Shown: piece by piece, positions 1-64,000 of the stretch | Layout of the letters: every line of letters starts with the position of its first letter | How positions within the stretch are numbered: position 1 is the first letter of the stretch | Origin: Synechococcus sp. AG-679-C18 | GTDB taxonomy: Bacteria; Cyanobacteriota; Cyanobacteriia; PCC-6307; Cyanobiaceae | Reading direction: 5' to 3' | DNA: 64,000 nt | NCBI GenBank assembly: GCA_003210755.1 | Contig: QCUL01000013.1 | Location: forward strand, 196-64,195 | Translations under genes and position numbers: made by a program | Notes under the pieces: model-generated | Databases searched by the model: none | Told to the model about the DNA's origin: nothing | Seen by the model: the letters and a program-made list of their open reading frames with translations, nothing else

Positions 1-54
1 GGTCGGTCTTAACCAACGGCTGCCTGATGTGTTTTTGATTTGAGTGATGGCTGC

Positions 55-204
55 TTAATCCCCCACGACCTCAACGTAGAGCGGATTGCCTGGACTTTGT
101 CCCATTTCCATCGCATGTGCAATCAGCGGCACCATGATGATGGAGACCGCCAGCAATGCAGTCGCGGCAGGTTGAGCCAGCTTGATCCAGTCTTCTTTGG
201 TCAT
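55..204 (-). CDS. hypothetical small membrane protein (49 aa, below the ORF-track cutoff)
   Basis: Hand translation of the minus strand, ATG at 204 to TAA at 57-55: MTKEDWIKLAQPAATALLAVSIIMVPLIAHAMEMGQSPGNPLYVEVVGD. One hydrophobic helix. No family recognised. Confidence 0.25.
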   Translation of the reverse strand: MTKEDWIKLAQPAATALLAVSIIMVPLIAHAMEMGQSPGNPLYVEVVGD

Positions 205-560
205 CCTTTTTGGGCATTCACTTCACTTGAGATAGCAACGTTTTTGGCTCCTCTGCAGGAATCTCAAGCAGAACTTGATAAGTGACTGCCTTTTCGATCA
301 GATCACCTTGCACGCACTTTCAAACCACGCTGCCTTGCTTAGTTGTGATGTGAGCAGTTGTCACGATTGTGATGCTCTTTTACCCTCTGATCAATATTCG
401 GTGAGTACTAACAATCAGTTGTGACAGGTTCTGTCCAGATCATTCATGCTAATGATTTTAAAATACATCTTCAGCTTAGGGGCTTAAGCATCCGCAAACA
501 TCATTGGTCATTGCGGTTTGAGAACGTTTTAGCTAAGAACAATATAGAAGTTGATAGACA

Positions 561-836
561 ATGCGTAGTATTTGGAAATTCCTTTTGAGGTCAGTCGTTG
601 TCTTTGCTACTTATGGCTTTGTCGGCGGCATCATTGGATTGTTTAGATGTGGATTTCCTCAGGCTGGTCTAATAGGAACTGGACTCATTGGTCTGATCGG
701 ATGGGGTGCATTAAATGCGTTAAATCCTGACAAATCGAGACGATCATTTCCTCCTAGAAAAGGAGTGGAACGAACACTTGTCTTGGGTGGCGCGATTTTT
801 GGAATAGTAGTGGGTATTACGGGAAAATGGTGTTAG
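561..836 (+). CDS. hypothetical Gly-rich small membrane protein (91 aa)
   Basis: ORF track. Repeated GxxxG-like hydrophobic segments (GFVGGIIGLF, GLIGTGLIGLIGWGA, GGAIFGIVVGITG). Lies in an AT-rich ORF-poor stretch. No family recognised. Confidence 0.35.
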   Translation: MRSIWKFLLRSVVVFATYGFVGGIIGLFRCGFPQAGLIGTGLIGLIGWGALNALNPDKSRRSFPPRKGVERTLVLGGAIFGIVVGITGKWC

Positions 837-1877
837 CAGGGCTGCAAGTCGATGATGCTCTAGATGATAAATATCCTCGCATGAGTGAGATGTTTGCCAG
901 TTCATTCGTCAAGAGTGGCTGAAGGTGTGAGGCCCTGCAAGCTTTTCTTGAAAGTGGCTCTTCTCTGCCAGGGATGCATCAAGATTTTTTTGATATGAGC
1001 AAGCTGAAAAAGGTTGAAGTTGTGGGACTCATTAATTTACTGCTTTCTTCAAGCGAAGCTTCCTGCACTCTTCAAAACATTCGTATTGACCCTTGCACAT
1101 TAGTATTTAGGAGAGTAAAAATCTGACTTCATTGTCAACTTGGTCGGCCAGGGTAAAGAGCTCAAGAAGTCATTAAATAATGTGGCAGTGCATTAGTGAA
1201 AAAGCGAGCCTGGTGGCTAAAAATCCATGCATCCATATATGTAGAGAAGGTTATCTTGACTCTTTACTTAAAGTAGAATAGGCAGGAGCAGATGAAGCCA
1301 ACATGCTCAGGCGGTTTGTTGATCCAATCATTATCTTCGCAATACTGCTTAGATAAAAACAGCTTATTTTCTAGCTTTTGTGTACCTAGCAGGAGGCATG
1401 GCTGATGTAAAAACTTTATTTTAAGGATCTAATATTAACTCTGGCATAAGCTACGGATAAACTTGCTGGTGGACGATCTGATGGGGGATATCCGCCTTGA
1501 AGTTAAAAAATTGGCCCCAATCCTAAATAAAGTCACCCGTGTTGAAGCGGAGGTTAAGTCAACAAGTTGATTTAGCCAAAAGCCAGCACCAAAAGACAAG
1601 CTTCCTTACGAAGGAGTCCTAATACTGTGGACATTACTTTAAATTTCATCCTTAACGAAGGCATCCGCGAGCCCTGTTATTGCAACGGTTTTTCACTCAT
1701 AGCCATGATTTCTGTTCTCACTCTGTTGCAGGTGTGATTCAGGTCTTTGAATCACCGTGCTCGAGCTTGGAGTCGAGTGATTGTCGTGCGTGCTGGATTA
1801 CCTATCCGTTGGCAATCTCTTGCTGGTCCGTACCAAATGAACCAGTAGCCTTCGTTGTCTCGGTTCAGTGCCATGGT

Positions 1878-2708
1878 TCACAGCCTTTTCAGCGCTGCAT
1901 CCAGGCCATCGATGACTCCGGCGAAGAAGCAAAGATCAAGCGTGTCAATCGTGTCGCTCATCCGGTGGTAATTGGGGTTCCTCATGAAGGAGGTGTCCGT
2001 CACCATCAAGGCGTCGTAACCCTGATCCCAGAACGGACTATGGTCGCTTCGGCGTAAATCGGGCACATCAATTCCAGCGCGTGGTATCGGCAACGCTTTG
2101 GTGGTGATGTGTTGTCCCATGGCATGCGTGAGTCGGGTGAGCATCAATCCAGCACGAGCGTTGGCCACCAGAGCAATGAAGTCGCCGCGATCGCCGTAGA
2201 GCCTGCGCATGGCGGGATGGGGATAGACCTGCTCAACGCTTGTGTAGGCGAGCATTTCAAGACTCACCATTAATTTAAGTCGTTGGTGCTCAGCCTTGAG
2301 CTTCTCTGCCAGCGCTGAGCTTCCGAGCATTCCCCATTCCTCCTGATCGAAGGCCACCAACCAGACAGGTCGTCTGGGAGGTTCAGCGCGCCATCGTCTG
2401 CCCAGTTCGAGGAGGGCTGTGACCGCACTGGCATTGTCATCAGCTCCAATCGAATTGACAGGGCCGTCGTAATGAGCGCCCACCAGAAGTGGCCGATGCC
2501 TGGGGATGCGGCCAGGAAGTTTCAAAATAAAATTGACGCCCTCATGGCTACTACGCGTGAAGCGGTGCTCTTCCACATCCCCCAGCACAGCGAGTTGTTC
2601 GCGCAAATAGCAGCGCACGGACATCAGTCCAACCGGATCCCAGAAGGCATGGCGGGGAATGGCGATTGCTTCGAGGTCCTTTCGGCAGGCTGGTGAGAGC
2701 GATGTCAT
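1878..2708 (-). CDS. M28-family zinc peptidase (aminopeptidase-like)
   Basis: 276-aa ORF with GAHYD...GADDNASAV...DQEEWGMLGS...SDHSPF metal-ligand pattern typical of peptidase M28. Confidence 0.8.
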   Translation of the reverse strand: MTSLSPACRKDLEAIAIPRHAFWDPVGLMSVRCYLREQLAVLGDVEEHRFTRSSHEGVNFILKLPGRIPRHRPLLVGAHYDGPVNSIGADDNASAVTALLELGRRWRAEPPRRPVWLVAFDQEEWGMLGSSALAEKLKAEHQRLKLMVSLEMLAYTSVEQVYPHPAMRRLYGDRGDFIALVANARAGLMLTRLTHAMGQHITTKALPIPRAGIDVPDLRRSDHSPFWDQGYDALMVTDTSFMRNPNYHRMSDTIDTLDLCFFAGVIDGLDAALKRL

Positions 2709-2869
2709 CCTTCCAGATTGTTCGTGGTTTGGAGGTTTCGCTGATCTTGAAAGTGTTCACTACAGAAACGGCTGGCTTACTGAACCGATTGATCAAGACT
2801 GCTCAACTTGTTAGATCTGCCATTGAAGGATTGACCGGTATCTCGAGTCTCTTGGGATTGCCTATCGTC

Positions 2870-3174
2870 TTACCAGGGGTGCATGTCAATCCACATCTTC
2901 CGACCATCGCGAAGTTTGTTTTGAGTACGGATTTAGTTACCGGTTATTCCTTCGTAGGTGACTCGATGTTGCAGGACGGCGTGATTGACGTCGTCAACCT
3001 CGCCGTGGATCCTCTGATCGCCATCCCAGAGCTTCGGCTGGCCGCCTGCTATGCCCAGCCAACGCCTTCAAGCCAATCATTGGCTTGACGTTGCGCGCTG
3101 AAGAGAACGGAGTGGGCGGGACCGTCAGATTTCAGACTGCCGTAGATAAAGATCAACTCGAGGGAAGAAGCCAT
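2870..3174 (-). pseudogene. gamma-glutamylcyclotransferase (GGCT/AIG2-like) family gene remnant with one frameshift and one in-frame TAA
   Basis: Hand translation. Frame A: MASSLELIFIYGSLKSDGPAHSVLFSAQRQANDWLEGVGWA then TAG. Shifted frame: GIAGGQPKLWDGDQRIHGEVDDVNHAVLQHRVTYEGITGN, TAA (2933-2935), IRTQNKLRDGRKMWIDMHPW, stop. The xFxYGSLK start and the HGEV...YEG...R...W.. pattern resemble GGCT-like proteins. Confidence 0.4.
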
Positions 3175-4270
3175 GGCACTTGCGGTGGTGGTGATCCTGC
3201 TATTGACAGCTTTGGGCTGGTGGTTAAGCCGCTCAACACCCTGGGGCCAGCAGCTCGGTATGACAATGGTCGTGCTGCTGTTGGGACTGTTGGTGACCAA
3301 CATCACTGGCTGGCAGCCTGATAAGCAGGCGACCAGCTGGATTAGCGGACCGCTCACTTCTTTAGCGATTGCCCAGTTGCTGCTCGCGGTTGATCTCCGG
3401 CGGGTGTGGCCTGATGCCCGCCGCTTGCTCACCCCCTTTGCGGCGGCTGTTCTGCTCACCTTGATAGCTGTGTTGCTGAGCGGACTTTTGCTGGGGCCCT
3501 GGCTGGGAGTGCAGCGTGGTGTTTTATCTGGGGTATTCACCGCCACCTTTACTGGCGGCAGCCTCAATTTTGTTTCTGTAGCACGAGCGTTGGATCCGCC
3601 GGAATCGCTTCTTCTGCTTGCCTCTGCTGCTGACCATGTGGCTTTTGCGATTTGGTTTGCCCTCAGCCTCTGGATCGGTCAGCGATGGGGACGTTTTGAG
3701 CCACCCAGCGCTAGTGAACCCAAAGCTCAGGAGCAACTCCAGGCCGGCAAGTGGGTGAGCTTCTATGGCCTGGCTTTGCTTTGGGGGGTGGGTGTGCTTA
3801 TGGCATCGCGCCTTCTGGGGCTACTTTTTCCAACTGTTCCCTCAATCTTGGTGCTCACTACCGTGGCGCTCATCGCTGCGCAATTACCCGGCCGCTTCAG
3901 CCGCCGTGGTTGTTATGGAGAAGGTTTGCTGCTGATTCAGCCTTTTTTCACGGTGATTGGCTTGAGCTCACCGGTGGGCGGCCTACTGGGAGAAGGATTG
4001 CCTGTTTTGATCTATGCCTTGCTAATTGTTGCGATGCAGGCTGTTGGTTTGTTGCTGTTGCGCCGGTGGCGCGGCTGGCCGTTAGCGGAGACCCTGGTTG
4101 CCTCGCAGGCATCGATTGGTGGGCCGAGCACGGCGTTGGCTTTGGCCACATCGCTCAAGCGCCCTGAATTGGCGTTGCCTTCAGTAGCCGTAGGACTTCT
4201 GGGTTATGTAGTGGGTACGTACCTAGGCTTGATTGTTAGTGCTGTGCTGTTGGTGTCTCCAGCGCCATGA
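3173..4270 (+). CDS. polytopic integral membrane protein (DUF819-like by recollection)
   Basis: 365-aa ORF, about 10 hydrophobic segments, core-like GC. The family name is from memory only. The start could be an internal Met (MTMVV...). Confidence 0.65.
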   Translation: MALAVVVILLLTALGWWLSRSTPWGQQLGMTMVVLLLGLLVTNITGWQPDKQATSWISGPLTSLAIAQLLLAVDLRRVWPDARRLLTPFAAAVLLTLIAVLLSGLLLGPWLGVQRGVLSGVFTATFTGGSLNFVSVARALDPPESLLLLASAADHVAFAIWFALSLWIGQRWGRFEPPSASEPKAQEQLQAGKWVSFYGLALLWGVGVLMASRLLGLLFPTVPSILVLTTVALIAAQLPGRFSRRGCYGEGLLLIQPFFTVIGLSSPVGGLLGEGLPVLIYALLIVAMQAVGLLLLRRWRGWPLAETLVASQASIGGPSTALALATSLKRPELALPSVAVGLLGYVVGTYLGLIVSAVLLVSPAP

Positions 4271-4451
4271 ATCACTGGGGTTGATGTCAGCAAGAGGTCG
4301 AAATTTGACCTGCGAATAGCTCTCTCCTGAGGTGGCAGGTCATTGGTCTTGAACCTAGATTTCAAAACTGCTCAACCCTGAGACGAACTGTTGGTGAAAG
4401 CCATATTTGATGATCACAACATCATTAACATACGTCGTCTCTCAGGCTTCT

Positions 4452-5089
4452 TTATTTAAACCAGTTTTGCCAGATAGGCCAATCATTGATCATTTGTGCA
4501 GTAATTTCGTAACCGTTTTCATCGCAATGCATTTTGTCACCTCGTTTGAGACCTTCCATATAGTCTTTATTTGTAAGCAGAGGAGTCAAGATGTCTAGGA
4601 ATGGAATGCTATGTTTCCTGACGACATCTCGATAAGCATTATTCAGAGCGATTGGCCAGCTTTGATCAAAACTTATAGCAAAACCGGGTTTTGGAGTCAT
4701 CGGAGAGCATGGGACATTGACCGGTGATTGTCCAATCCATTGAGTTTTATACAGCGCTGACACTTCAGTAGCGATTGTTCGGGCATTCTCAACACTGTTG
4801 CCATGTTCTACGCGCACTCCTGAGCCCTGAATTTCTGCTACATCGTTTAGACCAAGTGAAGCACTACGCGGTTATCTGATCCATCAGTAAGCCGCGCTCT
4901 GCACTCAGTCTTCCAGCGTGCCTTGATGTCAGCTGAAGTATCGCTACGAACACCCAACTCGTAAAAAGTGAATCTTCTTTTGAAGTTATATCGACCTCTA
5001 TAAAGGCGTTGGACTCAATCCAATAGTTCTATAACATCGGTTCCATTCATGTAGCTATTGCCGACGAAGTAAATTCTCAGATCATCCAT
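4452..5089 (-). pseudogene. SGNH/GDSL-family hydrolase pseudogene (TGG to TGA nonsense plus 1-nt deletion)
   Basis: Hand translation: MDDLRIYFVGNSYMNGTDVIELLD, TGA (5017-5015), VQRLYRGRYNFKRRFTFYELGVRSDTSADIKARWKTECRARLTDGSDNRVVLHL. The frame then slips near 4852-4856 into LGLNDVAEIQGSGVRVEHGNS...GDKMHCDENGYEITAQMI (ORF 4452..4817). SGNH blocks I (GNS), II (GVRSDT), III (GLND) and V (DxxHxxxxGY) all occur in order. Confidence 0.7.
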
Positions 5090-5345
5090 ATCGTAAATTC
5101 AATTCAGTACTCATTATATTTAATGTATCAATGCTTGAACGTGCAACCCCACTTTCTTGATGATATTGCAGTGGAGAAGAATTAGTATTTTGCAGCTTAG
5201 ATAATGAAATCTTTTATGTCTAAATACTTCGCAGATTTTGGCAGAAACTTCCTTTTTCATGGGATTTGAGGCTCAATCAAATTCTTGAGTAGTGGCATCA
5301 ACTCACGTAGACAAGCAACTCAAGTTCCTTCGTAAGAGGAGTCAT

Positions 5346-5573
5346 CTAAAGACATACCACTTGAGAGCAAACCGAACCGCCACCTGTAGTGAGATCACCA
5401 GCTACGCATCAAGTTCATCTTCACTGAGTTGGTTGAGCACTTCAGCAATGAATTCGTGACTATGCTCTTTAGCAATACCTGCAATGCTTTAATCGATTTT
5501 GCTATTTTGAGCTTTCATTGATGCTTGTGTTGTCGTTGACTTTGGCGAAAAATATTTTAGTTGTTCTAGGCAT
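5346..5573 (-). pseudogene. Nif11-type leader peptide (prochlorosin-like RiPP precursor) remnant with two frameshifts and one in-frame TAA
   Basis: Hand translation in three segments: MPRTTKIFFAKVNDNTSINE / MKAQNSKID, TAA, SIAGIAKEHSHEFIAEVLNQLSEDELDA / VAGDLTTGGGSVCSQVVCL, stop. It resembles the Nif11 leader consensus (..F..KV..D.SL.EKLKA...IAKE.GF.....L...LSDEELE.VAGG) followed by a Cys/Ser/Thr-rich core. Confidence 0.45.
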
Positions 5574-5580
5574 ATTGGAG

Positions 5581-6315
5581 TTAGGCCTCTCCTTGAGATT
5601 CAAAGTTCAGATGTAGCCATTGTTGAATCACGTTAGAGACCATTAGTGGTTGCTCCCAGATTAAATTATGACCACATGACTCAAGAATCACGGTCTGGAA
5701 TATGGCTGGATCTTGTAGATACTTAAATTGATCAACTGGAGTTAGCAATGTATCTGAGGCTCCCGCGATCGCAAGCGATGGACATTGAATATCAGGGATG
5801 CATTGACTTACGTTTGGGTTTTCAAGTATGGCTTTGGTTTGCCTGAGGAAAATCTCAGGACCTATGCGGCCAGCCATTGATACCCAGCGATCAGCCATAG
5901 CATCTCTCGTCTTTTTGCTTGTAAATCCTTCTACAACAACTGGCCTTAGTGAATCCAAGGGTTTTCCAGACTTAAGTTCTTTGTTAAGACTCTGGATCAC
6001 TCCAAGATATTGAGACGGTGCTTCTGTCCATGAAGAAATCAGAATCATGCCCTTAACGCTAGATCTCAACCTGCTTGCCACTTTCTGTGCGACCCAACCA
6101 CCCATTGAAAAACCAACCAAAAGAAGTTCTGAGTGATGATATTGCTTTTCGATTTTATGAGCCATTTCATCTAATGAGATTTCTGAGGTGAACATCATGC
6201 ATTTCGTATGATTGATACTTTGATTATTTTTTAAGTCATTATCTAACTCCAGCATGGAGTCACTATCACAGCCAAATCCAGGCAGCATTAGCGCTATCAA
6301 TTTCGAGTCATCCAT
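5581..6315 (-). CDS. alpha/beta-fold hydrolase
   Basis: ORF 5581..6456. GFSMGG nucleophile elbow, LMLPGFG oxyanion region, C-terminal ...SCGHNL... His. The likely start is MDDSKLIALMLPGFG at 6315; the longer ORF start at 6456 is possible. AT-rich. Confidence 0.75.
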   Translation of the reverse strand: MDDSKLIALMLPGFGCDSDSMLELDNDLKNNQSINHTKCMMFTSEISLDEMAHKIEKQYHHSELLLVGFSMGGWVAQKVASRLRSSVKGMILISSWTEAPSQYLGVIQSLNKELKSGKPLDSLRPVVVEGFTSKKTRDAMADRWVSMAGRIGPEIFLRQTKAILENPNVSQCIPDIQCPSLAIAGASDTLLTPVDQFKYLQDPAIFQTVILESCGHNLIWEQPLMVSNVIQQWLHLNFESQGEA

Positions 6316-6470
6316 GGTGATCTGTACTGCCCTCTTTTTGAGTAGTGGTGGGCAATGGAGCAAGAAATGTAGCAGTAGCGAGAGCCCTGCCGTGAACTGG
6401 CACAGCATGGCAGAGAGCTTGATTGGATTACCAAGCTGACGTCTTCCTAGCACCAATGCAAGCGGCAGTA

Positions 6471-6491
6471 GGCAATTTCAGCTTTGCTGGT
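6471..6491. repeat. left copy of a 21-nt direct repeat (ggcaatttcagctttgctggt)
   Basis: 19/21 identical, with a 14-nt exact core tcagctttgctggt, to 7675..7695. The copies are 1204 bp apart and bracket the IscA-like gene. Confidence 0.4.
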
Positions 6492-6586
6492 TGACCGTTG
6501 ATTCGAAGAGTGTACTTTCCATCGGTTATTCATTAGATCAGGAGCGTTGTGATGTGGAGTTGAAAGAATTAGCTGATCTGGCTATG

Positions 6587-6606
6587 GCCACCTTGGTGGC
6601 TTTTTG
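6587..6606 (+). terminator. terminator-like hairpin (GCCACC-tt-GGTGGC followed by TTTTT)
   Basis: Read directly. The T-run is only on the plus strand. No convincing upstream plus-strand gene, so the function is unclear. Confidence 0.2.
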
Positions 6607-7183
6607 CCTTCACGTTATATGTAACAAAATTATGATGTTCAATCAAATGAAAGTGCTACACGAGCTTTTGGGAAGACTCAAGCATTAGATCTAGTTGTCG
6701 TGAAATCTACTCACAGAAATTATGCTCGGATCTCCCCTCATCAATTAATTCGGATGATAATCCTAATCACTGATGCAAGGAGAAGTGCCCGCTGCTCACT
6801 ACTGTTATCTCACTACAGAAGTTTTTGCTGTGAGTTGCTCCAATCAATAGTTCTTTTAGATACACAACCACCTGATGGGTAACGCCAAATTCGAACATCA
6901 GACATTCGGGGATGTGCTGCATCATTTGGTGCAAGGGTTGTTGAAATAACGACCTACCCAAATCAAAGATCTGCTGTCAGTGGCGTTATTCGTCTGGGCT
7001 ATAAGTGCTTAACTACCTAGAAAACCTGCATCTCTCGTTTAGGTTCTGGCTACGAAAATCAGGTCATTGGTATCGGTGTGATAATCCATAAACCTTTTCT
7101 AGTATTATTTGGGCGGTAATAAGTAGTTAATGTTGGCCAGCGATTGAATCAATCAACTATAAGAAAGGATATTCAGTTAATGG

Positions 7184-7510
7184 ATGAACATTCTTATCAC
7201 TCAGGCTGCCGCCTCTGAATTAATGCGCCTTTCGTTGATGTCGCGGGATGGTGTTGCCGGGAGAATGTTTATCGGCATCACTCCAGGCGGATGCGCCTCA
7301 TGGTCATTTTCTGTTAGCGCATCTGGTAACTTAGAAATTCCTATATCTCGCAGCAATGGAATAACATTATATACTGAAAAAGTACATGTGGAGAAGCTGA
7401 AGAATATTGCCATCGACTATATCGAAAACTTGGCTGGAGGAGGATTTGTTTTCACTGGTGAAAAAATTAATGTCATGCCTTGTGGCAATTGCTTTGAATT
7501 TAATGATTGA
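7184..7510 (+). CDS. HesB/IscA-like iron-sulfur cluster insertion protein, divergent
   Basis: 108 aa. N-terminal ITQAAASEL..., GGCASWSF (the IscA GGCSG region), and C-terminal PCGNCFEF in place of the canonical CGCGxSF. Confidence 0.6.
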   Translation: MNILITQAAASELMRLSLMSRDGVAGRMFIGITPGGCASWSFSVSASGNLEIPISRSNGITLYTEKVHVEKLKNIAIDYIENLAGGGFVFTGEKINVMPCGNCFEFND

Positions 7511-7674
7511 ACGAATTCACGTTGTGTAATATTTTAAATCCGTAAGGTATAGGATGAGGAATCTACGGATGTCTGAAAATTATGTTATTCCATAAAAAGT
7601 AGAAGAATCAAGTTTGTCCATCAGAAGTTCTATTAAAGAGCTGTATCCCTTTGACGTTGCTGCGAGCTGCTGTG

Positions 7675-7695
7675 GGCAGTCTCAGCTTTGCTGGT
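7675..7695. repeat. right copy of the 21-nt direct repeat (ggcagtctcagctttgctggt)
   Basis: See 6471..6491. Lies 66 nt from the 3' end of tRNA-Thr. Confidence 0.4.
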
Positions 7696-7760
7696 AGTCA
7701 GTAGGTAACAAAGAACTCCGCTACAGCTCAAAACCGTGCTGCAACTGAGTTCGTTTCTCA

Positions 7761-7833
7761 AGCCGATGACCTGACTTGAACAGGCGACCCACGCTTTACG
7801 AAAGCGTTGCTCTACCAGCTGAGCTACATCGGC
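7761..7833 (-). tRNA. tRNA-Thr (anticodon CGU)
   Basis: The minus strand reads GCCGATG TA GCTC AGCTGGTA GAGC A ACGCT TTCGTAA AGCGT GGGTC GCCTG TTCAAGT CAGGT CATCGGC T. This gives a full cloverleaf of 73 nt with anticodon loop TT-CGT-AA. Confidence 0.9.
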
Positions 7834-7874
7834 GACATTAGGAACTTAACATTTGGCATTACGCATCACAGGGT

Positions 7875-8132
7875 TTGACCGACGGCAACTCACAAAGACA
7901 ATTGGACCCTGCAATGAAAGAGCGTCTCTTAAAGGAATCACGCACTCCCTGGCGTGCTCTCAGGCGTTTGATCTGGTTTGCTCTCTTCGCTTCCGGTGGC
8001 CTTGGGTTGTTCGTCATGACCTTGAGGGTCACTGCTGGAAATGATGTTGTTCTCAGTGATCTCGTGATTCAGATCGGTGCTGTTGTCCTCTTCGGTGGTT
8101 TGCTTTGGCTGGATCGAACCAGAGAAAACTGA
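7875..8132 (+). CDS. two-TM conserved cyanobacterial/plastid-type protein (DUF3493-like by recollection)
   Basis: 85 aa. ...KERLLKESRTPWRALRRLIWFALFASGGLGLFVMTLRVTAG... followed by a second helix. The start may be the internal Met (MKERLL). Confidence 0.55.
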   Translation: MTDGNSQRQLDPAMKERLLKESRTPWRALRRLIWFALFASGGLGLFVMTLRVTAGNDVVLSDLVIQIGAVVLFGGLLWLDRTREN

Positions 8133-8879
8133 ATCTGTTGCTTCCGTTGAGTTCAAAGGTTCTTCTTCATTCCTGGCAACAACTTCTTGCTCTACACGAT
8201 CTTCTTTTGACTTGTCAGAGGTTTGCTCAGGACTACTTGTGTCAATAGTTTTATTGTCTACATCTAATGTTTGAAGTTTGAACTTGGGAGCATCCCATTC
8301 AAGATTTCTCAGCCGAAGAAGACTAAAGCCGAGTGAAAGCCTTGATTGTTCAAGTTCTAAATCACTCATTATTGAAGCCTCATCGATAGCTTTTGACGGA
8401 CGAGTAAGGAGCCAGATTGTTTGGACCAACTGATGCCATTGCCAAAAAATCACTGCCAGTATCGGTGTTGAGATCAGCAGACTTTTCAGTCGATGCCCAC
8501 CCGATAAGGGAGAAAGTTCCGAAACAAGCAAGGAGGAACGGTCGATCCACCAGAACAAACCAAGCAGTAGAACGGCCCCTGAAGCACCCACCAGCTTTAT
8601 GAACAAGTTGTCCTGGAGGCGGCTTATTTTTCGTTGCCAGAGGTTGCGTTCTGCTATCCGCTGACGAACTAGTAAAAGTGAACCCCAGTCAACCGGTTTT
8701 TTCCAAAACAGGACCGCCGGTGCAATAACGGCTATTCCCCAGCACAGGAGACGTTCAATAGGGGGCACCGGACCAAGATCAGAGCTCGCCAAAATCAATC
8801 GAAGCAGCTGTAGCTCCAGTGGAATGGCTCCAATTGCCACCAACTGGAGCCAGAGAAGCGGCTCGCTTCTAGAGGACAT
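7938..8879 (-). CDS. membrane protein with acidic low-complexity C-terminal tail
   Basis: 313 aa. Four or five N-terminal TM segments, then a Ser/Thr/Glu/Asp/Pro-rich tail. Its ATG overlaps the infB stop (TGATG), so it is probably the last gene of the rimP-nusA-infB operon. Confidence 0.65.
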   Translation of the reverse strand: MSSRSEPLLWLQLVAIGAIPLELQLLRLILASSDLGPVPPIERLLCWGIAVIAPAVLFWKKPVDWGSLLLVRQRIAERNLWQRKISRLQDNLFIKLVGASGAVLLLGLFWWIDRSSLLVSELSPLSGGHRLKSLLISTPILAVIFWQWHQLVQTIWLLTRPSKAIDEASIMSDLELEQSRLSLGFSLLRLRNLEWDAPKFKLQTLDVDNKTIDTSSPEQTSDKSKEDRVEQEVVARNEEEPLNSTEATDSVFSGSIQPKQTTEEDNSTDLNHEITENNIISSSDPQGHDEQPKATGSEESKPDQTPESTPGSA

Positions 8880-11800
8880 CAGGTGGCTAGCTTGCGGCGC
8901 TGGGTCACAAGTTTGTAGCCCTCAACAATGTCCCCATCCTTCCAATTGGCAAAGCGATCACAGCCGATTCCGCATTCGAATCCTGTGGCCACATCTTTAA
9001 CATCGTCTTTGTTTCTGCGTAGAGAATCGAGATCTCCAGCAAAGACAATTTCATTGCCACGACGGACGCGTACCTTGCAGTTCCGCTGAAGTTTCCCAGT
9101 TGTGATGTAACAACCCGCTACAGCGCTCTTACCAATCGTGAAGACAGCCCGGACTTCAGCTTCACCAAGAGACTCCTCAACAAGTTCTGGTTCAAGAAGA
9201 CCCTCCATCGCTAATTGAATGTCCTCCAGCAACTTGTAGATCACGTCGTAATCGCGAACGTCAACGCTGTTTGCATCTGCAGCTCGTTTCGCACCTGAAG
9301 CCATCGAAGTGTTAAATCCCACGATCACGGCTCCAGATGCCGCCGCTAAATCGACATCGGTTTCCGTGACTTCGCCAGGAGCAGAAAGCAAGACACGCAC
9401 CTGAACCTCGTCCTTCGGGAGCTGTTCAAGAGAGCCAAGGATTGCCTCCACACTGCCTTGAACATCGGCCTTGAGAATGAGATTGAGCTCTTTGAGTTCT
9501 CCCTCTTTTGCTTGGCCAGACATGGCCGTGAGAGACACTCGCCGTGAGGCCATTTGTTGAGCCAGACGACTGGCACGGGCATCTGAGGCGCGATCGCCTA
9601 CAACAGCGCGTGCTGACTTCTCATCGGGATAGACCTCAAACTCGTCGCCTGCAGTGGGCACTTCGCTGAAACCAAGTGCTTCCACAGCACAGGAAGGACC
9701 GGCTTCTTTCAAACGGCCGCCGCCGTCGTCCACCATGGCGCGCACTTTTCCAAGAACCGGTCCTGCGGCAAGCACGTCACCAGTGCGGAGCGTGCCGTTC
9801 TGAACCAGCAATGTGGCTACAGGGCCTTTGGCCTTGTCGAGATGGGCCTCGATCACGGTGCCTTTTGCGAGTCGATCGGGGTTGGCTTGTAAATCCTCTA
9901 CCTCGGTCACGAGAAGGATCATTTCAAGCAACTTGTCGATGTTTTCTCCGCGGAGGGCACTGACGGGCACCATCACCACATCGCCTCCCCAATCTTCCGC
10001 CAGCAGGTTCTGTTCAGAGAGTTCCTGTTTGACGCGATCGGGGGAGGCTCCCTCTTTGTCGATCTTGTTGATCGCCACAACAACCGGCACTTCTGCCGCT
10101 CGTGCGTGGCTGATCGCTTCCAAAGTCTGCGGCCGCACACCATCATCTGCCGCAACCACAAGGACAGCAACGTCGGTGACCTTCGTTCCTCGAGCACGCA
10201 TGGCGGTGAAAGCCTCGTGTCCTGGGGTGTCCAGGAAGGTGAGCCTCTGAGGGGAATCGTTGTGCTGAATCTCGACTTGATAGGCACCAATGTGTTGGGT
10301 GATTCCACCGGCTTCTCCAGCGGCGACGCGCGCTTTGCGGATCGCATCGAGAAGGCTCGTCTTGCCATGGTCCACATGACCCATGACAGTGACCACGGGA
10401 GGACGGCGAATGAGATGAGCGCGGTCTTTCTCTTCGATCATCTCGACGGTCTTCTTGGCCGCCTCTTCGACATCGTCCTGAAGTACAGGTACGCCGAATT
10501 CTTGGGCCACAGCTTCAATAGTTGGCATGTCCAAGGTCTGCGTGACCGTGGCGATGACACCTTTGAAGAACAAAGATTTGATGATCTCAGAGCTTTCGAT
10601 GCTGAGCATGTCAGCGAGCTCTTGCACCGTGAGATTGTCTTCTGGGACCACGATCATCTCGGGACGTACCTGTTTGGCCTCCCTTGCTGCACGAAGTTCC
10701 ATTGCGCGCCGCCGCTGACGCTGACGTGCGGTTTCCTTACGCCGCTTCCTGATCGCAGCAACTGGCTTGGGAGCTGGCTTGTGCTTGGTTCTCGGCTTGG
10801 AAGGACGCGCCAGGCTGGCGGACAGAACCATGGCCTGCTGTTCACCAGCGAAGCCTCCTGTCTCAGCGGTGAGGGCATCATCGTTTTCGCCAATAATGTG
10901 GACTTTTTGGCGCTGTTTTTGCGGTGATTTGCTGCGCAGAGCTTCCAGCTTCGCGCTGTCATCCCAGTCAGGTCGTCCAGGCCTTCGCTGTCCACCAGCT
11001 CCAGGGCCAGGTCGGAAGCCTGGTCTCCTTGGGGCTGATGGCGGGGTGGCTGTAGGCCTAGAAACAGGGGGAGTTGCTTTGGCTCCTCCAGGTGCTGCTT
11101 CACCGCTACGGGCTGCAACGGGTGAGCCGTCAACGCGCCTCGGCGGCGGCGCAGAAGGACGGTTATTTGGCTTTTGGAGCTGCATAAGCTCACCAGGAGC
11201 CACCGGCTTGCGCATCCCTGGCATGCCACCAGGACGGGGGGGCTCCTGGTCTTGGCGCGCCTGATGAACGTCCTGGTCCATCTCCACGACCACTGCTGTC
11301 CCCATCTCTGCGGATGGGCTTACCAACCAGTTCGAGGCCCCCAGCGCCTGAGCGAGGTTGGCCTGGTTTTGTAGGTGCGCTACCAGGCCTAATAGGAGCT
11401 CCTGGGCGCTGAGCTCCTGCTGGTCGTTGCGGCATATTGGCGCGCTGTCCAGGAGGACCACTTGGCCGAGGACTCACACCTGGGCGCTGACCGATTTGAC
11501 GTACGGGAGCCCCAGGCGCGGGACGTTTGGGCTGGGGCCGACCAACGAGCTCTGGTTTCGGTGCTGGTCGTTGGGGCGCCCCGCGGTTGACGGGGGCTTT
11601 GGGTTGAGGACGAGAAGGTGGAGAGGACGGTCGCCCACTGCTGGAATCTCCCGATCGCTTGATAGGAGAGGTCCCTGTGGGCCGCACGGGAACAGGAGTC
11701 GGTCTCGCAGAAGTCGGACGTTGAGGCGCAGAAGGAGCCGAGGCAGCCGGGGGGTGAATCGAGGGTTTTGGGGCCGAAGGCGCGGGAGCTGCCGTTGGTT

Positions 11801-12239
11801 TTGGCCGTGGTGAAGGCGCAGAAGTTGTAGGAGCGCTTTGACGGTTGACAGGCTTCTGTGGTGCCGGTTGGCGTGAAACAGGTTTCTGTATTACCGGGGG
11901 CTGGGGAGCCTCTGGTCGCGAAGGCGCAGAAGGTTTTGGACTCGGTTTAACTGCCGTTTGACCTACGGGTTTACTGGGCATGGACGGAGCTGATGGGCTG
12001 GATGCTTTTTGGACCGAGAGGATCGCTTTGCCTGCTGCGGGCTTTAGGGGAGCAGATGCCGTTGGCTTGCCACCTTGGCTCAGAAGACTTCGGATTTTTC
12101 CCGCTTCTGATTCACTAATGGAACTGCTGTGGCTTCTGGCCGAGATGGACAGCTTCTCGGCGGCATCCAGGACATCTTTGTTCTCCAAGCCAAGGTCCTT
12201 GGACAACTCATAAATTCTGACTTTGCCGCTGCTGGTCAT
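8879..12239 (-). CDS. infB: translation initiation factor IF-2, reading frame interrupted (one extra nucleotide)
   Basis: ORF 11190..12239 starts [30 protein letters not shown] (IF2 N-domain) and continues Pro/Gly/Arg-rich. ORF 8879..11461 carries [19 protein letters not shown]..., the [13 protein letters not shown]-domain and the C-terminal domains. The total span of 3361 nt is 3n+1. Confidence 0.9.
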
Positions 12240-12301
12240 TCAGGTCTCCGATCGGTCCGGGCAGGGTGTGCCTCGGGGCTCCACACACGCGGAGCCAATG
12301 T

Positions 12302-12583
12302 TCATTTTGCCTCAGCGTCTGCTACCCGGTATTGGGTGAGTCGCTCCTGCAACGCCGTCATTAGATCATCAGGAACCTGACAACGCAGGGATTTCTGAAG
12401 TCTTTTTCGGCGGCGTGCCTCCTCAAGACAGGCCTCATTCGCACAGAGGTAGGCCGAGCGACCCATCCCCTGATCGAGGCAGACCCCATTCTGATGGTCA
12501 CGAATCACTCGCCACAGCATGCTGCGATCGAGCAGCTGACGGCAGGCAACACAGCGACGGAGAACAGGGCGCGAAACGTTCAC
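12302..12583 (-). CDS. ylxR: YlxR/DUF448-family RNA-binding protein
   Basis: 93 aa. RRCVACRQ...R...GRSAYLC... motif. Sits between nusA and infB. Its start overlaps the nusA stop. Confidence 0.8.
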   Translation of the reverse strand: MNVSRPVLRRCVACRQLLDRSMLWRVIRDHQNGVCLDQGMGRSAYLCANEACLEEARRRKRLQKSLRCQVPDDLMTALQERLTQYRVADAEAK

Positions 12584-14055
12584 CGGGCCTCTTCCTCGTC
12601 CAGGGTTGTGTTGGTATCAACGTTTGAAACATCTTCAGCAACGGGTTGTTCGTCTTGCTGTTGAGGTTCGCCGTCTGTTTGTTCTATTGACTCAGCAAGC
12701 TGATCCTGGCCTGCTGCTTCGGTCTCGTCGTAATACTCACCATCTTCTGAATATCCCTCCTCGTCTTCGGGAAGGGGATAAAGCTCACGCAGTCGGGCAT
12801 CTTCTTCGGCTCTTGCAGTTTGTTCAATTGCAAGCCGTTCTTCAGCTTCTCGCTGAAGAGCTTCTTCCTCTTCTCTCTGTGAGATCAGTTCTGCGACGAC
12901 AGCATCTTCAGCCGTTTGGTCATATTCAGTGGAATTTTTGATGTCGATCTTCCAGCCAGTCAATCGAGCGGCAAGGCGCACGTTTTGCCCCTCTCGGCCG
13001 ATGGCAAGGCTGAGTTGATCTGGAGGCACGAGAACATGTGCATGCTGCCCCTCTGGATCAACAAGTCGCACAACTTCAACGCGAGCAGGACTTAGAGAAT
13101 TGGCGATGTATTGGCTGGGGTCATGAGACCAGCGAATGACGTCAATCTTTTCACCGCGAAGTTCATTCACCACCTGTTGAATACGAGAGCCACGTGCTCC
13201 GATACAGGCTCCAACTGGGTCGACCTCTCTCTCGATGCTGTCGACAGCCACTTTGGTGCGGGGACCTACTGATCGGGAGGGTGGATTCGCCTCGCGGGCG
13301 ACTGCAACGATGCGCACCGAGCCCTCCTGAATCTCGGGGACTTCATTTTCGAAGAGATAAACCACAAGACCTGCATTGGCTCGACTAACGAACAGCTGAG
13401 GTCCACGACGCGGGACCTCGCTGACCTCTTTGAGAAACACCTTGAAGGTGGCATTGGCTCGATAGTTGTCGTTAGGAAGTTGGTCGCGCCTGGGCAATTC
13501 AGCCTCTACTTCAGGACGCCCCAGTCCTGAACTCACCGCCATGATGATTGACTGACGCTCGAACCGAATCACTCTTGCTGTGAGGACTGGGTCCTCGAGG
13601 TCTGCAAACTCTTCCTGAATCATCCGCCTCTGTTGATCTCGAAGCTTTTGAGCCAGTACTTGCTTGGTAGTGGCGGCTGCCATGCGTCCGAAATCTTCTT
13701 TTTCGGGAGTGACATCCAAGACGACAGTGTCACCAGCCTGGGCGTCATCGGCCACTTGCATCACCTCAGACAAGGCGATCTGATGATCTTCACTTTCGAC
13801 TTCGTCAACAATGATTTTGCTGGCGAGAACCCTGTAACCCTCTTCGTCTAGATCGAGACCGACATCAAAATTACTGAAATATTCTTCGTCAAAAGGATCT
13901 TCACTGATCCCTAAATAAAGAGTGCGTCGATAGCGTTCATAGCCTTTTAAAAGGGCTTCGCGTAATGCCGCCTCAACAACCTGAGGGGGAAGCTTTTTTT
14001 CCTCGCTGATGTCTTCGATCAGGTTGCTGAGGCCGGGGAGAAGGACGAGAGCCAT
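12580..14055 (-). CDS. nusA: transcription termination/antitermination factor NusA
   Basis: 491 aa. N-terminal domain, S1 and two KH regions (ACIGARGSRIQ, AIGREGQNVRLA), and an acidic C-terminal tail. Confidence 0.95.
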   Translation of the reverse strand: MALVLLPGLSNLIEDISEEKKLPPQVVEAALREALLKGYERYRRTLYLGISEDPFDEEYFSNFDVGLDLDEEGYRVLASKIIVDEVESEDHQIALSEVMQVADDAQAGDTVVLDVTPEKEDFGRMAAATTKQVLAQKLRDQQRRMIQEEFADLEDPVLTARVIRFERQSIIMAVSSGLGRPEVEAELPRRDQLPNDNYRANATFKVFLKEVSEVPRRGPQLFVSRANAGLVVYLFENEVPEIQEGSVRIVAVAREANPPSRSVGPRTKVAVDSIEREVDPVGACIGARGSRIQQVVNELRGEKIDVIRWSHDPSQYIANSLSPARVEVVRLVDPEGQHAHVLVPPDQLSLAIGREGQNVRLAARLTGWKIDIKNSTEYDQTAEDAVVAELISQREEEEALQREAEERLAIEQTARAEEDARLRELYPLPEDEEGYSEDGEYYDETEAAGQDQLAESIEQTDGEPQQQDEQPVAEDVSNVDTNTTLDEEEAR

Positions 14056-14109
14056 CGTTGACGGAAGGGAAAGTCTGGGAAAAAAGTGAAGTTGGGGTGC
14101 GGCTCGAAA

Positions 14110-14577
14110 TCAGCCTGTGGGGTTGGTGAGCTCGACAGAAATAATGGAGTTTCGTGAGATGCGCTTGATTCGCCCGTGAATGCTGATCTGCACGTGGTCT
14201 TCTGTTCGTTCCAATAAAGTTCCGGAGTGTTTCTGCTCGATGCCTGCGCCATCACGGTGGATCACATCAACCGGGTAACGACGAAAAGTCTGGAAATCGC
14301 GATCCGAATGGAGATGTTCTCCGATTCCTGGACTACTGATCTCCAAAACATATGGGTCGGAGAGAACCCCAGCATCCTCAAGGGCTTGACCCATTGGTGA
14401 GCTGAAGCCGGCGCAATCATCCAACGTCACATCGTGTCCGTTGGAATGTCTGATCTGGATCTGCACCGTCATGGGTTGCATGTGGGCTAGGACCTGCAAA
14501 TCAGCCAAATGAAAGCCGTGGTCTGCAGCTGTGGCAGAAGCCAATTCCTTTAAATCAGGGAGCAGAGGGTGGGGCAA
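14110..14577 (-). CDS. rimP: ribosome maturation factor RimP
   Basis: ORF 14110..14652. ...PHPLLPDLKELA...EISSPGIGE... The likely start is TTG at 14577 (M-PHPLLPDL, as I recall for picocyanobacterial RimP). The maximal ORF starts at 14652. Confidence 0.85.
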   Translation of the reverse strand: MPHPLLPDLKELASATAADHGFHLADLQVLAHMQPMTVQIQIRHSNGHDVTLDDCAGFSSPMGQALEDAGVLSDPYVLEISSPGIGEHLHSDRDFQTFRRYPVDVIHRDGAGIEQKHSGTLLERTEDHVQISIHGRIKRISRNSIISVELTNPTG

Positions 14578-14690
14578 TGGCAATCTGAGAGGGTGTCGGG
14601 TGTAGGCCCGATGGTTGATGCTGCGATCACCCTCCCGGAGAGAGGAACTCACCAGGCCTTTTTCAATGTAGTTGATTGCCCCTCTCCGGT

Positions 14691-15197
14691 TCAGTTGCAG
14701 CCCTGCACCGAAATGCGGTAACTGAATCCCGTCGCTCCAGGATCGTTGCTGGCACCAACCTTGAAGTTCACCTGGCTGACGGCTTTTTCTGAAGGTGATT
14801 GAAATGGTCCGAACTGCGCTCCGGTGCCTGTTGGAGGCTTCATTAATTCGTTAACAACTCTGAGGTTGCTGCCGTCAGTGAATTTCAAAAAGGCTTCGAT
14901 TGGATAAGCACCTGGCTGACTGTCAGAAGAGTCTGCTGTGAAGAACAGTTTGTAGGAGGCAAAAGGTTGGTTCACTACAAAGTCGGTGTTCCAGTTGCTT
15001 CGGCCAATCAATTTCGTACGTTGAACCCTCTTCTTGACGATGTAAGGCTTAGGGCCGTCGCCATTGCCGCCGATCGGCGTAAGGAACTTGCAACTTGCTT
15101 GAGCTGCTGATGTTTGAGTCAAAATCAGCGTTGAACAAGCTGCTAAGACACCGATAATTGAAACTGACCTGCGGGCCTTGTATGTAAGTGAAAACAT
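14691..15197 (-). CDS. secreted protein of unknown function, last gene of the Gly-rich-repeat/rSAM cassette
   Basis: 168 aa. N-terminal signal peptide (IIGVLAACSTLILTQTSAAQA). The mature part has exactly two Cys, near the mature N terminus (SCKF) and at the C terminus (QGCN). Composition is beta-rich. Starts 17 nt after the rSAM stop. Confidence 0.6.
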   Translation of the reverse strand: MFSLTYKARRSVSIIGVLAACSTLILTQTSAAQASCKFLTPIGGNGDGPKPYIVKKRVQRTKLIGRSNWNTDFVVNQPFASYKLFFTADSSDSQPGAYPIEAFLKFTDGSNLRVVNELMKPPTGTGAQFGPFQSPSEKAVSQVNFKVGASNDPGATGFSYRISVQGCN

Positions 15198-15214
15198 GGT
15201 TGTTGTTGAAGTGA

Positions 15215-16366
15215 TCAGGGTGCTTTCACCCCGTTGGCCTCAATTTGTTCAAGAAGTACGTTGACCGGGATTTGGGTCGAGAAGCGACAGGCGCAGGTCT
15301 CGCTAGCGGCAAGTGTTCCATGTTCCCAATACTTGTTGCTTCCGTTGCCTCCGCCACAGAAGCCGTAATAGTCACATTGTTCACGACACAGCGTTGTGCC
15401 ATGGCTCATGTCTTTAAGCAATCGATGAAAAGTATCACTTTGCGTGGCTTCAACGAGAGTGTGATCACGGATATTCCCTAAATTAAACAATCCATATTTT
15501 TTAGTTTCGACGGATAGTAATTCTGGATCAAAGGTTGAAAAATTACCCGCTGAGTCAACACTTAGAATGGAATAGGGTCGATTCATCTCATTTTGAAGCA
15601 GCCTTTGCCCGCCTGCGATCATCTCCATTACTTGATCAAATTCACGCAATCGAATTGGGAATCCATCTTTTTGATTGTAGTTCCAGAAGGATTTTAAGAA
15701 GTTGTGGTATTGCTTTTCTCGGTCTAGACCTTGCATAGAAGATTGAGAATTGACGCCTTCCTGTTCTTCAACATTGAAGCCGAGATCGTGAATTCCGTTA
15801 TCACGAAAAAAGGTGTACATCCGCTTTGGGTCATCCAATGCAGAGCTTGTTAAAACTGCGATGGCATGGACAGGAATGTTGTGCTTTTGGAGTTTGCGAA
15901 TGCCGCGCATGGTCAGCGCATAGGAGCCTTTTCCATTGCGGAAGCGTCGATGGGAATCATGAATGCTTTCCGGGCCATCAATGCTGACTCCCACCACGAT
16001 GCGATTGCGTTTAAAGCATTCACACCATTGGTCATTGATCAACGTGGCATTGGTCTGAACATGTTGCTCAATCTGCACGCCTTGATTTTGTAGTTCAGAG
16101 GTTTGCTCAGCCAGGATGGTGCTGGCCTCGTCGTAGAAACTGCAGGGCAAGGTCAAGGGTTCGCCTGCGTGCCAGAGAATGGAGAGTTGAGGTCCCCAAA
16201 AAGGACTTTCGTAGATTCTTTCGACCAGGATGGGCAGCTGGTTGAGATCAAAAACGCGCCGTTTCTGGCGATCAGGCAAATAGCAATAACTGCAATCGAG
16301 ATTGCACAGAGAGGTTGCCTGAATCACTAGTAGGCCAATAGGGCCATAGTCAGCGTGGTTCACCAA
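15215..16366 (-). CDS. radical SAM/SPASM-domain peptide maturase (GRRM-system / three-residue-cyclophane-type candidate)
   Basis: 383 aa. CNLDCSYCY (CX3CX2C) at residues 21-29. Cys-rich C-terminal region CREQCDYYGFCGGG...ETCACRF. The GTG start overlaps the precursor stop (TGGTGA). Confidence 0.85.
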   Translation of the reverse strand: MVNHADYGPIGLLVIQATSLCNLDCSYCYLPDRQKRRVFDLNQLPILVERIYESPFWGPQLSILWHAGEPLTLPCSFYDEASTILAEQTSELQNQGVQIEQHVQTNATLINDQWCECFKRNRIVVGVSIDGPESIHDSHRRFRNGKGSYALTMRGIRKLQKHNIPVHAIAVLTSSALDDPKRMYTFFRDNGIHDLGFNVEEQEGVNSQSSMQGLDREKQYHNFLKSFWNYNQKDGFPIRLREFDQVMEMIAGGQRLLQNEMNRPYSILSVDSAGNFSTFDPELLSVETKKYGLFNLGNIRDHTLVEATQSDTFHRLLKDMSHGTTLCREQCDYYGFCGGGNGSNKYWEHGTLAASETCACRFSTQIPVNVLLEQIEANGVKAP

Positions 16367-16674
16367 TTAGCGAAGCCTCTGTTGTAACCATTCGCGAAAC
16401 CGCGTCCGCCACCGTTTGCAAAGCCACGGGCTCGCCCTCCACCGTTACCCCAAGCGCGGCCACCACCATTGCCCCAGGCTCTTGCGATGAGATCGGGATT
16501 GTTGGGACGACTTTGTTCGAGCGCAGTCCAGGCATCCGTTGAAAGGTTATCGATGCGTTGCTCGAGTGCATTTCCAGGGTCGGGCTGGCTCAGAACCGCA
16601 GATTGAGATGCATTGGTGAGGACTGAACTTGAGGCGAGAATGGCAGCGATGCTGAGCAGAGTTGTTTTGTTCAT
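16360..16674 (-). CDS. Gly-rich repeat RiPP precursor peptide with N-terminal signal-like sequence
   Basis: Internal Met of ORF 16360..16818: MNKTTLLSIAAILASSSVLTNASQ...ARAWGNGGGRAWGNGGGRARGFANGGGRGFANGYNRGFANW (104 aa). Immediately upstream of, and overlapping, the rSAM/SPASM gene. Confidence 0.8.
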   Translation of the reverse strand: MNKTTLLSIAAILASSSVLTNASQSAVLSQPDPGNALEQRIDNLSTDAWTALEQSRPNNPDLIARAWGNGGGRAWGNGGGRARGFANGGGRGFANGYNRGFANW

Positions 16675-16711
16675 GGATGAAGTGAATGTCAGTAGATAGG
16701 AGAAATAAGAA

Positions 16712-17629
16712 TCAGGAATTCTTAGACAATTCAGCGGTGGTTCCAAGAACGATGGAGAAGAAGCCGCTGATGATTTCATCGCTGAGGTCAACATCGCTTC
16801 CAGGTCCAATCCATGCATTAACCGCTGTCCGAACCTCCTGATTGCCGTCCACGTATTCGGTCAGCATGCGGCCGATGGCCAAGTTGCTGTAATTCAGTAG
16901 GTGAGGGGTGGTGTTCGCGACGATGCAACCCAAGCCTGATCTGGCATAAGGGAAAGCGGGAACGAGATCTGAATCGGGTGCTGCGTCTTTAAGACTGGCC
17001 TTGAGCCAGAGAGTGTCACCACCAAGAAATTCAACGGTTCCGTCTTGAAGTCTTTCCAGAGCTTCTGCAGGGGTATTGAAGAACTGGAACTGGGCATCAT
17101 CAAGAGATTTCGCCAGAACGGCAGCCGCCGCACTGTCTTTGATGACACCGATCGTTTTGCCCTTGAGGCTGTCTGGAGTGCCGTCATTACCTTTGGGAGC
17201 CAAAACGCGCACACCGCTTGTCGCGAAGGGCAAGGTGTAGGTGAGTGTTCGTTGTCTCTCCCAACTGAAGGCAACGCCACAGGCAATATCTGCTTCTCCG
17301 GAACGAATCTTGTTGAGTCCATCCTGTGCTGACTGGACGGGAATGGGCTGAATGACGATGTCATCAGCTTTGTTTTCAGGAGCAGCTTTGAGGTGGTCCC
17401 GGATGGTGTCAAGAACCACAAAAGAGAGGCCGTCGTATTTGCCGTCGGTCTCGTTGACCATGGGAAGGGTTTGGCCAAGCACGACAGCTCTGAGCTTGCC
17501 GGATTCAAAGACGTTGCCGGTCTGAGCTGAGGAGGCCTTGTCCTCAGTTGGAACAGACTTCTGGCAGGCCACAAGCCCAGCAGAAGAGAGCGCGATCAGG
17601 CCAGTGGCGGCGGCTTGGAGCAAGCGCAT
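16712..17629 (-). CDS. family-3 extracellular solute-binding lipoprotein (amino-acid-type SBP), orphan
   Basis: 305 aa. Lipobox LVAC at residues 18-21. Periplasmic binding protein type 2 pattern (...DIACGVAFSWERQ...GVIKDSAAA...). No adjacent permease or ATPase genes. Confidence 0.8.
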   Translation of the reverse strand: MRLLQAAATGLIALSSAGLVACQKSVPTEDKASSAQTGNVFESGKLRAVVLGQTLPMVNETDGKYDGLSFVVLDTIRDHLKAAPENKADDIVIQPIPVQSAQDGLNKIRSGEADIACGVAFSWERQRTLTYTLPFATSGVRVLAPKGNDGTPDSLKGKTIGVIKDSAAAAVLAKSLDDAQFQFFNTPAEALERLQDGTVEFLGGDTLWLKASLKDAAPDSDLVPAFPYARSGLGCIVANTTPHLLNYSNLAIGRMLTEYVDGNQEVRTAVNAWIGPGSDVDLSDEIISGFFSIVLGTTAELSKNS

Positions 17630-17769
17630 GATCGTGATTTATTTCATGGTCTGAATGTATTAATAGTCACCGTTTTGATTTTGATACCAACCGATGCCTG
17701 AAATGCGCACGATTGGGATCAATGACCTAAGTACCACTGGGCTTTGGAGCTCAAAGGAGGTGATTGCTT

Positions 17770-17785
17770 CCTGGCGATCGCCAGG
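17770..17785. repeat. perfect 16-nt palindrome CCTGGCGATCGCCAGG centred on a HIP1 (GCGATCGC) core
   Basis: Read directly in the 700-bp ORF-free spacer between the SBP gene and the htrA-like gene. Confidence 0.5.
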
Positions 17786-18322
17786 TCTCTTGATGACTTA
17801 AAAGATGTTGGTTAACCAAGAATTTTTTAGTGAACATATTTAGGCGCTAATCAGATTCGTGACCGCTGTGACTTCAAGTATCTCTACGACTGAAAGTCAT
17901 CTTGTCGCCGGTATCTGTAACTTCTTTTCGGCAAGAGGCAGGAGGGTTTAGTGGTCCTAGGAGGTTGATCGATTTTGTGATGTGCTCCCCTCTGAAGCAA
18001 GTTTCAAAAACAGTGTGACCTCCTGCTACTAATCGATGCGATGGTAAGCACCGCAAAAGTGGAGCTTGGAATTGGATGCGCTGGATCCTCTTTGCAATCT
18101 TTTTGAGTAATGGAAATGATTGCTAGCAATGAAGACTGATTGAGATTTGACCACCTGCGTCTGTGTGGAAGTAACCAATGATGAAAGGACTTTTTGGTTT
18201 AACAAGCGGGCTTGAGAGTTGATTCCAGGAGGAGACCTTTTTATAAGTGAACAAATATATCCTCGATGACTTCCTCTGATTGCTTGAGCAAGGTCACTAG
18301 CGTGTCAGAACAAATGCTTTGA

Positions 18323-19471
<1,149 letters not shown>

Positions 19472-19508
19472 AACCTCTTGCTACGGTCTCGCCGTCTGTA
19501 GCTGATCG

Positions 19509-20225
19509 ATGACGGATCTCCAAACTCAAATGAAGCAAGCCGTCGCGGAGGCGGCTGTAGCGCAGATTGGCGACGGGATGGTAATCGGCCTTGGTTCGGG
19601 CTCAACTGCTGCACTCATGATTCAAGGACTAGGGGCTCGACTGGCATCAGGGCAGCTCCACAACATTGTTGGAGTCACAACGTCCTTTCAAGGGGAAGTC
19701 CTTGCCGCTGAGTTTGGGATCCCCTTGCGTGACTTGAACGCGATCGAACGAATCGATTTGGCGATTGATGGAGCTGATGAAGTGGACCCCTCCTTTCAAT
19801 TGATCAAAGGTGGAGGAGCCTGCCATGTCCAGGAAAAGCTTGTCGCTGACAGGGCAGATCGTTTCATTGTCGTGGTTGATTCCACGAAGCTTGTTGAGCG
19901 TTTAAACCTGGACTTTCTTTTGCCGGTTGAAGTGCTTCCAGGCGCATGGGTGCAGGTTCGATCCCGTTTGAAAGGAATGGGGGGCGTCGCAGAACTCAGA
20001 ATGGCGACGCGAAAGGCAGGACCTGTCGTAACTGATCAGGGCAATCTTGTGTTGGATGTGAAATTTGAGGCTGGGATCTCGGATCCGATTGCCCTGGAGC
20101 GTGATATCAACAATCTCCCAGGTGTTTTAGAAAATGGACTCTTTGTCAACCTTGCTGATGAAGTTTTAGTGGGGGAAATCAAAGATGGCATTGCTGGCGT
20201 CCGCAAGATGGAGCGGCTTGTTTAA
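19509..20225 (+). CDS. rpiA: ribose-5-phosphate isomerase A
   Basis: 238 aa. [15 protein letters not shown] and KGGGACH motifs. Confidence 0.9.
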
Positions 20226-20231
20226 CCCCAC

Positions 20232-21962
<1,731 letters not shown>

Positions 21963-22012
21963 TTTCCTTCCGACACAATGGGGCTTGAAGGCGCGTTTCA
22001 GGCCCTGATCTG

Positions 22013-22798
22013 ATGTCCACCCCAACTTTGATAGACAGTCACTGTCACATTGTTTTCCGCACATTTGAGGATGACCTCGATGAGGTCGCTTCTCGTTGGC
22101 GAGATGCGGGAGTCACGTCTTTGTTGCATGCCTGCGTTGAGCCATCGGAAATTCCAGCAATAAGAGCATTAGCTGACCGTTTCCCAGAGATGCGTTATTC
22201 CGTTGGAGTTCATCCACTCGATACGGAGCATTGGGCAGACGACACGGTTGGTATCTTGCGCGATGCTGCTGGCGATGATTCTCGCGTCGTTGCGATTGGG
22301 GAACTAGGTCTGGATCTCTTCCGTGACAAGAATCTTGCCCAGCAGTTGTCAGTCTTGAGGCCTCAACTTGATCTCGCTGTAGAGCTGGATCTACCAGTGA
22401 TCATTCACTGCCGTGACGCAGCTGAGCCGATGATTGCAGAACTTCGTGAGAGAAAACCCAGCGGCAATTGCCCTCGAGGAGTCATGCATTGTTGGGGTGG
22501 TACTCCTTCGGAAATGGAGGCCTTTCTCGATCTGGGCCTCTACATCAGCTTCAGTGGCACGGTTACGTTCCCGAAAGCCTTAGACACACACACTTGTGCC
22601 AAAGAAGTGCCACAAGACCGATTTCTTGTTGAAACCGATTGTCCATTTCTTGCTCCAGTCCCTCGACGCGGCAAGAGGAATGAACCAGCGTTTGTGGCCT
22701 CCGTTGCTCAACGCGTTGCCGAACTGAGGGAACAGTCCGTGATGGATGTGGCCGAGGCCAGCACTGCCAATGCCAGAAGATTGTTCGCGCTTCCCTGA
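22013..22798 (+). CDS. tatD: TatD-family metal-dependent hydrolase
   Basis: 261 aa. DSHCH start motif, GELGLD, IHCRDA, ETDCPFLAP. Confidence 0.85.
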   Translation: MSTPTLIDSHCHIVFRTFEDDLDEVASRWRDAGVTSLLHACVEPSEIPAIRALADRFPEMRYSVGVHPLDTEHWADDTVGILRDAAGDDSRVVAIGELGLDLFRDKNLAQQLSVLRPQLDLAVELDLPVIIHCRDAAEPMIAELRERKPSGNCPRGVMHCWGGTPSEMEAFLDLGLYISFSGTVTFPKALDTHTCAKEVPQDRFLVETDCPFLAPVPRRGKRNEPAFVASVAQRVAELREQSVMDVAEASTANARRLFALP

Positions 22799-22848
22799 CA
22801 AAAGCTCCATAAAAGACATGATGAAAGTGTAAGATGTTAAACCGGCCT

Positions 22849-22877
22849 GGCCAAAGCACAGTTTCTGTGCTTTGGCC
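22849..22877 (+). terminator. perfect 13-bp stem / 3-nt loop hairpin downstream of tatD (candidate terminator or RNA-stability element; no U-tract)
   Basis: GGCCAAAGCACAG-ttt-CTGTGCTTTGGCC read directly. Begins 51 nt after the last base of the tatD ORF (22798) and ends 190 nt before the rpoB start. Confidence 0.3.
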
Positions 22878-23067
22878 CCAGAAGCGTCCATTTCCTTCCG
22901 GTGCATTGACGACGTCAGTTATTCAGACCAAAAACCTCTAAGGCCCCGGAGTACGGCAGTCAATCCTTGATTGGGGTGGCTGTCGCTTCTTGTGTTGAAG
23001 AGATTTTTCGTGAATATCTAACGATCTCTCAGGCCTTTGTTCCCACTTTTCAACTGCAGGTCTCCGC

Positions 23068-26000
23068 ATGAGCAGCAGCGCGATTCAAGTCGCCAAGACC
23101 GTCACTTATCTTCCCGATCTAGTCGAGGTGCAGCGGGCAAGTTTTAAGTGGTTTCTTGACAAGGGGCTGATCGAGGAGCTGGAGAGTTTTTCTCCTATTA
23201 CGGATTACACAGGCAAGCTTGAGCTGCACTTCGTAGGAAGCGAGTATCGACTAAAGCGTCCACGTCACGATGTGGAAGAGGCCAAGCGCAGAGATGCGAC
23301 TTTTGCTTCTCAAATGTATGTGACTTGCCGATTAGTTAACAAAGAGACTGGAGAAATAAAAGAGCAGGAAGTTTTTATTGGAGAACTTCCATTAATGACT
23401 GAACGTGGAACGTTCATCATTAATGGTGCTGAGCGGGTCATCGTTAATCAGATCGTTCGTAGCCCTGGCGTTTATTTCAAGGATGAGCAGGATAAAAACG
23501 GTCGTCGTACTTACAACGCAAGCGTGATCCCCAATCGTGGTGCTTGGTTGAAGTTTGAAACGGATAAAAACGACCTGCTGCACGTTCGTGTCGACAAAAC
23601 ACGCAAGATCAATGCCCACGTTTTGATGCGTGCGATGGGACTATCCGATAACGATGTTGTCGACAAGCTCAGGCATCCCGAGTACTACAAAAAATCGATT
23701 GAGGCCGCGAACGATGAGGGTATTAGTTCTGAGGATCAGGCGCTCCTGGAGCTCTATAAGAAGCTGCGTCCAGGTGAACCACCCTCTGTAAGCGGTGGCC
23801 AACAGCTCTTGCAGACCCGTTTCTTTGACCCCAAGCGTTATGACCTTGGTCGTGTAGGCCGCTACAAGATCAATAAAAAGTTGCGGCTCACGATTCCCGA
23901 TTCGGTCCGGACCCTCACCCATGAGGATGTGTTGTCCACCCTCGACTACCTCATCAACCTCGAGCTTGATGTCGGTGGAGCAAGTCTTGACGACATTGAT
24001 CATCTAGGGAATCGTCGGGTTCGCTCTGTGGGAGAGCTTCTTCAGAACCAGGTTCGCGTTGGCTTGAACCGGCTTGAGCGGATCATCAAGGAGCGAATGA
24101 CAGTTGGTGAAACCGACTCACTAACTCCTGCTCAATTGGTGAATCCCAAGCCACTTGTGGCGGCGATTAAGGAGTTCTTCGGCTCCAGCCAGTTGAGCCA
24201 GTTCATGGATCAGACCAATCCCCTCGCTGAGCTCACCCACAAACGCAGGATTTCGGCTCTCGGCCCAGGCGGTCTCACCCGTGAACGAGCAGGCTTTGCT
24301 GTTCGAGATATTCACCCTTCGCATTACGGCCGTCTTTGCCCAATTGAGACCCCAGAAGGTCCAAACGCTGGTTTGATTAATTCGCTTGCCACGCATGCCA
24401 GGGTGAATGAATACGGCTTTATTGAGACCCCATTCTGGAAAGTTGAGAATGGTGTGGTTCAAAAGAGTGGAGATCCGATCTACCTCTCTGCAGACCTTGA
24501 AGATGAATGCCGTGTCGCACCTGGTGATGTTGCGACTGATTCTGGTGGCCAAATCTTGGCCGAGCTCATACCAGTTCGTTATCGACAGGATTTCGAAAAA
24601 GTGCCTCCAGAGCAAGTCGATTATGTGCAGCTGTCACCGGTTCAAGTGATATCTGTAGCGACATCGCTGATTCCCTTCCTGGAGCATGACGACGCGAACC
24701 GCGCTCTGATGGGATCCAACATGCAGCGCCAGGCGGTGCCCCTGCTAAGGCCTGAAAGACCACTGGTTGGCACTGGCCTAGAAACTCAAGTGGCCCGTGA
24801 TTCAGGCATGGTCCCCATTTCACGGGTGAATGGCTCCGTCACCTTCGTTGATGCCACGGCGATTGTGGTGCGTGATGAAGAAGGCTTTGATCACACCCAT
24901 TTCCTTCAGAAATACCAACGTTCCAATCAAGACACTTGTCTCAACCAGCGCCCCATCGTTCGACAGGGTGATCCAGTGATCATCGGGCAAGTTCTTGCTG
25001 ATGGTTCAGCTTGTGAAGGCGGAGAAATTGCTCTTGGCCAGAATGTTCTGATCGCCTACATGCCCTGGGAGGGATACAACTACGAGGATGCCATCCTTGT
25101 AAGTGAGCGTTTAGTTAATGACGATCTTTATACTTCTGTTCATATCGAAAAATATGAGATTGAGGCTCGTCAGACTAAATTAGGGCCTGAAGAGATCACC
25201 CGTGAAATCCCCAATGTTGCCGAAGAAAGCCTCGGCAATCTTGATGAGATGGGGATTATTCGTATTGGTGCCTTCGTAGAGAGTGGAGACATTCTTGTCG
25301 GAAAAGTCACGCCGAAAGGTGAGTCGGATCAACCCCCCGAAGAAAAACTGCTGCGTGCGATTTTCGGTGAGAAAGCCCGTGATGTTCGCGACAATTCTTT
25401 GCGAGTTCCCAGCACTGAACGTGGTCGTGTTGTTGACGTAAGGATCTACACCCGTGAACAGGGTGATGAGCTTCCCCCTGGTGCCAACATGGTCGTGAGA
25501 GTATATGTGGCTCAGCGTCGCAAAATTCAGGTTGGCGACAAAATGGCTGGTCGCCACGGCAATAAGGGCATCATCAGTCGCATTCTTCCCCGTGAAGACA
25601 TGCCTTACTTGCCTGATGGCACACCAGTTGACATCTGTCTAAATCCCTTGGGTGTGCCAAGTCGTATGAATGTGGGACAGGTCTTTGAGTTGTTAATGGG
25701 TTGGGCGGCTGCCAATCTCGATTGCCGCGTGAAAATCGTTCCATTCGACGAGATGTATGGTCCTGAGAAGTCCCAACAAACAGTTCAGGCATACCTCAAG
25801 GAAGCGGCGAGTCAGCCAGGAAAAGATTGGATTTACAACCCTGAAGATCCAGGAAAACTCCTGCTACGCGATGGACGGACTGGCGAACCCTTTGACCAAC
25901 CTGTGGCGGTTGGATATTCCCACTTCCTGAAGTTGGTACACCTCGTGGACGACAAGATTCATGCGCGTTCCACTGGCCCTTACTCCTTGGTGACTCAGCA

Positions 26001-26361
26001 GCCATTGGGTGGTAAAGCCCAGCAAGGCGGCCAGCGTTTGGGTGAAATGGAGGTGTGGGCGCTTGAGGCTTACGGCGCCGCTTACACGCTGCAAGAATTG
26101 CTCACGGTTAAGTCGGACGATATGCAGGGACGCAACGAAGCTCTTAATGCCATCGTGAAAGGCAAGCCCATTCCCCGTCCTGGAACCCCCGAGTCGTTCA
26201 AGGTGCTGATGCGTGAACTCCAATCTCTGGGCCTGGATATCGCTGTATTCACCGATGAGGGCAAGGAAGTTGACCTGATGCAAGACGTGAATCCACGTCG
26301 TAGTACCCCAAGCAGACCCACGTACGAATCCTTAGGCGTCGCGGATTACGACGAGGACTGA
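23068..26361 (+). CDS. rpoB: DNA-directed RNA polymerase subunit beta
   Basis: 1097 aa with canonical beta motifs throughout (e.g. [24 protein letters not shown]). Confidence 0.98.
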
Positions 26362-26408
26362 CGGATCAACGAACGAAACGACACAACCGCCTTCATTCTC
26401 AAACGTCA

Positions 26409-32461
<6,053 letters not shown>

Positions 32462-32483
32462 TCTCTCCTTGCTGTCCCGATGA

Positions 32484-33718
<1,235 letters not shown>

Positions 33719-33742
33719 GAGAGACTGCAGGTATTGACTTGA

Positions 33743-35515
33743 TTGGATCAGATGGCACCAATCGATTGGTTTCTGCTGGTCTTTTATTTAGTAGGAACGT
33801 TAGTTCTCGGGCTTTGGCTGGCTCGCCGTAATCGGGGAGAAGAGGACTACTTCGTGGCCGGGCGCAGCCTTAGCGGTTGGCTTGCGGGCGCCTCAATGGC
33901 TGCCACCACCTTTTCCATCGACACACCGTTGTACGTGGCGGGTTTGGTGGGAACCAGAGGACTAGCGGCGAATTGGGAGTGGTGGGGTTTTGGTCTGGCT
34001 CACGTGGCGATGGCTGTGGTGTTTGCTCCTCTCTGGCGCCGCAGCGGTGTGATGACAGATGCCGCTTTCACTGAACTTCGTTATGGAGGATTAACAGCGG
34101 CTTGGCTGAGGGGGACTAAGGCATTTCTGCTCGCTCTTCCGATCAACTGCATTGGAATCGGCTACGCGTTCTTAGCAATGCGAAAAGTAGTGCAAGCCCT
34201 TGGGATTGTGTCCGATCGACCTGTTCCAGCACTGGGTGGTCTTCCTGACACGGTGCTTTTGCTGATGATCGTCGCAGCTTTGGTCCTCGTATACACGGTG
34301 GCTGGCGGCCTTTGGGCTGTTGTGGTTACTGATTTCGTGCAACTGATTTTGGCGATGCTGGGGGCACTGGCCGTGGCTTGGGCTGCGATCCGTGCAGCAG
34401 GTGGAATGGAGGCACTGCTTGCAAGCCTTAATGATTTGGGCCGTCCAGAAGTGTTGTCGCTTGTTCCTTGGCGCTGGACCAGTTCTGGATTTGATTGGAT
34501 TGGAGGCGCGGGTATCAGTGCCTCCACTTTTTTGGCTTATCTCACGGTGCAGTGGTGGAGTTTTCGACGAAGTGATGGCGGAGGTGAATTCATCCAACGG
34601 ATGCTCGCAACCCGTGATGAACGTCAGGCGCGACTGGCGGGCTGGGTGTTTTTGGTGGTTAATTATCTGCTGCGCAGCTGGTTGTGGGTCCTGGTGGCAC
34701 TTGCGGCCCTGGTGTTGCTGCCAGATCAGGCCGACTGGGAATTGAGCTATCCGGCCCTTGCTGTGGCCTATCTACCTCCAGTTGTCCTAGGGCTTGTGGT
34801 GGTTTCATTAGTTGCCGCGTTCATGAGCACAGTCAGCACCTCGGTGAACTGGGGTGCTAGTTATCTCACTCATGATCTTTACCAGAGATTCCTTAGGCCT
34901 AACGCCGCCCAGCAGGAGTTGCTGTTGGTGGGGCAGGCAACCAGTGTTCTTTTGCTGGTCCTTGGGGTGCTGACGGCGTTAATCAGCGACAGCATTGGCA
35001 CTGTTTTTCGATTGGTAATCGCGATTGGGACGGGGCCAGGTGTTGTTCTGGTGCTGCGTTGGTTCTGGTGGCGCATCAATGCTGCTGCAGAGCTTTCTTC
35101 AATGGTTTGTGGATTTTTTGTTGGCTTGGTGACTTCTGTTGTTCCCCTTCTTCAGATCTCGGACTACGGACTCAGGTTGATGGTTACCACCGCAATCACT
35201 GCCGTCGTTTGGGTAGTGGTGATGTTGATAACTCCCCCTGAGTCAGCTGAGGTGCTTGAGCGGTTCGTGCAGCAAGTCCAGCCCCCAGGGCCAGGGTGGA
35301 GGCGCTGGCGTCTTCGCTGTCAGGTTGAGGCTTCTGAATCACTGCGAGATCTAGTGATCAGGTTTGTGCTGAGTAGTTGTGTTCTGTTTGGTGCGCTGCT
35401 CGGCTCGGGCGCGTTTCTTCTGCACCAGCAACTTATTGGTTGGTCAGGCTTAATACTTGCTGTTATTTGCCTCTCACTTCTCTGGCGAGGTCGTCACAGT
35501 CGTCTTGCTGTTTGA
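33743..35515 (+). CDS. sodium:solute symporter (SSS) family transporter
   Basis: 590 aa, about 13-14 TM segments. N-terminal ...EDYFVAGRSLSGWLAGASMAATTFS... is typical of SSS. Confidence 0.8.
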   Translation: MDQMAPIDWFLLVFYLVGTLVLGLWLARRNRGEEDYFVAGRSLSGWLAGASMAATTFSIDTPLYVAGLVGTRGLAANWEWWGFGLAHVAMAVVFAPLWRRSGVMTDAAFTELRYGGLTAAWLRGTKAFLLALPINCIGIGYAFLAMRKVVQALGIVSDRPVPALGGLPDTVLLLMIVAALVLVYTVAGGLWAVVVTDFVQLILAMLGALAVAWAAIRAAGGMEALLASLNDLGRPEVLSLVPWRWTSSGFDWIGGAGISASTFLAYLTVQWWSFRRSDGGGEFIQRMLATRDERQARLAGWVFLVVNYLLRSWLWVLVALAALVLLPDQADWELSYPALAVAYLPPVVLGLVVVSLVAAFMSTVSTSVNWGASYLTHDLYQRFLRPNAAQQELLLVGQATSVLLLVLGVLTALISDSIGTVFRLVIAIGTGPGVVLVLRWFWWRINAAAELSSMVCGFFVGLVTSVVPLLQISDYGLRLMVTTAITAVVWVVVMLITPPESAEVLERFVQQVQPPGPGWRRWRLRCQVEASESLRDLVIRFVLSSCVLFGALLGSGAFLLHQQLIGWSGLILAVICLSLLWRGRHSRLAV

Positions 35516-35547
35516 TCAGCATCCACAATGGTTTGAAAACAGTAACA

Positions 35548-35673
35548 GTGAGTTTTTTTCGCAGCACCATCCTTCCTATTCTGATAGTGGCTTTGTTTGG
35601 CCTTGCTCTTTTTGCGGTGAGCGCACGTATCTGGCTGCCTGGAGACATGCTTGCTCCAGCACCGATCGGTTGA
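35548..35673 (+). CDS. candidate single-TM micro-protein (41 aa)
   Basis: GTG start within ORF 35377..35673: (M)SFFRSTILPILIVALFGLALFAVSARIWLPGDMLAPAPIG. Fills the spacer between the transporter and the HEAT-repeat gene. No family recognised. Confidence 0.25.
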   Translation: MSFFRSTILPILIVALFGLALFAVSARIWLPGDMLAPAPIG

Positions 35674-35697
35674 CCTGCTACTTCTACGATCACTTTC

Positions 35698-36507
35698 ATG
35701 ACCGATCGTTTGCCACTGGATCGTGAACAACGGCTGGCCAATCTGGCCATTGATCCTGACGTGCTTGCTCGTGAGCTTGAAGCTGAAGAGGTTGGTGATC
35801 CATTCGACGATATCGACATCGATGATCCAGAACAGGATGCTTTAAACGCCATTCGTCAGTGTGATGAGGCCCTGAGTTGGTTGCAGCAGGGGCATGAACA
35901 GCGTCTTCAAGGTTTACGTGTGTTTTGTGAGCATCGGGATCCTCGGTCGGTCCCGCTGCTTCTGCCTCTGTTAGAGGAGGTTTGCCCGGTAGTGCGCATG
36001 AGCGCTGTGTACGCCCTCGGCCGTAATCCTTCCCCCCCTGCTGTTGGCCCACTCCTGAGGTTGCTTCAGGATGACAGCAATGCCTATGTGCGTAAGGCCA
36101 CGGCCTGGAGTCTTGGAAATTATCCGGATGCGCCAATTCTGAATCCCTTGATTCGTGCTCTACAGACGGATGTTGCCGCTGTTCGTTTGTGGGCTTCAGT
36201 TTCACTTGCAGAAGCTGGAATCACATCAGCGGCAAAAGCAGATCCAGCAGCAGGTCAATTGCTCATAAGCCTTCGCATTGATAGTGAATCTGTGGTGCGT
36301 AGTAATTGCATTTGGGCGTTAGGTCGGCTGCTCGATCATCTCGTTGAGCCTCGTCGCGTTGAGGTCATTGAGGTGTTTGTCCGGGCACTCTTGCAAGATC
36401 GTGAGAGGTCGGTTCAAGACGAGGCCCGCACTGCTCTTGAGCAGATGGAATCTCCCGATGTTTTGGATCGACTTCAAACCTTGATGGACGAGGGATTGCT
36501 TGGTTAA
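35698..36507 (+). CDS. HEAT-repeat (PBS-lyase-type repeat) protein
   Basis: 269 aa. Repeated ..VR..A..ALG.......PLL..L.D.. units (VRMSAVYALGRN, VRKATAWSLGNY, VRLWASVSLAE, VRSNCIWALGRL). Confidence 0.75.
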   Translation: MTDRLPLDREQRLANLAIDPDVLARELEAEEVGDPFDDIDIDDPEQDALNAIRQCDEALSWLQQGHEQRLQGLRVFCEHRDPRSVPLLLPLLEEVCPVVRMSAVYALGRNPSPPAVGPLLRLLQDDSNAYVRKATAWSLGNYPDAPILNPLIRALQTDVAAVRLWASVSLAEAGITSAAKADPAAGQLLISLRIDSESVVRSNCIWALGRLLDHLVEPRRVEVIEVFVRALLQDRERSVQDEARTALEQMESPDVLDRLQTLMDEGLLG

Positions 36508-36581
36508 CAGGACGACGTAACAAGAAGCCCATCAGCTTCGCGTTCTCGCCTTTAACATCTGCTCATTGTTGGTTGTGGTGC

Positions 36582-36785
36582 ATGCCTCAGCGCACGCTTC
36601 GTTTCCGAATTCGTCCCGACGGCCGCGTCGAAGAGCACGTGGAAGGTGTTGAAGGTGACGATTGTCTTCTACTTACTGAACATTTGGAAGCAGTCCTAGG
36701 CACGGTGGAACGCCGCCAGCCAACTTCTGACGCCTACATCACAACCCAAACCCAGACCCAGTCACAGTTCGTGGAGCCCTCTTGA
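36582..36785 (+). CDS. DUF2997-like small protein
   Basis: MPQRTLRFRIRPDGRVEEHVEGVEGDDCLLLTEHLE... Family from memory. Its stop overlaps the next start (TGATG). Confidence 0.6.
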   Translation: MPQRTLRFRIRPDGRVEEHVEGVEGDDCLLLTEHLEAVLGTVERRQPTSDAYITTQTQTQSQFVEPS

Positions 36786-37177
36786 TGTCCCATTTCAGCA
36801 CCGTTAAAACAGAACTCCGCCAGCGTGAGTCCTTAGTTTCCGCTCTTCAAGATCTTGGTTACGAGCCGCATCAGGGCGGCCATCCCGTCAGGGGTTATCG
36901 AGGTCAGACAGTGGAAGCTGAGCTGGCTGTCACCCTTCAGGACAGTGCGGATTTTGGTTTTCTTTGGAATGAAACCAATGCTGCCTATGAGTTTGTGACC
37001 GATCTTGATTTGTGGCGCCAACCAATGCCGATTGAACGTTTCTTGTCTCGTCTGACTCAACGCTATGCACTCAATACCGTGTTGAAGGCGTCCGTGAACG
37101 AGGGCTTTGACGTTGCCGAGCAACGTGATTGTCAGGATGGATCGATCGAGCTGGTTGTTACAAGGTGGGATGCCTGA
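36785..37177 (+). CDS. DUF1257 (Ycf35-like) protein
   Basis: MSHFSTVKTELRQRESLVSALQDLGY... Family from memory. Sits between DUF2997 and a ferredoxin-domain gene. Confidence 0.65.
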   Translation: MSHFSTVKTELRQRESLVSALQDLGYEPHQGGHPVRGYRGQTVEAELAVTLQDSADFGFLWNETNAAYEFVTDLDLWRQPMPIERFLSRLTQRYALNTVLKASVNEGFDVAEQRDCQDGSIELVVTRWDA

Positions 37178-37610
37178 CTTTCAGGCGGGGGCACGGGATA
37201 ACACGGTGGATCACGCTGCTGATGCTCCGGTTGCTGCCTACAGAGCATCATCTCTTGAAGACCATCAACCCAGTGGCATGGAACCTGTCCTGGGTGGTTC
37301 CTTGGCAGACAAAGCTGTTTGGGTTGATGAAGCTGTTTGTATCGGTTGCCGTTATTGCGCTCATGTTGCATGCAACACATTCATTATTGAGCCTCATTTG
37401 GGCCGCTCCCGTGCCATTCGTCAGGACGGAGACAGCCCTGAACTGATTCAAGAGGCCATCGAAACCTGTCCTGTGGATTGCATTCATTGGGTCGCGTTTG
37501 ATGACCTCAATGGATTGCGAGACCAACTTGACTCACAAGAGCTTTTCCCTCTTGGCGTGCCTTCGCCAGCCCGTCCGCGGCGAATTCTGCCTCGGCGGCA
37601 TCAGGTCTGA
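37170..37610 (+). CDS. 4Fe-4S ferredoxin-domain protein
   Basis: CIGCRYCAHVAC...CPVDCIHWV cluster motifs. The likely start MPDFQ at 37170 overlaps the previous gene by 8 nt. The maximal ORF starts at 37107. Confidence 0.7.
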   Translation: MPDFQAGARDNTVDHAADAPVAAYRASSLEDHQPSGMEPVLGGSLADKAVWVDEAVCIGCRYCAHVACNTFIIEPHLGRSRAIRQDGDSPELIQEAIETCPVDCIHWVAFDDLNGLRDQLDSQELFPLGVPSPARPRRILPRRHQV

Positions 37611-37616
37611 TTTGCG

Positions 37617-38834
37617 ATGAAAAGTACGGCTCTCTCGGCTTTGCCTACTCGTCGTTTTGGACGAACGGAGCTTGCTATGCCTGTCCTCTCGCTTGGAGGC
37701 ATGAGATTTCAGCAAAGTTGGTCGGATCTCAAGGAAAGTGAGATTACTAATGCGGCTCAGCGAACTGTTCAGGAAACTCTCGATCGTGCGGTCGAGCTCG
37801 GGTTTCACCACTTAGAGACAGCCCGTCACTACGGGAGCTCGGAACGGCAATTGGGTTGGGCCCTTCCACAATTCCCTGATCCGGATCGCATCCTTCAAAC
37901 CAAAGTCCCGCCTAGAGAGGATCCAGCTGTTTTTGAAGCCGAGCTCGAACTCAGCCTGGAGCGTCTCAATGTCCAGCGAGTTGAGTTGCTAGCCATCCAC
38001 GGAATCAACAGGATGGACCAACTTGACCAAACCCTTCGATCAGGTGGCTGCATGGAGGTGGTGCGCCGCTGGCAGCGACAGGGTCGAATCGATCATGTGG
38101 GCTTCTCCACCCATGGAGATACCAGCGTTATAGAAGCCGCCATTCATTCCGACGCCTTTGATTACGTCAACCTTCACTGGTACTACATCCGGCAAGACAA
38201 CGAACCAGCCATTGCTTCTGCCCAACGGCATGACATGGGGGTGTTCATCATCAGTCCCACCGATAAAGGTGGGCATCTGCATACGCCCTCGCTGCTGTTA
38301 CAGCAGCTCTGCGCCCCCCTTCATCCAATTGTTTTTAACGATCTGTTTTGTTTGCGTGATCTTCGGGTGCACACCATCAGCGTTGGTGCATCTAAGCCAG
38401 GAGATCTCGATCTTCACCTTGAGGCAGCACAGCAGCTGGATTCTGCCGAGACTTTGATCGCTCCAATTGAAGATCGGTTGCGTGATCAAGCACTACAAGT
38501 TCTTGGCGAGCCCTGGCTTATGTCTTGGCGCGAAGGGTTGCCACACTGGAAAGACACTCCAGGAGGCATCAACCTTCCTGTGTTGCTATGGCTTCACAAC
38601 ATGCTTGAAGCCTGGGATTTGGAGAGTTATGCCCGTGCCCGTTACGGACTCCTTGGGCATGCTGGGGACTGGCACCCTGGCTTCAATGCCGATGCCCTGG
38701 ATCTTGAGGTCAGTGAGAGTGATCTTCGAGCTGTTTTGCACCAAAGCCCCTGGGCTGAAAAGATCCCAGGCTTGCTCCGTGGATTGAGAGAACGGGTTGG
38801 TGGCTTTTCTCAGAGACGCTCATCTTCTGCCTAA
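37617..38834 (+). CDS. aldo/keto reductase family oxidoreductase
   Basis: 405 aa. ...LSLGGMRF...[14 protein letters not shown]...GFSTHG... pattern. Confidence 0.75.
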
Positions 38835-39574
38835 GCCCCTAACGGAAGTCGGCTTGGTAGACCAACAGAGCGGGGATAGCTCTTTGGACATGGCCCTAAT
38901 GGTTTGATTCGAACGAGTGTGCGAACACCGCGCCCAGCAGGCAGGTTGACTTGTTTGCAATTCACAAGCTTTGCTTTGAGAGGGACCAACGCTCTCTTGA
39001 GGTTTGCTTCATCCTCGACACTCCAGTGACCACGATAGAGAAGTGCTTGCCCTTGAAGGGTCAAAAGTGGGACGAGGTACTCCGCTACTACTGGGGAAGT
39101 TGCCACAGCTCTCGCCAGGGCAAGATCGAACTGTCCGCGACAACCCCTCTTTTGACCAGTCAGCTCAACCCGTTCGGTGCGGACTTCCACGCGATTTTCG
39201 AGACCAAGAGATTGGGCCATAGCAGCTACTGCAGCGGTTTTGCGACCAACTGAATCGACAAGCGTCAGTGTGGTCCCTGGAAGGGCAATTGCTACGGCCA
39301 GGCCAGGGAACCCTCCTCCAGTTCCCACATCGATGCAGCGGCGTGGCAAGTCGGGGTTGCGCAGCTCATTTTCAAGAGGCCAGAGGCTATCAAAGACCTG
39401 GGTGATCCAGAAGTCTTCGCTCTCCACCAAACGTGTGAGATTGACTCTGCTGTTCCAATGGCGCAGCAGGGCTTGAAGTTTTTTAAATTGAGCTATCTGA
39501 ATGTCTTTGGGCTGCCAACCTAGGCACTGCCATAGGTCAGGACCAGCCTCATAGAAGGTATTTACTTCTGGCAT
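38831..39574 (-). CDS. rsmG: 16S rRNA (guanine527-N7)-methyltransferase RsmG
   Basis: 247 aa. NLTRL..., [18 protein letters not shown]-binding motif. Confidence 0.85.
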
Positions 39575-39636
39575 GGCTGCCAGGACAGCGACTCTTTCTA
39601 GAATGCACTCTCATGATCTGCCAAAAGAAGGACGTC

Positions 39637-40167
39637 ATGAAGGCCTCGACTCACTACGAACGGCTGGGAGTGAGCCATGGAGTCGATGCCGATACCTTGC
39701 GTCGGGCGTTTCGGCGTTTAAGCAAATCGGTTCATCCAGATACGACCATGCTGCCTGCAGAGGAAGCAGCTCGTCAGTTCCAACTGTTGAGAGAGGCCTA
39801 TGACCAGCTCGCAGATCCTCATTTGCGTCAGATTTATGACGCTCAGTTGATCCAGCAGGATCAACTGTGGCAACAGCAGCACGCACCTCTGCCTTCGTAT
39901 CCGGTGTCTTCTGCAACGGCAATTGGTGAGCGACGACCTCTTTCTGGAGGCGAGTGGTTAGCGCTTCTGATGTTGGTTGGGGCTTTGTTTTTATGCTTAT
40001 CACTTGGTGTTGGTGTGGCCTGGAGCAGGGGAATGGCGCTTCAGGTTCAGCCCAGTTGGTTGGTGGCCGAGCAGACTACTGAGGAGACGTTGACTCGTGG
40101 AGCCCTTGATGGTGTCGATGCCTCCAGCGGAAACTCCTTTGAATCAGCATTCACTCCAGGCACTTGA
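39637..40167 (+). CDS. J-domain (DnaJ-like) membrane protein
   Basis: THYERLGVSHGVDADTLRRAFRRLSKSVHPDT (HPD motif) followed by one TM helix. Start taken at MKAST. Confidence 0.75.
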   Translation: MKASTHYERLGVSHGVDADTLRRAFRRLSKSVHPDTTMLPAEEAARQFQLLREAYDQLADPHLRQIYDAQLIQQDQLWQQQHAPLPSYPVSSATAIGERRPLSGGEWLALLMLVGALFLCLSLGVGVAWSRGMALQVQPSWLVAEQTTEETLTRGALDGVDASSGNSFESAFTPGT

Positions 40168-40375
40168 GCATTGGCTCGAGGAGCTTGGAGCACGGCGGTT
40201 GGAAGATGACCCTTGTTGTTGGTCTTGGCAGGAAACGAGATGGACTGCCGAAATTCGTCTGCTGCAGACAGATCTAGCCGTCATTTGGAGCCCGAAAGAA
40301 GCACCTCGTCCTTGCGTATTTCCCTACGGACTTTCACGTGCTGATGTGGAGGCTGCCCTGCGTCTGGGCCCATGA
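40118..40375 (+). CDS. conserved cyanobacterial small protein (DUF3143-like by recollection)
   Basis: MPPAETPLNQHSLQALEHWLEELGA... The ORF starts at 40097 (GTG) and overlaps the J-domain gene end in another frame. Confidence 0.5.
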   Translation: MPPAETPLNQHSLQALEHWLEELGARRLEDDPCCWSWQETRWTAEIRLLQTDLAVIWSPKEAPRPCVFPYGLSRADVEAALRLGP

Positions 40376-40407
40376 GATTCAGCTCTGAGTGACTTGCTTG
40401 ATCGCTT

Positions 40408-41691
40408 TTATTGATCTTGCAAGAGATCGAGGGCTTCCTGGAGAACGGCATAGCAATGGCTCAATTGATCCTCGCTAATGCAAAGCGGTGGAAGTAAATA
40501 AACAACTTGACCGAGTGGTCGAATGAGTATTCCTCTGTCTCTAGCTAAGCGTCGTAACACTTTTCCCGCAGGGTTGAGATACCCCTCTTGGTCGCTAACG
40601 ACGAGATCAAAGGCTGCAATGGTCCCGATCACCCGAACATGCTTGATGCCTGGATGACTCGCCAAAAGCTCTAAGTGCGATCGATGTCTCGCTTCAAAAC
40701 CCAGGTATTTTTCAGGTTCTGCTTCGAGAAGGTCAAGACTGGCATTGGCTGCGGCGCACCCCAGCGGGTTAGCAGTGAAACTGTGGCCGTGCCAAAGCGT
40801 CAAGCTCGGCTCGGTGCCGACGAAGGCATCGAATACAGCACCGCTGGCCATGGTGATGCCCATGGGAAGGAAGCCAGCGGTCAATCCTTTTGACAGCGAG
40901 ACGAGATCAGGTTTGATTCCTGCCCTTTGTGTCGCCAAGAAATCACCGCAACGCCCGAAGCCTGTGAGTACTTCGTCGGCGATCAACAAGGTTCCAGCGT
41001 TTCGAACTCTTTTTTGCACTTCTTGAAGAAAGGCCGGACGCACCATGCTCATTCCACCGGCTCCCTGGACCAGTGGCTCGAGGATGACTGCGGCAGTTGG
41101 TGTCTCTAGGGCGGCCTCTAACTGGGTAAGTGCTGCTTGTTCACGCTGTTCGATGTGATCGTCGTCCCACCAAGTGGCCGGCCAAGGAACACGAGCAACT
41201 GGGAACAAAAGCGGGTCAAAAGGTTCGCTAAAGAGATTGCGAGCCCCTACAGCCATCGCACCAAACGTATCTCCGTGATAAGCGCCGTCGAAGGCAATGA
41301 TCTGTTGCCTTGGTTCTCCTTGGTTGTGCCACCACTGAATGGCGATTTTGAGAGCAACCTCGACGGCAGTTGAGCCATTATCTGAGAAAAAGACTCGATC
41401 TAATCCCGTTTTGGCAGCTAAACGATCGGCTAATCGTTCGGCTTGCGGATGCGTGAATTCTGCGAAAATGACTTGTTCAAGCGTATTGGCCTGCTCCGAG
41501 ATTGCTTCTGCGATATGGGGGTGAGCATGGCCATGCAGGGTGACCCACCAACTGCTGATCGCATCAATTAACGGTGGCCCTTCATCGCGGTAAAGCAACG
41601 CACCGTTTCCACGCAGCACCCTCTCCATTGGAGGACTCGTAGAGATTTGTGTGAACGGTGGCCAAAGGTGGGGGTGGTGGTTCTTAGACAC
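40408..41691 (-). CDS. bioA: adenosylmethionine-8-amino-7-oxononanoate aminotransferase
   Basis: 427 aa. Class-III aminotransferase with ADEVLTGFGRCG and SLSKGLTAG (PLP Lys). Lies in the bio operon. Confidence 0.9.
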   Translation of the reverse strand: MSKNHHPHLWPPFTQISTSPPMERVLRGNGALLYRDEGPPLIDAISSWWVTLHGHAHPHIAEAISEQANTLEQVIFAEFTHPQAERLADRLAAKTGLDRVFFSDNGSTAVEVALKIAIQWWHNQGEPRQQIIAFDGAYHGDTFGAMAVGARNLFSEPFDPLLFPVARVPWPATWWDDDHIEQREQAALTQLEAALETPTAAVILEPLVQGAGGMSMVRPAFLQEVQKRVRNAGTLLIADEVLTGFGRCGDFLATQRAGIKPDLVSLSKGLTAGFLPMGITMASGAVFDAFVGTEPSLTLWHGHSFTANPLGCAAANASLDLLEAEPEKYLGFEARHRSHLELLASHPGIKHVRVIGTIAAFDLVVSDQEGYLNPAGKVLRRLARDRGILIRPLGQVVYLLPPLCISEDQLSHCYAVLQEALDLLQDQ

Positions 41692-41730
41692 AACTCCGTT
41701 GCAGATGCCGATTAATGGGTTTTTGTGACA

Positions 41731-41886
41731 TCAGCGGCAGACTTCGCTTTTTTTCTCAGCTTCAGTTGAGAAAGGGCCACAGTTGACCCAGCGCACAATC
41801 CCAACTTCAACGTCAGTGAGCAAAACCAAAATTCCTGCGCAAAGGAGAGCAATGGCCACTGCGGCTCCGGTCTGACGACGGTTCAT
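41731..41886 (-). CDS. candidate 51-aa membrane protein inside the biotin operon
   Basis: Hand translation: MNRRQTGAAVAIALLCAGILVLLTDVEVGIVRWVNCGPFSTEAEKKSEVCR. Its ATG overlaps the bioD stop (ATGA). Ends 39 nt before the bioA start. Confidence 0.4.
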   Translation of the reverse strand: MNRRQTGAAVAIALLCAGILVLLTDVEVGIVRWVNCGPFSTEAEKKSEVCR

Positions 41887-42548
41887 CTCGAAGCCTGAAA
41901 ACGAATGATTTCGGTTTCGACCTTAGCTTTCACGTTCTGAACATGCCATTGCGAGGCAAGGGCAGCTGCATTGAGATGTTCAAGAGGTGGTAATTCGCAC
42001 AGCAAAGCAACATCGCCGAGTTGCTTCAGGGTGAGTGCATTGTCGGGATGATGTGGTCCATTGATGACCAGCCCAAGGCAGTGGATCGTTCTTCTCCGTA
42101 GTGCCTCCAAGCTGAGAAGCGTGTGGTTAAGAGTGCCTAATCCGCTACGGGCCACTAATACAACCGGAAGTCTCCACCGTTCCAACTGTTGGATCTGAAT
42201 CCAGTTACGTGTGAGTGGAACCATCAAGCCGCCGGCAGTCTCCACCACAAGTGGACCATCCACGGTTGGTAATTTGAGTTGATCAGGATCGATGCATTGT
42301 CCATCTTGTTCAGCAGCCCAGTGCGGTGAAACAGCAGCTGAGAAGGCATAGGCTTCCTTTCGCCATTTTTCTTTAGGCAGCTGAAGCAGGTCGATAACAC
42401 GTTGACGATCCCCACCGTTTTCAGTACCGCTTTGGACTGGTTTCCAGTAAGTGGCTCCCAATCCCTGAACAAACAGAGCGCTGACAATGGTCTTACCGAC
42501 ATCGGTGTCTGTTCCGCAAATGACGACCTGAGCGGAGGAAGTATTCAT
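41883..42548 (-). CDS. bioD: dethiobiotin synthetase
   Basis: 221 aa. GTDTDVGKT P-loop, ETAGG. Confidence 0.9.
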   Translation of the reverse strand: MNTSSAQVVICGTDTDVGKTIVSALFVQGLGATYWKPVQSGTENGGDRQRVIDLLQLPKEKWRKEAYAFSAAVSPHWAAEQDGQCIDPDQLKLPTVDGPLVVETAGGLMVPLTRNWIQIQQLERWRLPVVLVARSGLGTLNHTLLSLEALRRRTIHCLGLVINGPHHPDNALTLKQLGDVALLCELPPLEHLNAAALASQWHVQNVKAKVETEIIRFQASR

Positions 42549-43300
42549 CGCTCAATCATCAGTAGTTGGATCACCCAAGTCAATTTGATCCGACCTTCGG
42601 CACAGCGTGCAGGCCAGTCGGTGTTCAGCTGACGCCATTGCTTCACGCTGAGAGATGCACATGTGCTGGTCCCGGCGCCAATGGCTTTCATCGGTCCCAG
42701 GAGTGCTGTGATGTGGTTGGCTTGTTCGCTAAAACTCAGCTTTTCCTGTCGTCTGATCTGTTCGTTGGGTAATAAAGCAATCAAGTCTTTGGATGATGGG
42801 AAGTGCAGGGCCGAGCAGGGAACAGACGCTTGACTGGCCGCAGCGTGCCATTGAGGGAAGCAGCCTTCAATTGGTAGAGCAACGATTAACCAACCATTGG
42901 GAGCAAGCCGCTCGAACCAATGACGAAGTGTCGTTGCTGGATCAGATAACCAATGCAAACAGAAACTTGAGGCAATGAGAGTTGGTGGGTCTCGCCAAAC
43001 AGGTAAAGGCTGATTCAAATCCCAAAGCTGAGTTTGATCTTGACGTGTACAGCAGGCGAGCATGGATGGACTTCCATCGATGCGCTCCACGATCTTTCCA
43101 GGGTGTCGATGTTCGAGAGCATCGGCCAGAAGCCCGGTTCCACTCCCAAGATCCAGCCATCGGCCCGACGGGATTGGCAGACGCTGGCAGTGACCTGCTA
43201 TCCGCCAGGCCATGGCCTTTTGCAGACGGGCAGCACGGTTGTATTGGGTTGCTGAGCCATCAAAGCCGTCTAGAACCTTTGAGCCCCAGGTGTTGCTCAT
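42545..43300 (-). CDS. bioC: malonyl-ACP O-methyltransferase
   Basis: SAM-MT motif LDLGSGTGLLADAL. The start at the Met giving an ATGA overlap with the upstream stop is preferred over the ORF start at 43327. Confidence 0.75.
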   Translation of the reverse strand: MSNTWGSKVLDGFDGSATQYNRAARLQKAMAWRIAGHCQRLPIPSGRWLDLGSGTGLLADALEHRHPGKIVERIDGSPSMLACCTRQDQTQLWDLNQPLPVWRDPPTLIASSFCLHWLSDPATTLRHWFERLAPNGWLIVALPIEGCFPQWHAAASQASVPCSALHFPSSKDLIALLPNEQIRRQEKLSFSEQANHITALLGPMKAIGAGTSTCASLSVKQWRQLNTDWPARCAEGRIKLTWVIQLLMIER

Positions 43301-44022
43301 CGCTCTCCCTGCTCGTGATCCAGCCACCGCTGAACTCGGATTAGGAGATCTGGAACCAAAAGCGCGTGCCCGCTTTCGCGGATCAGCCAGTGTTCAGCCG
43401 GACACTTGAGTTTCGTCTCAAGTGCGGCGCGCAGCTCCTCTCTAGCGGCCGGAAGAACAATGGCGTCTTGACCTGCTTCCACCACGAGCACTCGAGTTGT
43501 TTCTTGAAGCCCTAGGGGTAACTCTGTACAGGCGATTAATCGATCTAAGTCGTCGCTTAATCGATGACGGCCGTCGGCAGAAAGTCCTTCATTGATGGGG
43601 CCATGCGAGAGGCCAACTGATGAGGAAGGTGATGCCGCCCGTGCCAAAAAATTGTTCAGCATCTCTGATTCTTCGCTGCTACCTAGGCAGCGGTGCATAC
43701 CGTTGAGGCCAATAGTGAGTGCTCGACCCTTAGGACCTTGAGGGACAAACCTTGAGAAACTCGCCAGTAAAACCAGATCGGTGGCTTGGGCCAACACGGC
43801 ATCTGGCAGCAGATGTGGTCCTAGGGAATGGCCAACGACCACGCGGCGTTGCTGTTCGAGTGGATCTTGATCGTCATGCCAGAAGGGGATGTGCACCTGG
43901 CACTTCCCATAACCACGTTCACCGCTCTGCCACGACCAGTTGTGATGTTTGAAGTGGCGGATCCAGGACACCCAGGCGTGGCTGTCGCCGCTCCACCCAT
44001 GCATGGCGATGACCTGTTTCAT
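43297..44022 (-). CDS. bioK: alpha/beta hydrolase, probable pimeloyl-ACP methyl ester esterase (BioK-type)
   Basis: 241 aa. GHSLG nucleophile elbow, late Asp and His (ESGHAL). Position between bioF and bioC matches what I recall for the cyanobacterial BioK. Confidence 0.6.
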   Translation of the reverse strand: MKQVIAMHGWSGDSHAWVSWIRHFKHHNWSWQSGERGYGKCQVHIPFWHDDQDPLEQQRRVVVGHSLGPHLLPDAVLAQATDLVLLASFSRFVPQGPKGRALTIGLNGMHRCLGSSEESEMLNNFLARAASPSSSVGLSHGPINEGLSADGRHRLSDDLDRLIACTELPLGLQETTRVLVVEAGQDAIVLPAAREELRAALETKLKCPAEHWLIRESGHALLVPDLLIRVQRWLDHEQGER

Positions 44023-44029
44023 CGTGATC

Positions 44030-45232
44030 TCAACTGATAGGAAGGGCGCTTAGCAATTGTTCCAATGTCCGATCAGGCATGATCCGACGCACCACTAGGC
44101 GCAGCCTGGCAGTCCCTTCAGGAACAGTGGGGGGGCGAATGGCCACGCTCAGCAGCCCTGCATTTTCGAGCTGCTGTTGGCGATCTAAGGCTGCTTGGTC
44201 GGTACCGATCACGAGAGGCAGAATCGGACCTGTACCACCTGGTCGCGCCCACCCAGCAGCAGCGAGAGCGGAACGCCAGTGCTGGCTTTTTGTGATGAGT
44301 TCCCCAGACCAATGCGGATGGCGTTGCATCAGTGTCAATGCGGTGAGAGCTGCTGCTGCAAGGGGAGGTGCCAAGGCCGTGGTGTATCGAAAGGCGCCAC
44401 TGGATTGGAGAAGGGTCTCTCCGAGTTCTGCACCGCAGGCAAGAAACGCCCCACCGCTGCCAAAGGCCTTCCCAAAAGTTCCACTAAGCAGGGTCACAGC
44501 ATTGCTTGGTAAGGCTTGGCAGAGCCCTCGCCCGCCCTCGCCCAGCACTCCAAGAGCATGGGCTTCATCCACAAGCAGTCGGGCACCATGACTGGCGCAG
44601 AGCTCTGCCATGGTGGCTAGGTCTGGGCTTGTGCCCTCCATGCTGAACAGGCTTTCTGTGATGACGAGTGGTTTGTGTCCCGGGTACAATTGATGACAGC
44701 GCTCCAGCTTGCGGTTCAGGTCTTTGAGGTCATTGTGAGAAAAGCGCTGAAGCCGCGCACCACTGGCTTGTACTCCGGTGAGCAAGGAGTAATGACAAAG
44801 CCGGTCAGCTAGCACGGGTACGTGGCGGTCGGCGAGAGCAAAAACGGCAGCAATATTGGCTTGAAAGCCGCTGGGGTAAAGAAGCACCCGATCTTGCTCC
44901 AGCCAGCTCGCTAATTGCGTCTCGAGTTGGTCATGCACGGGGCGGCTACCACTTATGAGCCTGGACCCACCGGCTCCAACGCCACTTCGGTTGATTTCTT
45001 CCTTCGCTGCCGCGATGAGCTCTGGGTGCTGAGCCAGATTGAGGTAGTCGTTGCTGGCTAAATCCACCAGAGAACGCTGCTTTTCATCTCCCTCAGGGGC
45101 CGAGTTGGCAGGGAGTAGACGCGTTCCATCTGGACTGGGCCTCCAGGTGCGTAGCTGACGGCGGCGGGCTTGAGACGGGCTGCACATGTTGGCCAGTTTG
45201 CTGCTCCCTGCTCGAGCCATCTCTAGGATCAA
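44030..45232 (-). CDS. bioF: 8-amino-7-oxononanoate synthase
   Basis: 400-aa ORF. LASNDYLNL, DEAHALG, SGTFGKAFG (PLP Lys). The true start is probably an internal Met. Confidence 0.9.
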   Translation of the reverse strand: MILEMARAGSSKLANMCSPSQARRRQLRTWRPSPDGTRLLPANSAPEGDEKQRSLVDLASNDYLNLAQHPELIAAAKEEINRSGVGAGGSRLISGSRPVHDQLETQLASWLEQDRVLLYPSGFQANIAAVFALADRHVPVLADRLCHYSLLTGVQASGARLQRFSHNDLKDLNRKLERCHQLYPGHKPLVITESLFSMEGTSPDLATMAELCASHGARLLVDEAHALGVLGEGGRGLCQALPSNAVTLLSGTFGKAFGSGGAFLACGAELGETLLQSSGAFRYTTALAPPLAAAALTALTLMQRHPHWSGELITKSQHWRSALAAAGWARPGGTGPILPLVIGTDQAALDRQQQLENAGLLSVAIRPPTVPEGTARLRLVVRRIMPDRTLEQLLSALPIS

Positions 45233-45235
45233 ACC

Positions 45236-47971
45236 ATGGTGTCACCAGATGTTTCTCAACTGTTTCCATTCCCTTTGGATGGGTTCCAGTTGGAATCGAT
45301 CGATGCACTGAATCAAGGCCATTCTGTTGTAGTGAGTGCGCCCACTGGATCTGGCAAAACGCTGGTTGGCGAATACGCGATTCATCGGGCGATTTCCCAC
45401 GGCCAAAAGGTGTTTTACACAACTCCTCTTAAGGCTTTATCCAATCAAAAGCTGCGTGATTTTCGTGAGCAGTTTGGAGCTGAAAATGTTGGCTTGATGA
45501 CGGGTGACCTGAGTGTCAACCGTGAGGCGCGAGTGGTGGTGATGACCACCGAGATCTTCCGCAACATGCTCTACGCAGAAGCGGACGAGCATGACGACCC
45601 TCTTGCAGACGTGGAGTCGGTCGTGCTCGATGAGTGCCACTACATGAATGACTCTCAGAGGGGCACTGTCTGGGAAGAATCGATCATTCACTGCCCCCCT
45701 TCTGTCCAACTGGTGGCGTTGTCAGCCACCGTCGCCAATGCGGGGCAACTCACCGATTGGATCGAAAAAGTTCATGGTCCGACTCGGCTCGTGATCAGTG
45801 ATTTCCGTCCGGTGCCTCTGCACTTCAGCTTCTGCAGTGCCAAGGGCCTCCATCCGCTTCTGAATGAACAGGGAACTGGCATCCATACCAATTGCAAGGT
45901 TTGGCGTGCTCCAAAAGGACACAAGCGCAAAGGGCGTTCTCCTCGGCCGCCTCAGCCGGAAGCACCGCCCATCAGCTTTGTGGTGGCTCAAATGGCTCAG
46001 CGGGAGATGCTTCCCGCGATCTATTTCATTTTTAGTCGTCGTGGGTGCGACAAGGCTGTTCGCGATCTTGGAGTGCAGTGTTTGGTAAGCGAGACCGAGC
46101 AATCGATCATTCGCAAACGGCTTCAGGCCTACACAGCCGCGAATCCTGAAGCGGTGCGCGATGGAATCCATGCCGATGCGTTGTTGCGTGGGATCGCGTC
46201 TCATCACGCAGGAGTGCTCCCTGCTTGGAAAGAGCTGATCGAGGAGTTGTTTCAGCAGGGGTTAGTGAAGGTAGTGTTTGCCACCGAAACGTTGGCTGCG
46301 GGCATCAACATGCCGGCGCGCAGCACCGTGATCGCATCTCTTTCCAAGCGCACTGAACGCGGGCACCGGCCCCTGATGGCCAGTGAGTTTCTGCAAATGG
46401 CTGGTCGTGCAGGCCGCCGCGGTTTGGACACAGAGGGTTATGTGGTGACTGTCCAGAGTCGATTTGAAGGGGTGAGAGAGGCAGGTCAACTAGCGACAAG
46501 CCCTTCTGATCCGCTGGTGAGTCAGTTCACTCCCAGCTACGGCATGGTTCTCAACTTGTTGCAACGTCATGACTTGGCCAAAGCTAGGGAGCTAGTGGAG
46601 CGCAGCTTTGGCCGTTACCTCGCCAGTTTGGATTTGGTCGAGGAAGAACAACATCTGGGTGAGTTGCGCTTGCAGCTGGGCCAGCTGCAAGGTACCGCTG
46701 GTGATGTGCCTTGGGAGGACTTTGAAGAATACGAAAAACAGCGTGGCCGCCTTAGGGAAGAAAGGCGCCTGCTCAGGATTCTTCAGCAGCAGGCTGAAGA
46801 AACACTGGCGCATGAATTGACGACAGCTCTTCAGTTTTCGAGCGTGGGAACGTTGGTGAGCCTCAAGTCACCTCGTCTGCGTGGTGGGGTGACCCCTGCT
46901 GTGATCGTTGAGAAGTGCGATGGCCCGGGCCAGTTCCCGCTCCTGCTTTGTTTGACCCAGGACAACGTTTGGATCCTCTTGCCCTGTCAGGCCGTGGTGA
47001 GTTTGCATGCGGAATTGAGCTGTTTGCAAGTTGATGGCGTGAAGTCGCCTGATCTGAGCCGTTCCGGTGAACTTCGTCATGGCGATCAGGACAGTGGCGG
47101 TCTGGCTTTGGCAGTAGCGCACATGGCCCGTCGCCATGATATGACCACAGCTCAGTACGACTTGGCTGGCGAGGTGTTGTCTCAAGTTCGCCTGGTCAAG
47201 GAGTTGGAAGATCAGTTAGGGGGGCATTCGGCCCATCGTTGGGGAGATCGCAAGCAACTCAAGAAGCACAGGCGTCGCATGGAAGATCTTGAGCATGAAA
47301 TCGCTGAGCGCCAGCAATTGCTCCATCACCGCTCCAACCGGCACTGGGATACCTTCCTTGCTCTGATTGAAATCCTTCGCCATTTTGGCTGTCTGGATGA
47401 TTTGGAACCAACAGAGATCGGTCGCACCGTTGCAGCTCTTCGTGGCGACAACGAGCTTTGGCTTGGCCTGGCACTGATGAGTGGTCATCTTGATGAGCTG
47501 CCTCCGGCAGAACTGGCTGCAGTTTTTGAGGCCATCAGCACGGAGGTGAATCGTCCAGATCTTTGGAGTGCATTCCCGGCACCTCCTCTTGCGGAAGAGG
47601 CCCTGCATGATTTGTCAGGAATCCGTCGGGAGCTTCTGCGGGCGCAGGAGCGCTTCAAGGTGGTGGTGCCAGCTTGGTGGGAGCCTGAATTGATGGGATT
47701 GGTGGAGGCTTGGGCCAAGGGGACAAACTGGAATGATCTGATCGCTAATACCTCTTTGGATGAAGGAGATGTGGTGCGGATCATGCGGCGCACGGTGGAC
47801 TTACTTACCCAGGTGCCCTACTGCGAGGCGATTAGCGAGCAGCTCCGCAACAATGCCCGTTTGGCCTTGAGTGCAATTAATCGTTTCCCAGTGGCTGAGG
47901 CTGATCAGGTCCTCAAGGCCGCGGCTGCTGACTCCAGTGGTTTGAGTGCAGCGACTGAGCGGGCCGCCTGA
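45236..47971 (+). CDS. Ski2-like superfamily-2 DEAD/DEAH-box RNA helicase
   Basis: 911 aa. APTGSGKT, DECH, SAT, HHAGVLP, QMAGRAGRRG motifs. The C-terminal DSHCT-like region ends ...DEGDVVRIMRRTVDLL. Confidence 0.85.
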   Translation: MVSPDVSQLFPFPLDGFQLESIDALNQGHSVVVSAPTGSGKTLVGEYAIHRAISHGQKVFYTTPLKALSNQKLRDFREQFGAENVGLMTGDLSVNREARVVVMTTEIFRNMLYAEADEHDDPLADVESVVLDECHYMNDSQRGTVWEESIIHCPPSVQLVALSATVANAGQLTDWIEKVHGPTRLVISDFRPVPLHFSFCSAKGLHPLLNEQGTGIHTNCKVWRAPKGHKRKGRSPRPPQPEAPPISFVVAQMAQREMLPAIYFIFSRRGCDKAVRDLGVQCLVSETEQSIIRKRLQAYTAANPEAVRDGIHADALLRGIASHHAGVLPAWKELIEELFQQGLVKVVFATETLAAGINMPARSTVIASLSKRTERGHRPLMASEFLQMAGRAGRRGLDTEGYVVTVQSRFEGVREAGQLATSPSDPLVSQFTPSYGMVLNLLQRHDLAKARELVERSFGRYLASLDLVEEEQHLGELRLQLGQLQGTAGDVPWEDFEEYEKQRGRLREERRLLRILQQQAEETLAHELTTALQFSSVGTLVSLKSPRLRGGVTPAVIVEKCDGPGQFPLLLCLTQDNVWILLPCQAVVSLHAELSCLQVDGVKSPDLSRSGELRHGDQDSGGLALAVAHMARRHDMTTAQYDLAGEVLSQVRLVKELEDQLGGHSAHRWGDRKQLKKHRRRMEDLEHEIAERQQLLHHRSNRHWDTFLALIEILRHFGCLDDLEPTEIGRTVAALRGDNELWLGLALMSGHLDELPPAELAAVFEAISTEVNRPDLWSAFPAPPLAEEALHDLSGIRRELLRAQERFKVVVPAWWEPELMGLVEAWAKGTNWNDLIANTSLDEGDVVRIMRRTVDLLTQVPYCEAISEQLRNNARLALSAINRFPVAEADQVLKAAAADSSGLSAATERAA

Positions 47972-48046
47972 ACGGGGCATCTGAAGGTTTTTTTGTTTGC
48001 TGTATTCGACGTGAAGGGCAGGCTTGGACCTTGTTTCTCGAGACGA

Positions 48047-49438
48047 TTAAGAGCTTGTCATCGCCGACGGATCGACAATCCGATCGAACTCCGAAGCACT
48101 GACATAGCCCAGCTCCAGGGCCGCATCGCGCAGGCTTGATCCCTGCTCGTGAGCGTATTTAGCGATGGCACTTGCCTTGTCGTATCCGATCACAGGCGTC
48201 AGCGGTGTGACGAGCATTAGCGATTGCTCCACGTCGCGTTGGATGCGACTGCGGTTTGGTTCGATACCCTCCACCATGGCCACTCGGAAGCTGTGGCAGG
48301 CATCGGTGAGAAGGGTGATCGATTTCAGCAGATTGAAGCCAATCAGCGGTTTGTAGACGTTCATCTGTAGGTGGCCGCCGGATCCAGCCATCGCCACCGC
48401 AGCATCGAGGCCCATGACCTGGGTGCAGACCATGGCCATCGCTTCGCACTGGGTGGGATTCACTTTGCCAGGCATGATCGAGCTGCCGGGTTCGTTCTCA
48501 GGTAAATGAAGCTCTGCAAGGCCGGCGCGGGGGCCGCAGGCGAGTAAACGGAGGTCGTTCGCGATCTTGAGCAAGCTCACCGCGAGCAATCGCAGTTGCC
48601 CCATGGCGTTCACCAGTCCATCATGGCTTGCCATCACAGCAAACTTGTTTGGAGCCGAGACCAAGGGCAATCCGCTCAGGCGCGCCAGTTCCGTTGCTGC
48701 CTGGTCGGCGAATCCTTCCGGGGCATTAAGGCCCGTTCCCACTGCAGTGCCGCCGAGCGGGAGTGGGTAGAGCTCTTGCAGTGATGTTTCAATGCGGTTC
48801 TGAGCACTGCTGAGCTGATCGCGCCAAGCTGAAGATTCTTGGCCAAGGGTGAGCGGCACCGCATCCTGCAGGTGGGTACGTCCAATCTTCACGATGCCTT
48901 GCCAGGCTTCACTCTTTGCAGCGAAAGCGTTGCTTAGTCGCTGCAATTCCGGCAATAGTCTGTGTTGGATGCCTGCGGCAGCAGCGATGTGGATGGCGGC
49001 TGGGAAGGCATCGTTGGTCGACTGTGAGCAGTTGACATGATCGTTCGGGTGCACCGGCTGGTGGCTGCCTAATGGCTCCCCCTCGCTCCGCGACACCAGG
49101 TTGCTGATCACCTCATTGACGTTCATGTTTGTCTGAGTGCCGCTGCCGGTTTGCCAAACCCTCAGGGGGAACTGATCGTCGTGATGGCCCTCGGCAATGG
49201 TGGCCGCCACCTTCACAATCAGGTCGCGTCGGTTGTCGTCCAACACCCCCAGGCGAGCGTTCACGATCGCTGCCGCTTGTTTGATTTGCGCCAGGGCATG
49301 GATCAAATCAATAGGAATGAGCTCATCGCTAATCCCAAAATTCTGTAGAGAGCGCTGGGTCTGTGCTCCCCAGAGGGATTTAGCCGGTACCTCGACCGGG
49401 CCCATGCTGTCGTGTTCGGTCCTTGTTGTTTGGGTCAT
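48047..49438 (-). CDS. fumC: class II fumarate hydratase
   Basis: 463 aa. [15 protein letters not shown] signature. Confidence 0.95.
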
Positions 49439-49536
49439 GACTTTCCGTCAGGGCGAAGGACTAACGCGATGATGATGAGCATCCCGCTCACACTGACTAC
49501 CACGTAAATCCAGTCGGCATAGGGGGTCCAGAACAT
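49435..49536 (-). CDS. candidate 33-aa single-TM peptide between purB and fumC
   Basis: Hand translation: [33 protein letters not shown]. Starts 5 nt after the purB stop. Its stop overlaps the fumC ATG (ATGA). Confidence 0.4.
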
Positions 49537-49540
49537 CGAC

Positions 49541-50836
49541 TCACAGGCCTAGTCGATCCCACACCACTCCCAGATTGGCTTGGTGCAGGTCTGTGCTGAA
49601 GCACTCTGCGAGCTGGTCGGCACTGAGCTTGCCACTCACTTTGGGATCGTTTTGAAGGTTGGCGTGGAAGTCACCGCCATTGGTGTTCCAAGCGCTGTGC
49701 GCGTTGCGCTGAACCACCTGATAAGCGTCTTCACGGCTCATGCCCCCATCCACGAGGGCGAGCAGAACCCGTTGGCTGAAAACCACGCCTCCATACACAT
49801 TCATGTTGCGAACCATGTTGTCCGGGTACACCCCAAGGCCAGAAATCACGGCAGTCATCTCGCGAAGCATGAAGTGCAGAGTTGCGGAGCAATCAGGAAG
49901 CATCATCCTCTCTGTTGAGCTGTGGCTGATGTCACGTTCATGCCAGAGAGCCACATTTTCAAGAGCGGCCACGACGTAGCTACGGAGTACTCGTGCCAAA
50001 CCGCTGATCCGCTCGCTACGAATCGGGTTGCGTTTGTGGGGCATGGCTGAACTGCCTTTTTGCCCCTTGGCGAAGCTTTCCTCAACCTCGAGCACATCGG
50101 TGCGTTGGAGGTTGCGAATCTCGGTGGCGAAACGATCGAGTGAGGCCCCAATGAGGGCCAAGACCTGCACATAATCGGCATGGCGATCGCGGGAGATCAC
50201 CTGGGTGCTCGCAGTATCAGGAGAGAGGCCCAGAATTTCGCAGGTAAGCCTCTCCACCTCCGGATCTGTGTTGGCGTAGGTACCCATCGCTCCGCTCACC
50301 TGGCCAACAGCCACATCACGCTCCAGCCGAGCTAGTCGCTCAGAGTTGCGGCGCGTTTCTGCTAACCATCCAGCCAGCTTGAATCCAAAAGTGATCGGCT
50401 CGCCATGGATGGCGTGGGACCGACCGATCATCACGGTGGTCTTGTGCTCCGTGGCCAGCTTGGCGATCGCTGCATCCAAGGAAGTCAACTCATGGCGCAA
50501 TAGCGCAACGGATGCTTTCAACTGCAGCGCGAGCCCTGTGTCGAGGACGTCACTACTAGTCATTCCTACATGGATATAACGCCCAGCATCGCCCACGTGT
50601 TCGTTCACATTGGTGAGAAAGGCAATCACGTCATGGCGGACCTCGGCCTCAATCTCCAGGATCCGATCGGGCTCAAACGACGATTGCTCTCGGATCGTTT
50701 GCATCGCGTTTTTCGGAACGCGACCTAGCTTGCAATTAGCCTCGCAAGCGGCAATCTCAACATCAAGCCAACTTTGGTATTTGGCCCGGTCTGTCCAGAT
50801 CTTGCCCATTTCGGGCAGGGTGTATCTCTCGATCAA
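49541..50836 (-). CDS. purB: adenylosuccinate lyase
   Basis: 431 aa. GSSAMPHKRNP signature. Confidence 0.95.
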   Translation of the reverse strand: MIERYTLPEMGKIWTDRAKYQSWLDVEIAACEANCKLGRVPKNAMQTIREQSSFEPDRILEIEAEVRHDVIAFLTNVNEHVGDAGRYIHVGMTSSDVLDTGLALQLKASVALLRHELTSLDAAIAKLATEHKTTVMIGRSHAIHGEPITFGFKLAGWLAETRRNSERLARLERDVAVGQVSGAMGTYANTDPEVERLTCEILGLSPDTASTQVISRDRHADYVQVLALIGASLDRFATEIRNLQRTDVLEVEESFAKGQKGSSAMPHKRNPIRSERISGLARVLRSYVVAALENVALWHERDISHSSTERMMLPDCSATLHFMLREMTAVISGLGVYPDNMVRNMNVYGGVVFSQRVLLALVDGGMSREDAYQVVQRNAHSAWNTNGGDFHANLQNDPKVSGKLSADQLAECFSTDLHQANLGVVWDRLGL

Positions 50837-51262
50837 GGGCCAGCGCGTGGCAACGACTTAACCAATGTATGGCGCTGAAGGTTCGCTCAAAACGAATGAG
50901 CTATGCAGAGGTGAGTCTTCGATGATCAACTTCCCATTGAACGCTCTGTCCCCAGGCTTGCTGACGCACCCAGCACAGGCCCCCGCGGCATTCGATGATT
51001 TGAAAAGGCGGAAGATCGTTTGGGTGGTTGTCGAGCATGACAAAGGAACCTGGAGGTAGGAGCTCGAGCACACAACTAGATGGCTCATGAGAGGTACCAG
51101 GGAACTTGGTCCCTAGAGATGGGCGGAGTCCGCTTTTGAGGTCAAAGAGGTTAATGACTGACACGTACTCGCGTGCGGCTTGCCAAGATCTTCTAGGAGG
51201 TCTAAGGAATTCCGGGTGGAACTCCGGTATTTGTTTCGGTTTCACTTTGCGCTTATGTCGAA

Positions 51263-52441
<1,179 letters not shown>

Positions 52442-52684
52442 TCAGGAATTGGCCTGAGATGACAGGGCCGGGATAGGAGAAAGGTTCAATCCGGCGTTCG
52501 ACGCATCCTCAATAAGTTCACTGGCATTGGATTTCTTGACAGTGACGAGTCCCTCGGCAAGAAGCTCCCAATGGGATTTCTCGAAATGGGTCTGGAGCCA
52601 CAAAATGCCGTGGACGCTCTCAGGCTGCAGTCGGAAAGAATTCCCTTCGGTGATCAGACTGAGATCCATACCCAACGGGTGCAT
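52442..52684 (-). CDS. hypothetical 80-aa protein immediately upstream of glnB
   Basis: ORF track. 33-nt gap to the glnB start. No family recognised. The start may be the second Met (MDLSL). Confidence 0.45.
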   Translation of the reverse strand: MHPLGMDLSLITEGNSFRLQPESVHGILWLQTHFEKSHWELLAEGLVTVKKSNASELIEDASNAGLNLSPIPALSSQANS

Positions 52685-52723
52685 TGCTTATGACTATTAG
52701 GCCCGGATTCTGCGCCATCAGTT

Positions 52724-52737
52724 GTACGTATTGATAC
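52724..52737. promoter_or_regulatory. NtcA-type binding box GTA-N8-TAC (GTACGTATTGATAC)
   Basis: Read directly. On the minus strand a -10-like TAATAG (52699-52694) lies 24 nt downstream, followed by the orf80-glnB unit. The box also lies 66 nt upstream of the queF ORF start on the plus strand. Confidence 0.5.
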
Positions 52738-52803
52738 CGAATCAATCACTGTTGAAATCCACTCAACGCTTCTTGAAGGCCGGCCTTAAGGTCAAAAGCC
52801 GGT

Positions 52804-53232
52804 GTGAACCACATTCACCTCATGAGCATTTCCGGCACTGAAAGCACCAAAACCCCTCTGTATGGCGAAAGAGCTGTCGCCGAAGCAGAATTGATTTGTT
52901 TCGACAATCCAAGGCCAGGACGTCCCTATGAGGTCTCGATTGAATTGCCGGAATTCACCTGTCTGTGCCCTTTTTCGGGTTATCCGGATTTTGCTGTGTT
53001 GCGTTTGATTTATCAGCCTGGCCCCAGAGTGGTTGAGCTGAAAGCGATCAAGTTGTACATCAATCACTTTCGTAATTGTTCGATTTCCCATGAAGAGGTC
53101 TCGAACAAGATTCTCGATGATTTGATTACTGCCTGTGATCCGGTTTGGATTCAGATGGAAGCTGATTTCAACCCCCGTGGCAACGTCCACACTGTCGTGA
53201 GGGTTAGTCACGGGACTCGTCAACCTTGCTAA
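52804..53232 (+). CDS. queF: NADPH-dependent 7-cyano-7-deazaguanine reductase (unimodular QueF)
   Basis: 142 aa. [14 protein letters not shown] catalytic-Cys motif, [12 protein letters not shown]. The 3' end overlaps the ccsB end convergently by 29 nt. Confidence 0.85.
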
Positions 53233-54511
53233 TCAAGATTGGCAATTCTGCGGCGAAGCCAGCAAGATTTCGATTGCAAAGTCCTCCGATGTGCAGCTTT
53301 CTGCTCGATGGCTGAATGGCTGATGAATCCAGTACAGCCCAGAGTTGTCGGGTCGCTATCAAGCTGAGGCCTCCTCCAAGAAGTGTGATGGCGAAGCCTG
53401 CATACACGAGTGGAACTCCGGGATCACGCTTTAAAAGCAGGCCGCTGGCAGGCATCACTTCCACCACTCTGAGTGGCAATCCTTTGATTTCGGTGGACGT
53501 GCCACCCGGTCGCAGGTTGCCAAGCAGGGATCCGTCAGCATCAAACACTTGAATTGGACCTTGCTCGCTACTCAAACTCATCAACACGGGTTGGCTTCCA
53601 TCTGGGCGCGTTGGAAGCACAAGGCCCCAAATTTGTTCTCCAAGTTCGGGAAAACTGCGAAGGGGCAATTGAAGTTCAGGGCTTTTTCCGATCTGAACTG
53701 TGATTGCAGCCAGCTCCCAGTCGGCTTGATAGATAGTCATTCCTCGATATCTCAGAGGATGATTGACACTGATTTCGTGTTGTTCCGAAGGGCCTCCTGG
53801 AGGATTAAGCAGGAGGTTTGAGCGGAATTGCTCGGTGCGCCCTGCCGGATCTCTCTCAATTGCGAAGCGTTCAAGAGTGATCGAGAGCCTGTTGTTGCCA
53901 GAGGGATCAAGCAGATCGAGGACTCGGCCGGGCGCAAGGAAGCGTTCCAAGCGATTTCCAGAGAGTGCCCCCCAAGCAGCTCCGATCAAAAGCAGCACCA
54001 AACCGGCGTGAACCAATAGAGGCCCAACCTTGCCAATCACGCCCCGACGTGCGGCTAAACGATCCTCATGCCTCTGCACTTGCCACCCTTGACCTTGTAG
54101 GTGAGAGCTGAGGATGTTTAAGGCTGATTCGCCATTGGGACAAGCGATCGATTCCGCCAGTGCCAATTTACTGAGTTGTCTTGGTTTGCGATAGTCCACC
54201 CAGCGCATAGATGCCAAAAGTGCCGGCCACTGTCGACGCCAACTGCACAAAGTCAAAGCCAATCCCAGCCATGCCAGAAGTCCCAAAAACCACTGGCTTG
54301 AATAAATGTGGTTCAGCTGGAGTTGTAAGAGGTGTTTGCCATTAATCAGACCGAGCCATGGATCCGCGTCGAAACGCTCCAAATAAAGCTCAGGTGCCTC
54401 GTTCTGAGGAAGGATGGTTCCTAGAGCACTGGCTATGGCAATCAGCAGAAGCAGCAGGATCGCAAGACGAAGATCCGAGAGCAGGGCGAAGAGACGGCGA
54501 AGTGCACGCAT
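53204..54511 (-). CDS. ccsB: cytochrome c biogenesis protein CcsB (Ccs1/ResB family)
   Basis: ORF 53204..54670. The start is taken at [22 protein letters not shown], 4 nt after the ccdA stop. ResB-like topology. Confidence 0.85.
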
Positions 54512-54515
54512 CAGT

Positions 54516-55145
54516 TCAGACCAGTCTTGCCAACAATGTGAGTGCGCCTGTGGCGAGGAGAACGACGCCACTGATGGGTGGAATCCAACGGCCGATGGGT
54601 CGTAACGCCAATAAACGTGGCAGCGAAGCAGCCAAGTTGCCCGCAAGGAGGAGGGGCAGCACTTGGCCAATTCCGAAGCTTGTCAGCATCACCATTCCGA
54701 GGAGTGGGCGGCCAGTGCTGGCAATCCAGCCAAGAAGAACGGCTAACACTGGTGTCGTGCATGGTGACGCCGCCAGTCCAAACGCTAATCCTGCAGCAAC
54801 AGGGGCTAGTGGGGCAGGCACATTGCTTGTCCAGCTGAGCGGGTCAGGTCCTGCGGGAAGAGGGAGACGCACTACCCCGAGCAGATTGAGTCCCATCACA
54901 ACCGCTAAAACGGCTACGAGGGTTGGAATCAATCCTGGTATTTGGCCATAGATTCGGCCCAGAAGGCCACTCAGGCTGCCCAACACCACCAGAGCACCAA
55001 CAATGCCAGCACAGAAAGACAGGCTGCGTTGCCAAGGCTTTTGTTTGTTGTCGAAGCCCGCTAGGTAGGCAAGTGTGATCGGTAATAAGGAAAGAGAACA
55101 TGGCCCAAGGCTGGTAAGAGCTCCTCCTGCGAAAACAAGAGCCAC
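54516..55145 (-). CDS. ccdA: cytochrome c biogenesis thiol-disulfide transporter CcdA (DsbD-family TM domain)
   Basis: [19 protein letters not shown] and [13 protein letters not shown] Cys motifs. The N terminus may extend upstream through a non-ATG start, because the frame stays open to about 55270. Confidence 0.85.
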
Positions 55146-55273
55146 CGTGATGGGGCCTGGCTGCTGCAGCGCATGGTTTAGAAGTTGCTCGCTACTGCGA
55201 GCAAGGTCTGACAGTGCCAGCTCGAGTGATGAAATAGTTGTACCGGTGCTGCCGGGATCAATTGATACTCACC

Positions 55274-56530
55274 TTATCCACGTCGTCGCTGATCGCGGTG
55301 GCTGTGACCACCGATTAAACCTGTGGATTCAAGTGAGCAACGGATTAATAAGCCAATAACCACCATGCTGGAGAGCAGTGAATTCCCTCCATAGCTGACC
55401 ATTGGGAGTGGGAGACCCGTTGTGGGCATGGCACCGGAGGCCACCGCAATATTCATCAGAGACTGTCCTACTAAAAGTGTTGAACATCCAATCGCTATCA
55501 GCCTTGCCTGGTTACTCCTGCAGCTCAATGCAACACGAAGCCCTAAAAAACCCATCAACATGAGGAATAACAGCAGCATCACCGATCCAACGAAGCCAAA
55601 CTCCTCGGCGTAGACGGCAAAGATGAAATCCGTGCTTTGGATGGGCAGATATTGCAGTTTCTGGGTCGATAGGCCGAAACCTTGGCCAAAAATTCCTCCT
55701 GATCCAATCGCCAGCAGGCTTTGGATGAGTTGATAACCATCGCCCTGAGGGTCTTGCCACGGATTGAGGAACGAGATCACGCGGATCCGTTGGTATTCAT
55801 TAATCAAGATGCTGCTAACCCCGAGCAGTCCCCCTGCCAGAGCGGTCCCAAAAAGTTGAATCAAGGGAAGTCCCGCTGAAAAAGCCATCAGCCAAATCAA
55901 AAGACCAATCAGTGCTGCGGTGCTCAGATTCGGCTGTTTGAGAATGAGCAGAACAAGTGTCGCGAAGCTTGCTAGCCAAAGCACCTTTTGATCCAAGGCA
56001 TTCCGCTTCCATAGGGCGAAGAGATTGGCGGCCTGGAGGACCACAAAGGGTTTCACCAACTCTGATGGTTGGACCTGAATTGGACCGATGACGAGCCAGC
56101 GACTCGCTCCATTAACGGTGGTACCCATGACCAATGTGGCTGCAACCATCAGGCAACCGATCCAAAGGCCAGGACCGGCGATTTTTAGCCAGCGTCTGAG
56201 TGTTGTTGAAGCAACGAACGCCATCAGACTCCAGCTGGCCAGCATCCACACCAGTTGACGTTTTAGGTAATAAGCCCCTTCCCCTTGTTCTCGAGCTGCA
56301 ACCCACCAGCTGGCTGAGGCCAACACCAGTAATCCAGCAACACACCAGATGGCAGTAAGACTGAGCAGGAGCCTCGCCTCTGTTGGCCAGAGAGACCAGT
56401 CGAGAGGTAGCCAACGCTGAACCCCTCGCTGATTGGAAACTGAGTCCACAGAGACTTTCGCTGCCCCCCTCCGCGTGGGTCGGCTCCTTCTGGAGGTCAC
56501 GCTGGAGTCGCTCAAAAGAAAGTAAATCAA
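55274..56530 (-). CDS. ftsW: FtsW/RodA/SpoVE-family (SEDS) cell-division protein
   Basis: 418 aa, about 10 TM segments. ...GYQLIQSLLAIGSGGIFGQGFG... and PLPMVSYGGNS motifs. Confidence 0.85.
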   Translation of the reverse strand: MIYFLLSDSSVTSRRSRPTRRGAAKVSVDSVSNQRGVQRWLPLDWSLWPTEARLLLSLTAIWCVAGLLVLASASWWVAAREQGEGAYYLKRQLVWMLASWSLMAFVASTTLRRWLKIAGPGLWIGCLMVAATLVMGTTVNGASRWLVIGPIQVQPSELVKPFVVLQAANLFALWKRNALDQKVLWLASFATLVLLILKQPNLSTAALIGLLIWLMAFSAGLPLIQLFGTALAGGLLGVSSILINEYQRIRVISFLNPWQDPQGDGYQLIQSLLAIGSGGIFGQGFGLSTQKLQYLPIQSTDFIFAVYAEEFGFVGSVMLLLFLMLMGFLGLRVALSCRSNQARLIAIGCSTLLVGQSLMNIAVASGAMPTTGLPLPMVSYGGNSLLSSMVVIGLLIRCSLESTGLIGGHSHRDQRRRG

Positions 56531-56583
56531 TAGTCAGACACCTATTGAGCCGCCCCATGAACGATTTGCCAAGCAAATACAAC

Positions 56584-56606
56584 AAAAAAACCCGACCAAG
56601 GCCGGG
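56584..56606 (-). terminator. rho-independent terminator of the apcABC operon
   Basis: The minus-strand RNA reads CCCGGC-CUUG-GUCGGG followed by U7, 30 nt after the apcC stop. The stem is imperfect on the plus strand (A-C mismatch), so it is strand-specific. Confidence 0.6.
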
Positions 56607-56636
56607 TTAAAGCGATGTGATTCAGTAATTGACTAT

Positions 56637-56837
56637 CTAATTGCCAACATTGACCTGACAACCACCTGTACAAAGTTCAACTTTGATGATGCGCCCACCT
56701 TGCTTCTGTATTCGTTGTTGTTCAGCAAACCAGCTTTCGTAAGGAACCCACTTTGTAAAAAAGGTATTTTGCAGCTCACGCTGCGAACGAACCTTTTCAG
56801 GTGAGGGAATGCAGGCTGTGACCTTGAAGAGACGCAT
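56637..56837 (-). CDS. apcC: phycobilisome core linker LC7.8
   Basis: 66 aa, [37 protein letters not shown]... The start overlaps the apcB stop. Confidence 0.9.
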   Translation of the reverse strand: MRLFKVTACIPSPEKVRSQRELQNTFFTKWVPYESWFAEQQRIQKQGGRIIKVELCTGGCQVNVGN

Positions 56838-57325
56838 CAGTTGCCAAGTCCGGAACAGATGTAGTCGAAGTAAACACCCATTTCCCTGCCAGCATCTGGA
56901 CCTGTAAGAGAGGCTGTCACTTCTTTCATGGCTTGGATGGCTTGGACAGTAGCTCCAATGGGTACACCCAATGAGTTGTAGGTTTCTTTCAAACCATTCA
57001 GTACGCGTTCGTCAAGAATTGATGTATCACCTGCGAGCATCGCGTAGGTGGAATAACGCAAGTAATAGTCAAGGTCTCGAATACATGCGGCGTACCGTCG
57101 AGTCGTATACATGTTGCCGCCTGGACGAGTGATGTCCGAATAAAGCAGCGACTTTGCTACAGCTTCTTTGATGATCGACGACGCGTTAGCGCTAATGGTT
57201 GCGGCAGCCTTGACTCTCAGTTCACCGCTGGTGAAATACTGCTCAAGGTTTGTCATGGAGTTGGTATCCAAGTACAGGCCTTGGACGTCCGACTTGTTGA
57301 TGACGTTGGTGATCGCGTCTTGCAT
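56837..57325 (-). CDS. apcB: allophycocyanin beta subunit
   Basis: 162 aa, [20 protein letters not shown]...[15 protein letters not shown]... Confidence 0.97.
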
Positions 57326-57367
57326 GGATCAGTTGAAGTGGCGTGGAAGGTGGGTGATTCCGATGAT

Positions 57368-57853
57368 TTAAGCGAGAGCGCCGATCACGTAATCGAAATA
57401 GAAGCCAGCCTCTTCGGCATCTGAGCCTGTGAGGATACTCATGGCAACGGATTTCATTTCGCGCACGGCCTCAGCCATTGCCTCAAGAGGGGTGCCAAGG
57501 GAGCGGTAAAGCTCACGGGCACCAATCACACCAATCTCTTCGATCGGAGTGACGTCGCCAGCAACCACGCCGTAAGTGACAAGACGCAGGTAATAATCCA
57601 TGTCTCGTAAACAGGTTGCAGTCATCTCCTGGCCGTAGGCATTGCCACCAGGGGAAATGACATCAGGACGCTTTTGAAACAGCTGTCCGCCTGCTGTTTT
57701 GACAATGCGCTCACGGCTCTCGCTGAGAACCTGGGCGACACGCAAGCGACGCTGCCCGCCACTGACGAAGGACTTGATCTGGTCCAATTCGCCAGGGTTG
57801 AGATAGCGGGCTTCGGCGTCCGCGTTGATGATCGAGTTGGAGACGATGCTCAT
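57368..57853 (-). CDS. apcA: allophycocyanin alpha subunit
   Basis: 161 aa, [26 protein letters not shown]...[15 protein letters not shown]... Confidence 0.97.
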
Positions 57854-57874
57854 GCAGTTCTACCTCGAAACAAG

Positions 57875-57894
57875 CGGCCGCCCGAAGGAGGCCG
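57875..57894 (-). promoter_or_regulatory. stable hairpin in the apcA 5' leader (GGCCUCC-UUCG-GGCGGCC type), just upstream of a GAGG Shine-Dalgarno
   Basis: Read directly: the minus strand is CGGCCTCCTTCGGGCGGCCG, then ...CGAGGTAGAACTGC-ATG. Confidence 0.3.
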
Positions 57895-58462
57895 ATATGC
57901 CGGTGAATGTTGGGTGAATTTGATGACCTCTAAGAGATCAGTAAGCAGCTTAAGGGCGGCTTGGGGGGTTGGACTGGGAATCCATGCTGAAAAGGGTGCA
58001 GATGTTGTATCTGTTGACCTTTCTCAGAGACGTTGGGAATGGCAGCAGCCAAATCCAACTTGTCTTCATTTATTGTCCACCAACACCAAGAATTACTTCT
58101 AAGTCGGTAACAGATCTTCACCGCTTGAGTAGCGCTTGAGGGATTTTTTGCGATAAGAAAATTGTGGCTGAAATTTCACGGTTGAAAAATGTAAAATCTA
58201 ATAAGTTTTTCAAAATTTTTTTGCAATATTCTGCCTCGAATAGCTATTGAATAATTTTTATTTCCAGATTCGAGCTGACACTCTTTATTAGAAAGGGGGC
58301 TCGGGACGTTGAGATGATTTATTTTATTATTAAGTTTGTATGCCTAGACATGCAAGCAAGAGTAAATATTTAATTATTTTTTGTCTTGAATGTCCGAACT
58401 GCGTGGAGGGTTTGCCAAGCTTTATTGGTCCAGGTTAGGTTTTGGATTTTAATTCTTATCAA

Positions 58463-61400
58463 CTATATGGGTGAATCTGTAGGTGGATTAAGACCAGCGT
58501 TCCCTCTGTAAAGCATTGATGTACGAATGATGGTGGACTGATCTTGTCCTGGAGACGTCATCATGCCATTGATTCGTGGGACATCATTAGCCTCCTCTTG
58601 CTTTCTTTGTTTCAGGAGACAAAGTGTTGCCTGCTGTTGGCCGTCTCTTGCTCGAATAATTAGAAACTCCGAGACTTCTCTGGGTGAGCTCGCACGTCCG
58701 AGTAGCGCGAGTCCTGCTGCCGCAGCTGCGCGAAGTGGAGACATGCTGAATAATCGGTTTTGAAAGTCGTCGCTTAAAGCAACGGCTTCCACAAAACCAG
58801 AAAGGTCCGAGTCTTCATTGCGTAATTGTGATTCGGCGCTTACAAGTCGTTCATTGTCGAGTGGTATTCGATTCAGGAGCTGCCTGTAAGTTTCATTTAT
58901 CGCGATCATTAGTTCTTCTTCCGTAAATGGAGCTTTTAATTGAATGAGTGAAGAAATTCCACCTCTCTTTGAGAAACCGCTTGCGTCTTTGCTCTGAAGG
59001 GCGTTCGCCAACCCAGCATTTGGCTGTTTTGGTTTTGTGATCGCAGCCGATTGAGAGGGGCTGATTCGTTGGCTTGTCCTCGAGTTGAATTTGGTTCTAG
59101 GAGTATCCGTAGAGGGGAAAACTAAAGGCTCAAGTTGAGAACCAGTGGTGAGTTGGGTCGGTGCCAATATTTGTTCTCCCCTCAGGTTGTTCAAGTTATT
59201 GAAAGGGGTCTGTCCAGAAAATGATCCCAGTTTGATTTGCAAGAGGCGATTGCAATCTGACTTGTTGCGTCGCTTCATCATGTTGCTAGTGGCTTGACGT
59301 TGCCCGTCGCTGGCTCGGTCTCTGAGAAATTCTGCTACCTCTGAAGGAACAGCAGCTTTACCAAGTAAGGCCAAACTTGCAGCAGATGCTGCTCGAAGTG
59401 GGGCGATTCGGGAGAGTCTCTCTTGAAACGCATCACTCATCGCAACTGCTTCTATAAATTCAGCCAAATTGATATTCAGATTGCGCAATTTCGATTCAGC
59501 GCTTACTAGCCGTTCATTGTCGAGAGGTATGCGATTAAGGAGTTGTCTGTAAGTTTCATCAACAGCATTTTTCAGCTCATCTTCACTAAAAGGAGACTTG
59601 AGTTCGACCCAAGAACTGATTCCTATTTTGCTAGCAAAGCCTGCTACGTCCTGACTATCAAGAGCTCTCCTGAGTCGAGCTCCGGGCACCTCAGGAGCCG
59701 CTGAGCCTTTGAAACTTACCTTCTTTGACCACGTGGGTTGTTTTGTGCTGTTTGTGGTGTTTTCAGGTTTAGTTAGAGCGATCGATGCTTCACGTGAATC
59801 GGGCTTGGTGCGTGGTGTTGTCTCCAACCAATTGTCAATAGAGCTATTGGCTTTGGACTGAAGATTCCTGGGCGTTATATCTCCAGGTGTTTTAAAACCG
59901 CTTCCTGATTTGATCTCAGGGCGCGCCCTTTGGGTGTAATCAATTTGATCGTCAAGATTGAGTTTCTCTCTCCAGGTCGGTGCACGTCGACTGGTGAGAT
60001 CCCGCGGCGTTATAAATCGTTCGTAAGGAACGGTGTCTTCACCGAAACACTCTGAAAATTCTTTGCTCGTAACAAGTGCGTCAACTAAACCGTAAAAACC
60101 TTCTCGAGCTGCAGTGTCAAAAAGGGCGTCGATCTCCCAGCGACCAAAAGTAGGCCGTCCCAATAGACGGCGATGCATCACTTCAATAGCCTTGGCGATG
60201 TAGAGACCTTCCCAGTAACGACGGCGGAATGCACTTGAACGTGCAACGAGGCGGACAAATTCCCTCACACTGATATCACCGTTCTCGAGTTTGTTCTCGT
60301 TCGTGATCAGCTTTTCGCCGGCATAACCATTATTTCCGAGGATCTGAACATAAACAGCCTTGATAACGGCTTGAGTACTCGCTTCAGTTGAACGAACACT
60401 TGGTTGTCCACCACGTCGGGGAATTGAGTTTCCCCCGGTGGCGATCTGTTGCAATCTCATCACCGTGGGTCCAACGCTCCGAGGTCGGCTATTTCGGAAC
60501 TGAGGACTGTCCATTTGCCCGGGCTGGGATAAACCATTGCTGACTAAAAGCCTGCGCGTGTCATATCCAAAAGGGGCTGGGCGTGTGGAAACAGAGGCGG
60601 TGGCAGAAGGGAAAATGGCACCGTATTGGTTACCGATTGGGTCATTCCCTCCGCCGTAGACGTGCTGATCACTCAGAGGTTGCCGGTAAGACGCGTACAG
60701 AGTGATGTATTGCGGTGAGCCTTCGAAAGGCGCGCTAAAGCGGAAAAGCCGACGATTTGAGCCCCAACCAGCACTCTCTTGGGCTTCCTCGCCGAGGTCA
60801 CGCAGGTAAGGAACTGTTTCCTCCCCAAAGGTTTGGGCGTATTCCGAACCATTAATCAACACATCAACAAGGCCGTTGAGCCCTTGATTGCTAACAATCG
60901 AAAACGCTTTGCGGAACTCTTCCAGAGAACTAATTCCACGGCCAAGAAAGTGTCTGTAAGCCAGCTCAACCACTCTGCTATTGACGAATCGGCCGTAGAA
61001 CTGAGTCCTGTATTCCTTGCTTTTGCCAAGTGCACGAATGAATTCGCGCATTGATAGTTTGCCCTGAAGGAGCTGACTGGCCTCTACTCCAGAGGGAGTT
61101 TGCGAGTAACCCTTGGCGATGTCACGTTCGAATACCTGTCGGTAAGCAGCGCGCACCACTTCTGCTTTTTCAGAACCGGAGAGGCCTGGACGCATTTCAA
61201 ACCGCTGAGCGGACTCAGCAGCTAAGGCATAGATCGCTGGCAGCTGTAGTCCTTGGCGAACGGAACTACCTAATTTCTGTCGTGTCGAAGGCGTTGGGAC
61301 AGAAAGTTCTTTGAGCAGCACGTTGAAACATTCGATGGTGAGTCGACGGGCTTCAGGTCGGTCTCGCAGGAGGGCTGCAGCCTCTGCACGCATTTCTTGC

Positions 61401-62035
61401 AGGGCCACGTTCGTCGCGAGAAGAGAGCAGCCTTTTTCGAGCAAGTCCCTTAGGCCGCGCGTATTGACAGCAAGAATGCTCGGATCGCCTGCAACTAAGG
61501 CATAGCCCACGTAACGCAGGAACCATCCCAGGTCGCGCACTGATTTGCGCATGTTCCCCGGGCCATATTTGGCAACGCTGATGGCGGCGAAGCCGGTTGG
61601 AAGGACAACACGGACATCCCCCTCGTCATTGCCTTGCAGCAGGCGAGTGAAAATATTGCCGCTTTTTTTACTTGATTCAGCTCCCGTAAAGGTTTGAATC
61701 GACGCCTGGAAAGCAACTTGATCAGCTGCGAGTGGAGTGACGTCGGAGGTTTTGGTATCGCCAGTACTCAGAGGGGCTTCAAGGAACGAGAGCGGAGTTC
61801 CTCCCACAAAAATTCTGTTAGCTGCTCGAGCAACGATTGGCTCTGCGTTCTCAGAAAGAAGTCGCGCAGCCTCAATTCGGTCGTTTCCACTCCGGAAAAA
61901 AGTGATGAGGGTGTCGAGCTCACAGCCGTCTGGGAAACGGTCTTGTTGCTCAGCCTGACGGACACTGGAGAGCGGCAGGGTGTCGTACAGCTGAGGGGAA
62001 ACCCTTGGGCTGCCGCTACTGGCGGTCACTGTCAT
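58463..62035 (-). CDS. apcE: phycobilisome core-membrane linker ApcE (LCM) with four REP linker domains
   Basis: Start at MTVTASSGSPRVSPQLYDTLPLSSVRQAEQQDRF (internal Met of ORF 58463..62077). Phycobiliprotein-like N domain with a loop insertion, then four PBS-linker repeats (YRQVFERD..., VYVQILGN..., TYRQLLNRIPLDNERL twice). Confidence 0.95.
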   Translation of the reverse strand: MTVTASSGSPRVSPQLYDTLPLSSVRQAEQQDRFPDGCELDTLITFFRSGNDRIEAARLLSENAEPIVARAANRIFVGGTPLSFLEAPLSTGDTKTSDVTPLAADQVAFQASIQTFTGAESSKKSGNIFTRLLQGNDEGDVRVVLPTGFAAISVAKYGPGNMRKSVRDLGWFLRYVGYALVAGDPSILAVNTRGLRDLLEKGCSLLATNVALQEMRAEAAALLRDRPEARRLTIECFNVLLKELSVPTPSTRQKLGSSVRQGLQLPAIYALAAESAQRFEMRPGLSGSEKAEVVRAAYRQVFERDIAKGYSQTPSGVEASQLLQGKLSMREFIRALGKSKEYRTQFYGRFVNSRVVELAYRHFLGRGISSLEEFRKAFSIVSNQGLNGLVDVLINGSEYAQTFGEETVPYLRDLGEEAQESAGWGSNRRLFRFSAPFEGSPQYITLYASYRQPLSDQHVYGGGNDPIGNQYGAIFPSATASVSTRPAPFGYDTRRLLVSNGLSQPGQMDSPQFRNSRPRSVGPTVMRLQQIATGGNSIPRRGGQPSVRSTEASTQAVIKAVYVQILGNNGYAGEKLITNENKLENGDISVREFVRLVARSSAFRRRYWEGLYIAKAIEVMHRRLLGRPTFGRWEIDALFDTAAREGFYGLVDALVTSKEFSECFGEDTVPYERFITPRDLTSRRAPTWREKLNLDDQIDYTQRARPEIKSGSGFKTPGDITPRNLQSKANSSIDNWLETTPRTKPDSREASIALTKPENTTNSTKQPTWSKKVSFKGSAAPEVPGARLRRALDSQDVAGFASKIGISSWVELKSPFSEDELKNAVDETYRQLLNRIPLDNERLVSAESKLRNLNINLAEFIEAVAMSDAFQERLSRIAPLRAASAASLALLGKAAVPSEVAEFLRDRASDGQRQATSNMMKRRNKSDCNRLLQIKLGSFSGQTPFNNLNNLRGEQILAPTQLTTGSQLEPLVFPSTDTPRTKFNSRTSQRISPSQSAAITKPKQPNAGLANALQSKDASGFSKRGGISSLIQLKAPFTEEELMIAINETYRQLLNRIPLDNERLVSAESQLRNEDSDLSGFVEAVALSDDFQNRLFSMSPLRAAAAAGLALLGRASSPREVSEFLIIRARDGQQQATLCLLKQRKQEEANDVPRINGMMTSPGQDQSTIIRTSMLYRGNAGLNPPTDSPI

Positions 62036-62135
62036 GAACGAGAGCAAGCCGGATCGAGTCAGGTTACGGCTCTTCATTCAGCCTTCTGGGCAGCCGTGAA
62101 CAAATGTTTGCAGCTCTGATGAGGTTTGGCTCTCG

Positions 62136-63404
62136 ATGGCGATCCCCCATGAAATGCTCCCTCCAGCGTTTATTTCCAGAATTGGTGAATTAATGAGCAC
62201 CCAACCCTCAGATGTGGCCACCCCAGTGGTGAGCGACTTTTATGACCGGTTCCCCTATCCAGCAGATCCACTTCAAGATGGTCCGCCACCTGGGTACAAC
62301 TGGCGTTGGTGTCACGACAGCGTGCTCGCTGTTGTGAGGGGAGGGGTAGGGACGCAGGATTTAGATCAGCCTCCTCTTCGCATTCTTGATGCCGGCTGCG
62401 GTACCGGCGTCAGCACGGACTATCTCTGCCATCTGAATCCAGGAGCAGAGGTGTTGGCTGTCGATATCAGCGCAGGTGCTCTCGATGTGGCAATTGAGCG
62501 CTTGCGTCGCTCTGGTGGGGCGGATCAAGTCCGCTCCCTACGACAGGAGCAGCGCAGCCTTCTGGACCTCCAAGAAGAAAATTGTTTTAACTACATCAAT
62601 TCGGTTGGGGTCTTGCATCATTTGCGCGACCCGCTGGCTGGATTGAAAGCACTAGGAAAACTGCTGGCTCCCAGGGGACTGCTCCACCTGTTCTTGTATG
62701 CCGAGGCAGGCCGTTGGGAGATCCATCGAACTCAAAAAGCTCTTGAGCTGCTGGAAGCTGGGACAGGTTCGGAAGGCTTGAAGTTGGGGCGTGCGCTGTT
62801 TTCAGAGTTGCCTGAGATGAATCGGTTGAGGCGAAGCCACGAACAACGCTGGACTCTTGACACCCAGGCCGACGCCAATTTTGCCGATATGTATCTTCAT
62901 CCGCAGGAAACCAGTTATGACCTTGAGTCGTTGATGACGTTGATTCACTCATCGGGTTTGCACTTTGCTGGTTTTTCGAATCCTTCGGTATGGAACCCTG
63001 CACGACTGCTCAAAGGTGAATTGCTCTTGCGCGCTAAGGCATTAACGCCATCAGCTCAATGGGCGCTTGTGGAGCAGCTCGATCCTGAGATCAGCCATTT
63101 TGAGTTTTTTTTGAGTGCTGAGCCCATCAGGCCTTTCTGTTGGGACGACGACGAGCGCTTGCTGGGAGCAAGCGCTCGTCGTCAACCGTGCTTGTGGGGA
63201 TGGCCTTCTACCAGTTTATTGGGTCCAGATTTGGAACCTCAAGTGCTTACCGAAGAGGCTTTTGAGCTTTTGAGCCTTGTGGAGAACAATCCTGGCGTGA
63301 AGCTTGGAAGCCTTCATTCAGCTGAGAACACGGCCTCCATTGCAAGGGATCTGTTGCAGAGAAAGTTGCTTCTGCTTGAAGGGTCAGGGGGTGATGAATG
63401 TTGA
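62136..63404 (+). CDS. class I SAM-dependent methyltransferase with C-terminal extension
   Basis: 422 aa. ILDAGCGTGVSTDYL motif I. The start may be the internal MSTQPSD. Confidence 0.7.
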   Translation: MAIPHEMLPPAFISRIGELMSTQPSDVATPVVSDFYDRFPYPADPLQDGPPPGYNWRWCHDSVLAVVRGGVGTQDLDQPPLRILDAGCGTGVSTDYLCHLNPGAEVLAVDISAGALDVAIERLRRSGGADQVRSLRQEQRSLLDLQEENCFNYINSVGVLHHLRDPLAGLKALGKLLAPRGLLHLFLYAEAGRWEIHRTQKALELLEAGTGSEGLKLGRALFSELPEMNRLRRSHEQRWTLDTQADANFADMYLHPQETSYDLESLMTLIHSSGLHFAGFSNPSVWNPARLLKGELLLRAKALTPSAQWALVEQLDPEISHFEFFLSAEPIRPFCWDDDERLLGASARRQPCLWGWPSTSLLGPDLEPQVLTEEAFELLSLVENNPGVKLGSLHSAENTASIARDLLQRKLLLLEGSGGDEC

Positions 63405-63835
63405 TTCGCGTGATAGATTCCGGCCGCTTTCTCAGGCGCTCTTTGCAAGCCTTGCCCTCCACAGATTCAGCTGAGGTGTCAAACCCTGCTGGAGATGGTA
63501 TGGAGCATTTTGCTCGGCTTCAATTTCGGCTGATTGTGGCCACGTTGCTCGTGTCTCTCGCTGCGGTTTTGTTCGCATCGTTTTACTTCGACCTTTTCGT
63601 GGCCAGAAGCCTGCTGGTTGGAGCAGTCGCTGGTCTTCTTTACTTGCGACTTCTCGCCCGCAGCGTTGCCCGTTTAGGCGGAGAATCCCGAAAGGTCGGT
63701 CGTTTTCAGTTGTTGGTTCCGGCTCTCCTCGTGGTAGCAGCAGCCAAGTCCCCACAACTGGATTTCCTTCCTGCCTTTATTGGATTTCTTCTCTACAAGC
63801 CTGCACTGATCCTTCAGGCTCTCTTTGACGACTGA
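63398..63835 (+). CDS. ATP synthase protein I (atp1-type small hydrophobic protein)
   Basis: 145-aa ORF directly upstream of the F0 subunit a gene. Hydrophobic helices (LIVATLLVSLAAVLFASF, LLVPALLVVAAA). The start is uncertain (an internal MEHF is possible). Confidence 0.6.
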   Translation: MLIRVIDSGRFLRRSLQALPSTDSAEVSNPAGDGMEHFARLQFRLIVATLLVSLAAVLFASFYFDLFVARSLLVGAVAGLLYLRLLARSVARLGGESRKVGRFQLLVPALLVVAAAKSPQLDFLPAFIGFLLYKPALILQALFDD

Positions 63836-63856
63836 TTCCGCTCAATTATCTCGCTA

Positions 63857-64000
63857 ATGGCTCTTCCGCCTCTTCAACTTCCCTTCGCTGAACTGGAGGT
63901 GGGTAACCACCTCTACTGGCAGATCGGTGATCTGAATATTCATGGACAGGTTTTTCTGAGCTCATGGGTGGTGATTGGTCTTCTTCTTGCTGTTGTTGTG
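63857..64000 (+). CDS. atpB: ATP synthase F0 subunit a, 5' partial (runs off the window)
   Basis: Hand translation: [48 protein letters not shown]. This is the typical cyanobacterial subunit a N terminus (atpI in chloroplast nomenclature). Confidence 0.85.

Follow-up and report, generated by a model that had tools for sequence, protein, structure and literature searches.

The 64,000-nucleotide stretch of DNA from Synechococcus sp. AG-679-C18 analyzed in this study (hereafter, the window) contains four minus-strand ORFs at positions 16712-17629, 16360-16674, 15215-16366, and 14691-15197, encoding 305, 104, 383, and 168 amino acids, respectively. The original prediction had described these ORFs as a four-gene cassette, and it was correct in the coordinates, in the gaps of 37 nt after the first gene and 17 nt after the third, and in the flanks: on one side lies an htrA-like gene (18329-19471, plus strand), and the downstream minus-strand genes are rimP-nusA-ylxR and then infB, of which the beginning is present. 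In an NCBIfam HMM search of the four proteins, the first three match the models of the GRRM system, herein GrrP, GrrA, and GrrM, with E-values far beyond chance (5e-110, 4e-25, and 6e-178, respectively). The fourth protein, encoded by orf168, has no match in Pfam or NCBIfam. The family identifiers proposed for the precursor and the radical SAM enzyme, TIGR04260 and TIGR04261, and the suggested triceptide link are right, since both scores lie far above the curated NCBIfam cut-offs. Three enzymes led to the discovery of triceptides, i.e., three-residue cyclophanes, and the OscB family (IPR026357) is among them (Nguyen et al., 2020, as presented in PMC11002830). The solute-binding protein had been treated as an undescribed neighbor of the pair; it belongs to the system as its curated third member, GrrP (TIGR04262), and RefSeq names both GrrM/OscB and GrrP in marine Synechococcus MIT S1220, A15-60, RS9916, and MIT S9507.

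The gene order in the window is P-A-M, with a spacing of 37 nt between grrP and grrA and of -4 nt between grrA and grrM. GrrP was found upstream of GrrM in 69 of the 70 related loci, in four genomic contexts, and no families other than P, A, and M recur from one of these contexts to another. Among the seven loci with more than one GrrA, six have a separate GrrP directly upstream of each copy and a single GrrM. At two of the loci (L034 and L036), two different GrrPs, one a lipoprotein and the other soluble, precede identical copies of GrrA, which argues against a strict one-to-one specificity between GrrP and GrrA. As is characteristic of GRRM loci, the three genes in the window lie side by side, with neither an ABC permease nor an ATPase linked to the binding protein. 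The picocyanobacterial GrrM is about 48% identical to the GrrM of the other cyanobacteria recovered, which comprise freshwater Cyanobium-type organisms and the non-picocyanobacterial Aphanothece, Dulcicalothrix, Cyanothece, and Microcystaceae. The marine cassette occupies a hot spot upstream of rimP. In the window its neighbors are htrA, rpiA, hisD, orf168, rimP, and nusA, and the cultured strain WH7803 has the same four-gene layout.

The grrP gene (16712..17629, minus strand) encodes an exported lipoprotein with the family-3 solute-binding (Venus-flytrap) fold and is the third, 'orphan' component of GRRM (TIGR04262, 366.8 bits, cut-off 190, E = 5e-110). The lipobox L-V-A-C was found at residues 19-22, and all 72 family members with a recognizable N-terminus appear to be exported, 33 of them by a lipobox and 39 by another signal-like N-terminus. 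C117, C235, and W123 are invariant and specific to the family. The AlphaFold model (pLDDT 75, pTM 0.72) has a type II periplasmic-binding fold, and its best structural matches are amino-acid-binding proteins and the BvgS VFT2 domain, with Foldseek E = 1e-14 to DEBP and ArgBP and target-normalized TM-scores of 0.7-0.8 against single-domain binding proteins. These matches, together with the label 'polar amino acid transport system substrate-binding protein' carried by GrrP in some sources, could be read as the mark of an ordinary binding protein of an amino-acid ABC transporter, placed beside the peptide genes by chance. An Arg of GrrP aligned with HisJ Arg77, the carboxylate-binding residue, is 95% conserved; the position of HisJ Asp161, the alpha-amino ligand, is not conserved in GrrP, the HisJ sequence being used only as a guide. 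Such a reading is very unlikely given the linkage of GrrP to GrrM in the four contexts and the duplication of GrrP with GrrA. Additionally, no ABC permease or ATPase family recurs beside the cassette across genomic contexts, and the dedicated model scores 367 bits against at most 29 for any transporter solute-binding model (best 29.3 bits, below the cut-off of 256). No Pfam match was found for GrrP at E <= 0.01.

The grrA gene (16360..16674, minus strand) encodes the precursor of a Gly-rich repeat peptide, predicted to contain cyclophanes. The protein has 104 amino acids when counted from the second in-frame ATG and 152 when counted from the first start codon of the frame. It matches the equivalog model TIGR04260 over residues 1-103 (88.7 bits, cut-off 31, E = 4.1e-25), and the exact sequence is already public under the name 'rSAM-associated Gly-rich repeat protein', being present on 82 public contigs. 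Residues 1-22 (16609..16674, minus strand) form a predicted Sec signal peptide laid out as MNK / TTLLSIAAILASSSVL / TNA, with a 12-residue Kyte-Doolittle maximum of 1.93, and cleavage would take place after TNA. Signal peptides of the GrrA family were scored by simple rules, which asked for positive charge in the n-region, a core of hydrophobic residues, a small-x-small site, and the absence of acidic residues from the first 20 positions; by these rules, signal-peptide features were found in 65 of the 67 distinct full-length family members. A conserved helix-like motif, ALEQRI, lies between the signal peptide and the core at residues 36-41 (16552..16569, minus strand). Its general form, [LIV]ExR[LIV], was found in 66 of 73 distinct precursors, and it may be a candidate recognition element for GrrM. 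The core, residues 64-104 (16363..16485, minus strand), contains five aromatic-x-Asn motifs, W67GN, W75GN, F85AN, F93AN, and F101AN, and thus the repeated aromatic-X-X motifs of triceptide precursors in the W/F-x-N form used by OscB. Across the GrrA family, x-Asn follows 84% of the aromatic residues in the core. In total, 516 motifs were found across the 73 distinct precursors, with a median of eight motifs per precursor; at position +2 of the core aromatics, Asn far outnumbers every other residue. The window GrrA ends in Trp104, and nearly all family members end in Trp.

The motif that resembles a leader recognition element, LExRI, also fits a different fate for GrrA, namely that of a conventional leader-dependent RiPP, in which the hydrophobic N-terminus serves as part of a leader or as a membrane anchor instead of a cleaved Sec signal, and the active product is a short peptide that an unlinked protease releases and an unlinked transporter exports. 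Most characterized triceptides have been handled as leader/core RiPPs and examined by heterologous expression. Such processing is nonetheless improbable for GrrA: the n-h-c layout and the small-x-small site occur in 65 of 67 members, which have no acidic residue among the first 20, no protease or transporter family recurs beside the cassette, and the obligate partner GrrP is itself extracytoplasmic.

The grrM gene (15215..16363, minus strand) encodes a radical SAM/SPASM maturase assigned to cyclophane formation by TIGR04261 (591.4 bits, cut-off 310, E = 5.8e-178, profile positions 1-362 of 363) and PF04055 (58.4 bits). The predicted overlap of a GTG start codon with the precursor stop exists, at 16363-16361 where GTGA includes the TGA of grrA; the codon at 16366, to which the start had been assigned, is TTG. 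The GTG at 16363 is the probable start, with the TTG as an alternative, and it gives a 382-residue GrrM, the product used in public gene calls. The CxxxCxxC motif of the radical SAM [4Fe-4S] cluster (C21-N-L-D-C25-S-Y-C28) is invariant in 12 homologues, as are the C-terminal C327, C331, C337, and C360 in the homologues aligned; C115 and C117 are invariant and family-specific. Among solved structures, those nearest to GrrM belong to anSME (4k37) and to the cyclophane synthase ChlB (9gm3). Positions C255, C261, C276, and C330 of anSME, which we take to be the ligands of auxiliary cluster I, are occupied in GrrM by N, Y, F, and N, and the same pattern was found in ChlB; the four C-terminal Cys of GrrM align with the presumed ligands of auxiliary cluster II. 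Since Cys is missing from all four auxiliary-cluster-I positions, the cofactor content of GrrM may differ from that of the SPASM archetype.

The proteins of the window pass the cut-offs of all three GRRM models (TIGR04260 GrrA/OscA1, TIGR04261 GrrM/OscB, and TIGR04262 GrrP) and share with the GRRM/OscA-OscB system the P-A-M order, CxxxCxxC, and a Gly-rich C-terminus with W/F-x-N repeats. The OscA/OscB triceptide pathway was reportedly described by Nguyen and colleagues in Nature Chemistry in 2020. By family models and motifs, the cassette is a member of the GRRM system, beyond resemblance and with nothing essential different. By sequence, the solved structure closest to GrrM is anSME (E = 1.5e-25 with a single sequence, 2.7e-30 with a profile), a radical SAM/SPASM enzyme that modifies signal-peptide-bearing sulfatases in the cytoplasm prior to their export. 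The same logic, cytoplasmic modification and then export, is proposed here for GrrM and GrrA. The chemistry differs, anSME oxidizing Cys/Ser to formylglycine and GrrM being assigned to C-C cross-linking, and GrrM falls below the cut-off of the anSME model (167 vs. 349 bits). Other radical SAM homologues of GrrM, ChlB (9gm3/9gmc), XyeB/XncB, AmcB, YhhB, and FxsB, form several cyclophanes per precursor, but their precursor families and motifs differ from those of GrrA, and GrrM is below the cut-offs for AmcB (292 vs. 425 bits), YhhB (155 vs. 445), FxsB (112 vs. 370), and XyeB (68 vs. 450). For GrrP, the best sequence match is BvgS VFT2 (3mpk/4q0c, E = 3.6e-13), with which it has a common fold (target-normalized Foldseek TM-score of 0.73 to 3mpl). 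The fold is also shared with class-F amino-acid-binding proteins (DEBP/GltI, ArgBP, and GlnBP). Unlike both BvgS and the class-F proteins, GrrP is a stand-alone lipoprotein with no attached kinase or transporter.

The fourth gene, orf168 (14691..15197, minus strand), lies between grrM and rimP and encodes an exported protein predicted to form a beta-sandwich. Its family is small and mostly picocyanobacterial: a set of 1.84 billion proteins contains 119 representatives. As the original prediction had it, the protein has a signal peptide and two Cys, the latter being the invariant C36 and C167 of the mature part; a third Cys, C21, lies within the signal peptide. The protein also has an NWNTDF motif, and its model is all-beta (pLDDT 80) with weak structural matches to jelly-roll or CBM-like proteins. 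Since orf168 begins 17 nt past grrM on the same strand, with no terminator-like site in the gap, it may be co-transcribed with grrM and hence functionally linked to it in this lineage. A functional role in a four-gene cassette, for instance in processing or binding the modified peptide or in immunity to it, would also agree with its export, which is predicted for GrrA and GrrP as well, with its place between two GrrP-GrrA units in MIT S1220, and with its position after GrrM in 19 of 34 rimP-locus cassettes and in 28 of 55 metagenomic orf168 loci. The distribution of orf168 as a whole makes such a role quite doubtful. It is missing from the other 15 rimP-locus cassettes and accompanies none of the 32 cassettes elsewhere; thus, it does not co-occur with GrrM regardless of genomic context. 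In 27 of the 55 metagenomic orf168 loci, GrrM was absent upstream. The gene stands alone upstream of rimP, with no Grr genes, at four loci (L010, L130, L131, and L134), and in Cyanobium it is located between cbbX and dnaA. In the MIT S9507 chromosome, rimP directly follows grrM, and orf168 is found elsewhere in contigs of this type, unlinked to Grr. Intact orf168 also outlasts Grr deletion, lying beside truncated Grr remnants at three loci (L185, L188, and L194), and the distance between grrM and orf168 ranges from 12 to 3756 nt. Independent distribution had been named beforehand as counting against the four-gene cassette, and for orf168 that is the pattern found: it is a separate resident gene of the htrA-rimP variable region and an unrelated neighbor of the Grr system.

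When 12 upstream regions are aligned, a block just upstream of grrP (17640..17720, minus strand) proves to be conserved among close relatives. With a -10-like TATTAAT at 17659-17665, it is possibly the cassette promoter; a simple sigma-70 scan found no site on the minus strand of this region, the block has no Rfam match, and an NtcA box is absent nearby. Nucleotide alignment also revealed what is left of orf89 (MT..LRCELCQ.., 17700..17990, minus strand), a small gene with Cys codons that has decayed in the window and is intact at the same position in related genomes (loci of the L013-L015 type). Compared with the intact gene, the window retains scattered conserved blocks and no ORF, with a marginal tblastn match at 17865-17924. 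The decay of this neighbor, as well as the scars of Grr deletion in related marine lineages, raises the question of whether the cassette here is itself a decaying, non-functional relic. That is hardly credible, because the grrP, grrA, and grrM ORFs are intact and keep every invariant family residue, GrrA recurs unchanged on public contigs, public GrrM sequences cluster at 99% identity, and the GC3 of the Grr genes is typical of the window.

Taken together, we consider it probable (about 0.75) that the locus is an intact grrP-grrA-grrM GRRM (triceptide) system inserted into a small variable region between htrA and rimP, with orf168 as a separate resident. For the mode of action of this three-gene system, the following steps are proposed. 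GrrA and GrrM would be translated from the overlapping genes, the GTGA overlap being seen in the sequence. Cytoplasmic GrrM would then take a hydrogen from the Asn beta-carbon and bond this carbon to the Trp or Phe ring two residues upstream, giving three-residue cyclophanes at as many as five core residues (W67, W75, F85, F93, and F101); this step is proposed because of the family membership and the published chemistry of OscB, which joins Trp-C7 or Phe-C4 to the beta-carbon of Asn/Asp at i+2 (PMC11002830). The stapled GrrA would be exported via the Sec signal and cut after about residue 22, a step proposed because nearly all family members share the sequence features described above. The product, of about 80 residues, would be periplasmic or secreted and would retain the conserved LExRI helix. 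GrrP would be a lipid-anchored periplasmic Venus-flytrap protein without a transporter partner, binding mature GrrA as receptor, carrier, or chaperone. This binding, proposed because of the near-obligate linkage and joint duplication of the two genes, is the weakest step, and its chance seems to us a little below even. More speculatively, GrrP could recognize the carboxylate of the near-invariant C-terminal Trp of GrrA via the conserved Arg125. The features of GrrA and GrrP thus suggest that a stapled protein resides in the periplasm and is bound by a dedicated partner. The full picture is tentative and clearly short of an even chance. In it, GrrA is no classical leader-cleaved natural-product peptide but a small Sec-exported envelope protein with Gly-rich repeats stapled by cyclophanes before export, GrrP is its dedicated periplasmic partner, and the two make up a self-contained extracytoplasmic module that is repeatedly gained, duplicated, and lost by marine picocyanobacteria at the htrA-rimP hot spot.

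The system is a known one, and public databases annotate it already. It carries little weight as a discovery: curated models have existed for years, the enzyme chemistry came out in 2020, and the exact proteins of the window are public. The view that the native product, its export, and its function are undescribed agrees with the literature searched, in which no mention of GrrP was found; in a RiPP survey of marine Synechococcus, no term for the GRRM system was found, and 'radical SAM' and 'rSAM' appear once each, in an unrelated sense. Since the functional unit consists of three genes, experiments can omit orf168; and since GrrA and its obligate partner GrrP are apparently extracytoplasmic, the periplasm and the cell surface are the places to look. 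This location points away from a diffusible antibiotic that leaves the cell through an ABC pump. Among closely related and abundant marine Synechococcus, natural presence, absence, and deletion variants of the system occur, and the cultured WH7803 has the layout of the window; together they provide ready-made comparisons. The three-gene unit, its extracytoplasmic parts, and these natural variants are therefore useful for work on the role of triceptides in the organisms that make them.

Four co-directional ORFs were found on the minus strand of the window, between an htrA-like protease gene, located on the opposite strand, and the rimP-nusA-ylxR genes, which are followed by the start of infB. 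These ORFs are grrP (16712-17629, 305 aa), grrA (16360-16674, 104 aa), grrM (15215-16363), and orf168 (14691-15197, 168 aa). Their coordinates, as well as the spacings of 37 nt between grrP and grrA and of 17 nt between grrM and orf168, agree with the original prediction. The predicted overlap between the precursor stop and the start of the radical SAM gene also exists, but position 16366, previously given as a GTG start, is a TTG; the GTG (in GTGA) is located at 16363 and yields a 382-aa GrrM, the product in public gene calls. No second copy or paralogue of these genes was found elsewhere within the 64-kb window.

Three of the four proteins belong to a curated system for a cyclophane-stapled, Gly-rich peptide. 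NCBIfam assigns the 104-aa protein to TIGR04260 (GrrA/OscA1 family cyclophane-containing rSAM-modified RiPP; 88.7 bits, cut-off 31) and the 383-aa protein to TIGR04261 (cyclophane-forming radical SAM/SPASM peptide maturase GrrM/OscB; 591.4 bits, cut-off 310), the two accessions that had been proposed for this pair. For GrrM, the models of the related cyclophane synthases AmcB, YhhB, FxsB, and XyeB, as well as of anSME, all remained below their own cut-offs. The 305-aa protein, which had been regarded as an unexplained solute-binding neighbor, is the third curated member of the system (TIGR04262, extracellular substrate binding-like orphan protein GrrP; 366.8 bits, cut-off 190). The proposed triceptide chemistry is also correct: OscB (IPR026357) is one of the three enzymes through which triceptides were discovered, and it cross-links residues at i/i+2, joining Trp-C7 to the β-carbon of Asn or Asp and Phe-C4 to the β-carbon of Asn (review PMC11002830). 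Their sequences show that grrP, grrA, and grrM are three intact, coupled genes of the GRRM family.

This system is already catalogued, and the proteins of the window are already present in public databases. Exact-sequence look-up recovered every one of them in public collections. The GrrA sequence was found unchanged on 82 public contigs, including those from Tara, and is named an rSAM-associated Gly-rich repeat protein by one source. One Tara scaffold (L118) is 99% identical to the window, and the closest species-level genome among the matches listed is Synechococcus sp. CUG2171, with a GrrM 90% identical. In RefSeq, GrrM/OscB and GrrP are named in the marine Synechococcus strains MIT S1220, A15-60, RS9916, and MIT S9507.

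The distribution of orf168 differs from that of the three grr genes. In a GrrM-centered scan with one genome per species, for which 80 loci were taken from at least 568 relatives, 70 loci extended far enough upstream to look for GrrP, and 69 of them have it upstream of GrrM. Of the 34 rimP-locus cassettes, 19 are followed by orf168, versus none of the 32 cassettes located elsewhere; in the other 15 rimP-locus cassettes, grrM is directly followed by rimP. One of the genomes with the order grrP-grrA-grrM-rimP, lacking orf168 at this position, is the MIT S9507 chromosome (L076). The cultured strain WH7803 (L073) has the order grrP-grrA-grrM-orf168-rimP. Conversely, orf168 homologues occur without Grr genes. 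In four loci (L010, L130, L131, and L134) such a homologue lies immediately 5' of rimP with htrA on the far side, and in Cyanobium NS01 and LEGE 06113 it is located between carboxysome/cbbX genes and dnaA. A metagenome scan with the single orf168 protein as a query gave 55 loci for which 700 nt or more of upstream sequence was available; GrrM was directly upstream in 28 of them and absent there in 27. Moreover, scars of Grr deletion were found beside an intact downstream orf168 in three marine metagenome contigs. Two of these scars are 5'-truncated grrM remnants covering residues 213-383 (L185, 4106-4618, with an internal stop; L188, 2690-3202), and the third is a fusion remnant of grrP (42-186) and grrM (284-376) in L194 (4345-4899).

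From the counts on the GrrM side, those on the orf168 side, and the deletion scars, orf168 is considered independent of Grr. Independent distribution, named in the original prediction as a refuting result, was thus found for orf168, and clearly not for GrrP. The proposed size of four genes is wrong, and the distribution of genes argues for a functional unit of three, with orf168 outside it. All-against-all clustering of neighboring ORFs over four genomic contexts revealed no fourth conserved gene, such as a protease or transporter; only the GrrP, GrrA, and GrrM families and their shadow ORFs recur across all four.

The family of orf168 is small and unannotated. An exhaustive HMMER search of 1.84 billion proteins yielded 119 representatives at 50% identity, and the family comprises 697 clusters at 90% identity. 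Most of the 120 matches listed carry no source name; all those that do belong to Synechococcus or Cyanobium. The protein has no match in Pfam or NCBIfam. It contains a predicted signal peptide with an AxA site, an NWNTDF motif, and two invariant Cys residues, C36 and C167, one at each end of the mature domain. Its AlphaFold model is all-beta (pLDDT 80, pTM 0.72) and matches only generic jelly-roll or CBM32/APC10-like (carbohydrate-binding-module-like) folds in PDB, with TM-scores of at most 0.5; therefore, no function was assigned. The model supports the description "exported beta-sandwich protein" and nothing more specific. In MIT S9507-type contigs (L005-L007, 7680-8919), the orf168 homologue is divergent to an adjoining 99-aa gene that weakly matches Nif11, and an unannotated 141-aa ORF lies downstream of it. 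Here, orf168 adjoins a gene of a RiPP-leader-associated family for the second time, which could be a coincidence.

Most loci with more than one grrA carry a duplicated grrP-grrA unit, while grrM stays single. Two divergent grrP-grrA units followed by one grrM were found in four loci (L026, L038, L048, and L091), and the order grrP-grrA-grrM-orf168-grrP-grrA, again with a single grrM, was found in two more (L034 and L036). Only in Prochlorococcus MIT 0707 (L063) is the additional GrrA not accompanied by a GrrP of its own, so that two grrA genes share one grrP. Both L034 and L036 combine two identical GrrA copies with two different GrrP copies, one being a lipoprotein and the other soluble; therefore, the pairing is not strictly one-to-one.

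For the analysis of precursors, Gly-rich ORFs ending at GrrM were collected from 81 loci and filtered for the characteristic C-terminal ending, giving 73 distinct GrrA sequences. By a rule-based assessment, 65 of the 67 Met-starting sequences combine a positive n-region with a hydrophobic core and a small-x-small site, and are free of acidic residues in positions 1-20. This signal-like region is followed by an [LIV]ExR[LIV] motif in 66 of the 73 sequences. Across the 73, the core contains a median of 8 W/F-x-N motifs (range 3-11), and x-Asn follows 84% of the aromatic residues there. Since the C-terminal ending was itself the filter, statistics of this set cannot demonstrate it; before filtering, almost all genuine GrrA sequences end in Trp, usually as F-x-N-W. 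The core of the GrrA in the window contains W67GN, W75GN, F85AN, F93AN, and F101AN, and terminates in W104. No discussion of signal peptides on triceptide precursors was found in the literature searched.

Export signatures were also found in GrrP. All 72 GrrP proteins with a recognizable N-terminus look exported, 33 by a lipobox (LVAC in the window) and 39 by another signal-like N-terminus. A structure model built with database homologues has a type II binding-protein fold (pLDDT 75), closest by structure to DEBP/GltI, ArgBP, GlnBP, GluR0, and BvgS VFT2, and by sequence to BvgS VFT2. The residues invariant in the family include C117, C235, W123, R141, and R230, and the two Cys may form a disulfide. 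R125 shows 95% conservation and lies, in an alignment with HisJ that serves as a guide only, at the carboxylate-binding Arg77; there is no conservation at the position of the α-amino-binding Asp161. The loop 123-130 is the sole segment with pLDDT below 50, apart from the two termini of the model. Additionally, Synechococcus sp. HK01-R (L008, 3341-4102) encodes a further GrrP-like lipoprotein of 253 aa with 52% identity to GrrP. Its gene adjoins htrA and a gene for an MscS-type channel, is not followed by GrrA, and is separate from a complete grrP-grrA-grrM cassette 1.3 kb downstream.

In GrrM, the radical SAM motif (C21/C25/C28) and the C-terminal C327/C331/C337/C360 are invariant, as are the family-specific C115 and C117. 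At the positions of C255, C261, C276, and C330 of anSME, which we take to be ligands of auxiliary cluster I, GrrM has N, Y, F, and N, respectively (within residues 258-341). The aligned segments of ChlB, a cyclophane synthase of solved structure, likewise lack Cys and have Ser at the C330 position. At the level of sequence, this lack of Cys appears to be common to the enzyme group and not peculiar to the grrM gene in the window.

The small region between htrA and rimP is variable and, in addition to Grr and orf168, may house orf89, a gene for a Cys-containing protein of about 89 aa (MT..LRCELCQ.EI..), located either upstream of grrP or in the orf168-rimP gap, depending on the genome. In the window, orf89 is decayed (17700-17990, minus strand): the 300 nt located 5' of grrP can still be aligned as DNA with the orf89 that is intact in relatives, but contain no ORF. 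A block just 5' of grrP (17640-17720, minus strand) is kept across 12 related loci. A -10-like TATTAAT is located at 17659-17665, about 30 nt before the grrP ATG, and was missed by a consensus promoter scan. No sigma-70 or terminator consensus was found on the coding strand inside the cassette, no Rfam family at 14000-19000, and no NtcA box near the cassette.

Recent transfer of the cassette was tested by composition. GC3 of the cassette genes is 0.49-0.58, inside the range of the window (0.41-0.69), and the local GC dip stems from codon positions 1 and 2 and from the intergenic region; as GC3 is ordinary, nothing suggests a recent foreign origin. A phage-borne origin was rejected because the scan of viral contigs with GrrM gave only distant radical SAM enzymes of at most 34% identity. 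All 80 GrrM loci are cyanobacterial except for two MAG contigs labelled otherwise. These contigs, assigned to Salipiger bermudensis (L016) and Asaia bogorensis (L067), carry picocyanobacterial grrP-grrA-grrM, with GrrM 76% and 65% identical to that of the window, respectively. Binning contamination of these Alphaproteobacteria-labelled MAGs is most likely, rather than transfer.

Based on the published chemistry of the family, GrrM would introduce up to five Trp/Phe-to-Asn cyclophanes into GrrA. Conserved sequence features suggest that GrrA would be exported by Sec after this modification and that GrrP may be its periplasmic partner, the latter being the weakest step. Such an order would resemble that of the related anSME, which modifies exported sulfatases prior to their export. 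Overall, the predicted feature is present and its precursor-maturase pair was correctly identified, but the cassette is smaller than proposed and existing knowledge of the binding protein was undersold. The present analysis adds modestly to this knowledge: it limits the cassette to three genes, gives evidence that its products are destined for outside the cytoplasm, reveals that GrrP and GrrA are usually duplicated together, and documents variants in which the cassette was naturally gained or lost at the rimP hot spot.

Follow-up and report, generated by a model that had tools for sequence, protein, structure and literature searches.

A probable GrrA/OscA1-family cyclophane precursor with a predicted Sec signal peptide in a GRRM module of Synechococcus

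The open reading frame (ORF) at 16360..16674 of the window, by which we mean the whole 64,000-nucleotide stretch of Synechococcus sp. AG-679-C18 DNA analyzed here, is very probably grrA, encoding a triceptide (RiPP) precursor of the GrrA/OscA1 family within a canonical GRRM module, grrP-grrA-grrM. The original observation at this site is confirmed, and the locus is an ordinary member of a system that has already been described and curated, since the peptide matches TIGR04260 and its neighbors match TIGR04261 and TIGR04262. The most likely course of events is that GrrM would modify GrrA in the cytoplasm and that the Sec pathway would export the product afterwards. The probable identity of GrrA and its predicted cross-link chemistry are drawn from family membership and published work on homologues; the order of modification and export, the cleavage site, the role of residues 26-41 and the partnership with GrrP are what we infer from the features described below.

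15215..16363, minus strand: grrM, maturase of the cyclophane-forming radical SAM/SPASM type, 382 aa from the GTG at 16363 (TIGR04261)
16360..16363, minus strand: GTGA overlap of grrA and grrM, in which the grrM GTG takes in the final base of the Trp codon and the TG of the TGA stop
16360..16674 including the stop codon, minus strand: grrA, precursor peptide of the GrrA/OscA1 family (TIGR04260 match)
16363..16485, minus strand: GrrA core, a 41-residue Gly/Arg repeat with WGN twice and FAN three times, ending in GFANW-COOH
16486..16551, minus strand: variable acidic/polar linker of GrrA, residues 42-63, of low conservation
16552..16599, minus strand: post-signal block of GrrA, residues 26-41 (AVLSQPDPGNALEQRI), consensus AVHxxPDxxNxLEQRI
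16600..16674, minus strand: predicted Sec signal peptide of GrrA, residues 1-25 (MNKTTLLSIAAILASSSVLTNASQS), from rule-based features
16712..17629, minus strand: grrP, orphan periplasmic substrate-binding-like lipoprotein, first gene of the trio (TIGR04262)

The NCBIfam model TIGR04260 is a curated equivalog HMM for the "GrrA/OscA1 family cyclophane-containing rSAM-modified RiPP", and it aligns with residues 1-103 of the 104 in the peptide at 88.7 bits against a cutoff of 31 (E 4.1e-25). The two adjacent products also score above their cutoffs, GrrM at 591.4 bits against TIGR04261 (GrrM/OscB; cutoff 310) and GrrP at 366.8 bits against TIGR04262 ("extracellular substrate binding-like orphan protein GrrP"; cutoff 190). 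With all three models above cutoff and the published OscB chemistry in agreement, the first-pass annotation, which had read the peptide as a precursor for a three-residue cyclophane-forming radical SAM enzyme, is supported. A Pfam search gave no match for GrrA and none for GrrP, so that the trio shows a Radical_SAM domain only (PF04055 in GrrM, E 1.3e-15). A protein search with GrrA returned 178 homologues, and where an organism is named it is almost always Synechococcus or a related picocyanobacterium; among named relatives the closest show ~74-81% identity. Throughout, conservation counts for GrrA refer to 109 full-length homologues, the column profile of the leader to 102 unique leaders, and pairwise identities to 19 genomes. 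Many of the homologues already bear the name GrrA/OscA1 or "rSAM-associated Gly-rich repeat (secreted) protein". Curated models of the family date back to the in-silico work that described the GRRM system, and standard annotation would give names to all three genes, which leaves the identification itself small weight as a discovery. A literature search on GrrA/GrrM, on GRRM and on signal peptides in triceptides returned nothing relevant.

The gene arrangement agrees with this assignment. A genome scan with GrrM recovered 24 loci, which include strain WH7803 and reach 89% identity at the closest; all are labelled Synechococcus but for one, from a MAG that was probably mis-binned, and the window accordingly comes from a marine Synechococcus. 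As far as the contigs reach, all 24 loci preserve the order grrP-grrA-grrM, with grrP upstream of grrA in every related locus that is long enough. Directly downstream of the trio lies rimP in 17 loci, with nusA next wherever the contig reaches; because 7 of the 24 loci retain the trio with neither rimP nor nusA beside it, the trio itself is the unit. In the window, grrM is followed by an ORF of 168 aa and then by rimP, nusA, ylxR, and infB. This secreted-looking 168-aa ORF (14691..15197) was considered as a fourth component and rejected: it lies outside the system because it is present in only 5 of the 24 loci, and it has no family match. A role as leader protease for the product of the HtrA-like protease gene at 18329..19471 is likewise unsupported, the gene standing beside the trio in only 6 of the 24 loci. 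Across the same 24 loci, the trio has no conserved exporter or dedicated protease beside it. Scans of 14000..18400 for consensus promoters and terminators gave fewer matches than shuffled sequence and nothing that defines an operon. GrrP itself carries a conserved lipobox, LVAC or LVGC, which the window shares with 13 related loci, and its best sequence match in the PDB is to the periplasmic Venus-flytrap domains of BvgS.

The grrA ORF runs on the minus strand from an ATG at 16674 to a TGA stop at 16360-16362 and encodes 104 aa (MNKTTLLSIAAILASSSVLTNASQ...GFANW) with no Cys anywhere in the sequence. Its last 41 residues (ARAWGNGGGRAWGNGGGRARGFANGGGRGFANGYNRGFANW; composition G15 A7 R6 N6 W3 F3 Y1) contain WGN twice, FAN three times and YNR once, and the translation thus agrees with the earlier description of two WGN and three FAN motifs in a Cys-free, 41-residue Gly/Arg tail. 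Over 200,000 shuffles of the 41-mer, [WF]-x-N occurred 0.86 times on average, with a probability of 7.5e-5 for five or more occurrences; the five motifs observed are far more than composition leads one to expect. TRF finds no DNA tandem repeat in the repeat region, so the periodicity is kept at the level of the peptide, and a DNA tandem repeat or slippage is rejected as the origin of the repeat. The alignment of homologues that had been suggested as a check on the aromatic-x-Asn motifs favors them: the cores of the 109 full-length homologues hold 261 WGN, 252 FAN, and 37 FGN, the number of [WF]-x-N motifs per peptide ranges from 3 to 7 with a mode of five (82 of 109), and GFANW is nearly invariant as the C terminus (101 of 109). 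The triplet that begins with Tyr reads YRG or YRA in 91 cases across these homologues and YNR in only 4. YNR had been counted in the first-pass annotation as a sixth triplet; because so few homologues carry it, we reject it as a sixth cross-link site, and in GrrA it probably does not serve as one.

The chemistry that these motifs would undergo is known from a homologue. When co-expressed with its precursor, OscB (IPR026357) installs three-residue cyclophanes that join residue i to residue i+2 (Nguyen et al. 2020, as reviewed in PMC11002830), linking Trp C7 to the Cβ of Asn or Asp and Phe C4 to the Cβ of Asn (PMC11002830). This fits GrrA because Trp-to-Asn and Phe-to-Asn links from i to i+2 correspond to the WGN and FAN motifs, and by analogy we predict the WGN and FAN motifs of the core to be sites of Trp/Phe-to-Asn-Cβ cyclophanes. 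To judge from the titles of later OscB papers, the enzyme accepts diverse Gly-rich precursors and its cyclization is leader-dependent.

The CX3CX2C motif of GrrM is formed by Cys20, Cys24, and Cys27 (CNLDCSYC) and is invariant in 13 of 13 sequences, as are five Cys in the C-terminal part (326, 330, 336, 357, and 359) and Cys116. The best PDB relatives of GrrM are anSME (4K37, E 1.5e-25) and the triceptide synthase ChlB (9GM3, E 4.8e-19). Neither GrrM nor ChlB has Cys at the positions aligned to the ligands of auxiliary cluster I in anSME, and the five C-terminal Cys of GrrM are enough for one cluster; GrrM would probably hold one auxiliary cluster. There is no signal peptide on GrrM, whose radical SAM Cys motif begins at residue 20. 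The junction with grrA, TGGTGA (the codon of Trp104 followed by the TGA), is identical in 12 of the 12 related loci examined and gives a 4-nt overlap that suggests translational coupling of the two genes. A TTG at 16366 was considered as an alternative start of grrM. Most loci have AACTGG at this place and so do not conserve it. Since the junction that contains the GTG at 16363 is identical in all 12 loci, the TTG is rejected and the start of grrM is placed at 16363.

The N terminus of GrrA resembles a signal peptide. K3 is followed by a 16-residue uncharged hydrophobic stretch, T4-L19 (mean of up to 2.15 in an 11-residue Kyte-Doolittle window), and then by a polar stretch, with a rule-based signal peptidase I site after residue 25 (SQS↓AVLSQPD). 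In a rule-based test of Sec-type layout, the peptide has a positive n-region, an h-region that falls within the usual ~10-18 residues, and Ser at both -3 and -1 before A26. The same layout extends through the family. With positions anchored on the conserved (A/S)V that starts the post-signal block, S, A, or T occupies -3 in 108 of the 109 homologues and A or S occupies -1 in every one; 105 of them have a net charge of +1 or +2 over their first six residues, the uncharged run spans 12-18 residues (median 17, n=109), and distant homologues have textbook sites of the AxA↓A type (AQA↓A, AEA↓A, and AMA↓S). These sequence features support a Sec signal cleaved by signal peptidase I, and the Sec-type, signal-like N terminus proposed at the outset holds up across the homologues. 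No twin-Arg occurs in residues 1-25, and no usable lipobox is present, the window peptide being without Cys; the VLC found in some homologues does not fit a lipobox because Leu stands at -1. Targeting of GrrA by the Tat pathway or as a lipoprotein is rejected, the motifs being absent.

It had also been considered that an in-frame start further upstream, at 16818, might be in use, which would make the hydrophobic segment internal. This ATG lies inside the coding region of grrP. In 20 of 22 related loci, reading upstream in frame meets a stop before any ATG, and in most loci that stop stands only 1-16 codons 5' of the MNKT start. Because the 16818 start is without counterpart in those 20 loci, we reject it for grrA and place the hydrophobic segment at the N terminus.

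Conservation in GrrA falls into three constrained blocks split by a variable linker. Mean pairwise identity among the 19 genomes is 0.75 for the signal-like residues 1-25, 0.79 for residues 26-41 and 0.81 for core residues 63-104; for linker residues 42-62 it is 0.37, and there only A48 and W49 are conserved, with I63 moderately so. Within the block that follows the predicted cleavage site, P31 and E38 are invariant and V27, N35, L37, and R40 are each conserved at 0.97 or above in the 102 unique leaders. This block (AVxxxPDxxNxLEQRI) is likely the recognition leader for GrrM.

Recognition could instead lie in the hydrophobic segment, as the first-pass annotation had offered for an alternative; the N terminus would then be part of the leader that GrrM reads rather than a secretion signal, and the product would stay in the cytoplasm or leave by another route. 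In favor of such a role, L6, L7, A10, A11, L13, A14, S16, V18, and L19 of the h-region are each conserved at 0.9 or above in the 102 unique leaders, when generic signal peptides often drift more, and classical RiPP leaders are cytoplasmic. The conservation of the signal (0.75, about as high as that of the core) is nevertheless not diagnostic of a second role, because the signal peptide of GrrP, which serves as a control, reaches a comparable 0.70 across those genomes. For recognition there is a separate hydrophilic block that is itself conserved, the n/h/c layout with small -3 and -1 residues is retained in 108 of the 109 homologues, including the distant AxA↓A members, the co-inherited GrrP is a predicted periplasmic lipoprotein, and the trio lacks a conserved exporter or protease of its own. 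We consider a leader function without secretion unlikely, and the hydrophobic segment is a less likely recognition element than residues 26-41.

A second possibility, to which we would give similarly little credence, is that the N terminus is an uncleaved signal-anchor, so that the modified peptide would remain tethered to the membrane with its Gly-rich tail in the periplasm. The cleavage site is a prediction, and the SQS↓A of the window is weaker than a classical AxA, both of which leave some room for a tether. However, an uncharged stretch with a median of 17 residues is short for a membrane-spanning helix, and the small residues at -3 and -1 are conserved at a fixed distance from it, which argues for cleavage. 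That GrrA is an unmodified secreted Gly/Arg-rich protein, with the neighboring radical SAM enzyme acting elsewhere, is very improbable: modification at this locus is a prediction from homology, but the gene order is invariant, grrA and grrM share a conserved stop/start overlap, strict conservation extends to the aromatic-x-Asn triplets and not just to Gly/Arg composition, and the homologous OscB modifies such precursors (PMC11002830).

We therefore favor cytoplasmic modification followed by export through Sec, for which the following sequence of steps may be proposed. The overlapping grrA and grrM would be translated together from one mRNA, and cytoplasmic GrrM would recognize the unfolded pre-peptide, probably through the block at residues 26-41. 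By analogy with OscB, it would abstract a hydrogen from the Asn Cβ at each WGN and FAN and join that carbon to Trp C7 or Phe C4, which would place five three-residue cyclophanes on GrrA with a total mass change of ~-10 Da. Once modification is complete, residues 1-25 would act as an ordinary Sec signal, as their conserved sequence features suggest, and signal peptidase I would cut after Ser25 and free a peptide of ~79 residues into the periplasm. Sec and signal peptidase would in this way do the work for which typical RiPP clusters encode their own protease and ABC exporter. The co-occurrence of the genes makes the GrrP lipoprotein a likely, if speculative, periplasmic partner or receptor of the peptide.

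The proposal that a cytoplasmic Fe-S enzyme acts on a Sec substrate has a precedent among relatives of GrrM. The anSME/AtsB enzymes (4K36-4K39) are its closest relatives of solved structure and are likewise of the radical SAM/SPASM type. anSME is a cytoplasmic enzyme that abstracts a Cβ hydrogen from sulfatases bearing a signal peptide, which are exported afterwards, and because these relatives of GrrM modify their substrates before export, the same order is plausible here. The two enzymes differ in their reaction, anSME oxidizing Cys or Ser to formylglycine whereas GrrM would form a C-C bond, and in the auxiliary cluster I Cys ligands of anSME, with which no Cys of GrrM aligns. GrrM reaches 167 bits against TIGR03942 (anSME), far under the cutoff of 349.

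Among cyclophane-forming systems, the GRRM system (GrrA/OscA1 with GrrM/OscB and GrrP) matches this locus in its models, its gene order, its Gly-rich WGN/FAN precursor and its radical SAM/SPASM-type maturase; OscA/OscB is its characterized example among the triceptides, and nothing essential is different here. XncB/XyeB, MscB/FxsB, YhhB, AmcB, and ChlB share with GrrM the fold and the logic of linking an aromatic residue to a Cβ from i to i+2. They act on other precursors and motifs, however, and are not described with a Sec-type signal peptide together with an orphan binding protein. Against the models of other such enzymes GrrM scores 292 bits (AmcB), 155 (YhhB), 112 (FxsB), and 67 (XyeB), and because all of these lie under the curated cutoffs, GrrM and AmcB, YhhB, FxsB, and XyeB belong to different families.

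A wider reading of the locus can be offered tentatively. The Sec signal may be real, with Fe-S stapling preceding general export and trimming, and the stapled peptide of ~79 residues may be a periplasmic ligand of the BvgS-like GrrP; we hold this combination as a whole to be possible rather than probable. If it is true, an abundant RiPP pathway of picocyanobacteria operates with neither a dedicated protease nor a dedicated exporter. How the peptide would be exported, what it does in picocyanobacteria and what part GrrP plays are questions for the whole family rather than for this locus in particular. Some interest remains in how a single substrate could be shared between cytoplasmic radical SAM chemistry and Sec export, and in what the modified peptide and GrrP do in marine Synechococcus, phototrophs of global abundance. 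For experiments on these points, residues 26-41 and the predicted site of cleavage offer concrete handles.

The GrrA of the window, with its marine Synechococcus clade, differs in two details from most homologues: its leader reads SAVLSQPD where most have AAVH, and its tail reads GYNRGFANW where most have GYRGGFANW.

Comparison of the maturase GrrM with the anaerobic sulfatase-maturating enzyme anSME, across GrrM residues ~255-275 and 326-359, suggests that its complement of auxiliary clusters may be reduced.

15215..16363, minus strand, grrM, radical SAM maturase

In the alignment, GrrM has no Cys at the positions of the anSME auxiliary cluster I ligands, a feature that it shares with the triceptide synthase ChlB, and only five invariant C-terminal Cys residues are left. 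Judged from these residues, the GrrM family, SPASM by name, may bind one auxiliary cluster.

The lipoprotein of the trio, GrrP, carries a conserved lipoprotein signal whose lipobox reads LVAC or LVGC.

16712..17629, minus strand, GrrP, lipoprotein

Its top PDB sequence match is to BvgS, in its periplasmic Venus-flytrap sensor domains, rather than to a transport binding protein, and at the level of sequence similarity a receptor-like role would fit better than a role in transport. Upstream, ~700 nt (17630..18328) separate grrP from a divergent protease gene.

18329..19471, plus strand, HtrA/DegP-like protease gene

The ~700-nt interval contains no convincing ORF and no Rfam family at the gathering threshold, and its conservation in related loci is restricted to the gene-proximal ends. 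The sole RNA gene found across the 64-kb window is a single tRNA.

7761..7833, minus strand, tRNA-Thr (CGT) gene

On the other side of the trio, a further ORF lies between grrM and rimP.

14691..15197, minus strand, 168-aa ORF

The N terminus of its product resembles a signal peptide (…TSAAQA|S), the predicted mature part has Cys residues close to either end, and searches of Pfam and NCBIfam matched no family. The ORF was found in only 5 of the 24 related loci (L001-L003, L015 and L021, the last from Synechococcus WH7803), and it looks like an accessory insertion.

Off-taxon labels occur among the related sequences. Contig CAXQPR010000132.1 (L004), which has a Synechococcus-type grrP-grrA-grrM trio, belongs to a MAG assigned to Salipiger bermudensis, and P0004, a protein attributed to Propionibacteriaceae, is 81% identical to the GrrA of the window; both labels most likely reflect binning contamination rather than horizontal transfer.

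Further downstream, the coding sequence of infB (IF2; 8879..12239, minus strand) is divided over two reading frames.

11190..12239, minus strand, ORF with the Pro-rich N-terminal part of infB
8879..11461, minus strand, ORF with the remainder, from ~residue 76

Both parts occupy a single frame in five related Synechococcus loci. Within the window gene there is a C7 run (11236..11242, minus strand), and DNA alignment shows that the homopolymer is one C longer than in L001 and L002. The break in this essential gene is probably a homopolymer error from assembly or sequencing, a genuine frameshift being the less likely explanation.
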